Source of the DNA: Mantamonas sphyraenae STR306
Taxonomy: Eukaryota; Protista; CRuMs
Assembly (NCBI GenBank): GCA_026936335.1
Contig: JAPMXV010000031.1
Span: 248,001 to 312,000, forward strand
Reading direction: 5' to 3'
Length of the DNA: 64,000 nucleotides
In this document: positions 1-64,000 of the stretch, piece by piece
Layout of the letters: each line of letters opens with the position of its first letter
Position numbering within the stretch: the stretch's first letter is position 1
The notes under the pieces: generated by a model
What the model was told of the DNA's origin: nothing
The model's database searches: none
The model's input: only the letters and a program-made list of their open reading frames with translations
Program-made: the position numbers and the translations under genes

Positions 1-345
1 TGGTGGCCAACCTCCAAGCCCTGCTGTCCTTCTCCTCAGACATCATGCTGGCCAAGGACGACTCGCCAGTGACCGTCGCCCTGCGCGGTTCCAAAACACT
101 TGTCTTTATGTATGTGCTGGAGCTCGGCACGCTTCTCGTCACCTTTCGCAAGAGCGCCAATGTCAAGAAGGCTCAGGGGAGCATCGACAACGCCGTGTCG
201 CTGTTGGAAAAGGGTAAGCAAGGAGACTGTGGGGTGTCACGACGTGCCATGGGTGCCCTTTTTTTGCTCACACCACTCTCATGTCTGCAACACAGTGTGC
301 AACCTCATTGGAAATCTGGACAACAGACACATGTCGTTGAGGTGA
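1..345 (+). CDS. 3' part of a gene entering from the left edge; exons <1..213 and 296..345; possibly a roadblock/LAMTOR-like small alpha/beta protein
   Basis: Open frame from position 3. Donor G|gtaagc at 214, branch-like gctcac near 266, acceptor cacag at 295. Splicing gives ...VSLLEKVCNLIGNLDNRHMSLR* (TGA 343-345). The fold guess rests only on a beta-beta-beta-helix pattern. Confidence 0.55.
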
Positions 346-412
346 CAGAAAGGGGGGGAGGCGTGGGGGGTTGGAACGCGGGACGAGAGGCGATCAAATG
401 ATTTGGTTTTGT

Positions 413-721
413 TCAAAATCCTGGCGCGTTGGTCTCTTCCGCCTGCGTCCATGCGCTGTGGTCCAGCTCGGCGGCCGCCTGTGCCTTCTCTTCGTGCAGG
501 GCGAGCTCACACTCCACTCGCTGCTTCTCCTGTTCGTTGTAGGCAAAGATGGAGCTCATAAAGGGCGTATAAATCATGGTGACGTGCTTCTCCAGGGCGC
601 GGAAATCCGCGTTCAGCTTGGCCGTCTGGGCACTCAGGTCTTCCACCAGAAAGTTGGTCTGGTGCAGGTTGGTTGCCAAGCCTCCATAGGCATCCAACAC
701 GTCCAGCTGCAGATCGTTCAT
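413..721 (-). CDS. DAD3: DASH/Dam1 outer-kinetochore complex subunit Dad3-like protein (102 aa)
   Basis: LQLDVLDAYGGLATNLHQTNFLVEDLSAQTAKLNADFRALEKHVTMIYTPFMSSIFAY matches the Dad3 pattern (L-x3-VL-x2-Y-x2-LA-x-N...LR-x-LE-x-K...v-x-T-x-f-x-aSvy). The size fits. ATG at 721. Confidence 0.7.
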   Translation of the reverse strand: MNDLQLDVLDAYGGLATNLHQTNFLVEDLSAQTAKLNADFRALEKHVTMIYTPFMSSIFAYNEQEKQRVECELALHEEKAQAAAELDHSAWTQAEETNAPGF

Positions 722-777
722 CGTCTCGTGGGCGTGTGTGTGTGTGTTGTGGGTTTTTGGGTTGGCTTGACGGGTGG

Positions 778-814
778 CCGTTTGCCGTTCAAACTGCGAG
801 TTTTGGCGCGAAAA
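778..814 (-). promoter_or_regulatory. Cell-cycle promoter cluster upstream of the Dad3-like gene: E2F site, CHR and two Myb/MSA cores
   Basis: The minus strand reads TTTTCGCGCCAAAA (814-801), TTTGAA (793-788), AACGG (789-785) and AACGG (782-778), all 57-93 bp upstream of the ATG. Confidence 0.5.
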
Positions 815-959
815 ATCGGTTTGAGGTTTTCGGGTTTGGCATGCTGCTGCATGTGGCCGTTGCTCCACACACACGGCCTCACGTACGACGACTGCATTGT
901 GGGAAAACACAGCCATTGGGGGATCTGAATTGTGCTTGGGTGCTGCATTTCCGGTCTGC

Positions 960-3215
960 TCACAATGATTCGCTCTCGTTTTCCATCATGGTGGCCTCCT
1001 CGACAAGTTGGATGGCCTTGCGGATAAACTTGGTCTGTTGTGTGTCTGTGAGCGAGGTGGCACGGTTGGACGAGCGAACCAGGGCCAGGATCTGGTCGAC
1101 GACGTCCTGTTGCTGGTTGAGGAGGCCGGCACTCTCTGCTATCTCGTCGTTGAGCTGCTTCATGACAATGGGCACGACCACAGAGGCGGTCCAACGCACC
1201 ATGGCCTCCAACTCCTCGGGTTCCAGGTGCTGTTGGGCAGGCACGGTTGCGGCAAGGTCCGAGGCAATGGATTGGAGGTTGGACGAGGACAACCCAGCCA
1301 CAAGGCTGTCCGACACATCACTGCCCTTCCTCGCCAGCATCGTCGATGCGTCGTCATTGCTACGGTCCCCACTGCTTGCGCTTGCGCCGCTGTTGTTGTT
1401 GTTGTTGTTGCTGCTGCTGTTGTTGTTGGCAATGTACACCACCGAGGCAACAGAGGAGGTGGAGGATGCGGAGGAGGCTGAGGATGACGAGGAGTTGGCG
1501 CTGGAGGGCAACGAAGCACTTTCGCGGTTGCCCACCATGAGTGCTTCCATCATCTGCACAGTGGCCAGTTCGTCCAGGACCGCACGTGCCACACGTTGCA
1601 CAAGCCAGCCCTGTTGCAACCCAGCCACCTGTGGCAGGTCACTCTCGTTCTCCTGTGCCGCCAGCTGAAGCAACAGCGCATGCATATCGCCCTCCCTCTG
1701 CGCCCTCCATGCCTGAAACTCATCCAACAGAGCCTCGGCCTGTGCCACACTCGTCGTCGCCGTGTGGTTGTTGTCGTTTTGCTTCCTTCGCTCTGTGCGC
1801 ACCATCCACGCACGCACGGCTCCCTCCACACGCCTCTGCACCCACGTCACAGCCATTGATAAATACTCTGTGTCATGAAATGTGAAGGGTGAGTGTGATT
1901 GGGTGTGAGTGTGAGTGTGAGAGTGTGCCTGCGCGTGAGAGTCCATATTCTTCCAAAACGACGTTTTGCTTCTCTCTTTGTGCTCTCTCTCGCACTCTGT
2001 GGGGCTGTCCACGACATCCTCGTCTCCCTTCTTTGTTTGGAGGAGGGCGTGACCAGCCGGTGGGTTGCGATGGATGGATGCAGCCAATCTCGTTCCACGT
2101 ACCTCCTTGTCCGTCGTCGGCTTTGTCGGCCAGTGCGAGCTGGGCGTCGCTGAGGTCCAGAGCGGGCATTTCCCGCTGGGTCACACACACAGACAGGTGC
2201 AGGGTGGCTCGCGGCATATCTTGGAGCGCCACTGCACAGTCGTACACCTTTCCCATGTGTTCAAAGTGGTTCAGAGGCAGCTGAGCCCAGCCCAGCCGCT
2301 CCTTGCCGTTTTGGCCCCCGACCAGCTCCACCGTCATTTCTCGCCGCCCCTTGTTTGCCGCCACGTCCTCAAACACCAGCGACTGCCCACAGCTGTGTGT
2401 GTGCACCACACGCACATGCGCACCCATGTGCATCCGTGTGAGTATCTGTGTCAGCCACACACACGGCTTCCATCTGTGGCTGTGTGCAGCAAGTCCCGTC
2501 GTCGCAAACTCACCTTTTCGGCGACCGCCGCTCGCCGATCGGCTCGCTGCTCACTCTCCGCTCGCCCAGTTGGAATACATACACAGAGTTGGCCACTGTG
2601 CACACGTCGAGGGCCGAGTCACACCCATAGGAAGCGGCAGTCCGTTGTCAGCTGCCGTGTCAGTCTCCTCCCGTTTGGTGGGGACATGTGCTTTTTCGGC
2701 GCCCATCCATCCATCCTGTCTCTCTCTCTCTCTCGAAACATACCGTCCTTGCGTCCTTCAGATTCACTCTGCTCCAGAAAATGCACGTCGATGTGCATGT
2801 CCACCACATCGCCCTATGTTCCATGCGGTGTATGTATGTGTACGTGTTGTGCGTGCATGTGTGTGTGTGTCAGACGGTGGACCCTGCCAAAGGGAGGGTC
2901 GACAAAGCTCCCGCACGACTTCCATCTCCTCCTACACTTTGACATCGCCGTGTTCCTTCTGTTCCTGTTCACCCACCCCCCCCCACGCATCACATCTCCA
3001 CCACCCCTCTCCCCCTCCCCCGGCAGTCACCCTATCCGTACCTTGGCAAAGTCTTCGACCTTCACCGGAGCTGCAGGGCTCGCCTCCGCCTCCGAACTGC
3101 CCTCGCCATCCGTCTCCTCCTTTCTGTCGGCCCACAGGTAGCCTCCCTTGTGCAACGCATACAACAGTGCCGATCCCACCACCAATCCGCCTCCCAGTTT
3201 CCACAATTTGGACAT
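960..3215 (-). CDS. N-terminally membrane-anchored C2-domain protein with a low-complexity C-terminal half (507 aa; exons 3042-3215, 2744-2813, 2514-2595, 2103-2392, 960-1867)
   Basis: Four GT-AG introns have mutually consistent phases (donors gtacgg, gtatgt, gtgagt, gtacgt; acceptors catag, cacag x3). The N-terminus MSKLWKLGGGLVVGSALLYAL is hydrophobic. YVFQLGERRVSSEPIGERRSPKSCGQSLVF...ERLGWAQLPL...ATLHLSVCV is C2-like. Confidence 0.6.
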
Positions 3216-3442
3216 CACGGGCCTCGGTGTTTTCGCAGTGTCTCGGCCGCCGCGCCCCTTCCTCCTCCTCACATTCCCTCACCGCACCCCCCCCACCCCC
3301 ACGGCTTACCACCCTCACCACTTCCCACCACCGCCTTTCTTTTTGTCCCTCCCAGAGACGGGATCTTTGCACAGTCGTGTGCGCAGCGCGGTGGCAGCCA
3401 CCCCGTTCACACACACACACACACACACCCTCGCAACACGTC

Positions 3443-4309
3443 ATGGACGCCCTGGACGACTGGCTGGACAATACGGCCTTGCAGCTGGAGACATTTGTGA
3501 ACGAGCTGCACAAGGACACGCCTGCGGATGCCAACCTGTGGTACCACACGCCCAGGCGTCACCTGGAAGAGATGCTCTCACTTGGCGCGGTCTTTGTCGT
3601 CCTGCTGGCCTTCATCCTGCTCTGGATGCGCAAGCCGCGCTTTGAAAAGTCCCGTGACGCCACCCCTGGCTTTTCCTGGTATGAGCACCTTATGTTGTTC
3701 CCCTACCTCTTCTGCACGGGTCTGGGACTGTACTACAAGGCCCAGCGAGGGGCCCTCTTCTGGGTCTTCCAGCCGTGTCATCCGCTGGCCCTCCTGCAGC
3801 TGGTCACGTACTATGTGCGACCTCTGGCGCCCCAGCTCAGCAACGAGCTGTTCCAATGTCTCGTCTACACCTGCTTTGCACCCGTCATGGCCCTCGCCCA
3901 CCCGGACACCACGTACTATCGCTTTCCGTTTGAGATCGAATGCTTCTACGTCCAGCACATCTACATGATTATCCTGCCCTTCTACATGATCATCCGCGGC
4001 CACATGGTAGTCCGTCGCAGTGCCTATTACCCGCTTCTTACGTTTGCCGTCATGTCCCTGTACCACATTGTCGTGGTCCTCCCGGCCGCGTTTTACTCGG
4101 GCCTCAACATCAACCTCATGCTCCAGCCCCTCAAGATCATGCCCAAATACCTCGGCTACCACTACCGCCCGCCCATGTTCCTTGTCACCTTTGCCATCAT
4201 GATGGTCAGCGTCCAGGTCTACCTCTTTGTCGCCGCCATTGTCAACGCCCCCTACGACGCCCAGCTCGCAGCCGTCGACGCAGACAAAGACAGCAAGAAG
4301 AAGCAGTGA
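3443..4309 (+). CDS. TMEM164: TMEM164 family multipass membrane protein (putative acyltransferase)
   Basis: Motifs WY...RH..E, FQPCH, PDT...FPFEIECFYVQH and GLNINLML-x-P; several TM segments. ATG 3443 follows a CA-rich leader, and the upstream part of ORF 2303.. is antisense shadow. Confidence 0.85.
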   Translation: MDALDDWLDNTALQLETFVNELHKDTPADANLWYHTPRRHLEEMLSLGAVFVVLLAFILLWMRKPRFEKSRDATPGFSWYEHLMLFPYLFCTGLGLYYKAQRGALFWVFQPCHPLALLQLVTYYVRPLAPQLSNELFQCLVYTCFAPVMALAHPDTTYYRFPFEIECFYVQHIYMIILPFYMIIRGHMVVRRSAYYPLLTFAVMSLYHIVVVLPAAFYSGLNINLMLQPLKIMPKYLGYHYRPPMFLVTFAIMMVSVQVYLFVAAIVNAPYDAQLAAVDADKDSKKKQ

Positions 4310-4472
4310 GCAGCAAGGCAGGAAGGCCAGTGGATGTTCCACTCACAGACAACAGAGTGTGTGAGGCATGCCAAGAGCTGGTTGATTCTGAAAACACAAT
4401 GTTCATTCACAGCACCTTGCTATTCATGTGACAAACGGGTCTTGGGGTCCAATCCACACAGACAGCTGCTTG

Positions 4473-5621
4473 CTACAAACTGTGGTTGCTGCCCGTGGGT
4501 TTTGTGGCATGGACGCCTGCACTTTCGCGCCCGTCCAGCACCAGGTCGTCGGGAAACACTTCTGTCCGATCAATGAACATGGCGTCTTGCACTTCGAAGC
4601 CTGCGTCTGTGCACGCGCGTGAAAACACGTCGGGTGTGAAAAAGTGGATGGCCGGTGGCAGTTTGTCCGCGCGATCCTTTTCGATCTCATGCACGTTGTC
4701 GATGTACCCTGGCCACGGATCGCCCTCTGCCAGCTTGCGTTCAAACACAGGAATCAGTGCGCTGAAATTCTTGATGTAGGGCGTCTCGCAAACCATGTAC
4801 AGGCTGCCTCCAGGCCTCAACCACCGCCAAAACGCAGCCAGACACTGCATGAGACCCTCTCCGTCGAAAAAGTGCAACACACGGCAAATGAGGATGGCGT
4901 CCAGGCTGTTGGGTGGGAACAGGCTTGCGTCGGGAACTGTCCCGATCCGCGGCAACACCTTGGTGCGCCCCTGTTTGTCCAACATGCGATTCTGCATCAC
5001 GTACAAGTGACGAACGTCCATGTCATTGCCCACCATACGCACGTGGTCCAGCGACACGTCCTTGTGGCCCACCACAGTCTGTGGCACGAGACCATACGCA
5101 GTGCCAAGATCTGCGGCCACCCACACCGCCTCCTCACGGCTCTTGGACACAACCTGCTCCACAAACGCCTCCGAGACAGGATCCAGATACGATGTCATGT
5201 ACCCATACGCGTTCTGGGTGACCACAAACCCGCCCCGCTCCGTGGAGGGCAGCTCCACGTCGTCCAAGCCACCCTCCTGGTCCAGTTCACCCACCCACTT
5301 CCCTTCCAGGGTCAACCAAGGCACTGTTTGCGACTTGTCTTGCGCCTGCTTCACCCACAGCGCGTCCACGTCGACATCCACCTTCTCCTCACCCGTCAGA
5401 CCGTGTTTCTCCAGCCAGGCCAGCGTTTCGGCGACAATCTCGTCGTGCTCGTCACCGCCCTCCGTCGTCAGGCCTCCCGCGCGTGCAAGCACCCGCAGCG
5501 ACGCGTCTGTGCAATGTGAATCCAGTGCTGTCAACATGGCCAGTCGCCCCAACGCATCGCTGTCTGCAAACAGCGCCAACGCATCGCCGTCCGCACCGAC
5601 ATCACTGCTGCTGCTGCTCAT
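4473..5621 (-). CDS. Class I SAM-dependent methyltransferase
   Basis: Motif I DLGTAYG, post-I GNDMD, motif II FPPNSLDAILICRVLHFF, motif III WLRPGGSLY. Start placed at MSSSSSD (5621). Confidence 0.85.
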   Translation of the reverse strand: MSSSSSDVGADGDALALFADSDALGRLAMLTALDSHCTDASLRVLARAGGLTTEGGDEHDEIVAETLAWLEKHGLTGEEKVDVDVDALWVKQAQDKSQTVPWLTLEGKWVGELDQEGGLDDVELPSTERGGFVVTQNAYGYMTSYLDPVSEAFVEQVVSKSREEAVWVAADLGTAYGLVPQTVVGHKDVSLDHVRMVGNDMDVRHLYVMQNRMLDKQGRTKVLPRIGTVPDASLFPPNSLDAILICRVLHFFDGEGLMQCLAAFWRWLRPGGSLYMVCETPYIKNFSALIPVFERKLAEGDPWPGYIDNVHEIEKDRADKLPPAIHFFTPDVFSRACTDAGFEVQDAMFIDRTEVFPDDLVLDGRESAGVHATKPTGSNHSL

Positions 5622-5735
5622 GGTCGTCGCCAAAGGTTGTGCTCCCCAGCGCAAGCGCCCAGCAACAACACACCTCAACCCCAACAAATTTGCAACCCCA
5701 TCCTTCCAGAAGCATCCCATTTGTTTTGTCTGCAC

Positions 5736-7282
5736 TCACTTCTTCTTTGCAAACCAGACGAGACCGGTGTACACGGTGGCGAGGATGGCCACACTGAAGC
5801 TGTGGCGTGCCAAGTCGGTGTAGTGTTCCTCAAGATCCCATACCGTGTCCATGTAGTCCACCTCGTCCTGGGTGTAGGCGGCCACAAAGTGGGCAATCGC
5901 GTTCGACTTGGGTGTTCGATGGCCCGGCCGCACGCTCATCACAATTTCCTTCTTTTCTGCGTCGTAACTCACGTCACCTGCCACCGTGGCCAGGGTGCCC
6001 ACAGACACCACCTCACGCGTGGTCTCTCCCTTGAGCTGATCCCACGTGAGTCCCTCCGGCAGCTCGCCCTTGAACGTCTCCAGGTGAGCCTTTTGCGTCT
6101 CCTGCATGGCTTCCACCTCTTCCTCCTGCGCAGGTTCCTGCAACAGTCGCCACGACTGCATGGTCACCTCGTCGCGTGCATACTCGCCCTCCACGGCCTC
6201 GGGCACCACGTGCACCACATACTGGCTCCCACGCTTCCCTTGCTTCTCCTCCAGACGCTTCAGGTTGAGCTTGGCAAGCTTCATCTGCATGCTTTCCTCT
6301 CCCACACTCTCGTCACTTTCCAGCTCTGCCACCAGTCGCTGCGCCGCCTGCAGCCGGTTGTCCAGTTGGTCGTTCACGCGCAGGTAAAAGTCGCGGAAGC
6401 ATGCCATGCGGTGCACCTGTGGCACCACACGCAGCTTCTCCCCGTCGCCCATCTCTGCCTTGTACGTCGTCGTCGTCGCACGGTACGCCACCACGGGGCG
6501 GCCCTGTTTGTTTGTGCCCACATTCGCCAAACCCTCTTCGTCCTCCCGCAGTTCCACCTGTCCGTCCAGAATCACATTCACTGCATCCACACATGCCACA
6601 CAATGTGTCCATGTCCATCCACGGCACCACACACGCACACCCATCCCGTGTCAGCGATTCCGAGCCAATCTCCGCCGTCTCGCATGTGGCCCCACGTCCC
6701 GTGCCTGCTGCCCCCCCTCCCCCTCCCTCAACCCCTCGCCTTCTGTCGCTTCCACCACTTACATGCGGCCTCACGCGGCTGATCGTGCACCAATTCCATC
6801 TTTTCGTCGACGCCCAGGTGGTCCAGCACCTCGTCCAGGTCGGTCGACTCGACTTCGCGGTCCAGGTACAGCGAGGCGACCAACTTGGCCGGCTCCCGCA
6901 CGTTCTTGGGCTTGTTGGTCACCGTGCGCTTGAGAGAGGAGTCGGACAACCACCAGGAGGGACTCAGAGGGTGGAATTCGTACCATTCAATCACACGCTC
7001 CTCCGGGTCCAGCTCCAGACACTCCTCCTCCTCACCCGTCACCTCGTTCACTCGCTTCACCACCGTCCGCTTGCCGTCCTTGTAGAACAGATCACGGTGC
7101 ACACGGTATGCCTTGTACATGTACGCGGCCCCGTTGGCCACCATCAGTCCAGCCACCACTCCGGCCACTTTTGCGTCCGTCATGTCCTCCGTAAACACCA
7201 GTTTGCGTCGCAATCCCTGTTTCACCGTCGCCACATAGTCAATCTGCTGCTTGCCATTGCTTCCACTGCTTCCACTGCTCAT
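5736..7282 (-). CDS. GIDE-domain (MUL1/MAPL/SP1-like) two-TM protein lacking the RING finger (454 aa; exons 6763-7282, 5736-6580)
   Basis: Intron 6581-6762 (gtaagt...tgcag) joins two ORFs in phase. N-terminal TM VAGVVAGLMVANGAAY. The C-terminal EVVSVGTLATVAGDV...IVMSVRP...HFV followed by a TM resembles the end of the GIDE domain. Confidence 0.55.
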
Positions 7283-7738
7283 GTTTCCTCGGCGGATGTG
7301 ATTTGGAGTTGGATGCGCAAGGCGAACGGCTGCCTCCCCTCGCGCTTCCTTCCCAACCGCTCTCTCTTGGGGTCTCCGAGTCACAATGCGCCCTATCTTT
7401 TGGTTGGCACGCAAGAGAGAATCCATTGAACATTGCGATATGTGGTTCTGGCCTCGTCCGTGCCTTTCTGCACGTGCACAAGCGCATAGAAACTTTCAGC
7501 GCCTTTGGTCTTCCAGAGGATTCCCACAGGCCATTTTTTGGCCTCCAATCCTTCTTTTCTTCCCAGTGGCCTCCATGCCATGCGAAACACACGCCCACAG
7601 ATGCATTTCCGCCTCTGTTGCTCAACGAAGCAACGCGCCCCTGTCAATCTGAATTCAAGCTGTTGCGATCGTGTCGCGTGCGCTGCTCGTTCCATAACTT
7701 TTTCTCACCTTCTCACCGCCCTAACCATCCCATACGCG

Positions 7739-10700
7739 ATGCGAAAGAAAGCAAATCGAGTTAGAACTCGTTTACGTTGGTATGAAAAGCCTGCCGTCCA
7801 CATAGATTTGTGGCTGCATGGCTTCTTCTTCCGCTTGGGCAAGTCCGTGTCGCGTCGTCCGCACGTGTTTGTTTTTCTGCCCCTGGCCCTTTCGGTGCTC
7901 GCTATACTGGGATGGGGCCGTGTGCAGATCCAATCACCCACCGTATCTGATCTGGCACCAGCCGAGTCAGTGCCCCTGCAGGGATACATGCTCTGGTCGC
8001 GCTACTTCAACAGCTACGGAGGCAACTTGCAGATTGTCATTCGCTACGGCTCTCGAGAACTTCTGAGCGAGGTTCGCACCTACGTGGATCAGTGGGAATC
8101 CCCTCTACGAGCACGTGGTGGTGGTGGCTATTACGCCAGTGACTTTTGCCTCCCTGCAAATGTTTCCGCGTCCCGCGTCATCACGCTGGAACGCCAGCCG
8201 CGGCCGGTGCGCCAAAAATGCCGAGTTTTTTCGGCCCCACTTTCCGGCGACACCACGTTTGTGTCAGCCAGCGAGAATGTCACGTCGCGCTTGGACGTGC
8301 GCCCTGGCGTCACCGTCGTCGGGGAGTACGGTGTGGGCATGAAACTCCACAACGTCGAATCAACGGCCCCTGGCTCGGCCACCTCGCAAACCTTCCGGTT
8401 GCTCGTTCCCTTCGAGCGAGTCCGTGTTGGCGACGCCATCCACGGGCCGCGCCAGCCCATTGAGCTGGAGCTGGAGCAGAGCATCAACCAACGCTCCTGG
8501 ACCCACGCCGGACCCAAGAGCGAGGTGATTGCCAGCCTCGATCGTCTCTACGGCGTGGACATCTACATTGTTCTCGGCTTCCTGGCCCTTTTTGGCGCCG
8601 TCATGGTCTACGCCTGGCTTTCGTCTGCACGCAGCGCACGTGGACAGTGGCGGCTTTGGTTTGCACCCATGAGCTTTGTGTCGTCCACACTGTCCATCCT
8701 GGCCACGTGGGGGCTGTTTTTCTGGCTGGGTTGGTACCCTGTGCTGGCAACCATGTTCTCCTTCATTGTCTGCCTGGGCATTGGCATGGACGACGCCTAC
8801 CTTCTTCTCCATCTCATCGACCACGCCCATGGCAAGCCCTCCACACGCTTGGCCCATGGCATGGCTCATGCAGGACCGGCCATTGTCATGACCTCCATCA
8901 CCGATGCCATCGTGTTTGCCATCGGCACAACCTCGTCCGTGCCCTACATCCGCGACATGTGCATCATCACCTGTGCCACCGTCATTGTCGACGCCATCAT
9001 GCAGTCCACCTTCTTTGTAGCCCTGCTCTACCTCGACATGGTGCGTCAGCACGCACAAACCGACCGCCTTGGCTGCGTGCCTTGCATGCGTGCCTGCTGC
9101 CAGCCAGGGTACGCCACGCGTGTGGGCGACACCACAAGCTTTGATCTTGCCGTGGAGTACGAGCCGTCGGTGGGTGGCATGAGCACCAGCTCCTCGGGCG
9201 TCCAACCGGAAACGGGCACGATGGCTCACAACGGCAACAGCTCGCGGGGTGGCAGCATCTCGCGCAGCAGCTCGCTGTACGCCACAATGACCCCCGAGAC
9301 GGCGGCCAGCACCATCACGCCGGGCATCGCTACGCCAACCGAGACCGGGTTCAGCATCCACACAGAGACGCAGTTCACCGAATCCGAGGGACCATCGCCC
9401 AGGGACAGCTTGCCTGCGCTGGACACAAACGATGCGGCACGTAAGGACAGCCGGATTGTGGACGCTGAACTACGTGTGGAGCATGTTGGAGCCAACCCCA
9501 AGCGGAACAGCAACCCACCCAGAGCTCGCGTGCAAGGCTTTGCCAACATCCCACGCTGGGCACAGACTCACTGGATTGCACGCATCCACAGTAGCCGCCT
9601 TGGCACTGTGCTGGCCACGTGCTTTGTGGTCTTGGCTGTGATTGTCATTGCCAGCGCCACGTCATCCTTCCAACCGGGTCTCATTTCTCCGCGGGACCAA
9701 AGCTTCCCTGGAGAAGCTGTGTACGAGGTCGACCTTACCCTCACGACCCACTTTACGCGTCAGGAGGACATGTTTGCCATTGTGCGGTTTGGGGAGAACC
9801 AGCAGCCCAGCAGCGCCGTGTTCCAGCAGAAGTGGAACAGCTTGTTTGCACGCGTGGTGGCTTTGCCTGCGAGCAACATCACTGTGCTTCCTGGCACTGC
9901 ACGCAATTGGTTGCAGGACATGGCTGCCTGGGCTGCTGCTGAACAGGCAACTCCCACTCTGCCCACAGACACCGTTGCGTTTGGCCGTCTGCTCCACCGG
10001 TTCCTGGACGATGCTCGCTTCTCCACCTATCGCGAAGACATGATCTTTGCCAAAGAGTACGTCGCTGGCACGTACGAACGTGTCCTCGAGGCCTGCGTCT
10101 TTGTTGTGCCCATCAAGCAAGTGGAAACCACACAGGAAACGTTTCAGGGGGCCAACAAGTTCTTTGCTGCAGTCGAAAAGGCACGCAATGACGTTGTGGG
10201 AGCCTCCAGCGAGTGGAACATCCATCTGGCTGCACCGCAGTGGTTGGAGCTCGACTCCACGTCGACCATCTTTGCCAAGATTGCGCAAGATCTGCTTGTG
10301 AGCAGCCTGGCCATGTTTGTGGTGTTTTGGCTCTTTTTGTTCGATCCTCGCGTGTCGGCTGCGCTTGTGGGCGTGCTGCTCTTCCTGGCCTTCTTTGCCG
10401 TCAGCGTGGTCCACCTGGCCGGCTTTGCCTTTGACTCGCAGGCCATGCTGTCACTGCTGCTCTCCTATGGCTCCATCGTGGACTACTCTGCACATGTGGC
10501 CCACCAGTACATGATCAGCGTGCACAGGAAGCCTCGCCAGCGCCTTGAGATGGCTCTCAACCACATCGGCGGCATCCTGGTCGACGCATTTGTCACCACC
10601 GCCCTCAGCTCCATTATTTGCTTGTTCCTCACCAACTCTCTCCTCGGTTTCTTTGTTCTGTACAGCGTTGCCGTCGTTACGGCCTTCATCTTTGCAGCTG

Positions 10701-10858
10701 TGCTCATGCCCCAGGTGCTGCTGATCATCAACCCGCGCGCAGCTCGTGTCATTGTCCTGCGCGACGCAGAGGAGATGGACGGACAGGTCGACATGGCACT
10801 CCAGGCGTATGGCATCGACCTCGGACAGGATGTGACAACGTCTGTGGTGGGTCTTTGA
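7739..10858 (+). CDS. Patched/NPC1-like RND-family protein with a sterol-sensing domain
   Basis: SSD motifs GIGMDDAYLL and AGPAIVMTSITD...PYIRDMC; second-half motif GSIVDYSAHVAH; two large luminal loops and about 12 TM segments. Confidence 0.9.
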   Translation: MRKKANRVRTRLRWYEKPAVHIDLWLHGFFFRLGKSVSRRPHVFVFLPLALSVLAILGWGRVQIQSPTVSDLAPAESVPLQGYMLWSRYFNSYGGNLQIVIRYGSRELLSEVRTYVDQWESPLRARGGGGYYASDFCLPANVSASRVITLERQPRPVRQKCRVFSAPLSGDTTFVSASENVTSRLDVRPGVTVVGEYGVGMKLHNVESTAPGSATSQTFRLLVPFERVRVGDAIHGPRQPIELELEQSINQRSWTHAGPKSEVIASLDRLYGVDIYIVLGFLALFGAVMVYAWLSSARSARGQWRLWFAPMSFVSSTLSILATWGLFFWLGWYPVLATMFSFIVCLGIGMDDAYLLLHLIDHAHGKPSTRLAHGMAHAGPAIVMTSITDAIVFAIGTTSSVPYIRDMCIITCATVIVDAIMQSTFFVALLYLDMVRQHAQTDRLGCVPCMRACCQPGYATRVGDTTSFDLAVEYEPSVGGMSTSSSGVQPETGTMAHNGNSSRGGSISRSSSLYATMTPETAASTITPGIATPTETGFSIHTETQFTESEGPSPRDSLPALDTNDAARKDSRIVDAELRVEHVGANPKRNSNPPRARVQGFANIPRWAQTHWIARIHSSRLGTVLATCFVVLAVIVIASATSSFQPGLISPRDQSFPGEAVYEVDLTLTTHFTRQEDMFAIVRFGENQQPSSAVFQQKWNSLFARVVALPASNITVLPGTARNWLQDMAAWAAAEQATPTLPTDTVAFGRLLHRFLDDARFSTYREDMIFAKEYVAGTYERVLEACVFVVPIKQVETTQETFQGANKFFAAVEKARNDVVGASSEWNIHLAAPQWLELDSTSTIFAKIAQDLLVSSLAMFVVFWLFLFDPRVSAALVGVLLFLAFFAVSVVHLAGFAFDSQAMLSLLLSYGSIVDYSAHVAHQYMISVHRKPRQRLEMALNHIGGILVDAFVTTALSSIICLFLTNSLLGFFVLYSVAVVTAFIFAAVLMPQVLLIINPRAARVIVLRDAEEMDGQVDMALQAYGIDLGQDVTTSVVGL

Positions 10859-10875
10859 GCGCGCGGTGCAGTCCG

Positions 10876-13359
10876 TCAGCGTGCGTGTTTTCGCGACACG
10901 GCTTGGCCGCCGAGCGAGCGCACCTGACTCAGGATGGTGGCGTAGGCCTCGTCTCTTCGCAGGACGTAGGCGAATGTAAAGTTTTTGCGATCACTGAGTA
11001 CGATGTCGATGCAGGTTTCCAGGCCCACGTAGGTGCCCTTCTTGATGTACACCACCGACGTCAGCGGGATCACAATGGACACGTTGTCGTCATCCCCACC
11101 CGTGACATTGTCGGCTTCCCACACCAAATGCGTGCCCGTGAGCAGCAGCCATCCTCGCAGCGGGAAGCGGCCCAGAATGCACGAGAAGCGGTCCATGATG
11201 TGTCGCGACGCCCCATCGCCCAGTTGCGCCAAGTACGGTCGCAGGGGATCATACCGCTCCCTCCACGACAACGTCGAAGCCGCTTCCTGTTGATGGCCCT
11301 CGTCGCCGTCATCTCCAGCACTAGGCTCCAGAGGCGGCTGAGTGTCCAACGCCTCGCCCATGTCCAACGGTATGGCCAGCTCGCCACTCAAAAACGCTGG
11401 TGATTCGGCAGCAGCCGCTGCTGCAATGAGGGCACTGGCAGGCGTAGACACTGCCCCCGCGGCGGTGGCATTGTCTGCCACTGTCGGTGTGGCGCCGCTG
11501 TCGAAGCCTCCGTCGTCACTGTCGTCGGCAGAGGGCACGGGCGAGGACCAAGCGGCCTCAGGGGAGCCAATGGGATGGATGCGAAGGGAGCCTTGGAGAA
11601 CGTCGCGCCAATTGTCCAGGAGAAAGGCAAAACAGACCTGAAGGGTGGCGACGGCGTAACCCTGCTTGCCAGTGCCAAGACCCGCGTTCAGGAAACGGTC
11701 CATTTCAAAGAGGTGGACGACGAGGTCGGGTACGCGTGCGTGGACGATGACGTAACACAGCAGTGGGATCACCACGTCGGTGTTGAGCATAAGCTTCTCT
11801 CCGTCCACATCCAGCTCCGGGTCCTCCCGTGTCTTGTCTTGCCAATAGTCCACCACACAATGGTTGATCCATTGCAACGTGGCCACCAGTGCCTCCACCT
11901 TTTCCATGGGTGTTTGCACGTGCCTCAGACAGCTGAACGCAACCACGGCCGCCCTGTATGGCAGGTACGGATCCCACACCTCGCTCTGTGTGTTGCTGTC
12001 GCTGTTTCCGTACACATCATCGCCCACCCCGCCGACAAGTTGCTGTGCCATTTGATTGGCACTGGCACTGCTCACGCTGCGCACGCGTTGGCCCCTCGTG
12101 CCGCCCGTGGGTGTCCCTTTGCTTCTCCTCTTCTTCCCTCCCAGGCGCATGTCCGCCGTGTATGGGTTGTTGTCGTCCACTCGTGCATAGATGAGCACCG
12201 AGGTGACGTCGTCCAAGAATTGCACGCGTTGGTGCACCACGCCGTCGACCAGCCCTGGCTGCCCCACCCCGCGACTGTTCAGCTCCCCGTGGCCCGGCCG
12301 TCCCTCCTGGTCTGTTTTGCGCTTGCGACGTGCTTGGTGCAGGTCAAACTGTCGCAACGACGACGCCACCTGTGCACTGATATCGCTGTCTGGCGTGCCC
12401 AGCCGCTTGCGTCGATCAATGGGTGAACTCACCTCCCACCCGTCCGTCACACTCGACTCCACCTCCAACTTGGCTTCCATGGCCAACTCTGCCTCGTTGC
12501 GCACCCCGCCACTGCTGCTTCCCACGCTCCCCATGCTCCCAATGCTGTCGCTGCTGTTGTTCAGCAGACCCGACAACGACGACGCCGACGAAAACGACCC
12601 GCCCTCCGCCTGGGAAGTGCCTGTTCCTGATACCCCTTGGCCCCCATCCTCGTCTATCCCCTCCTCTTTGCTCCGCTGCGGCTGTTCGTAGCGGTCGTCA
12701 TGCAGACACAGCTCCTCCGGGACGCCGAAATCGGCCGGGGTGCAAAACTGCAGCGCTTCCACCGCGCTGGCGTACTTTTGCACGTCCTCGGCGTGCTATA
12801 CACATACACACCCGACGAGAGTGAAGTGGAGGGCGGCGCATGCGTGTATGCGTCATATGGGTCAGCGACATGGTGTGTGTGTGTGCGTGTATGTGGTGAA
12901 CGAGGGGCAAAAGAAGAGGGTGTGTGATGTGTGGGTGAGGAGACGTACCGCGGCCACAATCAACGAACGCAGCAAAGGGCGCACATGCGGAAACACAATG
13001 GCCTGCATGACGCTGTCAAACATCTCGCTGCGGTCTTTGGAGACACTGGCAGCGTCGTTGACGTTGAAGGTGGCTCGCATGATGAGGGTGTTGAAATCGG
13101 CGAGTTCGCTTGCAAACTGGTCCAGCTTCTTGCGCAGGCTGCGTGTGTTCTCCAGCGGCGAGAACGCGTGCTTGAACATAAAATACTCGCAGGTGCTGGT
13201 GATCACCGGGTTCAGCGGGTGCAGCTGTGACCCCAAATCGGCCAGGTGCACTTGCAGCAGGTCCAGACTTGCGTCCCGTGAACTGACCAGCGTGTACCAC
13301 TCCCGATCGATTTGCTCACACGCCGCAAGCACCTGTTGCATCACTTCGTCACGCGACAT
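10876..13359 (-). CDS. VPS9-domain (Rab5-family GEF) protein with a C-terminal GRAM domain (exons 12949-13359, 10876-12795; the 5' end may extend further)
   Basis: VPS9 motifs TPMEKV...NTDVVIPLLCYVIV...GKQGYAVATL retain the D, P, Y and T residues. GRAM-like FSCILGRFPLRGWLLLTGTHLVW...IPLTSV...FAYVLRRDEAY. Intron 12796-12948 is phase 0. Confidence 0.8.
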
Positions 13360-13711
13360 CCCTTCCCCAGCTTCTTTCTCACACTCTCCGCCCGGTGTGT
13401 GTGTGTGTGTGTATGTGTGTGTGGAGGAAGGATGTCTTGTTGCCTGCCACTGCGCCTCCGTGCCACCGTACGCCTTGCCCCGATCTCCACCCATCACACG
13501 CGTCCCCTGCATCCTCACTCACACTGATAACAGGCACACTTGCGTGCGGAGGACGAGATGAGAGCTGCTTGCTCGACGTGGGATGGAGTTCGGAGGGGCA
13601 GCTCGCTCTCCACCCCAGCCAAACACTTTGCCCGCCCTGTCACACACACACAGGCAACCCACCTCACCCCAAAAACCATAGCACACACAAAGGAAGAAAG
13701 AATAAGACACA

Positions 13712-14314
13712 ATGGGCGACATGGTCACGATGATTGGTGGCGCGCTGACGGGCTTGCTCGCGTTTTGGAGCATGTTTGTGATTTTGCCGCGGCGGAAAGA
13801 TGGCGAAAGCGAGCGACACGCGCAGGAGGCGTGGGCTCGGCACGCAAACACAGTGTGCCTGCGACTGATTGCATTTGGGTCATTGCACATGCTGTCGTGG
13901 CTGTTTGAGCTTGTGAGCGGCGAGGCAACGGTGTACAACGAGTTGCTGGCCTTTGTCATCCTGCTGCTGCTGGTGGGCCTCTCTGCCATCCAGGCACACA
14001 TGCATGGCCAACACTGGCGCAAGCCACAGCGCAACGACAGACAGGTGTACAAGGAGGCCAAGGTGTTGGCCCTGGTGTTGAGCTTTGCCGTCGCCGCACG
14101 TCTTTCCCTCAGCCCCGAACTGGCAGACTTTGTCAGCTCCGCCTATGTCACAGCCGTCATCTTTGCCGTGTTTTACTACGGCCTTGTCTACCACGACTCC
14201 TATCAGGGCTTTGGTGGCATGGCCAGCTTTGTCACACAGTTTACCCGCCACCTTCGTGTCGACCCGTCCTCCACAGTGTCCACCATGCCCCCCACAGAAA
14301 TCAAGAGTCAGTGA
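13712..14314 (+). CDS. Uncharacterised multipass membrane protein (200 aa)
   Basis: Clean ATG-TGA ORF with about 5 hydrophobic segments and coding-like codon usage. Confidence 0.7.
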   Translation: MGDMVTMIGGALTGLLAFWSMFVILPRRKDGESERHAQEAWARHANTVCLRLIAFGSLHMLSWLFELVSGEATVYNELLAFVILLLLVGLSAIQAHMHGQHWRKPQRNDRQVYKEAKVLALVLSFAVAARLSLSPELADFVSSAYVTAVIFAVFYYGLVYHDSYQGFGGMASFVTQFTRHLRVDPSSTVSTMPPTEIKSQ

Positions 14315-14414
14315 GGAAGGTGAAGAACGGTGGTTCCTGGTCCAACCGCCCCCCCCCCCCCCCTCGGGAGGGTGTGAAGCAGCAAAGGAGGGGGGATTGA
14401 AGAAGAAATGACAC

Positions 14415-16373
14415 TCATTCGTCGTCGCCCTTGCCCACACCGACACCATTGGATGCAGCCACCAGCTGCTCGTCGACCGCCTCTTGATACAACGCAAACT
14501 GACTGGCCATGACGGCGCGATATTGGCCGCCCTTGTCTTGCATCAGATCTGTGTGGGTGCCCGTTTGCACGATTCGGCCTCGGTCCATGACAACAAGCAT
14601 GTCTGCGTCCTTGACAGTGGCCAACCGGTGGGCCACAATCAGCGTGGTGCGTCCCTGTTCCACCTTTTCCAGGGCTGCCTGCACAATGGCTTCGCTTTCG
14701 CCGTCCAAGGCACTGGAGACCTCGTCCAGGAGCAGAATGGGAGGATTCTTCAGCAGGACGCGTGCAATGGCAACCAATTGCTTCTGGCCGCCGCTCAGCG
14801 TGACTCCCTTTTCGCCACACTGTGTGTGGTATCCCTTTGGCAAGCGGGACACAAACGTGTCGCAGTTGGCCATCTGGGCAGCAGCAATCACTTCCTCGTC
14901 TGTGGCTCCCGGGTTGCCGTAGCGGATGTTCTCCATGATGCTCAGTGCAAACAGAGCAGGCTCCTGTTCGACCATGCCCACCTGCTTGCGCAGCCATTCT
15001 GGGTCGTAGTCGGCCACATTGGTGCCCGCCAGGAGCACCGCACCGCCCTGTACGTCGTACATGCGTGACACCAACTTGAGCAAAGTCGACTTGCCACTGC
15101 CGCTGTGGCCCACAAAGGCACACCGAGTGCCTGCCGGGATGTGCAGCGAGAGGGATGGCAGTACCACGACGTCGGGACGCGTCGGATAGCAAAAGTGGAC
15201 GTCTTCAAAGTCAATGTCACCGGAAGCCTGTTGCGGGGTGCCTTGCACACCGCCTTGGATGTTCATGCGCGGTGCACGTTGAATGATGGCAATGATCCGT
15301 TCTGCGCTGCCCAACATCTTGGCCATCTCGGGCAGAATGGAGATGAGCGACAGCAGCGCAAACACCGTGTTCATGGCCAGGAACACAAACTCAAACATTT
15401 GGCCCACAGACAGCTTGCCGTCGATGATGAGGGTGGCGCCGTACCACAACCCGGCCAGAAACGACGCAAACAAGCACATGTCAATCAGCGACTCAAACAC
15501 AGACTCGACCAGATACTTGCGACGCGCCACACGGAACTGTTCCTGCACAATGGAAGCGTAGCGACGATGCTCCTCGCGCTCACGGCCAAACGAGCGCACG
15601 GTGCGGATCAGCGAGACAATCTCCTCCGCAGCCGCGCCGGCCTTGGCCAGCAGATCGAGACAGCGCTTCTGCAGACGCTCCACAAGGCTGCCCTGGAAGA
15701 AGAGAAAGAGGGCAGAGAGCGGAGTGAGGCTGAACATGACCAGCGTGAGCTCCCAGCTGAGGTTGAACATCAGGACAACCCCCACGCCGGCAATGGCAAC
15801 GTTGGAGGCAAACCAGTTGACTTGGCCCGACAAAGAGTCTTGCACTTCGTTTGTGTCTGTGTTAAGCCGCGACACCAGAGACCCTGTCTTGGTGGCGTCG
15901 AAAAATCCGATTTCCTGAGAAATTGCCGCCTGGAAGATCTGCTCTCGTAGCCGGGCTGCAAACGCCTCCCCGTTCACGTCGAACACATAGTTGCCCAGGC
16001 CATCCAGTAGACTAAAGGAACCAAAAAGGACGCCAATGTGAAGCACCGCCTGCCACAGGAGGGCGTTTCGTTGATCTGCTGGAGCCTGTGTGGCATCGAT
16101 CAGCTTCCCGTACTGCTGGTTGGCGGCCTGGAAAGCCAGACCGGCAGCTGTCACCAAAAGAAAGGCAACAATGTACTGGGGAATCTCTGGGCGAGCCAGG
16201 CGCATGAGGACCAGCAGTGTTTGCCCAAGGGGCTCTTTCGGCCCATCTTCCGAGGACGACGAGGACGACGAGGACGACGAAGCTTGGCTCTTGACGTCGT
16301 CCTCATCTGCGTTGATGGCAAAGGACGACGCAGGCGAAGGTTCCAGAAGCCTGGACTTTTCGTCTGCGAGCAT
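14415..16373 (-). CDS. ABC transporter subfamily B half-transporter (TAP/ABCB9/ABCB10-like)
   Basis: TMD with QEIGFFD and IRTVRSF; Walker A GHSGSGKST; signature LSGGQKQ; Walker B ILLLDE; H-loop IVAHRL. Start placed at MLADEKSRLL (16373). Confidence 0.93.
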   Translation of the reverse strand: MLADEKSRLLEPSPASSFAINADEDDVKSQASSSSSSSSSSEDGPKEPLGQTLLVLMRLARPEIPQYIVAFLLVTAAGLAFQAANQQYGKLIDATQAPADQRNALLWQAVLHIGVLFGSFSLLDGLGNYVFDVNGEAFAARLREQIFQAAISQEIGFFDATKTGSLVSRLNTDTNEVQDSLSGQVNWFASNVAIAGVGVVLMFNLSWELTLVMFSLTPLSALFLFFQGSLVERLQKRCLDLLAKAGAAAEEIVSLIRTVRSFGREREEHRRYASIVQEQFRVARRKYLVESVFESLIDMCLFASFLAGLWYGATLIIDGKLSVGQMFEFVFLAMNTVFALLSLISILPEMAKMLGSAERIIAIIQRAPRMNIQGGVQGTPQQASGDIDFEDVHFCYPTRPDVVVLPSLSLHIPAGTRCAFVGHSGSGKSTLLKLVSRMYDVQGGAVLLAGTNVADYDPEWLRKQVGMVEQEPALFALSIMENIRYGNPGATDEEVIAAAQMANCDTFVSRLPKGYHTQCGEKGVTLSGGQKQLVAIARVLLKNPPILLLDEVSSALDGESEAIVQAALEKVEQGRTTLIVAHRLATVKDADMLVVMDRGRIVQTGTHTDLMQDKGGQYRAVMASQFALYQEAVDEQLVAASNGVGVGKGDDE

Positions 16374-16431
16374 TGGGGTGGGGGAGTAGTGATGCGATGC
16401 GCTGCGCTGGCCAGCCCAGCGCACCATTGCC

Positions 16432-17880
16432 ATGTTCTGGGTCTTTGGCCGCAAAAAGGCAGCGTACGAAGTGGACGAGGACGAAGAGGATGAGCAAGAC
16501 GCTGGGGACCAACTCAAAGACACGGGGAAGGGCAAGGGGGGCAGCGTGGAGACGGAGGAGAACAACCTGGACGACAACAACGACGGCATCAGCGACGCCA
16601 CACGACGCAACGCCCTGCACACAGCGACATACCTGACACAATACTATGCCAACTTGCTTGCGTACCACAACGGGCGCCGTCTGCGGCGTGTGCAGATGGA
16701 AGAGCGGCTGGAGGAGCTTGGAGCAAGCGAGGAAGTTCGCAAGGCGGCGCTGGAGGAGCTTCTGGACATGGAATCTGTGCACCTGCGTTTGAAGCGCAAA
16801 CGAAGCACTGTAAATGACTATTCGGTGTTGAGTAAGCTGGGGGAGGGTGCGTATGGGGCGGTGAGTGTGGCCATCAACCGCGACACCGGAGCTGTGGTGG
16901 CGCTGAAGGAGATTCAGAAGGCCCATCTGCTGGAGATGGGACGCGATTTGGACAGCGTCCTCATGGAACGGGACGTGTTGATGGCCGTGTCTGCGTCACG
17001 ACGTATGGTGCGGTTGTACGACGCGTTCCAGTCCCGGGATGCCCTCTTTCTTGCCATGGAGTTTTGTGCTGGGGGAAACCTGCGCACGCTGCTCAACAAC
17101 ATTGTGCTGTTGCACGAGGAGCACGCACGCGTGTACATGGTGGAGCTCATTGCCTGTGTGCAGGAGCTGCACAAGGCTGGATTTGTGCACCTCGATCTCA
17201 AGCCCGAAAACGTCATGATCAGCAAGACCGGCCATCTCAAGCTGACCGACTTTGGCCTCAGCAGACCTGTCGGTGCAAGTGTCTCGACGGCTGTTGGCTC
17301 CCCTCAGTACATTGCACCAGAGTTGCTGCAGGGGGAAGAGACACAAATCACCGCGGCTGCCGACTGGTGGTCTGTGGGTGTCCTCATGTACGAAATGCTG
17401 ACGGGTTTTGTGCCTTTTGACGGTCGTACACCCCAGGATGTGTTTCAAGAGGTGCTGGACAGCGAGAATGTGCTGCAGCGCCCAGAGAGCAACGACGACA
17501 CCGTCCCATCCATGAGCGACATGGCGTGGACGCTGATCTGGGGCATGCTTCGTCCAGACCCCAACGAGCGGTTCACCGTCGACGCCATTTGCAACCATCC
17601 CTTTTTCGATGGAGTGGACTTTGAAGCTCGCCATCCTGCCTTGTTTGTGCCCCGATTGGCCAACGAGCTTGATCTCGCGTACTTTTCCGACGTCGACCAG
17701 GATGGCATGCCAAGTTTGACCCTGGAGAATGTCATTCTGGGCGATGCGGTCGACACAAGCTTCTCCGGCTCGGGCACATTCGGTCGTAGTGCTACGCTGC
17801 GAGTCAAGGGCTTCACCATGAAGAATGTCAACTTTGACGTCGCCGAGATCATTTCGCAGCTTGGGCTGGCGCGCGGGTGA
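16432..17880 (+). CDS. AGC kinase of the NDR/LATS/Dbf2-Sid2 type
   Basis: MOB-binding-like N-terminal region YLTQYYANLLAY...RR..R...E...LRLKR; GEGAYG; VALK; HLDLKPEN; DFGLS; VGSPQYIAPE; hydrophobic motif VKGFTMK. Confidence 0.88.
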   Translation: MFWVFGRKKAAYEVDEDEEDEQDAGDQLKDTGKGKGGSVETEENNLDDNNDGISDATRRNALHTATYLTQYYANLLAYHNGRRLRRVQMEERLEELGASEEVRKAALEELLDMESVHLRLKRKRSTVNDYSVLSKLGEGAYGAVSVAINRDTGAVVALKEIQKAHLLEMGRDLDSVLMERDVLMAVSASRRMVRLYDAFQSRDALFLAMEFCAGGNLRTLLNNIVLLHEEHARVYMVELIACVQELHKAGFVHLDLKPENVMISKTGHLKLTDFGLSRPVGASVSTAVGSPQYIAPELLQGEETQITAAADWWSVGVLMYEMLTGFVPFDGRTPQDVFQEVLDSENVLQRPESNDDTVPSMSDMAWTLIWGMLRPDPNERFTVDAICNHPFFDGVDFEARHPALFVPRLANELDLAYFSDVDQDGMPSLTLENVILGDAVDTSFSGSGTFGRSATLRVKGFTMKNVNFDVAEIISQLGLARG

Positions 17881-17902
17881 ATTCATGTCCATTTTGCATT
17901 CT

Positions 17903-20900
17903 TCACAGCTCATCCAGCTCCAACTCTTCATCATCCGTCGTTTCCTTCTTGCCCAATCCAAGTGCCATTGCACCGCGACGTGAGATCGTAGTGAACCGGC
18001 GCCGCAACGCACTTTGCTCCACCCCAAGCAGGCGCAGAATCTCCAACAACACACAGTCCTTGTTTCGATTTGCGTAGCTCAACAAGGCAGAAAACTCATC
18101 CTCTTGCACCACCTTCTTGGCTCTCTCCATGTCCTGTACCGCTGGTCGCTTCTTGGCGTCCTTCACAAGCTCCACTTCCTTCACCGCAGCCTCCAACTGC
18201 TCCACACTCAACGAATCACTCGCAATGGCATCCAGCTTCCCATGCGCATCTTCACGCAGCAATGGACGCACCGCTGCCTTGAAGTCTTCCAACGCACTCG
18301 CTTTCGTTTGGTCTGCCGTGCTTTCTCGGTGCCGCTCCTGTACCCCGTTCCAGACGTCCCTTCCAACATACCACACACACACCACAATCACACTCACAGC
18401 TACCACCATTGTGAGGTTGCTCCACTGTTGGGTCCCCTTTGCATCGCTCCCTGTCACAAACACCATCCCGGCAACAAGCAACAACAACGACTCTACAAGC
18501 AGAATACTCTCCAGGTTGTTCTGCATCGATGTCTTGTACGGCGTGTACGACGCCTGGATGAATGTCGCCCCACCAAGCACAACCAACCCCAACAGCCCCT
18601 GCAGCGCCGGCAGCGTCGTGGCAAACAGCTTCACTCCCACCACAGCTGCCTTGCGCAGCAGTACCATCGCCTCAAACCAGAAAAAGTGTGGGCCGTACTT
18701 GTTGAAGATCGTCGAGTACCGCTGCTGGAACGACTCGTCTCGCCGCTTCTCCGCATCTCGAGAGTTCAACATGACGCCCAGGAACACTGCCGGTGTGCCC
18801 AACACGTACAACAGTCCAAACAACACTGCAGGTCCCACCAACCTCGCATGCATCCCTCCGTCCAGCCAGCACTGCACATCCGGTGCCACGTCCATCACAC
18901 TCACTCCTTGTTGCACCTCGGTGCAGTCAAACACCTCCAGCACACGTGTGCACAGTGTGATGTACAGCAATCCCATGCTGAACAGCATCTCGTTCACCAG
19001 GTACCGCCACGTCTCCTCGTCCACCGCCGACGACTCTGTAAACAGACACGATACGTTGTACCGCACCAGTTCCAGCACAAAACGCCACTTGGGCAGCTGT
19101 GCATCTGGTGGCGCACAAAACTGTGCATGGGCCACACGGAACTCATCTCCATGCTTCGTCACCCACTTGTCTTGCAGATACTGGCCCAGCACACGCAGCA
19201 TCAGTCCCGCCACAAGCATCACAGGAAGCATCATCGTGATCCAGAATCGTGTTTCGGCCGTCCATCCCTCCGTCACAGAACACTCGGGCGCAGCCGTGTC
19301 GATGTTAAAGTTGGCCAACGAAAACGTGTTGAACACAGCCTGCACCTCCGAGGGCCAGTTGAGACGATACTCACCAAACGTGCTCATCACCTGCAGATGG
19401 GTGATGGCCAGTGCTGCCACCTTGCCCGTCTTCTTCTTCTTCTCGACACGCACCTGACGCCGTACAAAGAACAGGTACAGCACAAACAGGATGACCAGCA
19501 GCACAACCGTACCCCCCGACCCCTGTCGACACTGCTGACATGTGTCCCCAAGCTTGTAGAACCCAGTGTCACACGTGCCACACAACGTACCCTTGTAGCC
19601 CGTGGCACATGCTGAAGAGTTGCCACCCAGACACGCAGATGCCACCGCGCACTGCACAAACCGCAGCTCGGTGCCAACGCCCGTCGCATAGAAGCCCTTC
19701 TGCGGCACAGGTTGCGCCAGGCGACCCAAGCACACTGCATTCACAGGGCACTCCTGGCACGGGAACCCTGCCTGGCCGTCTGCTCTGTAAAAGTTGGGCA
19801 AACACTGGCAATGCGTGATCGACGTCGGCGTCGACAGGATGGAATCTGTGTTGGTGGGACACACCAGTGTTTCAAGCAGCACTTTGAACTGGATTCCCGT
19901 GCTTGATCCATCCCAGTGTTGGCCCCCGTCCAAGCTGACTTCCACAAGGTACTCTCCCTGTGCATGCGACGCAGGCGACTGGAACACAATCTGTGTTGCC
20001 GTCACACTCGTGGGTGTAAAGATGTTGCCTGTGCCGAGTTGGATCTGCACATAGCCCGTGTCGATGAAGCCCGTGCCCGAGATGACCACTTGTGTGTTCA
20101 CTCCTGGGTCCTTGCGCACGGGATCGACCCCACTCACCACAGGGTCGGGATACGCCGTCAGCTTCAGTCCAGTGTCTACCCAGTCAATGCCATTCAGAGC
20201 CACCCACACGTCCAGCGTCGCCACAGCTCCACTCGTGCGCTTGTATGCGCTCATGGTCGCTGTGATGGTGTCGCTTGTGGTCGTGGCAGATACCACTGAT
20301 GACTGCCATCCTTCGCCGTCCTGGTACCGCACGCGTGTGGCGTCTGTCACTTGTGCAAACCGTCCCGTCAGCATCATGGTCGTGCCACCGCCCAGCGGCA
20401 TCACGTTGGGGATGCTCGCGTTGAGCACAGGCTGCGTGTACGCACGTACAACGCGTCCGCTGCTGCTCCATGTGGCTCCTCCGTTGGTGCTCACCTCCAC
20501 ACCCACGTCTGCGTGCACACCGCTTCCACCCAGTGTCACCTTGCCCGACAGAGACGGAGTCGTAAACACCACCGGGGTCCCACTTACTGTCAGGTACGTC
20601 GCCGGTGTGCTCTTGATCCACACGCGCAATGAACCTGCCACCCCCGGCGCATCCATGATGTTGTTCCCGCTCATGGTCACTGTGGTGCCGCCGCTCAAAG
20701 GTACGGATGCCGGTGAAAACCCATCCACCGTCGGTTCCACAGTCACAAACGTCGCTTGTCCCGCTGCTGTAAACTGGCTCTCCGAGAGCTGTCCGTTCAG
20801 TGATACCTGTACTTCTGCTGTTCCTGCTGGCAGCGATGGTGCCGTACACGTGATCGAGCTGCTGCTCACAAACACACCGTCCACAACCTGTGCGTTGAAG

Positions 20901-23900
20901 CGCACCTTGATGCTGCTGGTGTTCACAAACCCTGCCCCCGTGATTGTCACTGCAACAGGCAACTGCAGCGGCGATTCAGGAGGATGCACTGACGTCAGTG
21001 TCGGCAGTGCTCCCGTGGGTAGCACAGCCTCAGTGTTGTTTGTGTAGTTGTTGCCATTGGTTGTCACCGCAACAACCACGTTTCCCGCACTCAGTCCAGA
21101 TGGGCTGGTGCATGTGATTTGCGTGCTGGTCACAACGGTGGCTGCCACCGCGGTTGTTCCACCAAACCTGCACTTCACATCTGTGCCCGTGGAAGTGAAT
21201 CCATCCCCAGCCACAGTCACCACAGTGCCTCCCGTCGTCGGTCCCCACACAGGCGACACGCTGTCCACTCGGAACAGCGTCAATTCACGCCATGCACTCC
21301 ACTGCTGGCCGTTCAGTGCCACCGACACGTCGCCTCGTCCACTCTCGCCGAAGTTCGGCAGCCTTGCTGTCACACGTGTCCCTCCACTGTGCCATGTGCC
21401 TGTCACCGTCACCACCGTGCTTCCACTATCCCGGATGCGCACCCGGATCTCGCTGCTCGTGTTGGCGAACGTTTTGCCCGAGTCTGGGGCCAGCGTGAGC
21501 TCGATGCCCGACACACCCACAGGTGCCGTCGAAGGTGACACTGCAGACAGCCCGTGTGCCTCGTACAGCTCAAACTGTACACCCTGACCCAAGTACTGTG
21601 CTCCGTTGGGTGCAACAGTCACCGTCGACGTCAGGGACGTCCCTGCAGCCAGTGGAGGCACCGTGAACGAGGGTGTGGTCACCACAATCGCAGCCACGCT
21701 GTCGTTGTTGGCAGTGAATGCACCACTCACGACCTTGGCCGCCGTCCCACCAGACGGGTCGATGTTCACCTGTGGCACATCGCCTGCGTTGACAATCCCA
21801 CTTCCACTCACAGTGACAATGGTCCCGCCACTGCTCAATCCAGACACAGGCGAAATCGACGCCAGTGTCCCTTCGTACGTCGTGTACTTTCCACCCGACA
21901 CGCCAAACCACAGCTGCCCGTCCCCACTCACTGCCACATCATGTACACCCGTACCTAGTCCCACAATCGGGGTGGCACACGTGATCGACGAGTATGACAC
22001 GGACTGTGCGGCCACCGTCAGATTGCCGAAGCGGCATCGGGCAAGCTGCGGTGCCTTTGCAGCCATAGCCTGAGCTCGCACAACCACACTCGTTTCGCCC
22101 GTGCTGGGACCACTGCGTGGTGAAAACGACGGGAATGTGGTGGAGAACACCTCCATCGTCGGCGGCACATACAGCGATGACGCCTGGTCCGTCTCGATGA
22201 GCACGCTGATGTTCTCTGCCCTGGGAAACACGGGGGTTGTGCAGTTGATGCGTGACGGTGTCAACGTGGTGCATGCCACGCCCAGCAGCCTGGTGCCAGT
22301 GTCGGAACGCCACAAGGGCACGGTGGTGCTGTTGAAATTGCCACCCCGGATGTCCACCACAGTTCCACCGGAAACGGGAGTGGTCGCCGGAGACACCGAT
22401 AGGATGACCGGGAAGGTGGCATTGCACACGCTCTGGCCCGTGAGGAAGTTTGCAGTTCCATCGGGGCATCCGTAGCACGCTGTGAGCCCAGTGGCATTGG
22501 CGAACATTCCAGCAGGGCATAGAGGGCAATCCACTGTGCCTGGGTCGTACGAGAGAGGCGGCGATAGTACATACGGTGCGTATGTGCCCTCTACGGGCGG
22601 GCAGCTGTCTACAGACCTGAGGAGGGTGACGAAGAGGTCTTCCGTGTTGTCATCATCGGCGCTTGGGGCACTGATGTTGCCGCTTGTGTACCCTCCCACC
22701 ACAATCTGACCGGTAGGAGTCAACGCAACACCCCTTGCCATGTCGTTTCTGGTTGAGCCCCAGAGCTTCGACCATAGCCTCGAACCCGTAGAGTTCCACT
22801 TGGAAACATAGGCATCCAACATTCCTTTGACATGTTGACCGTCCAGTGGACCATGTGTATACCCACAGACGTATGCGTCTCCTAACGCATCTACAGCCAC
22901 TCCCGTTCCTAAATCGAAGCCGGAATCACCCCATAGCCGTGTCCACAGCTTAACGCCGTCGGCACGCCACTTGATCAGAAATGCGTCCTGGCTGTTTGAG
23001 ACCGGTGTGTGTCCATCAAGGACACCGTCTGAGTATCCGGTGACGTATACTGCGTCGGAGGTTGCTGCAATCGCTGTTGAGTAGTCTTGTGAGGTGGAGC
23101 CAGCGAGTCGCGTCCACTGCTTCACCCCGTCTGCATTCCACTTTGTCACAAACATGTCCGTGCCTGCAATGGCGGTTTGGCCATCCAAGGAGCTCGCGGT
23201 AGTACCGGTGACGTAGATGTCTCCGCTGCTGGACACAGCAACACCAGCGCTGTTGTCTGTGGCTTGGTTACCCCACACCCGAGTCCACTGTTTGACACCA
23301 GCATCGTTCCACTTTACAAGGTACACATCCCTTCCTCCATTGGTGTAACCATCCATGACGCCGTTCGTGAATCCTGTAACGTAGATTTCTCCACTGGGAG
23401 ATATCGCGACTCCAATCGCTTCGTCCAAGGCCACGGACCCGAACAATCGCGTCCACCGCTTGACACCATCAGGGTGCCACTTTGTAAGAAAGGAATCTGT
23501 GGTCCCAATACGCGCTTGTCCATCCATACTGCCTCCTGCGACACCAGCAACGTATATCTCGCCGTTTGGGGCGACGGCTACGCTCTTGCCAGAATCATCC
23601 GAAACTGTGCCCCATTGCCGCGTCCACAGAAGTTCACCAGCTGCATTCCATTTAGTCAGGAACACATCCTCTCCTCCCAAGCTTGTTTGTCCATCCAGGG
23701 CTCCTGATGTGCGGCCAGTGAGGTAGATATCGCCGTTGGAATCCACGGCTACTCCGTGTCCGTAATCTGCCTGTGGAGTTCCCCACTGCAGCGTCCAGTC
23801 GCCCATCGAAGGACCAACCACAACGCACACTATGACCGCAAATAACTGCAGAGGCGTGTCAGAACGCAGTTCCTCGGCGATATGGCACAGGAAAAAGGCG

Positions 23901-23979
23901 CGGAAAGCACGGAACCCACCCCCAAAAAGCGCGGAAAAAACGTGCGGTGGGCGCATCGAAGATGATTATATGACACCAT
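17903..23979 (-). CDS. Giant surface receptor, copy 1: signal peptide, 7-blade SBBP beta-propeller, Cys-rich segment, 9 IPT/TIG domains, Cys-rich repeats, multipass TM domain
   Basis: Seven ~57-aa repeats (D..G.VAV...G.IYV.G.T...DG......D.F..KW...G...WTR..G); nine 'SVSP..GP..GGT.VT..G.GF' IPT starts; CxxCPxG motifs; TM region with WP, PEC and Y....FWFE...L.RK motifs. Start at 23956 (unspliced) or 23979 (with intron 23846-23919). Confidence 0.88.
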
Positions 23980-23999
23980 GTTCTGCATGCGATCAGTCA

Positions 24000-24008
24000 T
24001 TTATATAT
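24000..24008 (-). promoter_or_regulatory. Putative TATA box upstream of receptor copy 1 (also present in copy 2, near 30155-30163)
   Basis: The minus strand reads ATATATAAA in a GC-rich background, conserved in both copies just upstream of the candidate starts. Confidence 0.4.
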
Positions 24009-24066
24009 GCGATGCAATGGAGGAATTTATTGGTGGAGATGGCGTTTGAAATCTCCCATCAACTCG

Positions 24067-27000
24067 CTACAGCTCTTGCAGCTCCAACTCTTCATCATCC
24101 GTCGTTTCCTTCTTGCCCAATCCAAGTGCCATTGCACCGCGATGTGAGATCGTGTTCAGCCTTCCCCGCAGCGTGCTACCATTTGTCCCGAGTAGCCGCA
24201 AAACTTCCAAAAGGGTGACACCGTCGCTCTCGTCGGCAACGCTCAACAAGGCAGAAAACTCATCCTCTTGCACCACCTTCTTGGCTCTCTCCATGTCCTG
24301 TACCGCTGGTCGCTTCTTGGCGTCCTTCACAAGCTCCACTTCCTTCACCGCAGCCTCCAACTGCTCCACACTCAACGAATCACTCGCAATGGCATCCAGC
24401 TTCCCATGCGCATCTTCACGCAGCAATGGACGCACCGCTGCCTTGAAGTCTTCCAACGCACTCGCTTTCGTCTGGTCTGCCGTGCTTTCTCGGTGCCGCT
24501 CCTGTACCCCGTTCCAGACGTCCCTTCCAACATACCACACACACACCACAATCACACTCACAGCTACCACCATTGTGAGGTTGCTCCACTGTTGGGTCCC
24601 CTTTGCATCGCTCCCTGTCACAAACACCATCCCGGCAACAAGCAGCAACAACGACTCTACAAGCAGAATACTCTCCAGGTTGTTCTGCATCGATGTCTTG
24701 TACGGCGTGTACGACGCCTGGATGAATGTCGCCCCACCAAGCACAACCAACCCCAACAGCCCCTGCAGCGCCGGCAGCGTCGTGGCAAACAGCTTCACTC
24801 CCACCACAGCTGCCTTGCGCAGCAGTACCATCGCCTCAAACCAGAAAAAGTGTGGGCCGTACTTGTTGAAGATCGTCGAGTACCGCTGCTGGAACGACTC
24901 GTCTCGCCGCTTCTCCGCATCTCGAGAGTTCAACATGACGCCCAGGAACACTGCCGGTGTGCCCAACACGTACAACAGTCCAAACAACACTGCAGGTCCC
25001 ACCAACCTCGCATGCATCCCTCCGTCCAGCCAGCACTGCACATCCGGTGCCACGTCCATCACACTCACTCCTTGTTGCACCTCGGTGCAGTCAAACACCT
25101 CCAGCACACGTGTGCACAGTGTGATGTACAGCAATCCCATGCTGAACAGCATCTCGTTCACCAGGTACCGCCACGTCTCCTCATCCACCGCCGACGACTC
25201 TGTAAACAGACACGATACGTTGTACCGCACCAGTTCCAGCACAAAACGCCACTTGGGCAGCTGTGCATCTGGTGGCGCACAAAACTGTGCATGGGCCACA
25301 CGGAACTCATCTCCATGCTTCGACACCCACTTGTCTTGCAGATACTGGCCCAGCACACGCAGCATCAGTCCCGCCGCAAGCATCACAGGAAGCATCATCG
25401 TGATCCAGAATCGTGTTTCGGCCGTCCATCCCTCCGTCACAGAACACTCGGGCGCAGCCGTGTCGATGTTAAAGTTGGCCAACGAAAACGTGTTGAACAC
25501 AGCCTGCACCTCCGAGGGCCAGTTGAGACGATACTCACCAAACGTGCTCATCACCTGCAGATGGGTGATGGCCAGTGCTGCCACCTTGCCCGTCTTCTTC
25601 TTCTTCTCGACACGCACCTGACGCCGTACAAAGAACAGGTACAGCACAAACAGGATGACCAGCAGCACAACCGTACCCCCCGACCCCTGTCGACACTGCT
25701 GACATGTGTCCCCAAGCTTGTAGAACCCAGTGTCACACGTGCCACACAACGTACCCTTGTAGCCCGTGGCACATGCTGAAGAGTTGCCACCCAGACACGC
25801 AGATGCCACCGCGCACTGCACAAACCGCAGCTCGGTGCCAACGCCCGTCGCATAGAAGCCCTTCTGCGGCACAGGTTGCGCCAGGCGACCCAAGCACACT
25901 GCATTCACAGGGCACTCCTGGCACGGGAACCCTGCCTGGCCGTCTGCTCTGTAAAAGTTGGGCAAACACTGGCAATGCGTGATCGACGTTGGCGTCGACA
26001 GGATGGAATCTGTGTTGGTGGGACACACCAGTGTTTCAAGCAGCACTTTGAACTGGATTCCCGTGCTCGATCCATCCCAGTGTTGCCCCCCGTCCAAGCT
26101 GACTTCCACAAGGTACTCTCCCTGTGCATGCGACGCAGGCGACTGGAACACAATCTGTGTTGCCGTCACACTCGTGGGTGTAAAGATGTTGCCTGTGCCG
26201 AGTTGGATCTGCACATAGCCCGTGTCGATGAAGCCCGTGCCCGAGATGACCACTTGTGTGTTCACTCCTGGGTCCTTGCGCACGGGATCGACCCCACTCA
26301 CCACAGGGTCGGGATACGCCGTCAGCTTCAGTCCAGTGTCTACCCAGTCGATGCCATTCAGAGCCACCCACACGTCCAGCGTCGCCACAGCTCCACTCGT
26401 GCGCTTGTATGCGCTCATGGTCGCTGTGATGGTGTCGCTTGTGGTCGTGGCAGATACCAATGATGACTGCCATCCTTCGCCGTCCTGGTACCGCACGCGT
26501 GTGGCGTCTGTCACTTGTGCAAACCGTCCCGTCAGCATCAGGGTCGTGCCACCGCCCAGCGGCATCACGTTGGGGATGCTCGCGTTGAGCACAGGCTGCG
26601 TGTACGCACGTACAACGCGTCCGCTGCTGCTCCATGTGGCTCCTCCGTTGGTGCTCACCTCCACACCCACGTCTGCGTGCACACCGCTTCCACCCAGTGT
26701 CACCTTGCCCGACAGAGACGGAGTCGTAAACACCACCGGGGTCCCACTTACTGTCAGGTACGTCGCCGGTGTGCTCTTGATCCACACGCGCAATGAACCT
26801 GCCACCCCCGGTGCATCCATGATGTTGTTCCCGCTCATGGTCACTGTGGTGCCGCCGCTCAAAGGTACGGATGCCGGTGAAAACCCATCCACCGTCGGTT
26901 CCACCGTCACAAATGTCGCTTGTCCCGCTGCTGTAAACTGGCTCTCCGAGAGCTGTCCGTTCAGTGATACCTGTACTTCTGCTGTTCCTGCTGGAAGCGA

Positions 27001-30000
27001 TGGTGCCGTACACGTGATCGAGCTGCTGCTCACAAACACACCGTCCACAACCTGTGCGTTGAAGCGCACCTTGATGCTGCTGGTGTTCACAAACCCTGCC
27101 CCCGTGATTGTCACTGCAACAGGCAACTGCAGCGGCGATTCAGGAGGATGCACTGACGTCAGTGTCGGCAGTGCTCCCGTGGGTAGCACAGCCTCAGTGT
27201 TGTCTGTGTAGTTGTTGCCATTGGTTGTCACCGCAACAACCACGTTTCCCGCACTCAGTCCAGATGGGCTGGTGCATGTGATTTGCGTGCTGGTCACAAC
27301 GGTGGCAGCCACCGCGGTTGTTCCACCAAACCTGCACTTCACATCTGTGCCCGTGGAAGTGAACCCATCCCCAGCCACAGTCACCACAGTGCCTCCCGTC
27401 GTCGGTCCCCACACAGGCGACACGCTGTCCACTCGGAACAGCGTCAATTCACGCCATGCACTCCACTGCTGGCCGTTCAGTGCCACCGACACGTCGCCTC
27501 GTCCACTCTCGCCGAAGCTCGGCAGCCTTGCTGTCACACGTGTCCCTCCACTGTGCCATGTGCCTGTCACCGTAACCACCGTGCTTCCACTATCCCGGAT
27601 GCGCACTCGGATCTCGCTGCTCGTGTTGGCGAATGTTTTGCCCGAGTCTGGGGCCAGCGTGAGCTCGATGCCCGACACACCCACAGGTGCCGTCGAAGGT
27701 GACACTGCAGACAGCCCGTGTGCCTCGTACAGCTCAAACTGTACACTCTGACCCAAGTACTGTGCTCCGTTGGGCGCAACAGTCACCGTCGACGTCAGGG
27801 ACGTCCCTGCAGCCAGTGGAGGCACCGTGAACGAGGGTGTGGTCACCACAATCGCAGCCACGCTGTCGTTGTTGGCAGTGAATGCACCACTCACGACCTT
27901 GGCCGCCGTCCCACCAGACGGGTCGATGTTCACCTGTGGCACATCGCCTGCGTTGACAATCCCACTTCCACTCAGAGTGACAATGGTCCCGCCACTGCTC
28001 AATCCAGACACAGGCGAAATCGACGCCAGTGTCCCTTCGTACGTCGTGTACTTTCCACCCGACACGTCAAACCACAGCTGCCCGTCCCCACTCACTGCCA
28101 CATCATGTACACCCGTACCTAGTCCCACAATCGGGGTGGCACACGTGATCGACGAGTATGACACGGACTGTGCGGCCACCGTCAGATTGCCGAAGCGGCA
28201 TCGGGCAAGCTGCGGTGACTTTGCAGCCATAGCCTGAGCTCGCACAACCACACTCGTTTCGCCCGTGCTGGGACCACTGCGTGGTGCAAACGACGGGAAT
28301 GTGGTGGAGAACACCTCCATCGTCGGCGGCACATACAGAGATGACGCCTGGTCCGTCTCGATGAGCACGCTGATGTTCTCTGCCCTGGGAAACACGGGGG
28401 TTGTGCAGTTGATGCGTGACGGTGTCAACGTGGTGCATGCCACGCCTAGCAGCCTGGTGCCAGTGTCGGAACGCCACAAGGGCACGGTGGTGCTGTTGAA
28501 ATTGCCACCCCGGATGTCCACCACAGTTCCACCGGAAACGGGAGTGGTCGCCGGAGACACCGATAGGATGACCGGGAAGGTGGCATTGCACACGCTCTGG
28601 CCCGTGAGGAAGTTTGCAGTCCCATCGGGGCATCCGTAGCACGCTGTGAGCCCAGTGGCATTGGCGAACATTCCAGCAGGGCATAGAGGGCAATCCACTG
28701 TGCCTGGGTCGTACGAGAGAGGAGGCGATAGTACATACGGTGCGTATGTGCCCTCTACGGGCGGGCAGCTGTCCACAGATTTGAGACGGCTGATGAACAG
28801 GTCTTGGGCGCCAAACGATTCCGTCAAAGTCCCAGCGGTGTAACCCCCCACGACAACCTGGCCTGTAGGAGTCACCGCAACGCCTCCTGCAATATCGAGG
28901 TCCGGGCTCCCCCACATTTTCGTCCACTCTTTGCTCCCATTGGTGGTCCATTTGGTGAGGAAAACGTCGACACTCCCGACGAATGGTTGTCCATCGAAAC
29001 CGGCCTGCGTATGTCCGGCCACGTAAGCGCTTCCGTCGGGAGCCACATCCACTCCATACGCATAATCTGATTGCGTTGATCCCCACAGTCGTGTCCATTG
29101 CTTGACCCCATTGGCGGACCACTTGATGAGCGCCGCATCGGTCGCCCCGACCAGAGTTTGTCCATCCAAATCACCGCCTGCGTAGCCAGCAACGTACACA
29201 TCTCCAACGGAGGACGCGGCAACCGCGTAGGCTCCATCGTATCCTGACGAGCCAGCGAGTCGCGTCCACTGCTTCACCCCGTCTGCATTCCACTTTGTAA
29301 CAAACATGTCGGCCACACCAGAGTTTGTTTGCCCGTCGAATTCTCCGCCGGCCAGTCCAGCGACATAAATGTCACCGCTGCTGGACACAGCAACACCGCG
29401 GCCAAAGTCACCGGAAGTGCTTCCCCACAAGCGCGTCCACTGGTGTCCACCAGTGCTGTTCCACTTTGTGAGGAATGCATCTTGGTTTCCAGCATTGGTT
29501 TGTCCATCCATGTTCCCCCTTGTGCCTCCGGTGACGTAGACTTCTCCACTGGGAGACACAGCAACTGCGTACCCATTGTCAGTGTCACTGGTCGTCATCA
29601 GGCGCGTCCACCCCTTGACACCAGCTCCGGTCCACTTGGTTACAAATGCATCGTACCCTCCCAGACTCGTCTGACCGTCCATATGTCCCGTGGTGTCTCC
29701 AGCAACGTAGACATCGCCGTTTGGGGCGACGGCAACCCCGTAACCCTGGTTCGCGCCGCCGTTGCCCCATAGCCGCGTCCACAGAAGTTCACCAACTGCA
29801 TTCCTTTTAGCCAGGAACATGTCTCTGTTTCCATAGCCCAATTGTCCATCCAGAGACCCTGAGGTGTGGCCAGTGAGGTAGGTATCGCCGTTGGAATCCA
29901 CGGCCACTCCGTTTCCATTGTCTGCTTGCGGAGTTCCCCACTGCAGCGTCCAGTCGCCCATCGAAGGACCAACCCCAACGCACACTATGACCGCAAACAA

Positions 30001-30134
30001 CTGAAGAGGCGTGTCAGAACGCAGTTCCTCGGCGATATGGCACAGGAAAAAGGCGCGGAAAGCACGGAACCCACCCCCAAAAAGCGCGGAAAAAACGTGC
30101 GGTGGGCGCATCGTCGATGATTATATGACACCAT
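24067..30134 (-). CDS. Giant surface receptor, copy 2 (tandem paralogue with a divergent propeller)
   Basis: Same architecture as copy 1. Near-identical DNA at offset 6164 over 24241-28773; different propeller at 28774-29925. Start at 30111 or 30134. Confidence 0.88.
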
Positions 30135-30221
30135 GTTCTGCATGCGATCAGTCATTTATATATGCGATGCAATGGAAGAATTTGTTGGTGGAGATGGCGT
30201 TTCAAACCTCCAAGCAACGCG

Positions 30222-30275
30222 CTACAGCTCGTTCAGCTCCAACTCTTCATCGTCAGTCGTTTCCTTCTTGCCCAA
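30222..30275 (-). pseudogene. Relic 3' end of a third receptor copy
   Basis: The minus strand translates LGKKETTDDEELELNEL*, versus LGKKETTDDEELELDEL* and ...LQEL* in the full copies. It lies exactly one unit (6155 bp) from the copy 2 stop. Confidence 0.85.
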
Positions 30276-30297
30276 CACTGCTGTTCATTGACAATCA

Positions 30298-31980
30298 TCA
30301 CCCGACATCCATACGCTGCAAGTTCTTGTTCGTTCGCCTCCTTCGTCCGTTCTTGCCCTTGCCCTTGCCTGCGTTGCTGCTGCCTCCCTGATCTTCGCCA
30401 TCACCTGCAAAGTATCCTCGGATGTCTTTGCCCTGCTGTCCCTTGCGGCGGTTGTTCTTCTTGTTGCTATTGCGTGCTCGCTTTTCGCTGCCGCGGCGCT
30501 CGTTGTAATTGAACTTGGGCACATCCATCTTCTGCGGGTACGAATCGCCCAGATGGACACCGGCAGCACTGAGGACACTCTGAGGGGCCTTGAAGGGTTC
30601 GTGGATGTGCTGTGCGGGCATGTCCTTCAGCTCAGGGCACCAGAGACGCACAAAGTCACCTTCAGCATCGTACCGCTTGCCTTGACCGACGACGTTGAAC
30701 ACACGTGCGCGTGGGTCGTTGCCCACGGCGCTGTTGTACTGCCAGTTGCCATAATTGCTGCACGGGTCGTAGTCGAGGAGTTGGGATTCAAACCACTCTG
30801 CGCCCATGCGCCAATCCATGCCCAAGCTCATGCTCAGAAAGGAGCACACGTTCTGCCGCCCTCGATTGCTCATCCATCCCGTAGCGTTGAGCTCGCGCAT
30901 GTTGGCATCCAGGAAGGGGATGCCTGTGCGCCCATCTGCCCAGCGGCGAAACGACTTTTCGTCCGTGTTCCAACTGCGATCGACACCCAACAAACCCGAG
31001 CGGAAGAAAAGCTTGCGTCCGTGTTTCAGCGCCACCAGACGGAAGTAATCGCGCCACAGCAGCTCGAAGCGCACCCAGTACGTGGACTCGTTGCTGCCGT
31101 GTTTCGACTCGTACTTTTGCAACTCTGCCTCCATGCGCACGGGGGTGATGCACCCTTGCGCCAAGAACGGAGCCATTTTGGTGCTGTACTCGCTGCCCAC
31201 AAGTCCGTTGCGTGTGTCCTTGTACGAGGCCACCGAGTGGCTCCAGCAGTACTGGTCCCATCGCTCCAGGGCGTTGCTCTCGCCGCCCACAAACTCCATT
31301 GCGGCGCGGTCGTCCACAATCACGTCTTCGACGCCCAGATCGGCAACGGTGGGGAGGTCGCCTGCCTCCAGGCCATCGGGCAGCCGAGGCATGCTCTCGG
31401 GAACCGCCAAGGGCGCCCGTGCTTGACATTCCGCCTCCACCGTCTTGCGAAACGAGGTGAACACGTCTGGCACCGTGCGAGGGTGTTCGTACGGCAGATC
31501 ATCCATGTGCATGAGTGAGCCTCCCCACAAGGTGACCAATGTGCTGTCGACCTCGGCCAACGCCTGGCGCACAGCCTCCTCCACCACCAACTCCTCGTGG
31601 CAGTACTCACGGTGCGCGTACACAGACGACACGCCGTAGTCCTGGGCCAACTGTGGCAACACATCTTCGGGTGTGCCCACACGCACCACCAGATCGCTGC
31701 CCAGCGTTTGAAGTTGCTGCCGTAGATCAGCCACACACTCCAGGATGAACCGTGTGCGATGTGCGCCGGTCTTGGGAAACCCATAGGCGTGTGTGTAGCC
31801 CCAGAGCCGTGGATCGAAGCAGTACACAGGCAGCACCCCTTGGTTGCTGCTCTCCGACAGCGCAGTCAGCAGCGGTTCGTGATCGTGTGTGCGCAAATCC
31901 GTTTTGAACCACACCATGCTCCGCCCTCCACCTTCACTCTTGCCACTCTCACTGGAATCAAACATGCTGTGTGTGCTCAT
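30298..31980 (-). CDS. CRY-DASH: Cryptochrome DASH (photolyase/cryptochrome family)
   Basis: VWFKTDLRTHDHEPL, GFPKTGAHRTRF, YKDTRNGLVG..YSTK, FELLWRDYF, WMSNRGRQNV and DYDPCSNYGNW.Y...VGNDPR are DASH-subfamily motifs. An upstream in-frame ATG (32172, MFRRV...) could add a targeting peptide. Confidence 0.93.
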   Translation of the reverse strand: MSTHSMFDSSESGKSEGGGRSMVWFKTDLRTHDHEPLLTALSESSNQGVLPVYCFDPRLWGYTHAYGFPKTGAHRTRFILECVADLRQQLQTLGSDLVVRVGTPEDVLPQLAQDYGVSSVYAHREYCHEELVVEEAVRQALAEVDSTLVTLWGGSLMHMDDLPYEHPRTVPDVFTSFRKTVEAECQARAPLAVPESMPRLPDGLEAGDLPTVADLGVEDVIVDDRAAMEFVGGESNALERWDQYCWSHSVASYKDTRNGLVGSEYSTKMAPFLAQGCITPVRMEAELQKYESKHGSNESTYWVRFELLWRDYFRLVALKHGRKLFFRSGLLGVDRSWNTDEKSFRRWADGRTGIPFLDANMRELNATGWMSNRGRQNVCSFLSMSLGMDWRMGAEWFESQLLDYDPCSNYGNWQYNSAVGNDPRARVFNVVGQGKRYDAEGDFVRLWCPELKDMPAQHIHEPFKAPQSVLSAAGVHLGDSYPQKMDVPKFNYNERRGSEKRARNSNKKNNRRKGQQGKDIRGYFAGDGEDQGGSSNAGKGKGKNGRRRRTNKNLQRMDVG

Positions 31981-32222
31981 GGTACGCTCGCAAATTCCAG
32001 CAACACCACCTGTTGTTGGGCGTGGGGTGCCAAAAACGAGGCACGACGACGACGAGTCAGCCGAAAAGGCTCCGGCGGCCACACCCGCAAACCCCCCGAC
32101 CCATGTCACTCCACAGGGCCATCCCTGAGCCCACCCATGCGCACCTCTCCCCACGCTTACGCGTCGAAACATGCCTGTGGCGACAAACAAACCGGACAAA
32201 AAGTGGGTTGAAAATTTGGGCA

Positions 32223-33983
32223 TCACGGCGCAGGCTCCATTTCTTCGTCTGATCCCTCCTCAGGCACCAACTCCAAGGTGGTCCCCATGGGCGTGTGCCT
32301 GCTCGCCCTGCTTCCAGCTCTGCTGTGGTTGCCGGTGCTGAACTCTCGATCCTCGCTGCTGTCTGCGGCCCCATTCGGGGTCGAACGCCCGCTGTAGCTT
32401 TGGTCGCCTGCAAACCCCGATACACTGGGCGAATCGTACTGCCGATGGGCCACTGGGCCCAGGTACCACATGTCCTCGGGTCGCAGAGGGCGAAAGACAA
32501 TCACAAAGGCCTCGTCACCCATGAAAAAGTGCTCTTTGCACATCACCTCCACCGGAAAGCACGAGCCGTCCCTACGCTGTGCGTTCATGTCAAACGGCAG
32601 ATTCTTTGCGTCGTTGGTGTTGAGAATGTCCAACAGTTGCATGCGATCGTTCACATCCACAAAGTGTGCGCCGTTGCGTCCGATGGGCGACACCTGGTCC
32701 ACCTCGGCCTCGACGTCATGCCTCGTGCGGTTTTGCGCCTGCTGCGCAGCCACTGCAGCCACAGCAGCCGCTTCCACCCTCTCTTCACTGTACATGGGAT
32801 CTGTTTGCTCCATGGCACGTGCCATGCGGTGGTACGTGTAGCCAAACGCGTGCTCAAAGGCGTTGTTGGCGTACAGCACCAGCAGGTCTTCCGCGTCCAC
32901 CACCAGCACACACTCCATCGTCGCATCCAAGAGAGATCGGTAGATGCGCTTGTTGCTCAACACCCACAGCAAATCCTGTGCCCACACCCACGACGATGCG
33001 CTGAGAATGAAAAAGTACGTGGCGCTGAGCAGAGCAGCAGGCAACACATCGGCCCAGGCAAAGGTGTCAAACATTGCCGGAAACACAAGGAGCGTCAACG
33101 TGTGCAAGAAGCCCAGCACGGCCACCGCACGTGCACTGATCATCACCGAGCCCATCAGGTAGAGCACCATGGGCGCAGCGGACCGGGACATCAAGTACGT
33201 CGCGTCAAACTGCTTCTTCAGAGACAGAAACACAAAGAACCACACGGAGCCAAGCACCAATGATGCGTAACACGCATACACGTAGTACTGGGTGCGTGAC
33301 AAGGCGTACGCCAACGCCAGCACGAGGATCACCGAGGAGGCAAACAGATTCGCCCCCTGGTCCGTCCTACCCACCAGCGACACCTCAGTGCCCACCACGA
33401 GCACAAGGATAACCACCAATATTGACAGCAGAAGCACCCTGGGAGGCGTGCGCAGCGGGGTCAGCGGGGTCAGCAAGCCGTTTCGCGTTCCTTCCAACGG
33501 TGCTCCAAATTCCTTCTTTGGCTCCTTAAACGTACCCGGAGAGAAACGCGGCACGACGGCGGCTGTGCGAGAGGGTTACTCTGCGCGACGGCTCAAGGAA
33601 AATGGAGTACATGTTGTCTCTTGTAAAGACACGTGTGCGCATGGAGCGAGGTTGGCGCTCTCGTTGTTGCCGTGCCTGCTCCTTGCGATTGTTCTCCAAA
33701 GCCTGCTCAGTGTTGCTCCTTTCCATCAGTTGCTTCGTCGTCATGTTGCGCAACTGGTCCAATTCCTGTTCTTGCATCAGGGTCACCGACGACGACCTGC
33801 GCTCGCGCACACGAGAGTCCTTTGCTGACACTGCCAGCCCAGGATCCCTGTGGTCAGTGGCTGCCCTCTCCTTCCACCAGCAACACAGTCACACCCAAAC
33901 TCCCTCCAATGTCCAAATTGTGTCAACTCACACGTCTGTGCAACTGGTGTCACAGGCACCAACAGGCTGTTGCGCCCTTCCAT
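32223..33983 (-). CDS. Multipass membrane protein with a cytoplasmic PAS/PAC domain and no output domain (520 aa; exons 33932-33983, 33536-33830, 32223-33438)
   Basis: Two phase-consistent introns (gtgagt...ggcag, gtacgt...cccag); about 6 TM segments; PAS YRSLLDATMECVLVVD...LYANNAFE..FGY; PAC RRDGSCFPVEV. Confidence 0.75.
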
Positions 33984-34098
33984 GGGGTTGAGATTTTGTT
34001 GTCACGTCGCCGCCATCGCATACATGCATCCTCCCACCCTCCCATCCACCCTCCAAACAACGGCCTGTCGAGCATTGCATCGTCCCATACGGCCCTGT

Positions 34099-35121
34099 TC
34101 ACGCGTCACCACCGTCTTCCAGTGCTGCAGTGGAGGCAAGTGACACCTTTGGATCTGCAGCACGGACAAACATGTCGTCGTCTGCCACAGGTTGGGCATC
34201 GCATTGCACGCGTACGGTGTCGTACGTAGCATCATCGACGGCTGCCAGACGACGAACATGATGTGCATCGAGCACCGCTCGCTGACTCTTGGCAAGGTCC
34301 TCGCGTCCCACGTCCAAGCGCAGCAAGCGTGCCTGCACGCGTGCGATCTCATCGGCGCTGAACACTCCCGTGCGCATTGTCAGAGGCTGATTGGGACATG
34401 GACCCAAGCTGAACAGCCGTTCAATCTCTGCGTCCGGCTGCGAGTCGAGGAATGTCGCGAGCACCTGTGAATCAATGGATGCGCACGTGGACCCATCTAT
34501 ATCCAAGGCCACCTGCCGAATCGACTCCAGGTGCATGCCTGTGTGCACAAGGGACACGAAAAAGTCTCCGCCGTGTTTTGTCGAGATTTCGGCCTCGTGC
34601 AGCGCAGAACGCAGCATGCCGCATCCACTCTGTGACAGCGGCTCGTTGAAGCACACTCGCATACCCTCGAGCATCTCCACCTCGTGTGTGAATTCTCCTT
34701 CGTCGTCGCCAGCACTGTGTTTGCTGCCGGTGGTGCGGCCTTTCCGCCGCCTTGCATCCCCTGTGCCCTTGTGCACCACGACGTCGGAAAAGTAGCACGG
34801 CACGTCGCCGTACCTGCTGTCTTCAACAGACTCCCCGATGGTGTCCACCAGCACAGGTGCCACCACGGGAGTGTGATCTTTCCCAACGCGTTCCAGCTCC
34901 TGCACGTATGGCAGGCCACAAATGAACGCCACGTCTGCCTCTGCCCACTCATCATAGCTCTCGCCCTGCCTCAGCTCGATCGTCACACCCAGCTCCTCCT
35001 CAATCTCCCGCACCACGAGTGCGTACAATTCTCCGTGGCTGGGAGCAAGGAACGAAACACCCTGCAACACCCTACGACTGCCCACCTCTTTCTCCTGCCC
35101 TACGGTATCCAAGGATGTCAT
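34099..35121 (-). CDS. PhnD/phosphonate-type periplasmic-binding-fold protein without a signal peptide
   Basis: SFLAP, DVAFICGLPYV, APV...RY...P.YFSDVVV, FNEPLSQSG, TG.H..SI..V, ASIDS.V and SLGP.P..P match the PhnD-like family. Confidence 0.82.
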   Translation of the reverse strand: MTSLDTVGQEKEVGSRRVLQGVSFLAPSHGELYALVVREIEEELGVTIELRQGESYDEWAEADVAFICGLPYVQELERVGKDHTPVVAPVLVDTIGESVEDSRYGDVPCYFSDVVVHKGTGDARRRKGRTTGSKHSAGDDEGEFTHEVEMLEGMRVCFNEPLSQSGCGMLRSALHEAEISTKHGGDFFVSLVHTGMHLESIRQVALDIDGSTCASIDSQVLATFLDSQPDAEIERLFSLGPCPNQPLTMRTGVFSADEIARVQARLLRLDVGREDLAKSQRAVLDAHHVRRLAAVDDATYDTVRVQCDAQPVADDDMFVRAADPKVSLASTAALEDGGDA

Positions 35122-35183
35122 GGCAGCTGGCAAACGAGGTCTGAATTTCTGGATTTCAATGGTTCTTGCTACGCGCTCCTCAC

Positions 35184-38100
35184 TCAGCTGTCCCTCACCA
35201 ACGTTTCCAAGTGCTCCAGCACTTGCACCACCATGCCCTGGCCATCACCACTGACCCTCTGTACCAAAAAGCGGCCGTCCACCTCTGCACGCACAACCAG
35301 CATGCCTTCGCGTACGTCCACCCCGTACACCGCCGCAAGCGGCACCATCCACTTGACATTGCCATTGGTTTTCAGCACCAGGAGACGGTGTGACGTGAGC
35401 ATCACGACCTCCCCATGTCCATTCACCCAATGCTGCTCGTACACCTCTTCCACGGGCTCATCTTCACCTGCTCCACCGCTGATTGCCATCCCCAGGGCTT
35501 CCATCACCTCGTCCTCGTCCTCGTCATCCTTCACCTGCCACAAAAGAAACGCTCCTTCGGCACTGCGTGCGTTCCACTCGCGCACCAGATTGTCCCTGCC
35601 CACAAACTTTGGCAACCGTCTTCGTTGCCGTTCCACATCCTCACCGTCGCCCAGGTGCCTGTTGGCCTCTCTGCTGATTCCTTCTGTGGTCTTGCTCGCC
35701 AGATCCAACACTCCTGCTGCCGGCTTCACCACCACACCAATCAAACCCTTGCCCACACCTTCCAGAAACCCGCCGAACCCGTCGTCCATGGCCCCATCCA
35801 CGGGGGCACTCACAAGGCCAGACACACCGTCCATCACACCCTTGCCCAGGCCACGCACTCCTTGCCACACACCGCTGCCCAGACCACCCACTCGTTCTCG
35901 GTTGTCACGTTCTCGCTCCTGCAGGTACTCCGCATCCATCGAGATCGCTGCCATCCCTTTGCTCATCGCACCCGTCATCTTGCTGGCACTTGAAAACGTG
36001 CCCTTGAGCGTGTTCTTCAACAGTGACTTGGTGCCTTTCGCCAATCCCTTGGCAAACTCTTCCGGGCCTTCCACAATGCCCTTGGTCGGTTCGTAGAAGA
36101 ACTCGTACACGCCTGTGCCCAAATTGCTCACCAATCCCACCGGATTGCCCAGTGCATCGATGGAACCCATCACAAACAGCATCTCTCGCATCACATTTCG
36201 GCGGTAGTGCTCCATCACACGTGCGCGCAGCTGTTCACCTGTCTCAAACGCATGCTCGATCATCAGTGCGTTCAGTTCCACCTTGGCGTCCTCCACATCA
36301 GTCAGCGTCATGCTCACCGATGCCAGCGGATTCACTCCCGTCTCTTCGCTCAAATCCACGCCCCGGAAGTTCACCACCAGCTCGATTGGATGCAGCTGCA
36401 ACAGCTCCACATAGCTGCGCACCCCGTCCACATCCTCCTCGCCCCCACCCAGCATCACCTCACTGCTGCTGCTACTGCTGCTACTGCTGCTGCTACTGCT
36501 ACTGCTGCTGCTACTGCTGCTTCCACTGTTCGTGGGTTGGCTCTCGACCGCACCGGCAATCCCGTCGGCGAAGCGCCACAGCCGCAGCACTGTCAGCGAA
36601 TCCATGCTCACACGGAGCGCTTGCATCAACAACGAACAGTATCGGTAATGGTTGACTGTCTCTTGGTGCTGCTTGACCACCGAAAGGTGCAGAAAGTCGC
36701 CCGCGACCCCAACCGCGCTCACCGGCGCGAGCATCGTTGCGTACGGCGCCGTGTACAACTGATTGTCCACCTGCATGTCCACCACGCGCACCTCGCTGAG
36801 CACATCACCGTTCGACAGATGACTCTGCGTTGCAGAAATGCCCAGGACACTGAGGTAGGCAAGCTCGCGCGGACGGGCATCCATCAAAGACACACCCACC
36901 TCGGCTACAGTGAGGCGCATGTTAAGCTGCACCACCTCCTCGCCGTCCTTCTCCGACACCAGTACGCCGTCTTCATCGCCTTCGCTCTGCGCCATGCTCA
37001 GTTCCAACACGCGGACCGGTCCGTCTGCACGCACGCGTGGGGTGATGCGAACAAATCGGTTGCGGCCCGTATTGATGCGCAATTGGCGAAACACGTCGAT
37101 TTCGTCCAGTTGGTACTCTGCATGCACGTCAAACTGGGGAAAGTCAACACAGAGAATATGAGGGGCCATCGGTTCCTCCCACGCGTAGAAGCACTCATTG
37201 CCGTCGGCCAACTCCTCCACCACATCCGTTTCCTTCTGGTGGAACTTCAATGGCAGGCCACTGGCATTGCGCACACGGTACGGAATCAAATCCTTGCTCG
37301 GGGCACGAAACACCACTCGCGTGCCAGCACGGCCCTGCTCAATGTGCACAGGAACCACCGCAAATCTGTGAGGCGTGCGTTTCACTCGCATCTTTACAGG
37401 CGTTTCCCCAAGCGCATGGATGCTGAACGAGCCGCTCCAATCGTATTCGGTGCCCCAGCGCATCCGCAGCTGGCGATCCGCTCCGTTGTCTGGCCAGTGG
37501 AAGTTGTGCGTTGCACCGTCCTCCACACTCACACACAGCGACGTACCACTTTGGCGACACATCACCTTCTTCCCACTTCGGTTCACCAGTTGGAAGGCCG
37601 GCAGGAACCGCACCAATTTGCTGCGCATAAATTTGCCGCTGCAACTCGCAATGTTCACTGCCACCTCGTAGCAGCGCACATACTCTGCCCCGTTCTCCGT
37701 ACGTTTCACCGTCGTGTCTGGAACACTCAAGTAGCCCGTCGTCCCTGTGCTCTCGCCGCTGAACGACTGCGACCAGTGTGACTTGTTCACACGCACCTGG
37801 ATCTTGTGTCTGCTCACGCTGTCGGGCTTCAGACCAAAGCCCAGCGGCTCTTTGCTACGCATGGCTTCCTTTGTCAGCACCTGTCCTCCTGCCGTGCTCT
37901 TGAACTCGTGCTGTCGGTATGTCAACATCAGTCCCGTCTCGTTGACCAGCCAATACTGCGTGTAGAACATCAGCCTGCAGCCAGCCCTGTCCCGCAGTCT
38001 CTTCTCTAGCTTCAGATACCTCTGTCGTGACCCACTGTCGTCCAACACCAAATCCGTGGTCATCACAGTTTTGCGTTGCTGCAACGTGACGGGCACCTTT

Positions 38101-41100
38101 GTGCTCCAGTGCGCCCCTCCGTCAACGCTCACCTGCACCACAGTGGGCATGTTCAGGTCCACCATGTACACGCACTGCTCCTCGCCCATGGCCAATTCTC
38201 CGTTCAGCACCTCTGTTGTGGAACCGCTGTCTTGATGTATGCTAAACACGCGGAACTGCATCGGGTGGCACAGCAGGTTTTCCAACACCAGCGGTGGCAA
38301 CAGTTGCACCTCACATCCGTACCGTCCACTGCCTTCGGGTTGGGTGAAGCGTACGTAGTACACATGCTTGGCCATCGATCGCATGTCCTCCGTCAGGCAT
38401 TGGATCAGCCTGTGCTGCCGTTGCACAATACCCTTCAGGCCGATCACCGAGCTGCCTTGCGTCCAGCCATACCCTTGGTCGCTGGGTCGCAAGAGCAGAT
38501 CGCCACGACGCGCATCGGTGACGGGCAGAAACACGCGCTCGCCCGGCGCCACGTCTGCCAGCTCCAGCACGTTGTCACGCTCAGGATCACGAGCCACCAT
38601 CATGCTCACGTGATGGTCACCCAAGTTGTGCACAGACACGGCCGAGCGCAAACTCAACACCTTGCTGCTTTGTTCCAACGCCACGTTGGCGTAAAACCGC
38701 ATCGTGCCTTGACGATAACTGCTGTGGCCCACACGTTGGATGGGCACATTGGCAAGGGTGGCCAACACACGGCGCCGCTCCACATCGCGGAACACCACCA
38801 CGTTGACGGTGCGGTCCAAGGTAACGCCGCCGCCACCAACCTTGCTCTGACGAACACGCAGGATGTCGTCTGTGTCGCGCATGTGCAGAGCCGCACGTTG
38901 ACCAGGTTCCAACAAATGCATCTCCTGGTCGCCCAACACGTGTGAGTCCATGTCAGAACCCACAAGCACACTCAGCTGCTCCGTGACCACCGCACGCGCC
39001 GTCTCGCTGCTTCCCTCTGCCAGCGTGTACGCCACATGCATCCCCGTTTGGTTTTCAATCCAGTACGAATGGAACGCGGCACGCTTGAGGTCGTGCTCGC
39101 GCGTGTAGTAGTCTCGCTTCCACAGTTCCCACGTGCGCAGCAAGGATGCCACAGCGTGTTCGCTGACCACCACATTCAGTGGCCGCGTCGCCGTAAGCTC
39201 CACAATGTGCAGCGGGTTGGGTGCCGTCGTAAACTGCACCGTAAACTCCCATGGCTCCACAATGGGCTCCCACGCCGTGTAGTCAAAGTTGAAGAAGGAT
39301 GCGTTCACCTCCCACCGCGATACGCAGACCTGCGCACGCCGTGTCCCGTCCGCCTGAAGCGACGCCACTGGCATGTTGACACTCAATACAGGCGTACTGT
39401 GGCCGTACACATCGTTGATCACGAGCACACTCATCCCGTGGCACTCCAGCGAAAACTCAAACCGTTCGTCGTCCTCGTCACCTTTGCCGTTCGCATCACC
39501 ACCATCCCCACTGCTGTCATCTGTGTCATGCACCATCACCATCGTCTCTTTGCCCTTGCCACTACGCGAGGCCAGCGCACTGCTGCTGCGTTCCTCCAGG
39601 CGCAGATTGCCATTTGTGCTGCGTCGCTGCACGTTTCGCTGCCGTCCCACGCTGTCCACAGTGTCGCCCAATGACGCCGCAAACGCGTTGACAATGTCCA
39701 ATGTCATGCGCACGTCCTTGTACGACACACGCACGTCCAGATTCTCCATCTCGACACCCAGGTGGTGCAAGCCCCCACTGGCGCTCTCAAACTCGGTGGT
39801 AATTGACAGCGGATGCACGATGGCATGACCATCCTCCACACTCAGGTTGGGTTGACACATAAACAGCTCCAAACCCGTGATCCACACACTCAACGACTGC
39901 TCCTGTACATCTGTCTCCGGCGATCGCGTGCTGTTGTACTTTGCCAGGGTTGTCGTGCGCATCACAATCGCACGCGACTGCGCGTCCTTCTCATCTGCCA
40001 CAAAACACACCTCCTGGTCTGTAATCGACACTTTGATACGCAGCGACGGTCGCTTTCGCCCGTCGCCGAGGTATCCATCCAGTGACATCGATTCGCCCAG
40101 CATGTACTGGCTCAGATCCAAACTGACACCCTCCTCGGCCAGTGACGAAGACGCACGTCGTGCCATGGACGAAGAGGATGAAGAAGTCGACGACGAACCT
40201 GCCACCTTGGCCGGACGCGCGACGGGCTCCGATGCAGTCGCGTCACCACCCAGCGGCTGCACTGCAAAAAGATAAATGGCGGCAAACGCCGGGGCGGAGA
40301 TGAGCGCACGCATGCGATTGATGACCACGCTGAGGGCCACCGAGTCGTCAGCACCCACGTCGCAGTGCACAAAGATCTGCGGATCCGAGTTGCCGACCCC
40401 GCCGAGGTCGTCCAGAGGCTTCAAGAGATGCTCAAACTGATTGCCATTGTTGCGACGGTCCGAAATGTGCATGCGAAGCAGCGAGGACTCGAGCTTGGTT
40501 CGTCCCGACCACCACGTGTCCCATCCTGCGTCCCATTCGAGCATCTCCAGCTCGGCAATGGGACGCACCTCCTCGTCTGCAAACCCACCGTCTGCAATTG
40601 CCAGCGACAGACTGTTCATGTGCACATTCATGTGCCATTGCAACAGCTGCACATACTCGCCTCCATGACCCTCCTTCTCCTCGTCAGCAACTGCAGCCTG
40701 GTCTTGTGCCGATCCCCCACGCACACCACCAGGTGACGCAGGTGACGAAGCAACGCCCATTGTCGACGACACTGACGGTGACGAGGACTGCTCCATGTAC
40801 AATGAAAAGTCGTCGCTGCGGCTGGTGAGCATGATGGGCTTCTCGCTCAAGTTCCCGTCCACGATGTCCAGCAGCAGCTGGTACTGGAACTGGTTCAACT
40901 GCACGCCCACATGTGGCACTGTGGCATCCAACACGCTGGCCAGCCGCATGAGGCGGCACTGTGCCATGTCGACACAGGGTCTCTCCAAACGCACACTTGC
41001 GTCGGTGTTGACCACCAAGGGCACACGTTCCGCGCCACTGGACACTTGGGTCACACAGTGCATGTTGCTCACATCCACACGCATCACCTCGTATGTGACC

Positions 41101-44100
41101 GGTTCAAATCCTCGCAGCGGACCGGCCTTGCGCACAAACGAATTCTCGATCGAAATGTGGCCCATCGATGCGTGCAGCAGATGTTGCGAACGTGCATCTG
41201 GGGACACCACAAACACCGGTTGATCCAAATCAATGTCCATGCGCATGAGTTCGGCTCCCGGAAACATCGGTGGCAGGGGCTCGCCCTCGCCGACCCAGTC
41301 GTAGTATGGCTGCAGCAAAACGCCGTCCATCAGATACAACCACACTTCTTGCCACAGTCGATGCACATACAGGATCTCCACCGATTGCATGCGCAGCACA
41401 AACTCGGAACCGTACCCAGGATACTCGCGCGCTTGTTCGCGCGGATGCATGGTGTTGTACTCCAGTTCCACCATTTGTGACTGATCCACCTGCTTCAACA
41501 GATTCACTTGGTGCTTGTGTGCCTGTGGCGTAAGATCCACCATGCTCATGCGACCCAGACGCGCGCGGAAATCCATGCTCAAGGCGCGCCTCACCACGCG
41601 CAGCTGCGAGTCACTGTTCCACACCTCTGCAATCGGCAATCCTTCGTGCTGCATGCGGATGGCCAGGGTGCGCAGATTGGCAACCACCTTGAGCCGCACC
41701 ACGTCCACGTCTTCCTGCTCCTCCACAGCTGCCGCCGCCTCTCCACTCACCGGAACTCCAAACCAGATGTCCGTTGCACGAAACACGATGCGCATCAGCA
41801 TGGCCACACTCGGTCGGTTGAGCGTCAACAGCAGTTGGTTGAATTCCACGCCCACGTCCATCAGAGCGCCTGCAAAGTAGGGCGAATCGGGCATGTACGC
41901 AGCGTACGTCACCTCAATCAGCGACTGCTCCTCGTCACCCTTTCCTGCTGTTGCTTTCGCCTCGTCTGTGGTTTGCTCTTCCTGCGACTCGTTGCGATGC
42001 CTCAACCGTTGCTGCGACTGTGCCACATAGCTTCGTCCCAGCTCAGGTTGTCGCAGTTCCTGCATCAGATCGCGTATGGACAGCGCATGCAGCTTAAATG
42101 TGGCCGTATCGTGTGTTTGGTGGCTGTCGTACGCCATCACAAAGCCCAGAAAGTGCACATCGGCCACGTCCTGTCCGCTGAGCGTCATCGACTCCGTGTC
42201 GACCGTCTGCTCCGTCATCGTCACCTGCACCTTGTCCAATTCACACGCCACATGCATCCACACGTAGTCGTTGGGCACAGTCTCGGCACTGGTGCTTGAC
42301 CTGCCTTCTAGAGACGACGTCACGGCAGCTTCCGCGCTCTCCGCATTCACCGTCGGCTCCCGTGCCTCTTCAGCAATCCGTTCGCCAAAGTTCTCCTGCC
42401 ACAGGCCCATCACCGACTCAAACTGCAGTGTGGAAAAGTAGGCGCGAATCTGCTCGCCCTCAAGGCGCACGCGCACCTGGGACACGTTGGGGAAGCGAGC
42501 TGGGGCAAGGGGCAGCACGGGACGCTCGATGCTCAAACTCAAACTGCTTTGCTTGACCAGATGCATGCCTTTCCCGTAGCGGTGGTACATGTTTGCCAGG
42601 GTGAGACCCTGCACATCGATGCGTACTTGATCCAGCATGTCGTAGGTGGGTCTCTGCCCAGGCGCCACGAGATCCACACCCATCTCATCCACGGGGCGGA
42701 AATGACTGCTGATGGCAATCGATTGCATGTCTGCACGCAGAACCTCCTTGCTACCTTCAGGGCTGCTGGAGCGTGGCAGCAACACACGTGGCTGCTCCAC
42801 CATCACATCCATTTTGGTCATGGTGCCGTTCTCCAGCAACGAGTCGCTTGCAGCCTGCGACCATGCGTTGTACACTTCCAACAGTGGGCCGTCGTTGAAA
42901 TATGCGCCCAGCTGCAGCGTGAAAACGTTTCGATACACCAGCTTCACACTCGGCATGCGCACACGGAACAGCGCATCGAACCCAGGATACATGCGTGCCT
43001 CCAACGGATGGTAGGTGGCATACAGAAACTCCACCTGCTCGCTAGCCTTGCGCACAGCAAGAAACACGCCATGGTGCCTTCCTGCAGGTGTCAAATCGTG
43101 CACCGAAAAGTTGCCCAGCTGCCCGGCCATCTGTGTGCTGCGTGCACGCCACGTCATGCTCAGCTCTGTGTCGGCCATGCACAGATCGGCAATGTTCTGT
43201 CCCTCCGAGTTCAGGCGGATTGTCATGGCCCGCATGGTGAACGACACGGTGAATCCAATCCGATCGCTCGTGTCCTTCACGTGCTTGCCTCCCTCCTTCA
43301 ACGCCACCACCCCTGCTCCCTCTGTGTTTGGTAGTATCTCCGCTTCCGATGGCATCTCTTCCACCTGTCCATTTGTGTCTTGCGCCGATTGGGCGGCTTC
43401 GTCAAACCAGATGTCCATCGCGTCGAAGCTCAGCTGCATCAGTGCACTCACCGTCTGTCGATTGCACACAAAGTAGATGGTGTTGAAGTGCACGCGCACG
43501 CTTGTGTCCACCTCGTCGTAGAACGGGCTGCGGTCATCGTGGTGGGCGTGGTACTCGATCCGAATCAAACTCACTTCTCCCTTTTCTCCCTCCTCCCCAC
43601 CCCCACGTGGTCTCTGTACATGCATGTCTGCCACAGGGGATGTACTCGCTACCATGCGGAACTGCTCCTCCTTGTACATTGGGCCCTCCAGCAGATCTTC
43701 GATGTGCAGGTCCGCCAGCCGGAATTGGGCCACCGCCTCGTACACTTGCGTGTCGTACTGCATGTCAAACGCGTCCAGAACAACACAAGCAATGGCAACA
43801 TGCTCCTCGGGGAATCCGTATTGCGTGCACCGCACCTCCATACGCTCCACCTCCAGCTCCAGCCGCGACAGCACCTTGTCGCGAGGCGGCGATGTTGCCG
43901 ACTCCGATTCTCTATCCGCAGCAGCGCCAGCGTGGCTCGTGCCCTCTTCTTGCACGACCTTTGCGTCTGCATCACTGCCATCGTCCTGAAGCGTGTCAGA
44001 AACCATCGTGTTTGCATACAGATTCTCACGGCCGACATCCATGAGAAGTGCAAAATGACGCTGCGAGAAGTCAAAGGCCATGTTTGGGATGCGCACATGT

Positions 44101-47100
44101 GTGGTAAAATCCGGCAATGTGGGGAACAGTGCATAGGGCAACGAGGCCATGTTCGGCCTGCGGATGGTCAGTCCCACGTCCGTTTCGTCCATCATGCTGG
44201 TTCGTGATGCTGCCCCGTGCAGCTCACTGCTGGCGTGCATGCGCGTGAAACCAACGTCGATGTGCTCCATGTACACTCCTTCTGCCTTGGGAAGCGCCTC
44301 AAACTTGTTCTCCACACGGATGGCACCCAGCGAGCACAAAATCCGCTCGGCGTGCTTCGCATTCCTTGGCACGATCACCTGCGGCGCCTCCACGTTCAGT
44401 TGCATCTTCATCAGACGTCCCACATCCTCGCCTGCGTATGTGGTGATCTCTTCTGCATAGTTGGCCCACGCATTGTACACCTCCAGCAGGGTACCATCGC
44501 GGAAGTACGCGGACACCGCGTCGTAGAAGCTCTGCACGTACACTGTGGTCAGCGAGCCCATTTGAAGCTCAAACAGTGAGTCAAAGCCCGGGTATCGGCC
44601 TTCCTCGTTGCGATCGTAGTTGGCGTACCGAAACTGCACGCGTTGTCCTTCGTCCATCCGTAGCACGGTGCGGTATTCGTCTGCACACTGGCCCGACGTG
44701 TCAAAGACACGCAGGTCGCCCAATTCGGCTTGCATGTCTTGTGTTTGGTCGCGCATGCGCACATCCATGCTTGCGTCGTGCATGCTCACCTCGCAGATCG
44801 GCTCCTGTTCGCTGTTCAGAAACACGGTAAACTGGTTCAAACGTGCCGTAAAGTGCACTTGCACAATGTCGCCCGGCCAGATCACATCGGTGATCACCGT
44901 GGCCGTCTCACCGTCCGTGTGCATTGTGCTGTTCACCCCGTCCAGCGACGCCTCGCTTTCGGTGCCGGAATCGGTGGAGCCCGCATTCTGCAACGGCGCC
45001 ACGGTATCGGCTTCCACTCCTGTGGCCACAGCGGCTGCGTGCTTTGGCGAGTACCAGATGTCCATCGAGGTGAACACGGCCTCCAGCACCTCGGAGAAGG
45101 AGTCCCGGTTGCAATTCAGCCACAGCGAGTCGAATTGCATGTCCACCTTCATGTCCACGTTGTCGTATCGTGGGCTATTCCTGCTCACAAAGTGGTACGA
45201 AAACGTAATCAGCTTGTCCTCTTCCGACACGGACGACGGGGTGAGACCCAGCTCCGTGCTGCCCGCACTCTCGCTCACCTCAGACACCGCCTGGTCAAGG
45301 TCCACCACAATGCCACCAGCACCGGCATTACCAGATACGCGATCCACCTGGGACGCCGCAATGTACTGGTGCTCCTCTTCGGTGGCCTCAAACAGATCTT
45401 TGATGAACAAATCCTTCAGCGAAATCGATGCTTCGGCGTCGTATGCACGCGACGTGTAGTGCAACCCCAGGCCCAGCATGTGCACTAGGGCCAACTCCTG
45501 CGACTCTTCCAGCTTGTACTTGACGCGGTCACGGTACACCACAAACGAAATGTTGTCAATGACAAAGGTGCACTCCACGTGTACCCTGTCCACCACCACG
45601 TTGACCACCCCCGATGTGTTGTTGTCTGTCCTTGACACCTCTGTCTCGGTATCCTCTTTGTCGTCGTCGTCGTCGTCGTCATTCTCCACAGGATGCATCT
45701 GCACCATCGACTCGGTCATCCAGTCATCGTCGTCATCGTCGTCGTCGTCGTCGTCATCGTTGTCATCCTCCTCGTCTGCTTCGTCTTCCTCCTCCACAAT
45801 TACGTCTGGTTTCAGCTGTTCCAACGAGTACACCGCCGAGGCCCACATTGTGCCGTCGTCGTCATCGTCGTCGCTGCTGCTGCTTCCTTCCCTGAACGGG
45901 TCACTCCCAGACGCACCCACAGCACTCACATCTGCACCCAGCGCAGTGTCATCACCCCATACGCCGTCGATGGTGTCCATGAACGCGTCAAACTTGTGTG
46001 TGTCAAAGTGAAAGTCAAGCTGACTGATGCGCGCGTTGACGCGTGTCTGTGGCAGCCGCGTGTAGTCGATGAGCACACAACGTTGCACCGTCATCTCAAT
46101 GCTAAAGTTGTCTACCAAGCACAGGTCACGGAACGCTCGCCTGTCCACCACCCCTTGGCCTTCTCGAAGCATCTGCCACTGAGGGTTGTTTGCTGGTGTC
46201 AGCAGCATCTGGATGTTCACCAGGTGCATGTCGTACGTGTCATAGTATCGCTTTTCGTCCGCCATGGCGCCGCTGCGCACTACCAGCTGGCCCAAGTCGA
46301 GCACCAGCAGCGTGGTTTCCGGATCCACGGCGTCCTGCGGAACCAAAAACCGCGGCGCGTGGATGTCCACCTGCACATCCACCGTCGTGTGGTGTGCCAT
46401 CACATACTCCAAATTCGACAGTTGCCGCTCGTAAAACGCCTCCAGGTTCTGCATGGTGATGGTCTCCAGCGTGGCGGCCGCGCGTGACTTTGCACGGAAA
46501 AAGCGCACGATGCGTTGGATGCACGACGCCGACCACACAATGTCCAACGGCTGCAAGCGACACACCAGACGCGTGTCTGCCTCGCAGTTCTGCGGCTCAC
46601 TTTCAAAGATAAAGTGAAACAAGGTGTTTGGAGGGGCTGCGATGCTCGACCGCGCAACACCTTCGTCTGCTGTCGCAAACGAGTCACTGTCGCTGGACGA
46701 CGACGTGGATGACGACGATGACGACGTGGAAGATGACGCGTGTGTCATCTCTGTGCTGCGTCCCTCCACAGAGGTCTGTTCACGCACACTCTCCAGCGTG
46801 CTCGAGTCCAGCTGCGACTTTTTGCTCGACACCATGTGTGCAAACTGCGAGTCTTGCGTGTAGTCGTCGTACACATCGAGCGATTCCAGAAACAAGCCGA
46901 GAACGTAGCCCTCCACCAGCTTTTCAAACTCCATGGCAAAGTCGCCCGACACAATGCGGATGATCGGCTCGTGCTCCGCACCGCTCAGCGCCAACGACCC
47001 CTGGTGCAAGGCAAATGTGGCACGCACCTTGACATAGTCTGGCGGTATGTGCGACTTTTCCTCCGTCTCTGCGTCCAGGTTCTCTCTGTACACCTCCTTT

Positions 47101-48617
47101 TTCTGCTCGTCAGACAATTGAACCGCGTTGCTGCTACTGCCGCCTCCGCCACCGCCGCCACCATTGCCACTTTTCTTTTTCGTGCCTGCACTGCCTGTAC
47201 TCTCTTCTTGGTAGCCAAGCATGGACCAAAAGCCCCATTCGTTCTGTGCGGCCACTGGATCGGCCTGCTCCATCATGGTGTCGACCTCCGCCTCGTCCTG
47301 GCCATCTGACGACGACGCAGGTGCATCGGCGAGCTCCTGCTCCTTTCGCAACTGTGCGCGCGCGAGTGTGCGGAAGCGGATGATGTCTTCCAGCTCGTAC
47401 TTCTCGTCCATGGTCTCGACCAGTGCCTGGGCGTAGATGATCTCCTCCTCATTGGGCAACTCCGTGCCTGCCTTTTTCGCCGCCTCCATGCGCGCCTCAA
47501 ACTTGAGGATCTCTTTGTAGTCTTCGGCGTACTTGTCCCTGTCCTTGCGGTAGGAGCGAATAAAGTTCCAGGTGGCGCGTTTGTCGCGTTCACGCATGTC
47601 AAACAGCGTGCAATTGATGGCAAATGCCCACCAGGCCGCTGGATCTGTGCGCACTGTGTCCTCGGGACGGAAGCGACGATACTTGCCTGCCAGCGCATAG
47701 TGCTTCACGTACCCGACAAACGCATTCATGTCGCGAAACTGAGCCTGGTTCATGTGCACGTTGATCTGCTGCACCACAATGTCCATGACGTACTCGGGCA
47801 CATTGAACACCTTGGCACGGTTGATGGTGGAACTCATGGAGGCGTCCACGGGCGCCATGAGATAGCTGAGCGGAGGCAATCCCTCTCCCGGTCGTGCAAT
47901 GTCGCTGCGCAGCAGCTGACACATCTGTTTGGGTGTTTCGTAGTCCAGTGGCTGCACGTCTGTTTGCCAGTACCACGCCAAGTGGCTCATTTGCACCAGT
48001 TTGTGGATGAAATCGGTGTGCTCGTTGACAAACGCCGGCTGGAAGTTGGCGTCGGTGGTCACTGCGCCCAGAGAGTCCAGAGTGAACCCCGTGCGGAAGG
48101 TGTGACCCGGTCGTGAGGTGGAATCCTCATAGCACACGTGGATGTTCTCAAACTTGACCTGCAAGTTGGCCAGAATGGTCTGCGTCAACTTGCTGGTGAA
48201 ACTTTCTTGCTGGGCTGCTTTGGTGCCCTCCTGTGCCGATGAGATGCGTGCCTGTTGCAATGCCTCAAACTCTCGCACCTTGTGCATCTTGTGCTCGTGT
48301 GCTCTGCGGTGTTCCTGCTCGGCGTCAAACTTCACTTCGTCCTGTGGACACGTGTGCAGGTAGATATCCCGAAAGGTGATGGTCACCGCCGAGCTCTGAA
48401 GCGATGCCCATGGAATGGTCATCTTGACGCCGCCAATGACACCCGCCTGTACCACCAGCGGCAGATTCAGCGTGTCCAGCGCCGAAGGACGCAGCGTCAG
48501 CGCGTTCAGCGTTAGGTTGCCGTTCCACACGGCTATGTTGAGTTTCGACACGTCGAGATCCTCCACATACTGCCCCAGATACGTCGTCAGGATGTCCGCA
48601 ACCACGGATTCAAACAT
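35184..48617 (-). CDS. VPS13: VPS13 bridge-like lipid transfer protein (4477 aa, single exon)
   Basis: Chorein N-terminus MFESVVADILTTYLGQYVEDLD..KLNIAVWNG; repeated 'i.AP.iivP' units; WEPIVEPW; VAB repeats; ALGNPVGLVSNLGTGVYEFFYEP; ATG2_C-like Gly-rich helices; C-terminal PH-like region. Confidence 0.96.
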   Translation of the reverse strand: MFESVVADILTTYLGQYVEDLDVSKLNIAVWNGNLTLNALTLRPSALDTLNLPLVVQAGVIGGVKMTIPWASLQSSAVTITFRDIYLHTCPQDEVKFDAEQEHRRAHEHKMHKVREFEALQQARISSAQEGTKAAQQESFTSKLTQTILANLQVKFENIHVCYEDSTSRPGHTFRTGFTLDSLGAVTTDANFQPAFVNEHTDFIHKLVQMSHLAWYWQTDVQPLDYETPKQMCQLLRSDIARPGEGLPPLSYLMAPVDASMSSTINRAKVFNVPEYVMDIVVQQINVHMNQAQFRDMNAFVGYVKHYALAGKYRRFRPEDTVRTDPAAWWAFAINCTLFDMRERDKRATWNFIRSYRKDRDKYAEDYKEILKFEARMEAAKKAGTELPNEEEIIYAQALVETMDEKYELEDIIRFRTLARAQLRKEQELADAPASSSDGQDEAEVDTMMEQADPVAAQNEWGFWSMLGYQEESTGSAGTKKKSGNGGGGGGGGSSSNAVQLSDEQKKEVYRENLDAETEEKSHIPPDYVKVRATFALHQGSLALSGAEHEPIIRIVSGDFAMEFEKLVEGYVLGLFLESLDVYDDYTQDSQFAHMVSSKKSQLDSSTLESVREQTSVEGRSTEMTHASSSTSSSSSSTSSSSDSDSFATADEGVARSSIAAPPNTLFHFIFESEPQNCEADTRLVCRLQPLDIVWSASCIQRIVRFFRAKSRAAATLETITMQNLEAFYERQLSNLEYVMAHHTTVDVQVDIHAPRFLVPQDAVDPETTLLVLDLGQLVVRSGAMADEKRYYDTYDMHLVNIQMLLTPANNPQWQMLREGQGVVDRRAFRDLCLVDNFSIEMTVQRCVLIDYTRLPQTRVNARISQLDFHFDTHKFDAFMDTIDGVWGDDTALGADVSAVGASGSDPFREGSSSSDDDDDDGTMWASAVYSLEQLKPDVIVEEEDEADEEDDNDDDDDDDDDDDDWMTESMVQMHPVENDDDDDDDKEDTETEVSRTDNNTSGVVNVVVDRVHVECTFVIDNISFVVYRDRVKYKLEESQELALVHMLGLGLHYTSRAYDAEASISLKDLFIKDLFEATEEEHQYIAASQVDRVSGNAGAGGIVVDLDQAVSEVSESAGSTELGLTPSSVSEEDKLITFSYHFVSRNSPRYDNVDMKVDMQFDSLWLNCNRDSFSEVLEAVFTSMDIWYSPKHAAAVATGVEADTVAPLQNAGSTDSGTESEASLDGVNSTMHTDGETATVITDVIWPGDIVQVHFTARLNQFTVFLNSEQEPICEVSMHDASMDVRMRDQTQDMQAELGDLRVFDTSGQCADEYRTVLRMDEGQRVQFRYANYDRNEEGRYPGFDSLFELQMGSLTTVYVQSFYDAVSAYFRDGTLLEVYNAWANYAEEITTYAGEDVGRLMKMQLNVEAPQVIVPRNAKHAERILCSLGAIRVENKFEALPKAEGVYMEHIDVGFTRMHASSELHGAASRTSMMDETDVGLTIRRPNMASLPYALFPTLPDFTTHVRIPNMAFDFSQRHFALLMDVGRENLYANTMVSDTLQDDGSDADAKVVQEEGTSHAGAAADRESESATSPPRDKVLSRLELEVERMEVRCTQYGFPEEHVAIACVVLDAFDMQYDTQVYEAVAQFRLADLHIEDLLEGPMYKEEQFRMVASTSPVADMHVQRPRGGGEEGEKGEVSLIRIEYHAHHDDRSPFYDEVDTSVRVHFNTIYFVCNRQTVSALMQLSFDAMDIWFDEAAQSAQDTNGQVEEMPSEAEILPNTEGAGVVALKEGGKHVKDTSDRIGFTVSFTMRAMTIRLNSEGQNIADLCMADTELSMTWRARSTQMAGQLGNFSVHDLTPAGRHHGVFLAVRKASEQVEFLYATYHPLEARMYPGFDALFRVRMPSVKLVYRNVFTLQLGAYFNDGPLLEVYNAWSQAASDSLLENGTMTKMDVMVEQPRVLLPRSSSPEGSKEVLRADMQSIAISSHFRPVDEMGVDLVAPGQRPTYDMLDQVRIDVQGLTLANMYHRYGKGMHLVKQSSLSLSIERPVLPLAPARFPNVSQVRVRLEGEQIRAYFSTLQFESVMGLWQENFGERIAEEAREPTVNAESAEAAVTSSLEGRSSTSAETVPNDYVWMHVACELDKVQVTMTEQTVDTESMTLSGQDVADVHFLGFVMAYDSHQTHDTATFKLHALSIRDLMQELRQPELGRSYVAQSQQRLRHRNESQEEQTTDEAKATAGKGDEEQSLIEVTYAAYMPDSPYFAGALMDVGVEFNQLLLTLNRPSVAMLMRIVFRATDIWFGVPVSGEAAAAVEEQEDVDVVRLKVVANLRTLAIRMQHEGLPIAEVWNSDSQLRVVRRALSMDFRARLGRMSMVDLTPQAHKHQVNLLKQVDQSQMVELEYNTMHPREQAREYPGYGSEFVLRMQSVEILYVHRLWQEVWLYLMDGVLLQPYYDWVGEGEPLPPMFPGAELMRMDIDLDQPVFVVSPDARSQHLLHASMGHISIENSFVRKAGPLRGFEPVTYEVMRVDVSNMHCVTQVSSGAERVPLVVNTDASVRLERPCVDMAQCRLMRLASVLDATVPHVGVQLNQFQYQLLLDIVDGNLSEKPIMLTSRSDDFSLYMEQSSSPSVSSTMGVASSPASPGGVRGGSAQDQAAVADEEKEGHGGEYVQLLQWHMNVHMNSLSLAIADGGFADEEVRPIAELEMLEWDAGWDTWWSGRTKLESSLLRMHISDRRNNGNQFEHLLKPLDDLGGVGNSDPQIFVHCDVGADDSVALSVVINRMRALISAPAFAAIYLFAVQPLGGDATASEPVARPAKVAGSSSTSSSSSSMARRASSSLAEEGVSLDLSQYMLGESMSLDGYLGDGRKRPSLRIKVSITDQEVCFVADEKDAQSRAIVMRTTTLAKYNSTRSPETDVQEQSLSVWITGLELFMCQPNLSVEDGHAIVHPLSITTEFESASGGLHHLGVEMENLDVRVSYKDVRMTLDIVNAFAASLGDTVDSVGRQRNVQRRSTNGNLRLEERSSSALASRSGKGKETMVMVHDTDDSSGDGGDANGKGDEDDERFEFSLECHGMSVLVINDVYGHSTPVLSVNMPVASLQADGTRRAQVCVSRWEVNASFFNFDYTAWEPIVEPWEFTVQFTTAPNPLHIVELTATRPLNVVVSEHAVASLLRTWELWKRDYYTREHDLKRAAFHSYWIENQTGMHVAYTLAEGSSETARAVVTEQLSVLVGSDMDSHVLGDQEMHLLEPGQRAALHMRDTDDILRVRQSKVGGGGVTLDRTVNVVVFRDVERRRVLATLANVPIQRVGHSSYRQGTMRFYANVALEQSSKVLSLRSAVSVHNLGDHHVSMMVARDPERDNVLELADVAPGERVFLPVTDARRGDLLLRPSDQGYGWTQGSSVIGLKGIVQRQHRLIQCLTEDMRSMAKHVYYVRFTQPEGSGRYGCEVQLLPPLVLENLLCHPMQFRVFSIHQDSGSTTEVLNGELAMGEEQCVYMVDLNMPTVVQVSVDGGAHWSTKVPVTLQQRKTVMTTDLVLDDSGSRQRYLKLEKRLRDRAGCRLMFYTQYWLVNETGLMLTYRQHEFKSTAGGQVLTKEAMRSKEPLGFGLKPDSVSRHKIQVRVNKSHWSQSFSGESTGTTGYLSVPDTTVKRTENGAEYVRCYEVAVNIASCSGKFMRSKLVRFLPAFQLVNRSGKKVMCRQSGTSLCVSVEDGATHNFHWPDNGADRQLRMRWGTEYDWSGSFSIHALGETPVKMRVKRTPHRFAVVPVHIEQGRAGTRVVFRAPSKDLIPYRVRNASGLPLKFHQKETDVVEELADGNECFYAWEEPMAPHILCVDFPQFDVHAEYQLDEIDVFRQLRINTGRNRFVRITPRVRADGPVRVLELSMAQSEGDEDGVLVSEKDGEEVVQLNMRLTVAEVGVSLMDARPRELAYLSVLGISATQSHLSNGDVLSEVRVVDMQVDNQLYTAPYATMLAPVSAVGVAGDFLHLSVVKQHQETVNHYRYCSLLMQALRVSMDSLTVLRLWRFADGIAGAVESQPTNSGSSSSSSSSSSSSSSSSSSSSEVMLGGGEEDVDGVRSYVELLQLHPIELVVNFRGVDLSEETGVNPLASVSMTLTDVEDAKVELNALMIEHAFETGEQLRARVMEHYRRNVMREMLFVMGSIDALGNPVGLVSNLGTGVYEFFYEPTKGIVEGPEEFAKGLAKGTKSLLKNTLKGTFSSASKMTGAMSKGMAAISMDAEYLQERERDNRERVGGLGSGVWQGVRGLGKGVMDGVSGLVSAPVDGAMDDGFGGFLEGVGKGLIGVVVKPAAGVLDLASKTTEGISREANRHLGDGEDVERQRRRLPKFVGRDNLVREWNARSAEGAFLLWQVKDDEDEDEVMEALGMAISGGAGEDEPVEEVYEQHWVNGHGEVVMLTSHRLLVLKTNGNVKWMVPLAAVYGVDVREGMLVVRAEVDGRFLVQRVSGDGQGMVVQVLEHLETLVRDS
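36463..36520. repeat. CTG/CTA trinucleotide tract encoding poly-Ser in VPS13
   Basis: A ctgctgctgcta... run is visible on the plus strand. Confidence 0.8.
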
Positions 48618-48756
48618 TCGTGCGCAGTTGGAGCTTTTTGTTTCCGGCGACGGCGCAGGGGTGCAGCAACCACCACCCATGACTCCAAAGATGCATTGGG
48701 AGGCAAGCGAATGGTCAATGGCCTGCCTGCGCAGGTGGATGCAAAGCAAGTTGGAG

Positions 48757-50241
48757 ATGTCGTCGCGAAAGGGAGGCGAGTTGTTGCCGGCGCAGCAAGT
48801 CAACGTGGTGTGGACGCATCTGCGGCACACCCAGTCAAACGTGTCTGCGCATGAGCTGGGTCGCATGTTAAAGGCACAGGGACTTGCAAAGCAGAAGCAT
48901 GTCGACACGTTGGCGTCGCAGGGGAAGGCATTGGAGGAGCTGCCAACCGTGTTGGTTGGCCCTGTCCACACACAAGAGGTGTCCATGAGCTTCCAGTACC
49001 TTCACAGGATGAAACGACGACGTGGAAAGTTGATGCGATTCCTTACACAAGCTCAGATGGTTGTGGTTTGCGTGCAGGCGTTGTCCGAGGCCAAACGTTG
49101 TGGCCGCGCCAAGAACTCGACCACCCTCGACGACATGCTCCTCCTCGCAAGCCAGAGTCGCACGAAACGAGTTGTATTTGTGATGGTCGGCATCGAAGCT
49201 GTCGATTGGAACCTGGAGCCGGGATTCCAGGCCGTTGAGGCCGCGCTCTTCAAAGCCGCCACAACCGCTGGGTTCACACACGTCACCCTGCTTCCTGTCA
49301 ATCGTGATGGAGTTCCGGTGATTTCAGAGACCCTGAACACGGGGTTTGCGGAAACGGGCAACACGCTGGCGGAGGAACTTGGCCGTTTGGCAGCTCCGTG
49401 CGTCTCGGACGTGGAAGACAACAAGGACAAGCCGTTGGTGATGTGTGTGCAGGATGTGATTCAAGTCAGTGGCACAGGCACAGTGCTTCTGTGCGGTGTG
49501 GTGGACGGTGTGTTGCGCAAGGGACAACTGGTGGGGATGTACCCGTCCGAACGCGTCAGCACCGTGCTCAGGATCCGCCACTTTGACCACGACTGTGACG
49601 AAGCGGCACCAGGAATGCAGGTGGGCGTGCAATTGGAGGCATTGCGAATGAGCACTGTGAAGCGGGGGTCGCTGATTGTCGATCCCTTCAACTGCACACG
49701 AAGGGTGTGCACTCGCTTCACCGGTCTCGTACGCATGTGCTCCACACAAAAGTGGCGTTTGCAGCGTTGGGAGAACCCCATGTTGGTGGTGTCGGGCATG
49801 GCCACGGAGATCCGTGTCTTGGCGTTTGAGCGCGAAATCAACTTTTTCTCGGGTCTGCCGGAGCAGCAGCAACATCCTCCCAAGTTCATTCGGGGCAAGA
49901 ATGCTGCGGCTGTGGTTGAGTTTCGCAGCACGCATGTGCCGCTGCTGCTGGAAGCGGGCTTGTCGTGCACTTTGATGGAACTGGATGAGGTCATGGGCAG
50001 CCTGGTTGTGGAAGAATTGCTGGATACGATTGACATTGGATGGAAGGATGAGATGTGGAGCCCGCAAACTCATTTGTTGCATCCAAAGGAGGTGCGCGAG
50101 GCAATCTTTGCGCTGTTGTGCTTGAACCGGCGTCTCTTTGCAGATTCAGGGGACGACGAGGCGTGTAGCACATGGCATGCCCTGCCACAAGAGGTGCTGT
50201 ATCGTGTGTTTGCACATGCGGCGGTGTTGTGGCCGTTGTGA
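48757..50241 (+). CDS. eEF1A-derived pseudo-GTPase with an F-box-like C-terminal tail, paralogue 1
   Basis: Domain II DKPLVMCVQDVIQVSGTGTV...GVLRKG...EAAPGMQVGVQL...VKRG; domain III PKFIRGKNAAAVV; no P-loop; tail WSPQTH...LPQEVLYRVF. Start chosen by alignment with paralogues (alternative ATG 48679). Confidence 0.8.
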   Translation: MSSRKGGELLPAQQVNVVWTHLRHTQSNVSAHELGRMLKAQGLAKQKHVDTLASQGKALEELPTVLVGPVHTQEVSMSFQYLHRMKRRRGKLMRFLTQAQMVVVCVQALSEAKRCGRAKNSTTLDDMLLLASQSRTKRVVFVMVGIEAVDWNLEPGFQAVEAALFKAATTAGFTHVTLLPVNRDGVPVISETLNTGFAETGNTLAEELGRLAAPCVSDVEDNKDKPLVMCVQDVIQVSGTGTVLLCGVVDGVLRKGQLVGMYPSERVSTVLRIRHFDHDCDEAAPGMQVGVQLEALRMSTVKRGSLIVDPFNCTRRVCTRFTGLVRMCSTQKWRLQRWENPMLVVSGMATEIRVLAFEREINFFSGLPEQQQHPPKFIRGKNAAAVVEFRSTHVPLLLEAGLSCTLMELDEVMGSLVVEELLDTIDIGWKDEMWSPQTHLLHPKEVREAIFALLCLNRRLFADSGDDEACSTWHALPQEVLYRVFAHAAVLWPL

Positions 50242-50272
50242 GGGAGGATGCGCACATGGAAGCAGCACTTTG

Positions 50273-51856
50273 ATGTCGATGAGTTCGTCATCGGAACAAG
50301 GTGCGGGCGAAGAGAAAGAACCGTTTCCAAATGCAAATGTCTTCTGGGCACCCTTGTGTGACAAACCGTGGCCAGGAGCAGCACGCACTTTGAGATCCCT
50401 TCTGCTGGCGAGCGAATTCCAACCGACATCGAAGCAAAAAGCGCGTCTTGACATGTTCACCAACAAGTATCCGCACCTACAGGAGCTAGGAACGTTGTAT
50501 TTCGGTCCCGTGTACTCATCCATTCGCACCTTATGTTTCCAGTACGTTCACAATCTGCTCCGGACGCCAACAAAGGCACTTCGCTTTGTGTCAAGTGCCA
50601 ACGTGGGTGTGCTGTGCGTTCGAGCGAGCGATTGTGTGGATGCAGCTGGGTTTCGCCGCAACGGTTTTGCCGGTATCACGGCACAGATGTACGTGTACGG
50701 GATTCGTTCACTCGTGGTGCTTGTGTGCGACGTGGAAGAGTTGGCGTGGAAACACGACACCTGGGACGAGCTCCAAACGGGAGTGGAAACCCGTGTGAAG
50801 AAGGCTTGCATCCAAGACTATGCCATTGTGCCTGTGGACGAAGATGGGACGCCATTGATGTCCGAAACATTGGTGGACGACTTCCAAACGATGGAGGGCG
50901 GCAAACAGGCCATTCTCGACACAATCGACTCGTTCAAAATGATGGGGGGCCAACTTCACAGACGTTCTCAGCGTCCCATGCTATCGTGTGTCCACGATGT
51001 CGTACAAGTGAGCGGATGCGGAACCGTTTTGATTTGCGGAATTGTTCAGGGCAGCCTCCGACGAGGCTCTCAGGTGGGATTGGTCCCAGCTGAGCTGGTG
51101 GCCACCGTGGACAGCATTCAGTTCTTTGGGAAGGATGTGGAGGAAGCCACCGTGGGTATGCATGTGGGACTACGGCTGGAAGGACTGCGACGGGACAAGG
51201 TGGAGCGTGGGATGATGGTGGTGGATCCCCTTGCAAAGCAGCCAATGGAGCTGTGCACTCGCTTCCGGGGCAACCTGATGGTGTGTTCTTCGTCCGGATA
51301 TCAGGGCCGACAGGCAGGGTTTCGACCCATTCTTTCTTTGGGTGGCTTTCGAACGGAGGTGAAACTCGTCAAGCTCCTTCAACTGCTTGAAAGGGGAACG
51401 TTGAAACCGATGGAAGACAATCCACAGAGGCTGCCACGCAATGCGCTGGCTTCCGTGGAAATCGAGATGGTCAGGGATCCAGCAATGCTTGTGGCGTCCA
51501 GCGACGACAATCACACACCAGCCAACTCGAATTTCATTTTGTTCGACAGAGAGATGCTGTACGCCATGGGCCGGTGTGAAGAGGTGCTCGAATCATCGCG
51601 GCCGGTGTGGAAACCCGCTGCTTGGACGCCAGAGACGCACCACCTGCACAGCAAGTCACTGAAGGACGCCTTGTTCACTCTTCTGTGCATCAACACCCAT
51701 GCTTTCTCCCTCGAGACTCACGAGGATGGGGGTGATGAAGAAGAAGTGAGCGAAGACGACGCGGACGACCCCTTCCACAGCTCCACGTGGAAGCAACTGC
51801 CACAAGAGGTGCTGTTTCGAGTGTTTGTCCATGCTGGTGTGTTATGGCCAGAGTAG
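50273..51856 (+). CDS. eEF1A-derived pseudo-GTPase with an F-box-like C-terminal tail, paralogue 2
   Basis: Same architecture; G4 region YGIRSLVVLVCDVE; domain III GFRPIL...KPMEDNPQRL; tail WTPETH...LPQEVLFRVF. Confidence 0.82.
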   Translation: MSMSSSSEQGAGEEKEPFPNANVFWAPLCDKPWPGAARTLRSLLLASEFQPTSKQKARLDMFTNKYPHLQELGTLYFGPVYSSIRTLCFQYVHNLLRTPTKALRFVSSANVGVLCVRASDCVDAAGFRRNGFAGITAQMYVYGIRSLVVLVCDVEELAWKHDTWDELQTGVETRVKKACIQDYAIVPVDEDGTPLMSETLVDDFQTMEGGKQAILDTIDSFKMMGGQLHRRSQRPMLSCVHDVVQVSGCGTVLICGIVQGSLRRGSQVGLVPAELVATVDSIQFFGKDVEEATVGMHVGLRLEGLRRDKVERGMMVVDPLAKQPMELCTRFRGNLMVCSSSGYQGRQAGFRPILSLGGFRTEVKLVKLLQLLERGTLKPMEDNPQRLPRNALASVEIEMVRDPAMLVASSDDNHTPANSNFILFDREMLYAMGRCEEVLESSRPVWKPAAWTPETHHLHSKSLKDALFTLLCINTHAFSLETHEDGGDEEEVSEDDADDPFHSSTWKQLPQEVLFRVFVHAGVLWPE

Positions 51857-51909
51857 TGTGGCCAGAGTAGTGTGGAGATGTCGCCCCTTGGGGCCAAAAC
51901 AAACTGCAG

Positions 51910-53481
51910 ATGTCGTCGTCCACGGACGAGAAGGAGGAGCGAGAACCCTTCCGCCATGTCAATGTTCTCTGGGCCCCTGTGGCTTTGCAACCTTGGCATG
52001 GTGCAGCCCAACAGTTGCGGGCTCTGCTGCTGGACAGCGACTACACCGCGTCGCCGCAGCAAAAGTCCCGCTTGTTCACCATCTACCAGCAGAATCCCTT
52101 TCTGCATGAGCTGGCATCGGTGACGTTTGGTCCGGTGCACTCGTCCAACCACACCCTGAGCATCCAGTATGTCCACAAGCTGTGCACACGGCCCACAAAG
52201 GCGCTGCGCTTTGTGTGCAGTGCAAACGTGTGCGTGCTTTGCGTGCGTGCCAGTGAGTGCACGGACGACTTGCTGAAGGGCCGATTTCTGCGATTGTTCA
52301 CACGTACGGTCTCCGAGCTGCACGTGGCAGGCATCAACTCCCTGGTGGTGGTTGTGTGCGACACCGAGACGGGCCTGTGGGCGGAAACCACGTGGACCCA
52401 ACTGGAGGAGACTCTGAACCAGCGATGCCAGCGTGCCGATATCAAAGATCATTGTGTGCTGGCGACGGACGTGCAGGGAGTTCCTGTGACGCCGGATGCG
52501 GACGAGTTTGTTCCGGCCGAACGAGGCCTGGGCGAGATCCTCCATGCCATCGACACGCGCAAGCGTGTGTCATCACAACTGTACAGACGGTTGGCACGAC
52601 CGTTGCTGATGTGCGTGCAAGATGTCTTTGAGGTGAGCGGATGCGGAACAGTGCTGATTTGCGGAATCGCCCAGGGCAGCCTTCGTCGAGGCTCGCAGCT
52701 GGGATTGGTCCCAGCCGAGCTGATGGCCACTGTGGACAGCATTCATTTCTTTGGGAAGGATGTGGAGGAAGCCACCGTGGGCATGCAGGTGGGAGTTCGT
52801 CTGGAAGGGCTTCGACGGGACGATGTGAAGCGTGGGATGATGCTCGTGGATCCACATGCCGAGGAGCCCATGCAGCTCTGCACTCGCATGCGATGCATGC
52901 TGTTGACATTCTCCATGCCTGGGTGGAGAGGGGCAGGCCCAGGACTCAAGCCGATCGCGACACTTGGTGGCAACCGCACAGAGGTTCGCCTGGACAAGCT
53001 GTTGCAGCTGATGGACGTTCAAACACAAAAGGTCACTGAAAGCAACCCTGAACGAATCCCCAGGTATCGAAGCCTCTCCATGTGTGAGTTTTCCACAGTG
53101 CGCAACGCACTCATCGCCTGGCCCATGGACAACAGCAATCACACCCCTGTCACAAGTCACATCAACCTCTACATCAGTGAAGAGCTGTTTGGCCTCATGC
53201 GATGTGAAGAGGTGCTCGAATCGTCTCCACCTCAATGGAAGTCCGCCGCCTGGGCTCCGGAAACCCACCAGCGGTACAGCAAGCCGCTGAGGGACGCTGT
53301 GTTTACCCTGTTGTGCATCAACACCCATGCTTTCTCCATCGAGACACACGAGGAGGGATGTGAGGACGAAGAAATGAGCGAAAACGACTCGGACGACCCC
53401 TTCCACAGCTCCACGTGGAAGCAACTGCCACAAGAAGTGCTGTTTCGAGTTTTCATGCACACGGCCGTGTTGTGGAGGTAG
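51910..53481 (+). CDS. eEF1A-derived pseudo-GTPase with an F-box-like C-terminal tail, paralogue 3
   Basis: Same architecture; HVNVLWAP occupies the HINIVVIGH position; tail WAPETH...LPQEVLFRVF. Confidence 0.82.
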   Translation: MSSSTDEKEEREPFRHVNVLWAPVALQPWHGAAQQLRALLLDSDYTASPQQKSRLFTIYQQNPFLHELASVTFGPVHSSNHTLSIQYVHKLCTRPTKALRFVCSANVCVLCVRASECTDDLLKGRFLRLFTRTVSELHVAGINSLVVVVCDTETGLWAETTWTQLEETLNQRCQRADIKDHCVLATDVQGVPVTPDADEFVPAERGLGEILHAIDTRKRVSSQLYRRLARPLLMCVQDVFEVSGCGTVLICGIAQGSLRRGSQLGLVPAELMATVDSIHFFGKDVEEATVGMQVGVRLEGLRRDDVKRGMMLVDPHAEEPMQLCTRMRCMLLTFSMPGWRGAGPGLKPIATLGGNRTEVRLDKLLQLMDVQTQKVTESNPERIPRYRSLSMCEFSTVRNALIAWPMDNSNHTPVTSHINLYISEELFGLMRCEEVLESSPPQWKSAAWAPETHQRYSKPLRDAVFTLLCINTHAFSIETHEEGCEDEEMSENDSDDPFHSSTWKQLPQEVLFRVFMHTAVLWR

Positions 53482-53611
53482 GATGTGTCATGAAGTGTCC
53501 ACAACGCTGCGTTCTGTGCGCACTCGCACACAACTCCTCCCTCTTTTTTTGCTACAACATCCCCACACACGCACGCGTGCACAATTGCCACCGCACACAT
53601 AGCATCGAACC

Positions 53612-56600
53612 ATGTCATTGTGGTTTGAGTACGTAGACGGCAGCGAGGATGACGAGGACGACAGGAGTGGGAGTGTGCACAGCGACGAGGAAGACGAGGA
53701 CGACACGGATGACATCGACTCGAACAAACACGTGCAACGCGCTCTGGCAACCCTTCGACGACTGGCACAGCAGTATAGCAGCACGCGAGACCAGTTTCAC
53801 GAGCTGCAGAGGGAAAAGATGAAGCATGAGGAGTTTGTGCGTGTGGAGCGCAGTTCACATGACAAGCTGAAGGAAACACTGTTGGGAAAGGAGGCAAGGA
53901 CAAAGACACGGGAGCCGCCTGCCACGCCGTCGTCTGCCTTTCTCTCCATCATGGACTGGGAGGCAGAGGTGGACGGCGGTGGAGAGGGCTCGTCCTCCTC
54001 ACACACTGCCCAGGCCTCCGGCGACGCAGAGACGACACAGCGTTCGTTGAGCACCAGTGAACGCATGCAACTGCTCACGGGAAGACGCAAGGTGGAAATG
54101 ATGGAGCTGCGTGGGGCACTGATGACCCAGCAGCTGGCTTTGCAGCGACAGCAGCTGAAGCTGCTCAACGAAGCACGAGAAGACGCGAGCGAACAAGTGC
54201 AAACCATTCGCGACAAGGTGATGATGATGCAAGGGGCCGAGAGCGATGGTGATGGTGCACAGGAGGAGCAACTGCAAGCAGAGCTGGAGGCAGAGCTCAC
54301 CCCGTGGACGCCTGTGCGTGTGGCCACCCTGTTGCGCACGGACGAGCGTGTGGCAGGCCTGTGGGCGGCGGTACGCGAGGCAGAACATGCGCTGGACACA
54401 CACAACGAAGTGACCCACAAAATGGTGGAGATTGGACAGGAGAATGCGCAACACAAAGCATCGCAGCTGCGTACTCTGCTGCACGGCGTCTCGAAATCAT
54501 TGGATGACAAAAAGAGCTCCCTGGAGTATGTGGTGCACAATCGCAACAGCACTGTGGCCCAAAACGTCGACTGTTTCATCGACCGCTTCTTTGCCACCGT
54601 GCACCAGTCCACGTCGGCATCCACGGACGACACAACCACCACCACCACCACCACCACAGTTGTCCACAATCCAAACTGCCCCGTGCATCACCTCGATGCT
54701 TTTCTCAACACAGCCCCACAGGACATCCTGGGCTTCATTGGACGCCTGGCCACGTATGTGAGCCAGGACACCGACGTGGTGGGCACTGCGAACGACGCCA
54801 CCACCGCATCCGCCGCACGCGAACTCGACCGCGAGGATGTCCTGCTCGCTTTGGAATCCCGCTTGTTTTCCGTCCTGCATACGCCCTGCAGTGCCATGCT
54901 GGGATTGCAGCAGGCGGACCAGGCATACAACGCCCAGTGTCTCAAGTTCAGCAGTGTGACACAACGGCAGCTCGGTCTATCCGCCTCTGTTCGCAGCTCG
55001 GAAGCCATGCCCTTCCTGTCTGCCATCTCCCACCTGCGATCCCTGTTTTTCTTCCACTCGCCCAGCAAGAAGATGTCCATTGTGCTGCGCGCCGTCCAGG
55101 CCATCTACGACAGTGTCAAGGCTACCCAAGCACGCAGACACACAGGCTCCTTCCAGCCCCTTACTGTGCTCGTCTCTGCCCTCAGCGAGCCTCACGATGC
55201 AGACTCGGCCGTCGTCCAACGCATTGGTGACGATGACGATGACGACGACGACGACGAGGAAGACGAGGAGGAGGACGAACCAGAGACGATCGCCGCTTCT
55301 TCATCCTCCTCCTCCTCCTCCTCAACAGACACACGCCGTGTGAGCATGTTTGCACGTGCATCTTCGCATTCGTCACTGTTTCACAACGTGGTGCCTCCTG
55401 AAGAGACGGGTTTGATGAGCCAGGAGGAGTTTGAGCGCATTCTGGTGTTTGTCCTGCTCAAGGCTCGCGTGGGCAGCCTCCACACGCAACTGGCCTACAT
55501 GCGTACCTTTCTGCGCAAATCCATCCAGGAGATGCCCAACGTGGCGCTGCTGCTGCACTCGATGACGCGTGCGTCGGAGCGAGTGGCCAAATTGGCCCCT
55601 TCGGATCTGGCACACGACGACGAGGGCGAATCCATTGTCCACCGGCCTTTCCTCGTCTGCGAACGCCAGCGCTATTTGGAATGGGCGGAACGAGACGAAC
55701 ACCTGGAGGTGGTCGACCCGCATGTGGTGCTCAAGGGGTATCGACTGTACGCCGTGCCCGAGTGGGTCTCCAACCCATCGCAGGCCTACAGCACCATTGT
55801 GGTGCACACGGGCAACCCAAGTCACACCCTCGTGTGTGCCGCCATCCAATGCACTGCACGCACCAGTGCCTCCCAGCAGGTGTTTTTGCGCAACCTGTTC
55901 TTTGAACCCTCCACCAGCCTGTTGCACGCCTACGACACCGGCCGTGGCGTCATCCTGTTGGCTGACCTGTCGCTGATCCCAGCTGCAGAGATGGAGGGTG
56001 ACCAGGTGTCCCTTGTGGCACGCATGCCCTTTTCCTACACATCATTGTCGGCCTCACCAACACTGGGCATGCGCAAGGCACATCTCTACTCCTCTTCTTC
56101 CTCCTCCTCACTGGTCTCTGTGTCCAGCGACAGCAGCAGTGGCAGTGGCAGCAGTGGCAGCAGTGGCACAAGCGCCACCAGCGAGGTGTTTGAAATCCAC
56201 TTTGATGACCAGGCCATCCATGTCGTGCCCATGACCTCTGGCGATTTCGACGCACAGGCTCCCATGCTCACGCTTCACATCACCATGCAGCGGCTCAACT
56301 GCGACATTGGCCAGGGCTACCCGCTGGAATTGGACATTGCCGACATCGACAAGGAGCACCTCTACAGCGCCTTCCGGTTGCATCCGGACGACTTTGCCTC
56401 CTTCCAGGACGCCGTGCAACATGTCGTCCGCGAGATCCAACTGTTGTTGCGTCTTCTCCACCACCTGCCTGCTTTTGCCAAGGCAGACGGCAAGTTCAAC
56501 GATCTCACCCTGGGTGCGGTCAAGTCGTTCCAGGCCGCCCACAACGCAGGTCGTCATCGAGCTCTGTCGCCCTCCTTTTCCTCTTCCTCTTCCTCTTCCT

Positions 56601-59119
56601 CTTCCCGCTCCATCGATGTTCTCCTGGGCGAGGATGGCGTGGTGGATGCAAACACAATGAGCTGTATGCGTGCCAGTCTGCGTGCCTCGCTGGATCAGCT
56701 GGCCGTGCTTGGCTTCCCATTGCCTGCCACCCAGCGTCCTTTCGATGTGTTTGCCCAACATGAAGTGGTGGCCGAGCTCATCCGTGAGTTCCAACGTTCG
56801 GTCAACCTGTTCCCCGACGGCCAACTGGGCAAGCAGACCCTGGAGCAATTGACGCGCATGAGCAGTGGGCTCAAGAAGCATCCACGTGGGGACGGTGGCG
56901 ACGCAACGGGCGACGCAAACGGATTGGACGAGGAGGCAGCTGCACGTCGCATCCAACAGGCGTATCGTTCCCATCGGCTGGTGCAGCGCTTCCAAAACAC
57001 GAGTCACTCGCTTGTGGCGTCGTCCGTATCCAAGATGGGTCGCATGCGCAACAAGGTGTTCCACGAGATTGTGGTGTCGGAACGTGCGTACGTGGCCGAC
57101 CTGGAGTTTTGCTTGGACACGTACCTGCGACCGCTGAAGTACGGTGCCGTCAAGATCCCGTTTGTGCGTGCCGAGAACAAGGAGAAGCACCGGTGGGTGG
57201 ACAGCGGCCATATCCTCCACGAGCAGCAGGTGGAAGCTCTGTTTTCCAACCTGGATGTGCTTGTGTACGTCAACAGGGACCTACTGCACCGGCTGGACCA
57301 GCGCATGGACGATTGGCCTGGTGTGCAGCGCATTGCGGACATCTTTGTGCAGATGAGCGAGTATCTGCAACTGTACACAACCTACATCAACGCATTCGAC
57401 ACTGCCATCGACCTCTTGGCCGAGCTGCAAGCCAAGAGTGTGTTCTTTGCCGGGTTTCTCCAGCACCAGCAGCTGGCCCACGGTGAAGAGCATGGCAACC
57501 GCGATCTTTCCTCCTACCTCATCACACCCATCCAACGCATCCCTCGGTACCGCCTGCTCCTCGAGGAGCTGCTTGAGCACACCCCTAAAGAGCATGTGGA
57601 CTACGAGAACTGTGTCATTGCCCTTGACAAGAGTACGTTCGAGTCGCTCGCCCACTCGCCCACTCACCCACCCTCACCCACTCACCCACTCACCCACTCA
57701 CCCACTCACCCACTCACCCACTTCACAGTCAAGCACCTGGCAGACTTTGTCAATCAGATGCGACGACGCCATGACCTGGCCAAGGAGCTTCGGCACATCA
57801 GCCGCAGCTTGGAGAACGCACCTTTCCCCATTGTCACCGCCGGTCGCAAGCTGATGCGCCAGGAAATGCTCCGCACCAAACAGGGTGCCAATGTCGTCCA
57901 ATGCTGGACCCTGCTGTTTTCCGACGTCCTGCTGCTCGCGGTTCCCAGCGCCGAGGGCCAGCTGTACTCGGTGCAGCATGCCCTGTGGTTGGATGGCCTA
58001 AAGTGCAACGATGTCGCGGACAGCGAAGCGTACCGCAATGCATTTGACATCGAAGCCAAGGCGGCAGGCAATGTGGATCAGGTGGAGCACGCCCTGCTCA
58101 TCTGTCCCAGCACCATGAAGAAGCTTAGCTGGATGCGTGAACTGGGTCAGGGGGTGCACATCACCGACTCCAATGGCATGGATGTGTCGCCTGTACCAGA
58201 GACGAGCTCCCATGCTGCAAGTGCAGCATCGGCCAGCAGCAACAGCAGCAGCGGTGGTTCCAACACAAACATCCAAGAGGTGCATGACGAGGTGACACGC
58301 GTCTTGAAGGACACTCTGGAAGCCATGGCGTTCCTCAGCGACAAAATGAGTCGCAAGAACAGGGTGGCCAAGGAGAGTGTGCAACGCATGCGTGAGCTTG
58401 CGCGGAAGAACGCCGTGGCGGTAGAGCGATTGGGCGAGAGCAACGATCGCTTCAGTGGCCACGTGCGTGCCCTGCACGAACAGTTGAACAAACACCTGGA
58501 TGCGGTGGTGGCAGAGGAACACGCACGCCAGGTGTTGGAACTGGAGGCGGCAGAGTTGACGGCAGAAACGCAGGGGTACGAATCGATGCAACTGGGCCTG
58601 CGCAACACAAAGAAGCTCATGGAGGGTCAGGTGTCTGCCGTGACACAACGCATCCAGGTCGAACGCAACCGCGTGCAGGAGCTTCATGCACAGAGAAAGG
58701 CGATGCAGGACAAGGTGGACCAGCAGCGTGCACAGCTCCAGGCCTACCAGGAACAGGAGGAGAGCCACCTCCAGTACAAGCAAGACGTGTACGACCAGTT
58801 GAATGATCTTCACACGCAGCTGGCAGCACAGGAGGAGGAGAAACGCCAGCTGCAGCTGCGCCTCGACGAGTTGTCACGCGAACAAGAGCTGATGAAGGCC
58901 AAACTCACGGCCGCGGCCAATCGCAAAAAGAGCCGTGTGCAGGTACGAAAGGGAATGCAGGATGGCACACAGCCTGCACGTGTGGCCCAGGCAAACAATG
59001 CGCGTGCAATCCACGATCTACAGCGCCAGGTCGACGCCCAACAGCACGAGTTGCAACAGGCACAGGCTGTCCTGGATGCACAGGATGCACAGGATGCACA
59101 GGAAGATGTCGACTTCTAA
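53612..59119 (+). CDS. Large multidomain GEF: coiled coil, degenerate VPS9, Stb6-like region with PG-binding-like helical repeats, IQ, RhoGEF DH-PH, coiled coil (probable intron 57633-57728)
   Basis: VPS9-like PFLSAISHLR...SPSKKMSIVL; LKGYRLYAVPEWV...IVVHTGNPSH; DGKFNDLTLGAVKSFQ and IREFQRSVNLFPDGQLGKQT; IQQAYRSH; DH EIVVSERAYV...YLITPIQRIPRY.LLL.ELL..TP; PH LLFSDVLL...KLSWM. Confidence 0.85.
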   Translation: MSLWFEYVDGSEDDEDDRSGSVHSDEEDEDDTDDIDSNKHVQRALATLRRLAQQYSSTRDQFHELQREKMKHEEFVRVERSSHDKLKETLLGKEARTKTREPPATPSSAFLSIMDWEAEVDGGGEGSSSSHTAQASGDAETTQRSLSTSERMQLLTGRRKVEMMELRGALMTQQLALQRQQLKLLNEAREDASEQVQTIRDKVMMMQGAESDGDGAQEEQLQAELEAELTPWTPVRVATLLRTDERVAGLWAAVREAEHALDTHNEVTHKMVEIGQENAQHKASQLRTLLHGVSKSLDDKKSSLEYVVHNRNSTVAQNVDCFIDRFFATVHQSTSASTDDTTTTTTTTTVVHNPNCPVHHLDAFLNTAPQDILGFIGRLATYVSQDTDVVGTANDATTASAARELDREDVLLALESRLFSVLHTPCSAMLGLQQADQAYNAQCLKFSSVTQRQLGLSASVRSSEAMPFLSAISHLRSLFFFHSPSKKMSIVLRAVQAIYDSVKATQARRHTGSFQPLTVLVSALSEPHDADSAVVQRIGDDDDDDDDDEEDEEEDEPETIAASSSSSSSSSTDTRRVSMFARASSHSSLFHNVVPPEETGLMSQEEFERILVFVLLKARVGSLHTQLAYMRTFLRKSIQEMPNVALLLHSMTRASERVAKLAPSDLAHDDEGESIVHRPFLVCERQRYLEWAERDEHLEVVDPHVVLKGYRLYAVPEWVSNPSQAYSTIVVHTGNPSHTLVCAAIQCTARTSASQQVFLRNLFFEPSTSLLHAYDTGRGVILLADLSLIPAAEMEGDQVSLVARMPFSYTSLSASPTLGMRKAHLYSSSSSSSLVSVSSDSSSGSGSSGSSGTSATSEVFEIHFDDQAIHVVPMTSGDFDAQAPMLTLHITMQRLNCDIGQGYPLELDIADIDKEHLYSAFRLHPDDFASFQDAVQHVVREIQLLLRLLHHLPAFAKADGKFNDLTLGAVKSFQAAHNAGRHRALSPSFSSSSSSSSSRSIDVLLGEDGVVDANTMSCMRASLRASLDQLAVLGFPLPATQRPFDVFAQHEVVAELIREFQRSVNLFPDGQLGKQTLEQLTRMSSGLKKHPRGDGGDATGDANGLDEEAAARRIQQAYRSHRLVQRFQNTSHSLVASSVSKMGRMRNKVFHEIVVSERAYVADLEFCLDTYLRPLKYGAVKIPFVRAENKEKHRWVDSGHILHEQQVEALFSNLDVLVYVNRDLLHRLDQRMDDWPGVQRIADIFVQMSEYLQLYTTYINAFDTAIDLLAELQAKSVFFAGFLQHQQLAHGEEHGNRDLSSYLITPIQRIPRYRLLLEELLEHTPKEHVDYENCVIALDKSTFESLAHSPTHPPSPTHPLTHSPTHPLTHFTVKHLADFVNQMRRRHDLAKELRHISRSLENAPFPIVTAGRKLMRQEMLRTKQGANVVQCWTLLFSDVLLLAVPSAEGQLYSVQHALWLDGLKCNDVADSEAYRNAFDIEAKAAGNVDQVEHALLICPSTMKKLSWMRELGQGVHITDSNGMDVSPVPETSSHAASAASASSNSSSGGSNTNIQEVHDEVTRVLKDTLEAMAFLSDKMSRKNRVAKESVQRMRELARKNAVAVERLGESNDRFSGHVRALHEQLNKHLDAVVAEEHARQVLELEAAELTAETQGYESMQLGLRNTKKLMEGQVSAVTQRIQVERNRVQELHAQRKAMQDKVDQQRAQLQAYQEQEESHLQYKQDVYDQLNDLHTQLAAQEEEKRQLQLRLDELSREQELMKAKLTAAANRKKSRVQVRKGMQDGTQPARVAQANNARAIHDLQRQVDAQQHELQQAQAVLDAQDAQDAQEDVDF
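57652..57720 (+). repeat. (CCCACTCA)n-type microsatellite inside a 96-nt intron
   Basis: Repeated cactcacc units lie between donor gtacgt (57633) and acceptor cacag (57728). Confidence 0.8.
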
Positions 59120-59154
59120 TGTGCAATGTTCATTTCACACTCTAAGTACTCGAC

Positions 59155-62100
59155 TCAACGCGCTGTCTGCGGTCGACGTGGCTTCTTGCCCCGTCTGCGT
59201 GCCTCTTTGATTTCCACACGCGACAAATCAATCACTTCCTCCTCGCCGCCGCCGTCCTCTCCTTGCTCCCCTTGCTCATCGTCGTCGTCGTGTGCCACTC
59301 GCACGCTGATCCCTTCCACATTGCGCCTGCGTGCAAGCGTCGGACGTGCACTCATGGGACGCCGTCCGCCTCCTCCACTGGTCGATTTGCGGCCTCCCTT
59401 GCTGGCCAGTTTGGCATGTGCACTTTGCGGCCTCCCACTGCTTCCCTTGCGCTTCTTCTCCCTCTCCGCCGTCCCTGCGGCTGCCTCCTTGCGCTTCTTG
59501 CGCACTTCTGCCGCCTGCTTGCGCTTCTCCTTCTCTCTTGCCTCTCGATCCTTCATAAACTCCTGCATGCGTGAGAAACGACCATTCCATGCACGAGACA
59601 CCGTCCCTTCGGTGCCCAGCAGACTATCGCGACACTGCTCCACCACAGAACGCACCTCATCGGGCGTCCCAATGGCCTTCAGCACCACAGCCAGGTTCCA
59701 CAGCACATGACTGCGTACCAGGTGGGCATCGGCATCCATCCGTTTGCGCTTTGCCTCCCGTTCCCTCCTCTCCTCTTCATCCTCCTCATCCTCCTCATCC
59801 TCGCCTTCCAACTCTTCAGTCCCTGGGTGGTCGTCCATCCCATCCACACTCAACAGTTGCCTGCGTGCGCGTTCACGTGTCGGCGCTTGTGATCTCCCCT
59901 CTCCTCCCTCCTCCACCAACGACGTCGACCTGGACACCCCTTGCAACCCCTTCAGCTGCGTAGGCGACGCCGTAGCTGTGGGAGACCCTGTTACCACAAT
60001 GTGTGGGTCTACAGACCCCGATGCTCCGAGCACATGCTCACTTCCACTGCGCGAACGTGTCATCCCACCGTCTGCACTCCTATTGGATCCTGACGAGCCC
60101 ATGCTCGTGCTGCGTCGTCGTCCGCCTCCCCTTCCACCGGCCAACGGTCCATCGTCGTCCTCTTCATGGCCTCCAGCTGCCCCTCCAGCGCCACCACGTC
60201 TCTTTCCACTCTTGCGCCGTCCCGAGCCGTTGGGTGGTTTCAGAGCGGTCCACACGTCACGTGCCTCCTCCTCCATATTGCCCTGTCGGTTGCGCTGCGG
60301 CAGAGGCGTGCTTGCCCCGCTGCTTGACCCGTCTCCTCCCTCTTCCCGCTCGCGAACAGAAAAGTAAAAGTCCAGCTGTTCCAGGCACTGCTCCAACACA
60401 CCCTTTGCGTCCAGATGGCGCCCTTGAAGCTCCAGACTGGCACCCACCCTGCAGTTCAATGCACACAGCTCCACCACACCCATCTTGCGAGCTCGCCCGG
60501 CCGTCAACGCCTTGCGAAGATACGACACGGCTGCGCCGTACATGCGACGCTTGTAAAAGTACATGCCAAACGTGTTCTGCACCATGATGCGCATCTCGCT
60601 GCGGTTCGGAGTCTTTTGATCATTCAGCAACTGTTCGCCCAGCTTCAACAGACGCAGTGCCTCTTCTGTGCGCCCATCCTGCTGCATGCACTGACGTGCA
60701 AACACAGTGCACGCCACAACCGCCGTTTCGCGAGCAAGGTATGTTTCCAGGTGCTTGTGCCCAAACAGCTCCTCGCGGGAACTCAGCACACTCTCCAACG
60801 CCTGCACACACTCCACAAACTGCCCGTGTTGCATCCACCGCGTCGCCTCCTCGTTCATGCTTACCATGCGCAGCAACGCTTCGTAATGTTGCGGGTACGC
60901 GTCGATCACCGACGAGTAGTAGTTGGCAAACTCGTATGCCTTGGCTCCCAGCAACGGTTGCATGTGTCGCCACCGTCGCTCTCCATACGGCAGCAGTGGA
61001 CACCATGTCGCACGCGGCATCTTCAACAGTGACACGTGTGCCATGTTGGAGATTCCAATCGCATGGTCCAAATCCTCCTCCTGCTCGTCTGCCTCCTCCT
61101 CCTCTTCGTCTCTTTCATCCTCCAATCCCACTGTCTGTTTGCCCTTGCTCTTGCCCTTGCCCTTACCCTTGCTCTTGCCTTGACCTTGACCGTGCTCCGT
61201 ATCCTCTTCCTCCTCCTCTCCCCCTTCTTGAGCCTCTTCCAGGATCTGCGCATCCACGGGCGTCAACCACCACTCCACCAGACCCTTCTCCTTGCTATTG
61301 TTGCCACTGCTGCCACTCGCTGCCGATGGCGCCAGGTCTCGCTCCACTCCATATGCCGCCGCCTCCTCGGCTTGCTTGCGTGTCATGCCTCCCTCGTTGC
61401 CCGATCCGTCCGAATCGCCCGCATGCCCTGTGCCCCCTGCCTGTGACGCCGACGAGTGTTCACCACTCATTGCCGTCATCTCCGACAGCAACGAGTGCAT
61501 GGACATCTGGTCGGGGGTGTCGCGTTGCAGTTGCATCGGAGGATGTCCGGCATCCATGCTCGGTGCTCGCTGGCTCGACACACTCGATCGTCCACTGTGT
61601 GGCAACATGCTCAGGTTCCATGGTGACATGGGCATGCGCTCTGCACCTCCACCGGGACCTCCGGACACACTGCCACTGCTGGACATGGGACCGTGACCCA
61701 TGCGCGCCGAGGCACTCGCTGGCAGGATCATGCTGCTCTGGTCGTCCAGACCCACGCCATACACACTGTTTGCTTTGTTGCGCTTGGCCTTCAACACCGC
61801 CAGCGCCTTCCAATTCTTCAGTTTGGTCACCTCACGCTGCGAGCGTTCGTCGTGTTTGCGTGCCACCTCCAGCTTGCGTGTCAACTCCTCCTTCTCCGAC
61901 TTAAGTTTGGCAATCTGCGCCTCGCTCTGTTCAATGTGTGTCTTGTGTTGCTCCTCCAACTCCTGAATGGCTCGGAACTGCTCGTCGTACGCCCGGTACT
62001 TGTCCTTCCACTCTGTCTTTTGCTGCTTGCGCAATTGCACCTCTTCGTCCCACGCCTGCTTTGTTTCCGCCAGCCTCTCCTTGGTGTCCTGCAATGCATC

Positions 62101-63420
62101 CTGCAACTCCCTTTCCCTGGCCAACGCCGCCTGAAGCCTGTCCTCCAACCCCATGCGGATGCTGCCAAACTTTGCATAATCATCCAGCAGACGCGAACGA
62201 GCCATGGCTTCGCTACGCACCACCTCGTTCATCCCCTGATTGGTCAGTTTCAACGATCGGATGGTCTCCTCCAGCTCTTCGATGCGTGTGTCCTTGGCAT
62301 GCACGGTGTCACGCAGTCCGTCGATGGTCCCCTGCAACTCCTTCAACCGCTCCACGTTGCGTTTGTTCTGCTTGTTCTCGTTGATATACAGGGAGGAGGT
62401 TTCACGCAGTTCAAACTCAAGGGCCCGTTTCACCTGCGTCAACTCCTCCACGTCGCGGCTGCTCATGGCGTTGCTCGATTTCTTGCTGTCCAGCTCCGCA
62501 CGCAGGTCACGAATGATTTCCACCAGCCGTTGCTGCTTCTTTGCCTCTTCTCCCATGGCATGGTTCATCTGCGCAATCTTTGTGTCGTACTGCGAGTTGG
62601 TTTGCAGCAGTTTGGCCCGTTCCGCGTGCCAGCCTTCCGTTTCCCCCAACAGATCCTGGATGCGAGCAGCCAACATGTCGTTCTTCCTCTCCAGGTCATG
62701 GGCTCGCACCTGGGTCTTGGACCAGCCTGCACTCACACGCACCAGGCTGTTCTTGACCCGCACCAGCTCCCGAAGTTTGTCCTCGTGCCGTTCGCTCATC
62801 TCCTTGTGGTTCATGTACAACAGGTACACCCCTGCACGCAACGACGTCATGTCCAGTCTCTTTCTCCGTGTCCTCCGTGTCTCATTCCGTCCCTTTTTCT
62901 TCTCCTTCGGAATCAACTCCAGTTCCGTCAGCAGCTCGCGCACTTTGTTGTCCAACTTCGCCTCCTCCAGGCCCTCTGGCATGCGTGTGTTCCACCCACG
63001 TGCTCGATGCACTGCAAGCACACTCTCCAAACTCAGCTCCGAGTCCAGAAACTCCGTGTTGGTCACAGACGTCCCTGCCAGCGTCGGAACCTGCACCGTC
63101 ACCGAACCCCTCCTCCGTCCGGGCGACCTTCCCGCTCCGGGCGACACCGATGAACTGCCACCCAACGTCGACTCAAACAGAAATGGTGGCGACTGTCGTC
63201 CACTCGATGATGGCGACGATGTGCGTGACCACCCTGACGACGACGCCGTCGAGGTCATCGGCTCCAAAAGAGCCGTTGATTCGCCGCCTTCCACCTCCCT
63301 ATGCGACGACGATGCCTCTTCATCGTCAGCGGTCCCCGTCCCATTCTGCTCCGTATGTATTTGCACCGTCTCCTGCTCCTGTTCCACCTCCTGGGCGCTC
63401 TCCTCGGCGATCGGGTCCAT
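59155..63420 (-). CDS. Long coiled-coil protein with TPR repeats and low-complexity linkers
   Basis: About 350 aa of heptad-rich coiled coil; TPR-like GQFVECVQALESVLSSREELFG..H and NTFGMYFYKRRMYGAAVSYLRKAL. Start at MDPIAEE (63420). Confidence 0.8.
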   Translation of the reverse strand: MDPIAEESAQEVEQEQETVQIHTEQNGTGTADDEEASSSHREVEGGESTALLEPMTSTASSSGWSRTSSPSSSGRQSPPFLFESTLGGSSSVSPGAGRSPGRRRGSVTVQVPTLAGTSVTNTEFLDSELSLESVLAVHRARGWNTRMPEGLEEAKLDNKVRELLTELELIPKEKKKGRNETRRTRRKRLDMTSLRAGVYLLYMNHKEMSERHEDKLRELVRVKNSLVRVSAGWSKTQVRAHDLERKNDMLAARIQDLLGETEGWHAERAKLLQTNSQYDTKIAQMNHAMGEEAKKQQRLVEIIRDLRAELDSKKSSNAMSSRDVEELTQVKRALEFELRETSSLYINENKQNKRNVERLKELQGTIDGLRDTVHAKDTRIEELEETIRSLKLTNQGMNEVVRSEAMARSRLLDDYAKFGSIRMGLEDRLQAALARERELQDALQDTKERLAETKQAWDEEVQLRKQQKTEWKDKYRAYDEQFRAIQELEEQHKTHIEQSEAQIAKLKSEKEELTRKLEVARKHDERSQREVTKLKNWKALAVLKAKRNKANSVYGVGLDDQSSMILPASASARMGHGPMSSSGSVSGGPGGGAERMPMSPWNLSMLPHSGRSSVSSQRAPSMDAGHPPMQLQRDTPDQMSMHSLLSEMTAMSGEHSSASQAGGTGHAGDSDGSGNEGGMTRKQAEEAAAYGVERDLAPSAASGSSGNNSKEKGLVEWWLTPVDAQILEEAQEGGEEEEEDTEHGQGQGKSKGKGKGKSKGKQTVGLEDERDEEEEEADEQEEDLDHAIGISNMAHVSLLKMPRATWCPLLPYGERRWRHMQPLLGAKAYEFANYYSSVIDAYPQHYEALLRMVSMNEEATRWMQHGQFVECVQALESVLSSREELFGHKHLETYLARETAVVACTVFARQCMQQDGRTEEALRLLKLGEQLLNDQKTPNRSEMRIMVQNTFGMYFYKRRMYGAAVSYLRKALTAGRARKMGVVELCALNCRVGASLELQGRHLDAKGVLEQCLEQLDFYFSVREREEGGDGSSSGASTPLPQRNRQGNMEEEARDVWTALKPPNGSGRRKSGKRRGGAGGAAGGHEEDDDGPLAGGRGGGRRRSTSMGSSGSNRSADGGMTRSRSGSEHVLGASGSVDPHIVVTGSPTATASPTQLKGLQGVSRSTSLVEEGGEGRSQAPTRERARRQLLSVDGMDDHPGTEELEGEDEEDEEDEEERREREAKRKRMDADAHLVRSHVLWNLAVVLKAIGTPDEVRSVVEQCRDSLLGTEGTVSRAWNGRFSRMQEFMKDREAREKEKRKQAAEVRKKRKEAAAGTAEREKKRKGSSGRPQSAHAKLASKGGRKSTSGGGGRRPMSARPTLARRRNVEGISVRVAHDDDDEQGEQGEDGGGEEEVIDLSRVEIKEARRRGKKPRRPQTAR

Positions 63421-63501
63421 GGCTTCGTTTGGCGGCGTCGGCGGCGGCGGCGGCAACGACCACAACCACCACTGCCCACATCGTGAGACACCACCACCAA
63501 A

Positions 63502-64000
63502 ATGACCACCGGGTATCGTCCCCTCCATGCCTCGCTGACGATGATGATGATGATGATGATTGCAGCTGTGCTGTGCCTGAGTGTGTGCACCGCGCTGGCG
63601 GCTGATGCGGCGTGGGAAGAGCACGAGCGCAACGTGCGCAACACTCTGCCCGACTATGGCAAACCAGAGACCCAACGCAAGCTGAAATGTTCCGGCTGCC
63701 AGGCTGTGGCTGTGGAGATCCGTGATGCACTGGTCAAACGACGTGCCAAGGCTGCCCCTGTCCACGAGTGGGACTATGACGAGATCTTTGAGCGTGTCTG
63801 CAACCAGGATCTGGAACAGTACGGACTGCAGCTGCGCAACAACAAGCCCACCACGGTGAGTATCGGAGAGTGTGTGCGAGAGAGAGCCACCAGGGACAAC
63901 GGATACACACATGGACAGTGTTGCGAGACGTGTGAATGGAGCGTGGGAGACCCGCAGAGTGTGCTGACGTCAGTTTCCGCCGCCACCGCAGGTGTTTTCC
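63502..64000 (+). CDS. 5' part of a secreted/ER saposin-like Canopy (CNPY)/MZB1-type protein (exon 63502-63855, intron 63856-63991, exon 63992->64000)
   Basis: Not in the ORF track because the frame runs off the window. It translates MTTGYRPLHASLTMMMMMMIAAVLCLSVCTALAA (signal peptide)...LKCSGCQAVAVEI...EIFERVCNQDLEQYGL. Donor gtgagt, branch gctgac, acceptor cgcag. Confidence 0.7.
   Translation, partial: MTTGYRPLHASLTMMMMMMIAAVLCLSVCTALAADAAWEEHERNVRNTLPDYGKPETQRKLKCSGCQAVAVEIRDALVKRRAKAAPVHEWDYDEIFERVCNQDLEQYGLQLRNNKPTTVSIGECVRERATRDNGYTHGQCCETCEWSVGDPQSVLTSVSAATAGVF

Follow-up and report, generated by a model that had tools for sequence, protein, structure and literature searches.

Elongation factor 1A has been reused outside elongation in HBS1 and Ski7, EF1A-like factors of mRNA surveillance, of which Ski7 is GTPase-like with impaired hydrolysis; neither is known to carry an E3 module. 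In poxviruses, ankyrin-PRANC proteins end in a C-terminal truncated F-box that binds SKP1, and partner domains of the Kelch, LRR and ankyrin type make up the usual repertoire of F-box receptors. The locus described here, in a protist from a deep-branching eukaryotic lineage, has features in common with each of these systems. Like HBS1 and Ski7, its products appear to reuse an EF1A-like body outside elongation, but HBS1 retains the GTP motifs and they do not. Compared with eEF1A and archaeal EF1A, they have all three domains in order and, in the predicted model, in a closed arrangement, but lack G1, G3 and G4 and bear an additional C-terminal tail of about 80 residues. As in PRANC proteins, the tail follows a putative recognition domain, contains a shortened box built on an LPxE helix and belongs to a family with ankyrin partners, whereas it differs in having a further helix (helix A) upstream of the LPxE helix, with an acidic loop of variable length between the two, and in giving no significant PRANC match. 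Similarly, it shares with the canonical F-box the helix-1 signature, a predicted SKP1 site and the kinds of partner domain, but lies C-terminal, not N-terminal, to the receptor domain and is devoid of helices 2-3.

The window analysed here is a stretch of 64,000 nt from Mantamonas sphyraenae STR306 (CRuMs; assembly GCA_026936335.1, contig JAPMXV010000031.1, positions 248,001-312,000 of the forward strand). The sequence-only reading of this window had described three intact, co-directional paralogues of about 500 aa, which we designate P1, P2 and P3, separated by 31 bp (P1-P2) and 53 bp (P2-P3); their coordinates, starts, stops and lengths were verified. The features of the locus, in window coordinates, are as follows.

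48618..48756, no strand: divergent gap of 139 bp between the VPS13 start (minus strand, 48617) and the P1 start
48757..50241, plus strand: P1 gene, 494 aa, intact ATG-to-TGA open reading frame, GTP_EFTU_D2 at 34 bits, the most divergent copy
50029..50238, plus strand: P1 tail module, from alignment, with a shorter acidic loop (own-genome profile search, E 1.2e-26)
50273..51856, plus strand: P2 gene, 527 aa, intact open reading frame, predicted EF1A-fold pseudo-GTPase with C-terminal tail
50273..50968, plus strand: P2 degenerate G domain (aa 1-232), modelled with beta-alpha secondary structure, G1/G3/G4 motifs missing
50981..51226, plus strand: P2 domain II beta-barrel (aa 237-318), PF03144 at 250-316 with 32.9 bits (cut-off 30.3)
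51251..51598, plus strand: P2 domain III beta-barrel (aa 327-442), PF22594 at 25.4 bits (cut-off 27), from profile and structure alignment
51605..51853, plus strand: P2 tail module (aa 445-527), from alignments, AF2 tail model pLDDT 74.7
51910..53481, plus strand: P3 gene, 523 aa, intact open reading frame, predicted EF1A-fold pseudo-GTPase with C-terminal tail
53230..53478, plus strand: P3 tail module, from alignment, 74% identical to the P2 tail

The true start of VPS13 (MFESVV...) was placed by its conserved N-terminus inside a long minus-strand open reading frame. Pairwise identity is 57% between P2 and P3, and 35% and 34% between P1 and P2 or P3, respectively.

The loss of G1, G3 and G4 reported for these proteins was borne out by motif scan and alignment, which found none of them at homologous places. 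Residues 1-240 contain neither GxxxxGK[ST] nor [NT]KxD in any of the copies, DxxG appears only as strings at non-homologous places in the three copies, and the position of the NKMD (G4) motif reads VGIE, CDVE or CDTE across the trio, with CDVE in P2. Since the nucleotide-binding motifs are lost, we read the three proteins as pseudo-GTPases, and sequence comparison supports their derivation from EF1A. Homology to eEF1A had been proposed to extend from end to end, and the ADxAVLVV-like, LGVxQLIV-like and EDNPxxL segments indeed align as described, at an overall identity to eEF1A and archaeal EF1A of about 16-20%. Pfam GTP_EFTU_D2 is above cut-off in all three copies; the family model of domain III (PF22594 / PF03143) stays below its cut-off in P2 and in P3 (14 bits) and gives no match in P1, and domain III of P2 aligned to that of EF1A both by PDB profile and by structure. 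The best sequence match in the PDB profile search was HBS1L (2.8e-22), followed by yeast eEF1A (1.4e-20), over profile positions 103-402. In the phylogenetic tree, the trio lies on the side of eEF1A and outside the HBS1/eRF3 clade (SH-aLRT 97 for that clade); an HBS1 origin is hence not favoured.

The predicted structure of P2 (AF2; pLDDT 82.3, pTM 0.79) shows the three-domain architecture of EF1A, a G domain followed by two beta-barrels, in agreement with the fold anticipated from the sequence. Its best Foldseek match, archaeal EF1A-GTP (3wxm_A), covers the complete three-domain protein (E 4e-30, TM 0.80, ~460 columns), and 8g60 and 9bdp are among the other top matches. For the first ~100 residues, sequence alone allows no alignment to G1-G3, but the model folds them into the initial half of a G domain. 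The modelled arrangement is closed and GTP-like, with a TM of 0.80 to GTP-form EF1A versus ~0.47 to GDP forms.

All three proteins end, as had been noted, in a module of shared motifs, comprising W-x-P-E-x-H, helix A (P2 aa ~460-484), the acidic loop and helix B (LPQEVLFRVF, ~506-524), with the protein terminating ~8 residues beyond helix B. A proteome search for this tail, proposed earlier as a check, returned 72 matches at E up to 0.1 in an own-genome profile search and placed the module in at least 50 further genes, often at the extreme C-terminus, in proteins that carry Kelch, LRR_6, ankyrin, LCCL or EF1A-like bodies. The tail is therefore a single constant box joined to many recognition domains, in the manner of the F-box. 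The suggestion that it is F-box-like stood only in part. An hhalign comparison of 29 tails with 11 canonical F-boxes from the same genome aligned them over 21 columns with a probability of 83.5% and an E of 8e-6, and the score for the tail against F-box helix 1 (32.0) was far above the maximum of 100 column shuffles (13.6). Helices 2-3, in turn, are missing, and none of the 29 tails reached a Pfam cut-off, including those of PF00646 and PF12937 (best E 0.015-0.05). Weak matches among them were to F-box-like (7), F-box_5 (4), F-box (4) and PRANC (3; PF09372, best E 0.02, cut-off not reached), and the tails of P1, P2 and P3 gave no Pfam F-box match, even a weak one. By its defining features, the tail is thus not a member of the F-box family.

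Two further identities were considered for the module. A circularly permuted F-box was dropped at the sequence level, as placing helix B before helix A yielded no alignment to helices 2-3, and visual inspection of helix A showed that it lacks the [APST]-L-x-x-x-[CSA] spacing, which led us to reject a BC-box or SOCS-box reading. Searches with the tail in isolation were uninformative as to its identity: a PDB profile search with the 29 tails gave only chance matches (E above 0.6), Foldseek found no match for the isolated tail model, a generic helical hairpin whose best VIA wide search hits (Z 4.4) were likewise generic helical hairpins, and the best score of an ESM Atlas feature search (0.84) was under the useful range.

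Modelling of the tail with SKP1, also suggested by the sequence-only reading, predicted docking at the F-box site. The complex of SKP1 with P2 436-527 scored an ipSAE of 0.84 in three of three runs, versus 0.01 for the best of three controls, a value that may stem from SKP1-F-box structures memorised by the model and evoked by the LPxE helix; the mark used for this score is passed by 51 of 78 solved complexes and by 2 of 108 mismatched pairs. The runs share at least 89% of contacts, with a partner pLDDT of at least 69, and the predicted interface joins SKP1 92-158, in its C-terminal helices at the F-box site, to tail residues 453-457, 462-477, 503-513 and 516-527, which include both helices. 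The native SKP1 gene is broken up into four or more short exons, and the model therefore used a full-length heterologous SKP1 obtained by protein search (87% identity over the C-terminal exon). Docking at this site is a prediction that lends in silico support to binding. The genome encodes the corresponding SCF parts, namely SKP1, cullins (13 matches) and more than 70 F-boxes.

Elsewhere in this genome, EF1A-like bodies occur fused to recognised E3 modules. On contig 4, three genes combine GTP_EFTU, eEF1A_C and a canonical F-box-like domain (E 6e-13 to 3e-10), and one gene on contig 72 combines an EF1A-like body with a U-box (E 4e-19); ordinary eEF1A genes lie on contigs 41 and 55, with a divergent pair on contig 18. 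The contig-4 proteins are about 1000 aa long, have a full F-box and keep G1 and G3, with NRLD, TRLD or THLD at G4. By comparison, the trio is shorter than the contig-4 and contig-72 fusions, fully devoid of the GTP-binding motifs and provided with the short tail in place of an F-box or U-box, but resembles them in linking an EF1A-like body to an E3 module, a role that is predicted for the tail, and in being organized in tandem gene clusters. Constraining all eight together to one clade gave a log-likelihood 10.5 above that of the free tree (p-AU 0.657); a single clade is not rejected. An orthologue search for the U-box fusion returned only ordinary EF-Tu/EF1A proteins, and, of the 150 best matches, nine of the longest were ordinary GTPases without E3 domains. 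The occurrence of EF1A-like bodies with F-box and U-box in this genome makes an E3 role much more plausible for the trio.

With a dead EF1A body and a tail predicted to dock on SKP1, the three proteins are therefore probably ubiquitin-ligase adaptors. According to this reading, eEF1A would have given rise to lineage-specific descendants that kept the full three-domain fold and lost the nucleotide motifs; helix A, the acidic loop and the helix-1-like helix B would form a SKP1-docking box; and the proteins would recruit substrates to SCF-type cullin-RING ubiquitin ligases, recognising them through the EF1A-like body and chiefly through its domains II/III. Their targets may be partners of EF1A-type factors, or the ribosome. 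We consider the reading of the trio as EF1A-derived pseudo-GTPases acting through a SKP1-docking tail as SCF substrate receptors to be somewhat favoured. A broader version is more doubtful, and we advance it tentatively: SCF and U-box proteins together would be ligases that mimic a translation factor, whose closed EF1A body, in no need of nucleotide, targets the ribosomal factor site or EF1A-type partners and whose tail is a minimal SKP1 box with the upstream helix replacing helices 2-3.

The strongest alternative keeps the pseudo-GTPase body but takes the tail for a hairpin peculiar to the lineage, used for interaction or dimerisation but not for SKP1 binding, making the proteins scaffolds and not SCF receptors; such a tail may bind a different adaptor of the BTB fold, for example Elongin C, a divergent SKP1 paralogue or something unrelated. 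The generic fold of the isolated tail, its failure to reach any family cut-off without F-box helices 2-3, and the presence of a divergent SKP1-like gene 4.5 kb from SKP1 are all in keeping with this possibility. Yet it does not account for a complex model that sets both helices on the F-box site far above its controls, for a helix-1 likeness that shuffling does not reproduce, for the pairing of the module with Kelch, LRR and ankyrin domains as in F-box and PRANC proteins, or for the fusion of EF1A-like bodies to true F-box and U-box domains in the same genome, and we deem it rather unlikely. We regard as improbable that the proteins are inert, ligase-free mimics that compete for the partners of EF1A or sequester them, be it eEF1B, aminoacyl-tRNA, Pelota/eRF1-like factors, actin or EF1A-directed effectors, with a tail used only for localisation or turnover. 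The closed, GTP-like model and the conservation of domains II/III, the most conserved part of the body (domain II, dN/dS 0.24, is its best-conserved region), would suit such mimics, but leave unexplained why the same tail occurs on dozens of unrelated receptor-type proteins and why other EF1A-like bodies of the genome carry an F-box or U-box.

A dN/dS near 1 together with a lack of expression had been set down beforehand as counting against the reading; the values measured were 0.18-0.42 across trio comparisons, with dS saturated, 0.275 for P2 versus P3 and, at the lowest, 0.18 for the P2 and P3 tails. On the basis of this range, the trio is maintained by purifying selection. That the genes are functionless, decaying tandem duplicates of an EF1A gene, as their lost catalytic motifs and the lack of an orthologue found outside this genome might suggest, is very improbable given three ~500-codon open reading frames intact despite saturated synonymous sites, a dN/dS that is lowest in the tail, a GC3 resembling that of the adjoining gene and a confidently predicted fold.

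The sequence-only reading knew of no described family with this architecture, and our searches concur. A profile search of 1.84 billion proteins returned ordinary GTPases only and no orthologue of the trio, a word-indexed homology search with P2 gave no match, exact look-up of P1, P2 and P3 in the protein collection yielded no entry, and the literature searched contained nothing on eEF1A pseudo-GTPases or on an EF-Tu domain joined to an F-box. The combination of a dead EF1A body with a short, predicted SKP1-docking tail was found described nowhere.

Should SKP1 binding by the tail prove absent, the three proteins would still be an orphan, selectively maintained pseudo-GTPase family, of local interest only. 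If the proposed role is correct, a core translation factor would have been recruited into ubiquitin ligases for target recognition on three or more occasions, or on a single one with later exchange of modules, providing a natural case of a pseudo-GTPase as E3 receptor and a handle on what an EF1A-shaped surface recognises without nucleotide. The two-helix tail could likewise broaden the definition of SKP1-binding boxes and expose hidden F-box-like proteins in other protists. Should the EF1A-mimic ligase reading hold, these proteins would represent a previously unseen route of translation-coupled ubiquitination and a new class of minimal SKP1-binding box.

The three EF1A-like genes of the window, designated P1, P2 and P3, are co-directional open reading frames that each extend from ATG to stop:

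48757-50241, plus strand: P1, 494 aa, ATG to stop
50273-51856, plus strand: P2, 527 aa, ATG to stop
51910-53481, plus strand: P3, 523 aa, ATG to stop

These coordinates bear out the sequence-only reading of three intact paralogues of about 500 aa, with spacers of 31 bp (50242-50272) and 53 bp (51857-51909). The spacers leave almost no space for promoters or terminators of their own, making co-transcription, or promoters located within the preceding gene, possible. Upstream, 139 bp separate the true start of a divergent VPS13 gene from the start of P1. The proteins can be aligned over their full length, with 35% and 34% identity of P1 to P2 and P3, respectively, and 57% identity between P2 and P3. 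Nei-Gojobori estimates of dN/dS for P2 versus P3 were 0.275 overall, 0.18 in the C-terminal module of about 80 residues (the tail) and 0.24 in domains II-III, and ranged from 0.32 to 0.42 for P1 versus P2 or P3, where synonymous sites are near saturation. The GC3 of the trio is 0.62-0.70, similar to that of the neighboring gene (0.72). With dN/dS spanning 0.18-0.42, and hence not near 1, the three loci have the sequence profile of maintained genes, not of decaying copies. The tails of P2 (51605-51853) and P3 (53230-53478) share 74% amino acid identity with a dS of 0.75, whereas outside the tails these proteins are less similar (57% identity, dS 1.3), a pattern consistent with patchy homogenization or with stronger constraint. 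A 14-bp unit, TGTGGCCAGAGTAG, which contains the P2 stop codon, is tandemly duplicated immediately 3' of P2 (51843-51870).

The proposed end-to-end homology of these proteins to eEF1A held for the fold and for most of the body, but residues ~1-100 of P1-P3 could not be aligned by sequence to the region spanning the GTP-binding motifs G1-G3. Pfam EF-Tu domain 2 scored above cut-off in all three proteins and the eEF1A C-terminal domain slightly under cut-off in P2, and a PDB search with a P1-P3 profile matched HBS1L (2.8e-22) and yeast eEF1A (1.4e-20) over profile positions 103-402. An AlphaFold2 model of P2 (mean pLDDT 82.3, pTM 0.79), built on an alignment that included 43 EF1A-type matches, folded residues ~1-100 into beta-alpha units. 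Foldseek searches with this model substantiated the anticipated structural match to translation GTPases, recovering archaeal EF1A-GTP in complex with Pelota (3wxm_A; E 4e-30, TM 0.80 by target, ~460 columns), as well as ribosome-bound eEF1A, HBS1L and eRF3. GDP-form structures reached a TM of only ~0.47; the model therefore contains all three domains in the closed arrangement, a property of the model that we take as a hint. Loss of G1, G3 and G4 was likewise upheld: in a motif scan, none of P1-P3 had GxxxxGK[ST] or [NT]KxD, nor did any have DxxG at the homologous position, and alignment to an HMM made from reference sequences only showed NKMD replaced by VGIE, CDVE and CDTE. Domains II-III are the most constrained portion of the body. 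In domain II, QDV, the signature of the aminoacyl pocket, and the strand GxGTV persist, with GDNVG changed to GM[QH]VG. P1-P3 are almost certainly EF1A-derived pseudo-GTPases.

Mantamonas belongs to the CRuMs and is a small flagellate living in the sea. The genome searched here comprises 25,061,354 bases in 78 contigs; the M. sphyraenae FALCON assembly is reported at 25.06 Mb in 78 contigs, with a GC content of 59.19% (PMC10492846). A word-indexed homology search found no match for the trio, and when 1.84 billion representatives were searched exhaustively with a profile, nothing scored below 1e-30. The best match (6.7e-26) and all others inspected were ordinary eEF1A/HBS1-type GTPases with an intact GTP_EFTU domain, and none of the inspected matches spans the N-terminus or the tail. 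The exact P1-P3 proteins are absent from a 15-billion-protein collection and a SKP1 protein search returned no Mantamonas SKP1, so the M. sphyraenae proteome is probably missing from these databases, in which close relatives of M. sphyraenae may be unsampled. To place the trio, we inferred a quick IQ-TREE phylogeny (LG+C20) in which 43 references accompanied the M. sphyraenae EF1A-type paralogues. An HBS1/eRF3 clade that takes in genes on contigs 49 and 54 was set apart (SH-aLRT 97), and the trio formed a clade (support 100) on the eEF1A/aEF1A side (support 91). An eEF1A rather than HBS1 derivation is thus likely on this phylogeny, and is graded no higher because the branches are long. The ordinary eEF1A genes of M. 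sphyraenae lie on contigs 41 and 55. On contig 18, two divergent eEF1A genes stand in inverted orientation to each other at 28.9-29.9 kb and 37.8-38.9 kb (one at L004:1225-2583, minus strand, in coordinates local to a stretch of the contig, as below), scoring 430 bits to yeast eEF1A and with the switch-II histidine replaced by cysteine (DAPGCRDF).

The tail reads W-x-P-E-x-H, followed by helix A (FRxxVFxLL-like). An acidic loop, whose length varies, connects this helix to helix B, [FW]-x-W-x-x-L-P-x-E-V-L-x-R-V-F-x-H, with the protein C-terminus ~8 residues further. A search of the M. sphyraenae genome with an 8-tail profile revealed that the module is widespread, with 72 places at E ≤ 0.1, ~50 of them spanning almost the whole module. 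It forms the extreme C-terminus in many genes and is internal in a few, where the reading frame runs on without any likeness to F-box helices 2-3. The proteins bearing it contain Kelch propellers, LRR_6 repeats, ankyrin repeats or LCCL domains; Kelch and LRR are usual recognition domains in F-box proteins, as are ankyrin repeats in PRANC proteins. The claim that the tail is F-box-like survived for helix 1, but not for Pfam membership or for helices 2-3. The tails of P1-P3 matched no Pfam family, the best Pfam E-values among 29 tails from this genome were 0.015-0.05, and a PDB profile search with the tails was empty. The isolated tail was modeled as a plain helical hairpin (pLDDT 74.7) that gave no informative match in structure searches. 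By membership criteria, the tail is not an F-box. The four Pfam families that matched the largest numbers of tails were nonetheless all F-box kinds (F-box-like 7, F-box_5 4, F-box 4, PRANC 3), and when the 29 tails were compared, profile to profile, with 11 canonical F-box-like domains also encoded by M. sphyraenae, 21 columns corresponding exactly to helix 1 aligned (83.5% probability, E 8e-6). The score of 32.0, against a maximum of 13.6 in 100 column shuffles and a score of 9.0 for the reversed alignment, therefore places helix B as F-box helix 1 well above noise; helix A is an element without detectable counterpart. A permuted F-box, with helix B placed before helix A, yielded no alignment to F-box helices 2-3.

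M. sphyraenae encodes SKP1 together with a divergent paralogue on the same contig (35). It also has several cullins, and its canonical F-box-like domains exceed 70. The SKP1 gene (L020:700-1660) consists of at least four exons, all very short, although many large genes in its neighborhood have none. We modeled P2 residues 436-527 with a heterologous full-length SKP1 (159 aa, sharing 87% identity with the C-terminal exon of the native gene). The predicted complex reached an ipSAE of 0.84 in all three runs, with at least 89% of contacts agreeing between runs and partner pLDDT of at least 69, whereas three controls scored at most 0.01; as a benchmark, 51 of 78 solved complexes and 2 of 108 mismatched pairs attain the pass mark. 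Predicted contacts involve SKP1 residues 92-158, which we take from the Skp1-Skp2 structure to be the C-terminal helices holding F-boxes, and P2 residues 453-457, 462-477 (helix A), 503-513 and 516-527 (helix B). We read this as the model handling the tail as a box occupying the F-box groove, with helix A where helices 2-3 would lie. This prediction supports the SKP1 binding that the sequence-only reading proposed, but may stem from solved SKP1-F-box complexes memorized by the model. The divergent SKP1 paralogue (L021:1354-1758, plus strand, 4.5 kb upstream of SKP1) scores 53.5 bits to PF01466, versus 104.9 for SKP1, carries an acidic, lysine-rich C-terminal extension, and is a possible dedicated partner of the short tail family.

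EF1A-like bodies are also joined to ligase-type modules on two other contigs:

L078:2185-5298, L078:5628-8708 and L079:614-3610 (contig 4, ~172.6-182.1 kb): tandem trio, ~1000 aa each
L065:1827-3749, minus strand (contig 72): U-box fusion, 640-aa ORF
L065:4215-5249, minus strand (contig 72): upstream neighbor, 344-aa degenerate EF1A-like ORF with no recognizable E3 module

The contig-4 proteins combine GTP_EFTU and eEF1A_C domains above Pfam cut-offs with a canonical F-box-like domain (E 6e-13, 6e-12 and 3e-10). All retain DxPG, with NRLD, TRLD or THLD at G4, and their P-loop lies in an upstream exon in two genes (e.g. L078:5243-5629) and in the main ORF in the third. In the 640-aa contig-72 protein, an EF1A-like body that lacks NKxD but has domains II and III is joined by a low-complexity linker to a U-box (PF04564, E 4.4e-19); no orthologues were identified, the word-indexed search giving only five ordinary GTPases. 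In the IQ-TREE analysis the window, contig-4 and contig-72 clusters each formed a clade (support 100). Constraining all eight EF1A-like proteins together was not rejected (10.5 lnL units above the free quick tree, p-AU 0.657), a grouping to which long-branch attraction could be contributing; the fusions may have had a single or a repeated origin.

There are known precedents: receptor domains vary among F-box proteins, poxvirus PRANC proteins carry truncated C-terminal F-boxes, and Ski7 is a GTPase-like relative of EF1A. In the literature and databases searched we found neither an EF1A-fold pseudo-GTPase acting as an E3 ligase receptor nor a SKP1 box of two helices, one of which lies upstream of helix 1, in keeping with the earlier suggestion that this architecture lacks a described family, and the search of the 1.84 billion representatives recovered no orthologue. 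We lean towards the view that the trio proteins are SCF-type substrate receptors, in which the tail would dock onto SKP1 and the nucleotide-free EF1A-fold body would bind the target; our guesses for the latter are proteins that partner EF1A-type factors, or the factor-binding site of the ribosome. In M. sphyraenae, ligase-type modules of three different kinds are fused to EF1A-like bodies, which is difficult to account for unless ligases use the body for recognition or docking.
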